Position numbers and translations under genes: made by a program
Shown: one piece after another, positions 1 through 16,517 of the stretch
Layout: each line of letters starts with the position of its first letter
How positions within the stretch are numbered: position 1 is the first letter of the stretch
NCBI RefSeq assembly: GCF_006345805.1
Contig: NW_021825084.1
Span: 1-16,517, forward strand
Direction: 5' to 3'
Origin: Octopus sinensis
Taxonomy: Eukaryota
Length of the DNA stretch: 16,517 bases
Notes under the pieces: generated by a model
The model's database searches: none
The model's input: only the letters and a program-made list of their open reading frames with translations
Told to the model about the DNA's origin: nothing

Positions 1-402
1 CAGCGGTGACAATCACCTTTTGTCGATGTGAAGTGGGTCCCCAAGCCTAAAAAGATTGCAGCCACGAGCGAACCTACATCGACCTCTAGTGGGGTTTCTC
101 CTACCTCACCTTGAACGTAGGTCTTCCAAGGTATTTTTGTAGGAGAACCACTTCGTTTTCAGAGGGATTGTTGAACCACACCATTTGAACCACACCACCA
201 TTATCGCAAATCTTTTGCCCTTGGAAAGGTTTACAAAATCTTGCCAGATGGGCCTCAGATTCTTTTCCACATGCTCCTTCTCCGCCATGTCTGATCTTTT
301 ATTTTTAATGGACACAGTTTTAAATACCACCAACCATTCTCCTGGATGGTATACGAGTCAATTCGCAAGGAGGGATCGGTTTGATTTCATGCCCTACAAT
401 TT
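1..402. repeat. Copy A of a segment duplicated at ~2263-2664 (body of the minus-strand hammerhead-bearing element; its hammerhead falls just outside the window)
   Basis: Near-identical sequence, giving the same 75-aa and ~75-aa spurious ORFs in both copies. Alignment ends at gccctacaattt. Confidence 0.95.
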
Positions 403-607
403 ACGTTTGTTTACTACGCGCTAAGATTTTTATATTCCATTCATATTTTAAAGACGCTGTTTTACGCGGCGCTAATATTTTTATATGTTCGTTTCCATGG
501 TAACGCAATTTTGTTTTTGTAATAAAACGGATAAAGTTATTCACTTCAAAATTGATACTGATTAGAAGGATGTATATTTTTCTCCTTTGTTAATCTTGTT
601 ACTTATG

Positions 608-2007
608 ATAATCTGATTTCTATGGAGTATTTTATATATCGTATTATGTGTAGAGATGTTGTTTTCTTTTGTATGTTTATGTATGTGTGAATTTGTGTGC
701 GTGTGCGTATTTGATTGTATCGAGTTTTGTACGTATTATTTGTATGTGTGAGTGTGTATATGGTTATGTTTGTGGGTGTGTGTATATATGTGTGTGTATA
801 TATGTGTGTGTATATATGTGTGTGTATTTATGTGTATTGTGTAACGGGTTGTATCTTTATATTTATACTTGTATGTATGGATTTTATTTATCATGATTAT
901 TTTACTAAGAATTTTTTGTATGTAGGTATGGGTGTGTATGTATGTTAGAGTGTATAAGTGTAAGTGTAGATGTGGGAGTGTATGAGTGCTATGTATTGGG
1001 TGTGATTATTTATGCACTTTATATAGTAAGTTTTGAATGTGCGTGTGATTGCACTCGTCTGCGTGTAACACACTCTTTTATATATATATTAATATATATG
1101 AGTTTTCGTTTTTCATGGTCGTTTTATTAAAGTTTGTTTGTATCGGGACTTGTACGTATGTATATGTATGTGTGAGTGTGTATATGATTATGTTTGTGGG
1201 TGTATATTTATAAATGTGTGTGTATTTGTGTGTATTGTGTTAGGGTTTGTATAGTTATATTTATACTTGAATGTATGGATTTCATTTCCATTCATAATTT
1301 TTTTAAATGTTTGATATCCACGTGCTAAGAATTGTTCGGTTTTCTTTTGAGTGTTTATGTATGTGTGAAAATGTGTGTGTGTGTGTGTGATTGTTTGCGT
1401 AATTTATTTATATGTATGGGTGTGGGTGTTTATATATTGGTATATATCGTGTTCTGTATGTATGTGTATGTATATGTATGTGTGAGCGGGTATATGTATA
1501 TTGTTTTATGAATTAGTGTTGTATGTGTGTGTGAGGAAGTATGAATAAGTAATGTGTTGAGTGTATGAGCATGTATGTGTATATATAGTTTTATTTTTGT
1601 TTTTTGTTTTTTGTTTTTAGGTTTGTTTTTGTTTTTTGCTTGTTGTTTTTGGTTTTTGTACATTTTTAAATATGAGAATTTTTATAATAGGTTTTTATAT
1701 TCATTGTTTATAGGGTTAATTTTAGATTATTTTAGATTATATATTGATTATATATAGATTATATATAGATTATATATAGATTATAGTTTTTATTTCTTTC
1801 ATTGATATTTTATAATTTTATTGTTTTATTATATTAAGTTATTTAAATTATATTTTAAATATTGCTATTCTTAGATCGAAAATCCCCCTGAAGATTGTCG
1901 GAGCAGACATGAAACATTTGTAGTGGCGGTTTATTTCTTTATATTAAAATTTTATGTATTGATTAAGTCTTTCCTTGTTTGGTTTTAAAATAGTGTTTTG
2001 TCTCGAA
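608..2007 (+). repeat. Copy A of a ~1.4 kb TG-rich low-complexity block ending in a hammerhead plus tail
   Basis: Colinear with 3192-4545 from ataatctgattt to gtctcgaatta. Differences are mostly 1-bp indels. Confidence 0.9.
1884..1926 (+). ncRNA. Duplicate of the 4419-4460 hammerhead with a helix I mismatch
   Basis: CCCC-CUGAAGA-U-UGUC-GGAGCA-GACA-U-GAAAC-AUUU-GU-A-GUGG. Confidence 0.55.
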
Positions 2008-2008
2008 T

Positions 2009-2100
<92 letters not shown>

Positions 2101-2135
2101 GATATATATATTATATATATATTATTAGATATATA
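2008..2135. repeat. (TA)n microsatellite
   Basis: Read directly from the sequence. Confidence 0.95.
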
Positions 2136-2935
2136 CCGTGAAGTATATTTGCCACCTAAATGTGGGTAACCATTAAGGTGGAAACTACTGTAGCTTGTAA
2201 CCCCAGGAAGGTTCCTTGACGTGATATACACGAACCCGGGTTTCGGAGTATTGACCCGTCATCAGCGTGTGACAATCACCTTTTGTCGATGTGAAGTGGG
2301 TTCCCAAGCCTAAAAGATTGCGGCCACGAGCGAACCTACATCGACCTCTAGTGGGGTTTCTCCTACCTCACCTTGAACGTAGGTCTTCCAAGGTATTTTT
2401 GTAGGAGAACCACTTCGTTTTCAGAGGGATTGTTGAACCACACCATTTGAACCACACCACCATTATCGCAAATCTTTTGCCCTTGGAAAGGTTTACAAAA
2501 TCTTGCCAGATGGGCCTCAGATTCTTTTCCACATGCTCCTTGTACGCCATGTCTGATCTTTTATTTTTAATGGACACAGTTTTAAATACCACCAACCATT
2601 CTCCTGGATGGTATACAAGTCAATTCGCAAGGATGGATCGGTTTGATTTCATGCCCTACAATTTGTAGTAAACCTTTAAATTTATCGAGTCCTTTCCTTT
2701 CGATTACCACATCTTCCTTGGTGACACTGGTTACTGCCGCAAAATTGTTAACACTTTGGTGTGGTTCTCTGGGCCGTGTAAAGATGCAAGCACCATAAGT
2801 AAGTTCAATTCTAGAACCATTTGTGTAGTGGACATGAACTGGTCTGTACCGGTGTGTAGGAAAAAGCCTGGAGGCTCTGAATGTATAATAACTGGATGTA
2901 GAATATTTGAATAGACGTGGAATAGATATAGAATT
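2136..2935 (-). mobile_element. Probable Penelope-like element remnant (3' terminal repeat with hammerhead) between microsatellites
   Basis: GC-richer block bounded by (TA)n and (TACA)/(CA)n and containing the 2228-2270 hammerhead. I recognised no RT or GIY-YIG motif, so the class rests only on the ribozyme. Confidence 0.5.
2228..2270 (-). ncRNA. Minimal type-I hammerhead ribozyme (Penelope-like-element type)
   Basis: Minus strand reads ACACG-CUGAUGA-C-GGGUCAAUACUCC-GAAAC-CCGG-GU-U-CGUGU. Helix I is 5 bp (ACACG/CGUGU), the core boxes are intact, helix III is the palindrome ACCCGGGU, and the cleavage triplet is GUU. Confidence 0.8.
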
Positions 2936-3043
2936 TCTATATATGCATACATACACATATACATACATATGTATATGTGTATGTATACATACACACACAC
3001 ACGCACATCGTTAGCCACTACACACCTTTTTTCTCTCCTTGTT

Positions 3044-3079
3044 TTTTCTGTAGAAGAGCGTAGGCTCGAAACATAAAAG
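3044..3079 (+). ncRNA. Variant or degenerate hammerhead-like motif
   Basis: UUU-CUGUAGA-A-GAGC-GUAG-GCUC-GAAAC-AU-A-AAAG. Helix II is perfect, but the core reads CUGUAGA and helix III is almost absent. Confidence 0.35.
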
Positions 3080-3191
3080 ACTTTTTCTATTCCTGAGCGT
3101 TATACTAATACACCTTGTTTGTTTTGTACACCACCTGTCTTCGTCTTTTGTTTTTTCGTAAACTCCCCACCCCACCCCCATATAAATATAT

Positions 3192-4544
3192 ATAATCTGA
3201 TTTCTTATGGAGTATTATATATCGTATTATGTGTAGAGATGTTGTTTTCTTTTGTATGTTTATGTATGTGTGAATTTGTGTGCGTGTGCGTATTTGATTG
3301 TATCGAGTTTTGTACGTATTATTTGTATGTGTGAGTGTTATAAGGTTATGTTTGTGGGTGTGTGTATATATGTGTGGTATTTATGTGTATTGTGTAATGG
3401 GTTGTATCTTTATTTTATACTTGTATGTATGGATTTTATTTATCATGATTATTTTACTAAGAATTTTTGTATGTAGGTATGGTGTGTATGTATGTGTGAG
3501 AGTGTACAAGTGAAGTGTAGATGTGGGAGTGTATGAGTGCTATGTAATTGGGTGTGATTATTTATGCACTTGTATATATGTAGTTTGAATGTGCGTGTGA
3601 TTGCACCCGTCTGCGTGTACACACTCTTTTATATATTATATATTATATATGAGTTTTCGTTTTTCATGGTCGTTTTATTAATTTGTTTGTATCGGACTTG
3701 TACGTATGTATATGTATGTGTGAGTGTGTATATGGTTATGTTTGTGGGTGTTGTATATATGTGTTGTGTATTTGTGTGTATTGTGTTAGGGTTTGTATAG
3801 TTATATTTATTACTTGAATGTATGGATTTCATTTCCATTCATAATTTTTTAAAAATGTTTGATATCCACGTGCTAAGATTGTTCGGTTTTCTTTTGAGTG
3901 TTTATGTATGTGTGAAAATGTGTGTGTGTGTGTGTGTGTGATTGTTTTCGTAATTTATTTATCTGTATGTGTGTGGTGTTTATATATTGGTATATATCGT
4001 GTTCTGTATGTATGTGTATGTATATGTATGTGTGGAGCGGGTATATGTATATTGTTTATGAATTGAGTGTTGTATGTGTGTGTGAGGAAGTATGAATAAG
4101 TAATGTGTTGAGTGTATGAGCATGTATGTGTATATATAGTTTATTTTTGTTTTTTGTTTTTAGGTTTTGGTTTTTGTTTTTTTGCTTGTTGGTTTTTGGT
4201 TTTTGTACATTTTTAAATGAGAACTTTTATAATAGGGTTTTATTTCAATTGTTTATAGGTTAATTTTAGATTATTTTAGATTATATATTGATTATATATA
4301 GATTACATATAGATTATATTTTTATTTTTTTTACATTCTTCATGATAATTTTTATGTTTTATTATTTTAAATTATTTTAAATTATATTTTAAAATATTGC
4401 TATTTTTAGATCGAAAATCCACCTGAAGATTGTCGAGCAGACATGAAACATTTGTAGTGGCGGTTTATTTAATTTATATTAAAATTTTATGTATTGATTA
4501 AGTCTTTCCTTGTTTGGTTTTAAAATAGTGGTTTTGTCTCGAAT

Positions 4545-4545
<1 letters not shown>
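3192..4545 (+). repeat. Copy B of the ~1.4 kb TG-rich block
   Basis: Colinear with 608-2007. Confidence 0.9.
4419..4460 (+). ncRNA. Minimal type-I hammerhead ribozyme
   Basis: CCAC-CUGAAGA-U-UGUC-GAGCA-GACA-U-GAAAC-AUUU-GU-A-GUGG. Helix I is CCAC/GUGG, helix II is UGUC/GACA with a U-U at its base, and the triplet is GUA. Confidence 0.65.

Positions 4546-4583
<38 letters not shown>
4546..4583. repeat. (TA)n microsatellite
   Basis: Read directly from the sequence. Confidence 0.95.
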
Positions 4584-4587
<4 letters not shown>

Positions 4588-4731
4588 ATTTCAGCAAAAC
4601 AATTAAGATTCAAATGAATTCAAATGAATATGGTACTTAACTTAGATGCACCAGAATTCTTTATGGTATTAACCATAAAAATATGTGGGGTGATTATAAC
4701 CAGGAAAAAAGTAACAAGAATGGATCAGTAG

Positions 4732-4818
4732 TTTGGTACAATTGTTTCATACTAAGAACATTTTATTTAAAGCTGCAAATATTACAGCAAATATAATGTC
4801 AAGTATTCATCAGCTAAA
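4732..4818 (-). ncRNA. Type-I hammerhead ribozyme with long helix II
   Basis: Minus strand reads UUUAG-CUGAUGA-[AUACU...AGUAU, 58-nt hairpin]-GAAAC-AAUU-GU-A-CCAAA. Helix III is the palindrome ACAAUUGU, the triplet is GUA, and helix I has one mismatch. Confidence 0.75.
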
Positions 4819-6006
4819 TCACATATATGTTTTCCAAACATCCTTTTTTCCTGGTTATATATATATATATAAATATATATATATATCTATATGAAAAATG
4901 ACAACAGGTAAAGAACAAGTTTTAACAAATATATAATATTAACGCTTAAACAAAATAGGAAAGCATCACATTTCAAACGTTAGTTATTCGTCAAAGAAAA
5001 ATAAAAGAATGAGAAAGGGTGATTAGAGAAATGCTTATGGGCCGTGTGGAATGAGCTTCTGTGGGGGAATTTAAGGGAGGTGTGTGCGGTGGTTCGGGGT
5101 GCTTTGGTTTCGAGGGCTGCATATGTGTATGGAGGTGTGCAAGTGTGCCAGTTTAGATTTGCAGGAGAGTGTGAATGGATGGTGTGTGGATGTAATCATT
5201 ATATTTAGGAGGAAGGTGAGGGGTTTAGGAGAATCTGACAGGCCCGTGTGTGAGGTGAAAGAGAAAGTATAAAGTATGTAGTATTTTAAAAAATAAGAAC
5301 AAAATATTAGGATAAAGTTGTGTATTTAAAAATAATTATAGAAATAGTAAAATGAAAAGACTGGATTTTATGTAAGATGTGCAACACCTAGAGAAAGTAA
5401 TCAAAGAAGCATAATATATGGATGAGAGAAAGATGTCGAAGTAGATAATGACAGAAAAACAAATGGGGAATCAAAAGATAAAGTACTTTGTGGTTAAACG
5501 TTGAAGAAAAACAGTTTCATATATAGGAAAAAATATATAAAAAAAAAGGAAAATAATTTTAAAAATGAAAAATAAAGGAACACAAATGATGAGTAAGTCA
5601 GAATTACAAGATAGCTGTAAATTGTTCATCGCACTTGTGGTTGATGTCTCGTTGCAGAGGAGAGGCCTACAAACAACTGTAGTTGAAGAGAAACCAGGTT
5701 GGATTACCAGGTAATAGAGAAGATATAAAGAATCTCTGAGTACTGGCAACTATGAGCCTTTTCGTTATAATGGGTTCAAAAAGTTAGTAATTTTTATGAC
5801 GCTTTAATGTAGTTGTAGACTTATTGTATATTCATTCACCAAGGGTTCCAATCACCAACACGTAATCCAGCAATCTGTCTTCTCACTGGCTTCTGCAACT
5901 CTCTCCTTAATATATGGCTGCGTATACGACACTATCCTCTTATTTATACATTTCAGAACCGATTCACGTTGGAAGTTTGACTGCTCTGAGAGTCAATATA
6001 TATTTA

Positions 6007-6400
6007 CTAGCAGTATCGCCCGGCGTTGCTCGGGTTTGTAAGGGAAATAATTATATAAGCATTTTTAGAGAGTTATAGCCAAAAAATAGCAAAAAAATGC
6101 ATTAAAAATGGAAAAAAATGATGGTAATTTTTTTTTAAATCGTTGACTCATCGTAGACATTTTTAGAGAGTTACTTCCCTTATATAATGGCGAAAAAATG
6201 CATCAAAATGGAAAAAAATGATGGTAAATTTTTTTAAATCGTAGACTCATCGTAGACGCGCGCTAATACCCAGAAGGGCTCGATATGAATCACGACTACA
6301 AGATACCCGGTTTTGGTTAAACTGCACCGCAAAATATGGGAGTAGTTAGGAATCTAAATCGTAGGAGATAGACACACAACTTCTCTTTTATATATAAAGA
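6007..6400 (-). mobile_element. Non-autonomous Helitron
   Basis: Minus strand begins TCTTTATATATAAAAG and ends with hairpin CCCG-AGCAACGC-CGGG (6019-6034) followed by CTAG. It sits between A (6401) and T (6006) with no TSD, and has an internal ~100-bp tandem duplication (6060-6157 / 6158-6257). Confidence 0.85.
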
Positions 6401-6469
6401 TTACCGTCTTCCCTCCCCACTTTTTGTTTTACTTCCTAGGGGAGAAAATGGAATATTTTGTCTTTTGTC

Positions 6470-6504
6470 TAATAATAATAATAATAATAATGATAATAAT
6501 AATG

Positions 6505-6536
<32 letters not shown>
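6470..6536. repeat. (TAA)n microsatellite
   Basis: Read directly. Further (TAA)n tracts lie at 6881-6900, 7584-7612 and 7945-7993. Confidence 0.95.
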
Positions 6537-6880
6537 TTTGTTGTGACCCTCTTTGGTCATGACTGACCGTGAGTTTGCACCAGGAAAGTTACCCTCCCAG
6601 GCACAAGTCTGGGCAAGATTGTTTATGGAAGACCAGCAGTCGCCCATGCATACCAGCCTCCCCTCTCCACGCCACCAGTGTTATCCAAGGGAAAGGCAAA
6701 GGGGCCGATACAGCTTGGCACCTGTGACGTCGCAACTCATTTCTACAGCTGAGTGAACTGGAGCAACGTGAAATAAAGTGTCTTGCTCAAAAACACAACA
6801 CACAGCCCGGTCCGGGATTCGAGCTCACAACCTCACGATCATAAGCTCGACGCTCTAACCCCTGAGCTATGCGCCTTCAC
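6537..6880 (-). mobile_element. tRNA-derived SINE (CORE-like central motif)
   Basis: Head GGCGCATAGCTCAGGGGTTAGAGCG (A box) ... GCTCGAATCCCGG (B box), then TTGAGCAAGACACTTTA. Flanked by (TAA)n on both sides. Confidence 0.85.
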
Positions 6881-6900
6881 TAATAATAATAATAATAATA

Positions 6901-7582
6901 CACGATAGAGCTGCACAATATATTCACTGGGTAATCTGTAAAAACCTGGATTTGCCCCATGAAAAAAAACTGGTGGGAACACAAACCACCCCCAGTGCTT
7001 GAAAATGACCACATCTCACTCCTCTGGAACTTCACCATTCAAACTGACAGGAAGATAGATGCAAATAGGCCAGACATCATATTGAAACTTCAAACAAAGA
7101 CATGCCTCCCTCATTGATATGACTGTCCCAATCGATATAAACGTATCTGTCAGGACCTACCAAAAACTGAGCAAATATAAAGATCTTGAAAAGAAATCAG
7201 CAAAATGTGGAAGCTGAAGACTAAAACAATACCTTTGTTCATAGGTGCCCTGGGAATGATAGCAAAAGGGGCTGATAGCTACCTAACTCAGATACCAGGG
7301 AACCCAAAAATGGCAGAAGTTCAAAAGATAGTGCTCATGGAACTGCTCATATCCTACGCAAATACTCTCTATGTAATCTCAAGGTTTAAAACAAACATAA
7401 TTTTCGGTTTAAAAAAAAAAAAAAACTTTTTTTTAGACATTCATTAGTACAACATCCCCACCCCCCAAATATATGGCACACTAGGCATTACACACAACAT
7501 GAACTTCCAACCTGTTGTCTCTTGAGGTCTCTGGGTGAGACTTGGAGCCAACTTGTACAAATATAAAGCAAAAGTCAACATA

Positions 7583-7583
<1 letters not shown>
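6901..7583 (+). mobile_element. 5'-truncated R4/Dong-clade non-LTR retrotransposon 3' end (restriction-like endonuclease remnant plus 3' UTR)
   Basis: Frameshifted translation HDRAAQYIHWVICK..WWEHKPPPVLEND..LLWNFTIQTDRKIDANRPDII..LIDMTVP..QKLSKYKDL..MWKLKTKTIPLFIGALG shows the RHD / RPD..D..K-KY pattern of RLE LINEs. It is embedded in (TAA)n, the known Dong target. Confidence 0.85.
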
Positions 7584-7611
<28 letters not shown>

Positions 7612-7614
<3 letters not shown>

Positions 7615-7933
7615 GGTGCCCTGGAATGATAGCAAAAGGGGCTGATTGCTACCTAACTCAGATACCAGGAACCCAAAATGGCAGAAATTCAAAAGATAGT
7701 GCTCATGGGAACTGTCATATCCTACGCAATATACTTTCTGTGTAATCTCAAGGTTTAAAACAAACATTTTTTTTCTTTTTTAGACATCCACTAGTACAAC
7801 ACCAAAAAAAAAAAGAACCACCAATATATGGCCAACTAGGCATAACAACAACGTGAAATTCCAACCTGTTGTCTCTTAGGTCTCCGGGTGAGACTTGGAG
7901 CCAACTTGTACAAATATAAGCAAAGTCAAACAT
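7612..7933 (+). mobile_element. Second, shorter 3' fragment of the same R4/Dong element
   Basis: Repeats ~7241-7583 (ataggtgccctgg...aaagtcaa). Preceded and followed by (TAA)n/(AAC)n. Confidence 0.85.
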
Positions 7934-8264
7934 ATAACAACAACAATAATAATAATAATAATAAAATAATATAATAATAATAATAATAATAATAGGTGTT
8001 GAAGAAATATTTGTGATCACCTCAGTTAGCACTCCATGTAATGAACAGAGTGTCTTTTGAAGAATATAATAATCCACATGGGATGAGATATATCACGTAA
8101 TATGCACAAACTGTATATCCAAAGTTATTTGCCAGTTGACAGACTGGAACATTGCACAGAGAGTTCAACACAAGTTGTCTTGAGATCCGATGTGAGACGA
8201 TTATTCCACAAATTCACTGATGAATCCCCATTACTTGACTGATCGATTATGCGTATAAAACATT

Positions 8265-8673
8265 ACTCTCTCTTTCTCTCTTTTACTTGTTTCAGTCATT
8301 TGACTGCGGCCATGCTGGAGCACCGCCTTTTAGTCGAGCAAATCGACCCCGGGACTTATTCTTTGTAAGCCAGTACTTATTCTATCGGCTCTTATGCCGA
8401 ACCGCTAAGTGACGGGGACGCAAACACACCACCATCGGTTGTCAAGCAATGCTAGGGGGACAAACACAGACACACAAACACACACACATACATACATATA
8501 TACATATATACGACAAGCTTCTTTCTGTTTCCGTCTACCAAATCCACTCACGAGGCATTGGTCGGCCCGGGGCTATAGCAGAAGACACTTGCCCAAGATG
8601 CCACGCAGTGGGACTGAACCCGGAACCATGTGGTTGGTAAGCAAGCTACTTACCACACAGCCACTCCTATGCC
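8265..8673 (-). mobile_element. tRNA-derived SINE of an abundant octopus-type family, with internal TG/TA microsatellite
   Basis: Head GGCATAGGAGTGGCTGTGTGGTAAG..GGTTCAGTCCC, then CTTGGGCAAGTGTCTT. 3' end is GCTCCAGCATGGCCGCAGTCAAATGACTGAAACAAGTAAAAG(AG)n. Confidence 0.85.
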
Positions 8674-8750
8674 TATGTGTGACTTGGGTGCATTTACTCA
8701 TTTTCAAAATACACATAAGCAAATATATAGTTCTGTAAGAATATAATTCT

Positions 8751-8812
8751 GTTTTCTGATGAGTGTGTGGGTGCGGATGTCCTTACCTTCGAAACACGCA
8801 TGGAGTCGAACC
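8751..8812 (+). ncRNA. Hammerhead-like motif with imperfect helices
   Basis: GUUUU-CUGAUGA-G...(GGUG/UACC, GGA/UCC)...C-GAAAC-ACGCAUGGA-GU-C-GAACC. The core and GUC triplet are intact but helices I and II are weak. Confidence 0.45.
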
Positions 8813-8957
8813 AAGGACAGCTGCTGAAGGGGAATATTCCTTGTATTGTCTGTCTTGTACTCTGTTTTTTCGTTGTTAAAAAAGTCCGTTTCCATGTTTG
8901 TTTTTACGTTTTCGTTTTCCCGTTGAGTTCTACGTCTATTTGTGGTGTCCTGTACTC

Positions 8958-8988
8958 ACTCACACCACACACACACACACACCACACA

Positions 8989-9019
<31 letters not shown>

Positions 9020-9135
9020 CAATATATATATATATATATATAATATATATAATATGTATGCATGTAATATATACATGTAGATGTAGGTAGGTATATGTAT
9101 GTACTACATATATGTATGTATGCATATATTTTATT

Positions 9136-9172
<37 letters not shown>

Positions 9173-9200
9173 TAATATATAGATATATATTATATATATA
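8958..9200. repeat. Compound (CA)n/(TA)n microsatellite
   Basis: Read directly from the sequence. Confidence 0.95.
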
Positions 9201-9351
9201 TGGATTAGAAAAAACACTTTTTATCAATTCAAAATGAACAATAAAATTACACCATCTAGAAAATTATATATAATTATAAAATATAAAATAACAATAATAT
9301 ACGATGATTAAGTAATGTGCAAAATAATAAATAAAACGTATATATTTGGTA

Positions 9352-9374
9352 GAATAACGACACGTGTTTCGTTG
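9352..9374 (-). ncRNA. 3' half of a hammerhead, truncated by a (TA)n tract
   Basis: Minus strand reads C-GAAAC-ACGU-GU-C-GUUAUUC, with palindromic helix III ACACGUGU and a GUC triplet. The CUGANGA half is replaced by (TA)n from 9375. Confidence 0.45.
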
Positions 9375-10227
9375 ATATATATATATATATATTTATATAT
9401 ATCTGTATATGTATAGTATGATGGACGGATAGATAAAGATATAGTAGCAGAGTTTATAGATCTAAACAACGACGGTACTCAGTTGGTGGTCACATATTTC
9501 AATTGACGATTTTCATACTACATCTGTCCGTGTAGTATTGGTTATAATGATAGTAGTGGTATCCGAAGCAGTAGTAGTAAAAATAGTGGTGGCCGATGTG
9601 TTGGTTGTGGTGGTTGTAGCAGCGATGGAGGTGGTTGGACAAGTGATGGCGTTTGTGCGGGTAGCTGTGGTCATTATAGTGATGGTTGACGTTTTGGTGG
9701 TAGTCGTTGCTGTGGTTGTGACTTGTGGTTTTGTGGTGGTAATTATGATGGTATTGTTTATGGTCGGGGATAACTCTCAGGTATCTGACCTCCCTCTGTT
9801 TCAAGAAGGAACGGCACATCCCTTTTGCTACTGTTACGGCTCTTTGTTTATATCGTTATTGTAGATCTGTCGTTGAAAACCACTTCAATCAATCCAAGAA
9901 CTACAAATGTCCAGTTTACATTTCAAACATATCCAAACCAAATCACTGTTATAGCAGAAGTTCCACGATGTGGCAGAAATCTGATACTATGGGGTGTTCA
10001 GATCCACCCAAGCTGATGATTCCTCCCCTATTTCATACTGGACTTTAAAATCGTATTTTTAACATTCATGTTTTCGTATTTTGTTATTGATTTTTCTGTT
10101 TTTGATTTTTTATAAATTTCTAACCCTTACATATAACTACATTCACTTCATCCGATCACTATCGATGGCCACTTGCAACGGCATCCATTGGCCATTACTA
10201 ACTACCTTCCCTTGACCACTGACAATA

Positions 10228-13200
10228 TCAGAGAATCCACCACACACCCAACATTATCACTATCAATGCCATACAACCCACCATGGGCCAGAAGTGTTCT
10301 TCCTTTTCTAGAAATCTAGCAAAACCTTCAAGTCTTTTACCATTTATTCTCAGTTTCACAGCAAGAAAATCAGCTAATTTACCAACTCTCTTGGCTCCAA
10401 TTTCAAGCACTTCCAGTTGATTTGCAAGCAATTTTGGTACATCACCATCATTTTCTTCTATTTCATTGTTGTCATTTACCAGTCTAACACCAGTTTCTCT
10501 GATTTTACAACCCAGCTTTGCCATTCTATTACCATACATTATCAATTCCCTACTACAAAATCTTCTTATGCTCCGACGAACCCATCCTAATATACCGCCC
10601 TCCTGTGGCTGTTCACTGCCTTTTCCTTTTATACTATCAAACAGTATCAGTATAGCACCCAACCTACCTAACCCAAATGCATAAAACGACAAAACTACAC
10701 TACCGATCTTTCTCAATACTTTATCAAACAGATTGAGTGGACGTGCGGTGTACCTCAATAGAGCCAAAAGCCATTTTATTAGCTTCTCAATCATTTTTAG
10801 TAGTTGAATAACGTATATTTTTGAATGATTAAAGGACTTTTTCAATGCATTAAAAACCCATTCCAGTGCAGCACCAAGCGATTCCAATAGTGTAACAATG
10901 CCTCTTATAACATTCTGGAAAAGCCATCCTAATGCGCCAGCAACCCATTGCCCTATACTAAAAAGCAACTTTCCCAGTGCGGAATGGGCAATCCATTCCA
11001 CTATACTAATAACCCATCCCACTACTTTACTAACACCCCAAATCACTGCTCTAGAAACCAATCCTACAATGCTGCTAACAATAAACCCCAGTCCGTAACC
11101 AATCCACTCAACTACACTGCCAACTAACCCTACTACACTACTAACTAGTCCCACTACTCTATTAACAACCCATCCCACTCCGTTAGCAATGAATCCCACT
11201 ACACTAGCAATGCTTTCCACTACACTAGAAAGAAGCTTTCCCACTACACTATTAGCAACCCACCCCACTGCACTACCAATAATTCCAACTATACTACTAA
11301 CAACCAAACCCAACCCCCTACCAACCCGATCCGCTACATCACCAATAATTCCAACTATACTACTAACAACCAAACCCAACCCCCTACCAACCCGATCCGC
11401 TACATCACCAATAATTCCAACTATACTACTGGCAACCAATCCCATTCCATTACCAATCCATTTTAATCTACTAATAACCTTTTCTTTAAATCGCTAACAA
11501 AGCCTAGACTGTTACGACTCTCTCTCAATATACTACTGAACCGATCCATTCCAAACCTAATCCATTCTAGTTTATTAACAAGCCATGCTATTTTAATAAC
11601 ACCACATTGCATGACACCATTAGTAATTGTTTTCACTCTATTTGCTAACTTATTCATTTCATTACCAAGTGATTTCAGTGCACTACTACCAATCATTCCA
11701 AGTCCATTAGCAACATATTTTAATCCCTCATCAGTCAATTCCATTGCGCCACTAACCGCCACTCCAAGTCCATTAGCAACCTTTCTTACTCCATTACCAG
11801 CCAATTCCATTGAACCACTAGCCGCCCATCCAAGTCCATTAGCAACCTTTCTTACTCCATTACCAGCCAATTCCACTGAACCACTAGCCGCCCATCCAAG
11901 TCCATTAGCAAACTTTCTTACTCCATTACCAACCAATTCCATTGAACCACTAGCCGCCCATCCAAGTCCATTAGCAACCTTTCTTACTCCATTACTAGCC
12001 AATTCCACTGAACCACCTGCAGCCCGTCCAAGTCCATTAGCAACATTTCTTACTACATTACTAGCCAAATCCACTGAACCACTAGCAGCCCGTCCAAGTC
12101 CATTAGCAACATTTCTTATTCCATTACCAGCCAATTCCACTGAACCACTAGCAGCCCGTCCAAGTCCATTAGCAACCTTTCTTATTCCATTACCAGCCAA
12201 TTCCACTGAACCACCTGCAGCCCGTCCAAGTACATTAGCAACATTTCTTATTCCATTACCAGCCAATTCCACTGAACCACCTGCAGCCCGTCCAAGTCCA
12301 TTAGCAACATTTCTTATTCCATTCCCAGCCAATTCCACTGAACCACCTGCAGCCCGTCCAAGTCCATTAGCAACATTTCTTATTCCATTACTAGCCAATT
12401 CCACTGAACCACCTGCAGCCCGTCCAAGTCCATTAGCAACATTTCTTATTCCATTACCAGCCAATTCCACTGAACCACCTGCAGCCCGTCCAAGTCCATT
12501 AGCAACATTTCTTATTCCATTACCAGCCAATTCCACTGAACCACCTGCAGCCCGTCCAAGTCCATTAGCAACATTTCTTATTCCATTACTAGCCAATTCC
12601 ACTGAACCACCTGCAGCCCGTCCAAGTCCATTAGCAACATTTCTTACTCCATTACTAGCCAATTCCACTGAACCACCTGCCGCCCATCCAAGTCCATTAG
12701 CAACATTTCTTACTCCATTACCAGCCAATTCCACTGAACCACCTGCAGCCCGTCCAAGTCCATTAGCAACATTTCTTATTCCATTACCAGCCAATTCCAC
12801 TGAACCACCTGCAGCCCGTCCAAGTCCATTAGCAACATTTCTTATTCCATTACCAGCCAATTCCACTGAACCACTGCAGCCGTCCAAGTCCATTAGCAAC
12901 ATTTCTTATTCCATTACCAGCCAATTCCACTGAACCACCTGCAGCCCGTCCAAGTCCATTAGCAACATTTCTTATTCCATTACTAGCCAATTCCACTGAA
13001 CCACCTGCAGCCCGTCCAAGTCCATTAGCAACATTTCTTACTCCATTACCAGCCAATTCCATTGAACCACCTGCTGCCCGTCCAAGTCCATTTGCAACAT
13101 TTCTTATTCCATTCCCAGCCAATTCCATTGAACCACCTGCTGCCCGTCCAAGTCCATTTGCAACATTTCTTATTCCATTCCCAGCCAATCCTATTGAACC

Positions 13201-14827
13201 ACCAGCAGCCCATCCAAGTCCATTAGCAACATTTCTTATTCCATTACCAGCCAATTCCACTGAACCACCTGCAGCCCGTCCAAGTCCATTAGCAACATTT
13301 CTTATTCCATTACTAGCCAATTCCACTGAACCACCTGCAACCCGTCCAAGTCCATTAGCAACATTTCTTACTCCATTACCAGCCAATTCCATTGAACCAC
13401 CCGCTGCCCATCCAAGTCCATTTGCAACATTTCTTACTCCATTCCCAGCCAATCCTATTGAACCACCAGCAGCCCATCCAAGTCCATTAGCAACATTTCT
13501 TACTCCATTCCCAGCCAATCCTATTGAACCACCAGCAGCCCATCCAAGTCCATTAGCAACATTTCTTACTCCATTCCCAGCCAATCCTATTGAACCACCA
13601 GCAGCCCATCCAAGTCCATTAGCAACATTTCTTCCTCTTTTACTCATCCATCCCATGACATTATTACCAAACCATCCAAAACTACCATCGCTTCCATTTA
13701 CTTTACTCTGCCCCCTATCCACATTACAAATTCCTCCCTCTACCCTCGTCTTTCCTCCCTTTACCTTACCATGACCACCATCCACACTACTATTCCCTGT
13801 TTTTACTCTATTTTCTCCTTTATCATCCCTACTTTCCTCTTCCTCTGCATTACCACACCGTTTCTTTACTTTTTCACGCCCTCTATCTACAATACCATTC
13901 CTTATCTCTATCGTACCATGCGCTCCCTCTTCCCTAGCATCCCCTCCCTCTTCCCTAGCTTCCCCTCCTTCTTCCCTAGCTTCCCCTCCCTCTTCCCTAG
14001 CTTCCCCTCCCTCTACCCTAGCTTCCTCTCCCTCTTCGCTAGCTTCCCCTCCCTCTTCCCTAGCTTCCCCTCCCTCTTCGCTAACTTCCCCTCCCTCTTC
14101 CCTAGCTTTCCCTCCCTCTTCCCTAGCTTCCCCTCCCTCTTCCCAACCCTCCCCTACATCTAAGATACCATCCCCTCCCTCTACATTATCATCTCCTCCT
14201 TCTACTGTACCAACACCACCCGATACAATAGAACCCCTTCCATCTACCCTAGCAGCTCCTCCCATTCTATTGCCACGCCCTCCCTCTACAATTGCATCCA
14301 GTCTATGATAGCATCCCCACCTAATTTCTTCTATTCCATAAAACCTTCCCTCTAATCCACCTTGCATTTCCCACTTATATGCAATAGACTGGAGCTGTGG
14401 ACCATCTGGGATACTCCGTAGCATGCAAAACGCTTCGCGTACTTCGTAGTCTGCTTCAATAATTCTTCCTTCTATTCTGTTACCAATATGGCTGTGCCAA
14501 GCAATTGGTAATGGGTTCCATATAGACGTCAATAAAAATCCTCCTACCCGACCATTCCCTACCCGTACACCAGCAAACATTCCTCCCCATATAAGAACTC
14601 TTCCTTCTGTTCCTTCACCAGTACATCTCCGCCATAAGATAGGCAGACGAAGAAATATAAGATCATTTGACTCTTCTACCATTAACCATAACATACCAAA
14701 CCTTTCCAATTCTTCACCAACACCACCACCACCACCATCACGACCACCGCCATATCCACCTTGGTCGATGCTGTCCATGTAAATATTTTCACTTAAAGCT
14801 TCTTCAATATATGTCGCGGAGCGCCCC
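10228..14827 (-). CDS. Giant terminal exon of an uncharacterised repeat protein (7-aa repeats, 22-aa hendecad repeats, C-terminal TM tail), interrupted by two frameshifts
   Basis: ORFs 12850-14778, 11463-12902 and 10228-11445 overlap or abut and carry the same 22-aa motif. The first and last are in the same frame. The break at ~12871-12885 is one repeat unit lacking two C's (ccactgcagccgtcc vs ccacctgcagcccgtcc). The break at ~11484-11490 needs one extra base. The frame stays open upstream of ATG 14778 to an acceptor TTTTGTTATAATTCTTCTACAG|G, with the exon starting at 14827. Unit differences are synonymous (GGT/GGG, GCT/GCA) or mostly conservative (I/V, G/S, V/M/I) on this strand. Confidence 0.85.
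11270..11460 (-). repeat. Second 66-bp coding repeat, ~3 units (DRVGRGLGLVVSSIVGIIGDVA)
   Basis: ccaataattccaactatactact recurs three times at 66-nt spacing. Confidence 0.9.
11787..13632 (-). repeat. Coding minisatellite: 28 near-perfect 66-bp units (RNVANGLG[R/W]AAGGSVELAGNG[I/V]); two further degenerate units extend to ~11655
   Basis: Period of 66 measured directly (ttccactgaa at 12531 and 12597). Units were counted from the translations: 28x66-2 = 1846 nt, matching the coordinates. Confidence 0.95.
13924..14144 (-). repeat. 21-bp coding tandem repeat, ~10 units (EEGGEAR)
   Basis: ccctcttccctagcttcccct is repeated, translating to EEGGEAR, EEGGKAR, EEGGEVS and similar. Confidence 0.95.
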
Positions 14828-15084
14828 CTGTAGAAGAATTATAACAAAACGGAAATAAGTAAATACATAAAGCCACTAATGGAGTCTCTAAAAAAACAAG
14901 GAATATCCCTCAAGGCACAGTTCTTCAATAACGAGCAGGTCAAAGTAGTTAGTGTAGTCTAAGATATCCTATGCCAACATATTGTGAACAGTGTCTTGGG
15001 ATATGTAATCGATTTAAAGTTTTCCAAATTGAATCCATAAGAATATGGAATCAATGTGTCAATAAAATTCCAACTTATTCTCAC

Positions 15085-15162
15085 TTTACTTGTTTCTTGG
15101 CCTCAAACTCCACCACCCTGTCTCGATATATCTGAAGCGCAGAGGCCAAGGACATCGCCGCC
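15085..15162 (-). CDS. Predicted 78-nt internal exon of the repeat-protein gene (..AAMSLASALQIYRDRVVEFEAKKQV-K..)
   Basis: GC-richer island with acceptor TTCTGTCATTGCAG| and donor |GTGAGA (GT at 15084-15083). It is stop-free and ends in phase 2, matching the phase-2 acceptor at 14827 (AA+G = Lys). It contains an alternative ATG at 15155 (GCGGCGATGT). Confidence 0.65.
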
Positions 15163-15354
15163 CTGCAATGACAGAATTACTCTATATTTTAACAGATTGT
15201 ACAACTGAAGACTTTGTCTATTTCAAAAACCTATAACTCAGAACTGTCGCGGAAGCATCTATCTTAAGTAGACTTTTAAGACAAATCGTTCTATGATTAG
15301 TTTATTTGGAACATCCATTCCTTGTATTTGAATTTGCATGTGTATGTGTTTGGT

Positions 15355-15460
15355 CCCAGACGTGGCTATATAGCGAAATGTTTGTTTCATAACCACATCG
15401 GCCAGGTTCAGTCCCTCGAGCCGACCAGAAGCTCGTGAATGGATTTGCTATACAAACTGT
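15355..15460 (+). mobile_element. Decayed, internally deleted SINE head related to 8265-8673
   Basis: Shares gtggct...aaccacat..ggttcagtccc...gccgacca..ctcgtga.tggatttg with that SINE. Confidence 0.6.
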
Positions 15461-15477
15461 TAAATATATGCAAGCAT

Positions 15478-15572
15478 GCATACATACATGCATACATACA
15501 TACATACATACATACATACATACATACATACATACATACATACATACATACATACAAACTTACATACATACA
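15478..15572. repeat. (TACA)n microsatellite
   Basis: Read directly from the sequence. Confidence 0.95.
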
Positions 15573-15717
15573 TGCATGCCTAGATGCGGGCTGATATAGA
15601 TGTATACACACGTTTTGTCAACAAGTGAGATATATTATTCGTGATGAAACGCAGTAAGTGGCTTGGTCCCAGTTCGAACATGCATCAAGCATATTCAGAC
15701 TGATAATAACATAGCAA

Positions 15718-15727
15718 TACATATATG

Positions 15728-15780
<53 letters not shown>

Positions 15781-15917
15781 GCACACACACATGCTTACGC
15801 ACATATATACTTGCGCATATCTGCATACACATATATATATATGTGTGTGTGTGTATATATATATATACATATACATACATACATATTCAAACACTACACA
15901 CACATATATGCATACAT
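15718..15917. repeat. Compound (CA)n/(TA)n/(TG)n microsatellite
   Basis: Read directly from the sequence. Confidence 0.9.
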
Positions 15918-16261
15918 CTCATTCTCGCTCACAACATCATAAGCGGAAAGTGTAACCTCTCGAAAGACCTGTTCTTCACTCCTGCTCCAGAGCGTCGGCT
16001 GCAGGGTCGCTCAGAAAAGCTCTATCTGCGACGATTTCATCTCAATCGAAGGAGGGGGGCTTTCTCCGTCCGGGTTGCGGATCCGTGGAATAAGCTGCCG
16101 GACGAGATAGTGAAGATGCCGACGACCGCTCGGTTCAAAGTCTCCCTTGACCACAAATGGCCTGAACTCTTTGCATGAACACCACCCTGTACATAACTCC
16201 ATGCCCCCATACATGACCTTGCTTTTTGCTTTTTGAGCCAAAAAATTAACTTAACTTAACT
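15918..16261 (+). mobile_element. 5'-truncated CR1/L2-group LINE 3' end, intronic and antisense to the gene
   Basis: LILAHNIISG...KLYLRRFHLNRRRGAFSVRVADPWNKLPDEIV..FKVSLD matches the ORF2 C-terminal FFSxRVVxxWNxLP..FKxxLD motif. Stop at 16178, short 3' UTR, (TTAAC)3 tail, possible ATACAT target duplication. Confidence 0.85.
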
Positions 16262-16345
16262 ATACATATAGTTGTACTGAGTATCTCGTCGTTGCGGGTT
16301 AAGTTTCACATTAGAATACCTTGGCGGACTTTCGGAGAAGCTTAC

Positions 16346-16398
16346 CCACATAAGTTGGATTTCTCCGTTTTGAAGGATTTACAATTTCTTTTTTCCAT
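16346..16398 (-). CDS. Predicted first coding exon (MEKRNCKSFKTEKSNLC-G)
   Basis: ATG at 16398, with another in-frame ATG at 16449. There are 17 codons plus GG, then donor |GTAAGC at 16345. It ends in phase 2, matching the acceptor at 15162 (GG+G = Gly). No transcript evidence is available. Confidence 0.45.
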
Positions 16399-16517
16399 CA
16401 CACACTTGCAAATGATGTAGAGAATCTTTTTATAAAAAACGTTTTCCATAAATTTATGAAATCTCCCTCTCTCCCCTTCTGGGCCGATTCATTTTATTTT
16501 ATTTAATATTTTGCACT

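Follow-up and report, generated by a model that had tools for sequence, protein, structure and literature searches.

In exchangeable apolipoproteins, Pro residues punctuate a series of 22-mers whose basic residues lie where the polar and nonpolar faces meet (class A). The perilipin-4 (Plin4) repeat is unfolded in solution, its binding rises with length and hydrophobicity, and Plin4 is described as unique among amphipathic helices in exceeding the others by an order of magnitude in length (available sections of PMC5889406). The gene described here, 1,517 codons on the minus strand (14778-10228), lies in a window of 16,517 nt, the whole stretch analysed, from Octopus sinensis contig NW_021825084.1 (assembly GCF_006345805.1). 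It shares with Plin4 a very long Pro-free tandem array of an 11-mer multiple with a weak moment, net positive charge and 29 units, and both are Gly/Val/Ala-rich with few aromatics (PMC5889406 and PMC8064757, available sections). The octopus gene pair differs in using 22- and 29-mers rather than 33-mers and Asn/Arg where the sections on Plin4 give Thr/Lys; the protein has no PAT domain in its scanned frames and carries an acidic head, a hydrophobicity gradient and a C-terminal membrane-type helix. Alpha-synuclein and the exchangeable apolipoproteins also have 11/22-mer amphipathic repeats of similar moment (PMC5889406, same sections), but the octopus chain is ten times longer. Unlike the apolipoproteins it has no Pro punctuation (apoA-I has seven), and its basic residues lie off the interface, with Arg at 133 and -162 degrees. 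Arg and Glu, at 133 to 166 degrees, occupy the rear of the polar face and not the interface as in class A, which counts against a lipid-bound helix.

Table 1. Features of the octopus gene and its surroundings (window positions; residues are those of the 1,517-codon frame)
Feature	Position	Strand	Basis
Downstream tract common to the paralogue 3' flank	9516..9617	-	72% over 103 nt, E 1e-8
C-terminal helix of 21 uncharged residues (predicted tail anchor), with stop codon	10228..10293	-	hydropathy, model
Amphipathic helix rich in Leu/Lys (1314-1383, period 3.57), then a charged helical stretch (1396-1496)	10294..10842	-	periodicity, model
Val/Ile/Trp/Gly block, residues 1102-1313, hydrophobicity 0.70, period 3.71	10843..11478	-	computed
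One-base gap (frame break 3)	11477..11478	-	bridging short-read contigs
Linker, residues 1022-1100, amphipathic at period ~3.56, site of face turn	11481..11717	-	periodicity
Gly/Ala/Asn/Val/Leu repeat (29 units of 22 residues; 383-1021), period 3.668, net charge +27	11718..13632	-	repeat and Fourier analysis
Frame breaks 1 and 2 (a 64-bp unit with two single-base gaps)	12873..12879	-	short-read contigs
Acidic Gly/Glu heptad block, residues 192-382, net charge -24	13633..14205	-	21-bp array 13906-14212
Gly/Arg-rich N-terminal head (residues 1-191) of no known family	14206..14778	-	open frame; no family match
3' splice acceptor (pyrimidine tract, AG at 14829-14828)	14828..14860	-	seen in sequence; predicted
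Overlap with G000:C29:10642543-10643528 (first kilobase past 100-N scaffold gap)	15561..16517	+	alignment

The preliminary description had placed one continuous hendecad helix of ~950 residues at 10790..13632. This region is real and is the core of the gene, while the protein continues at both ends: the region is preceded by a 190-residue head and an acidic heptad block and followed by a Leu/Lys helix, then a charged stretch and finally a hydrophobic helix at the terminus. In the window the gene is split into three frames, with breaks at ~12873, ~12879 and ~11478. These one-base gaps are likely assembly errors, since short-read contigs are without them. The extra base at 12879 is present in all depth in four of four runs (three samples), and every spanning contig among the matches listed aligns with both gaps of that unit, repeat units being collapsed in the contigs. 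At break 3 one base is inserted in all three covering runs (X1, X3 and X5, on which the count rests, the site lying outside X8 coverage), with bridging contigs of 334-393 nt. The coding exon is predicted to begin at 14827, and the open frame extends upstream as far as the acceptor. One X1 contig terminates exactly at 14827, which is suggestive only. Run X8, whose type was guessed as RNA, covers 20 of 30 bins and was not counted as expression evidence, and no RNA data set on record was found to contain the sequence. An antisense Pro/Ser/Thr frame was rejected as a gene because only the arrays leave it open and stops interrupt it in the unique sequence; at 9500-9860, frames rich in Thr and in His were assigned to the 3' flank.

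Could the frame be that of a decaying gene, or a by-product of a minisatellite that encodes no protein selected for a function? At a pN/pS of ~1.1, unit variation bears no mark of purifying selection at the amino-acid level, which weighs against a lipid-bound helix too; protein searches found no homologue, the antisense frame is likewise open across the array, the paralogue described below ends in degenerate units past a stop, and four more rows with small indels remain in short contigs within the repeats, a point that also counts against a lipid-bound helix. We regard this explanation as very unlikely. The N-terminal head is a single open frame (the other five carry 5-13 stops; chance 3e-7), the non-repeat C-terminal part is open in one frame only (chance 6e-13), contigs of two species labels that bridge the gaps preserve the reading frame, and two paralogues diverged to 45% identity both keep the period, the absence of Pro, the gradient and the acceptor.

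The related gene lies head-to-head with this one ~18 kb away and has ~3,200 codons, with homologous 29-mers and ~112 greasier 22-mers. By alignment, the contig fits the scaffold gap next to it: the overlap is 89% identical, with 47 gap openings versus 21 mismatches, and is the best genome match, at 93% versus no more than 78% for 38 other scored repeat copies. The paralogue 29-mer equals the 22-mer plus seven residues, or two extra helical turns; no Pro occurs in its 1,715 examined residues, its acceptor is 71% alike over 63 nt, and its transition zone matches the linker (35% identity, E 7e-8). Its repeat run of ~3,100 residues is about three times the 968 that the available literature sections give for Plin4, and repeat number differs about threefold between the paralogues. 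The head, which holds five of the nine prolines of the protein, has no blastp counterpart in the paralogue, and the Leu/Lys and charged part is single copy in the genome. The acidic block ends in a short aromatic junction, and a similar one, seen by eye and not significant in blastp, precedes the paralogue repeats. No third family member was found in 220 kb of C29 (G-skew screen; ORFs among those listed) or in other genome searches; among the matches listed, those on C28, C16 and C12 were simple 7-residue-type satellites.

No relatives were found outside close kin of the source genome in the sets searched. Word-index searches were blank for the C-terminal part among candidates of 729-2080 aa, for the N-terminal part at 356-1136 aa and for a three-row repeat alignment at 185-1225 aa. 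A phmmer search with the C-terminal 290 residues against 1.84 billion representatives gave 0 hits, PDB sequences gave no match under E 0.7, and none of 183 pattern matches in metagenome contigs was confirmed. In the ESM Atlas the head had no usable match and the C-terminal frame only rows under 0.8, and profile searches found no family for the head. These blank searches are weak evidence of novelty because eukaryote coverage of the searched sets is uncertain. The literature covered, which included few subscription papers, held no account of the gene pair or of a cephalopod 11-mer coat protein.

The hendecad periodicity claimed for the region was borne out. Over the whole stretch the Fourier peak is at 3.664; it is at 3.668 in the 22-mer block (66-bp DNA unit, 29.4 copies, 11697-13633, read on the minus strand), where the amplitude is 0.365 at 11/3 versus 0.015 at 3.6 and 0.005 at 3.5. 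Residues 383-1331 (949 codons, 945 readable) contain no Pro, as had been stated. Since a peak at one of the harmonics of 22 is unavoidable in an array of 22-mers, residues were permuted within the unit using the Fauchere-Pliska and Eisenberg hydrophobicity scales; p is 0.001 for the commonest unit on both scales and 0.002 for the column mean of the block. The eight unit positions said to form one face all lie at -31 to +67 degrees relative to the hydrophobic face. Across the two genes, column permutation gave p = 0.002, 0.008 and 0.004 for the peaks of the three large repeat blocks, which are at 22/6, 29/8 and 22/6 respectively. The Trp-bearing end units are weakly amphipathic (p = 0.21/0.05 and 0.12/0.009, Fauchere-Pliska/Eisenberg), which counts against a lipid-bound helix. 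Period and Pro absence held up, and continuity did not: the register is broken, and the window frame is split in three. The face phase stays at 20-32 degrees from residue 383 to ~1064, constant over 680 residues, and turns ~145 degrees in the linker (turning stretch 1065-1108); it is 162-174 degrees at residues 1109-1174 and drifts beyond, with a block peak of 3.71. The later repeat (2.6 copies, 11275-11444, inside the Val/Ile/Trp/Gly block), which had been said to keep the register, has its own 11/3 period (p = 0.002) in a different phase, and the non-repeat part of that block gives p = 0.08 for the 11/3 amplitude.

These results also bear on a model in which the repeats pack as a hendecad Ala/Gly-zipper bundle, a long membrane-anchored rod or tether similar to a phage tape measure, whose length would matter. 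The unit has small residues at core positions and small-x-x-x-small runs, 22 = 11+11 and 29 = 11+18 fit the 11/18 pattern of tape-measure repeats (PMC5099701, available part), and the Trp gaps include 22, 22, 22 and 29 (others are 7, 8, 16, 30 and 66). PHROG tape-measure profiles match weakly, the best E value being 1e-9 for the paralogue and 1.6e-5 for this gene (low-complexity matches without a shuffle control), and the TIGR03057 heptad model scores over its cut-off. We consider the bundle rather unlikely. Ser and Gly occupy core positions, Gly makes up 23-30%, the register is broken and the repeat numbers of the paralogues differ. Prediction of a complex of three copies of residues 891-1100 gave no answer either way (score 0.00, their own fold being uncertain in at least one run). 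A free-standing helix is unlikely at 23-28% Gly with few charges. For that reason, and because of the broken register and the differing repeat number, the rigid 140-nm ruler or tether put forward earlier is improbable. Tape-measure proteins are long helical chains with 11/18-type spacing, Trp/Phe markers and hydrophobic stretches (PMC5099701, same part), whereas the octopus gene is an animal gene behind a splice acceptor with no tail genes, and the resemblance is one of pattern only. Judged from the animal repeats all around, the acceptor and the lack of a tblastn match among 50,697 phage records, it is not of phage origin.

The shift toward a Val/Ile/Trp-rich C-terminus was confirmed, mean hydrophobicity being 0.25 in the 22-mer block, 0.41 in the linker and 0.70 in the Val/Ile/Trp block. 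The gradient (Spearman 0.48 over 42 windows) is stepped, not smooth, and the first Trp-bearing units are more hydrophobic than the middle units; in the paralogue Spearman reaches 0.85, both genes climbing in hydrophobicity from an acidic head toward the C-terminus, and the three natural repeat units of the gene pair have values of 0.25, 0.40 and 0.77. The moment of the 22-mer block (0.34-0.38) and its composition (fractions hydrophobic 0.43, aromatic 0.01-0.02, charged 0.10-0.14) are among those for Plin4, Plin3, alpha-synuclein and apoA-I (PMC5889406 Table 1). The long 11-mer repeat, weak moment and few aromatics are features of this block and not of the C-terminal block. The Val/Ile/Trp block is greasier than the natural helices of the Plin4 table (PMC5889406) and its windows at Kyte-Doolittle 1.6-2.05 could cross a membrane, both against a lipid-bound helix.

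Overlapping 19-residue windows of this hydropathy (residues 1131-1264 and 1361-1381) raise the alternative of a hydrophobic half that enters or disturbs bilayers as a multi-pass, hairpin or pore-like element, perhaps in gamete or defence cells, the 22-mer block serving as a spacer. An excess of amino-acid-changing differences is typical of reproductive and immune proteins. Here 21 of the 22 scored sequence differences among those listed are nonsynonymous, which also counts against a lipid-bound helix, and the excess has P = 0.007-0.025 among the differences listed. Nevertheless bilayer insertion seems quite improbable: the windows retain a clear polar face (moment 0.25-0.49), profile searches gave no toxin or pore family match, and the excess weakens to P = 0.03-0.07 without five differences common to run X1, among those listed.

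Beta structure, the outcome that the preliminary description had set against its helix, is what AlphaFold2 returned for the repeat, possibly as an artefact. The model is a three-sided beta-helix (pLDDT ~75-87 over the first 290 residues, pTM 0.67) that aligns to natural beta-helices with Z 20-26, rmsd mostly 3-4 A and identity of at most 14%, the structural matches being autotransporter, tailspike, antifreeze and curli solenoids. The 22-mer block could then be a parallel beta-helix or curli-like functional amyloid with one turn per unit and Asn ladders, a structural fibre. A unit of 22 Gly/Asn-rich residues is shared with right-handed parallel beta-helices and curli; the block is 13% Asn and 25% Gly, a second spectral peak lies at 2.44, and NosD beta-helix matches weakly (E 0.003, under cut-off). 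Amyloid is reportedly formed by the Plin4 repeat as well, to a lesser extent when it is on lipid droplets, and the two states need not exclude each other. On the other hand, AlphaFold2 gave beta-solenoids for random perfect repeats in 36/50 and 32/78 cases (PMC11795689), the five models here spread from pLDDT 73 to 52, and Foldseek found no match at E 0.001 (TM at most 0.25). One of three Asn columns is kept in the paralogue, the one homologue compared (the other two are His/Tyr and Ser/Arg), unit length changes from 22 to 29 residues, and the main signal is not strand-type alternation. In each of the three blocks the amplitude is greater in the helical than in the beta range, with a narrow margin in paralogue block A. 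We judge the beta-helix unlikely but a serious rival. For the C-terminal 416 residues the single-sequence model is helix throughout (mean pLDDT 54, pTM 0.22); the Val/Ile/Trp block is all-helix at pLDDT mostly 50-70. Perilipins have a C-terminal four-helix bundle; at this pTM the model shows a chain that ends in a hydrophobic helix.

The preliminary observation was mostly real and partly confirmed, and of its coat-or-tether interpretation the lipid-coat half is the best supported, as a prediction. We give slightly less than an even chance to a chain that is unfolded by itself and adopts 3-11 helices once on a lipid surface, Plin4-like by convergence. Convergence, also proposed before, agrees with the profile searches: PF03036 (Perilipin/PAT) has no match in the scanned frames of either gene, and the one match over cut-off in the genome, its own perilipin, is on C12. 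Block A of the paralogue exceeds the Pfam cut-off of CsmC (PF11098; 41.1 bits versus 26.3), the window gene having no match. CsmC is a protein of the chlorosome lipid-monolayer envelope (PMC12214013, available part), but it is bacterial and a 139-position family, and the match speaks for a lipid surface as an analogy of pattern through low complexity, not as kinship.

On the lipid-surface reading, one of two related neighbouring genes encodes a protein likely unfolded in solution, which inside the cell would fold on a lipid surface into a long, kinked, two-faced helix of the 3-11 type. The predicted membrane-anchoring tail would hold it there; the terminal helix has a Kyte-Doolittle 19-residue maximum of 2.28 (residues 1495-1517) and is a single hydrophobic helix at the very C-terminus, with further hydrophobic windows elsewhere in the chain. 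The greasy C-terminal block would bind first and firmly, and the weak 22-mer block would spread over extra oil or loosely packed membrane through many weak contacts, with the acidic head, whose Gly/Glu block is likely disordered, toward the cytosol. Folding on lipid and this graded mechanism are what we infer, as is an intracellular location, because no signal peptide was seen by eye in the gene as read from the visible exon and an in-frame stop immediately precedes the paralogue start codon. Against the latter, an upstream exon could supply a signal peptide, because no stop closes the frame between the start codon and the acceptor. The surface may be a lipid droplet or a gamete or pigment organelle membrane. 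It is a distinctly speculative extension that octopuses independently evolved giant graded amphipathic helices of up to ~3,100 residues, three times perilipin-4, with affinity stepped from acidic head to anchor, that zip on and off lipid by surface tension; fast amino-acid change would then point to a gamete or defence organelle.

The analysis recovers a gene pair hidden from annotation by frame errors and a scaffold gap, and its 22-mer block lends itself as a natural test of the AlphaFold2 solenoid bias. If the lipid-surface reading is true, the pair would offer, in three natural repeat units that step up in hydrophobicity within one geometry, a ready series for testing length, hydrophobicity and charge in oil versus bilayer binding, and a test of how such repeats avoid or use amyloid. 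It would represent a second, unrelated origin of the giant amphipathic helix, in a mollusc.

Three long minus-strand frames in the window (see table), crossed by one-base gaps, give a protein of 1,517 residues with skipped codons counted; the window is the complete contig C1555 (16.5 kb), which belongs to an animal genome of 2.7 Gb. Two of the gaps lie in a single 64-bp unit of the 66-bp array and a third near 11478, where an extra base is inserted by X1, X3, and X5 (the three of four public short-read runs covering the site, each with bridging contigs), which settles the missing base. At position 12879 the entire depth carries an extra base in all four runs (three samples), and two gaps appear in every listed spanning contig; the contigs over the first two gaps are collapsed units, in which the short form is unseen and the integrity of that very unit is not thereby proven. 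The overlap of C1555 with sequence C29 of the same genome is noisy (47 gap openings per kb), with the type of error found in the frame breaks. Further small indels at 11367, 11369, 13401, and 13978 (short contigs within repeats, one run each) may represent wrongly placed units or genuine alleles, and count against an intact frame. The unique ends of the gene are open in the coding frame only (chance 3e-7 and 6e-13). A sequence match to a splice acceptor lies 49 nt upstream of the first ATG. No stop interrupts the frame up to that site, and the protein may thus gain residues from an upstream exon. Some contigs from X3 and X8 follow the repeat as far as 11732, 11922, or 13680 and from there continue into sequence unlike the window, possibly further copies missing from the assembly. 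At 11271-11456, joints and loose ends among the X5 and X8 contigs hint that other individuals carry additional or variant units of the second 22-mer.

With the window repeat as query, a paralogue was found on C29 at 40-53% identity (62-73% at the DNA level in long matches), and the reciprocal search agrees. It consists of a 45-residue acidic head, ~19 anchored 29-mers, the 29-mer aligning as the window 22-mer plus seven residues, and then 22-mers rich in Gly/Leu/Ser/Ile/Phe/Trp spanning 7.4 kb, in which anchors are spaced by 66 in 77 of 102 cases and many apparent one-base errors occur. Degenerate units persist beyond its first in-frame stop. The last kilobase of the window matches the first kilobase beyond a 100-N gap (C29:10642443-10642542) far better than any other repeat copy does, which places the two genes head-to-head, ~18 kb apart. 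Their acceptor, nearby 5' sequence, and 3' tract are 71-81% alike, and kilobase inverted duplicates, the trace of either inverted duplication or misassembly, lie in the interval, where first exons may also be located. A stop codon immediately 5' of the paralogue ATG means that this protein lacks an N-terminal extension, and by eye it also lacks a signal peptide. Comparison with two paralogue frames gave no match for the head of the window's gene, for its heptad block, or for its C-terminal 200 residues.

Features of the window and of other sequences of the genome (G000)
Feature	Location	Strand	Remark
First long frame, window's gene	14778-12850	-	
Second long frame	12902-11463	-	
Third long frame	11445-10228	-	
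Paralogue of window's gene	G000:C29:10660111-10669668		~3,200 codons; hydrophobic 22-mers in ~112 near-identical copies; one-base breaks numerous
Inverted duplicates between the genes	G000:C29:10645700-10657200		several, 0.2-1.8 kb, 81-91%
Perilipin (PAT) exon	G000:C12:52428040-52428246		above Pfam cut-off
Tandem duplicate	window 1-4587		1-402 vs 2263-2664, 98%; 608-2052 vs 3192-4587, 91%, with many indels; either a genuine duplication or a noisy end of the contig
A/C-rich tract	window 9500-9860	coding strand	400-700 nt past stop; Thr-rich or His/Tyr/Asn-rich frames readable; akin tract downstream of paralogue
Presumed octopus SINE	window 8260-8680
Remnant, presumably resembling 3' end of LINE reverse transcriptase	window 15920-16250		further copies on C29
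Kilobase short-unit arrays	G000:C28:14677000-14694000; C16:38344000-38349600; C12:12238000-12239450; C29:10615500-10617400		several frames open; satellites or repeat proteins

The preliminary description had proposed a continuous, proline-free hendecad helix of rising hydrophobicity. Its periodicity was borne out: the 22-mer block (residues 383-1021) gives a Fourier peak at 3.668 (amplitude 0.365, against 0.015 at 3.6), permutation of residues inside the commonest unit gives p = 0.001 (end units are weaker), and the eight positions it named form the hydrophobic face. Proline is indeed absent between residues 128 and 1347, and mean hydrophobicity climbs from 0.25 in the 22-mer block to 0.41 in the linker and 0.70 in the Val/Ile/Trp block. 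Continuity was not: the register is constant to about residue 1064, but has turned by ~145 degrees by 1109 and drifts after 1175, which excludes one unbroken hendecad; the region may yet form one long helix with skips. The protein extends past both limits of the region described: a 190-residue head and an acidic heptad block with a net charge of -24 precede it, and it is followed by a Leu/Lys helix, a charged stretch, and a terminal 21-mer that carries no charge and scores 2.28 on the Kyte-Doolittle scale.

The two genes differ in sequence and unit number, yet three blocks across both keep hydrophobic-face periods of 22/6, 29/8, and 22/6 (p = 0.002, 0.008, 0.004), the examined blocks lack proline, and hydrophobicity climbs from the acidic head onward, with a Spearman coefficient of 0.48 for the window's gene (42 windows) and of 0.85 for the paralogue (37 windows). 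It is chiefly this persistence that argues for an amphipathic helix. The 22-mer block has a moment of 0.34-0.38, a hydrophobic fraction of 0.43, aromatics of 0.01-0.02, and charges of 0.10-0.14; the corresponding values reported for the 968 residues of perilipin-4 (Plin4) are 0.257, 0.35, 0.002, and 0.15 (PMC5889406). Plin4 is described there as unfolded in solution and as requiring length for droplet targeting; making it more hydrophobic improved binding and lowered selectivity (PMC5889406). Its glycines are proposed to yield a layer that is spaghetti-like, not a rod (PMC8064757), and the window's protein contains more glycine. Since no perilipin domain was found in scanned frames of either gene and the genome's own perilipin sits on C12, the likeness is probably convergent. 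Weak profile matches to tape-measure proteins, reported to carry 11/18 repeats (PMC5099701), and matches to TIGR03057 and CsmC may reflect one common helical pattern; phage records gave no match.

AlphaFold2 run without alignment instead gave the 22-mer block the shape of a beta-helix with three sides, at a mean pLDDT of 72.6 (73-52 across the five models). VIA-align matched this model to natural beta-helices with Z up to 26, while Foldseek returned no match for it at E 0.001. Random perfect repeats, however, are reported to yield beta-solenoids in 36 of 50 and 32 of 78 cases (PMC11795689), and in the paralogue one of three Asn columns is kept and the turn length is changed. We consider a beta-helix or amyloid improbable. 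The Plin4 repeat is likewise reported to form amyloid, less so with droplets present.

Single-letter differences between the window and read contigs numbered 66, of which 40 were considered, with seven flank rows dropped and 11 collapsed-array rows (nine nonsynonymous, two silent) separated. Among the remaining 22, 21 change an amino acid, against an expected silent share of 0.23-0.28 (P = 0.007-0.025, or 0.03-0.07 minus five common to X1, which may be window errors); the source of two rows is a deep contig that has one loose end and may be another locus. Between repeat units pN/pS is ~1.1. There is no sign of purifying selection on residues and a hint of diversifying selection, with the neutral reading alive at low odds; this pattern may explain the blank database searches. 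We concluded that the pair of giant proline-free repeat genes is real and apparently undescribed. Folding as a helix on lipid would be the likeliest mechanism, a tentative choice at slightly below an even chance, drawn from the sequence pattern.
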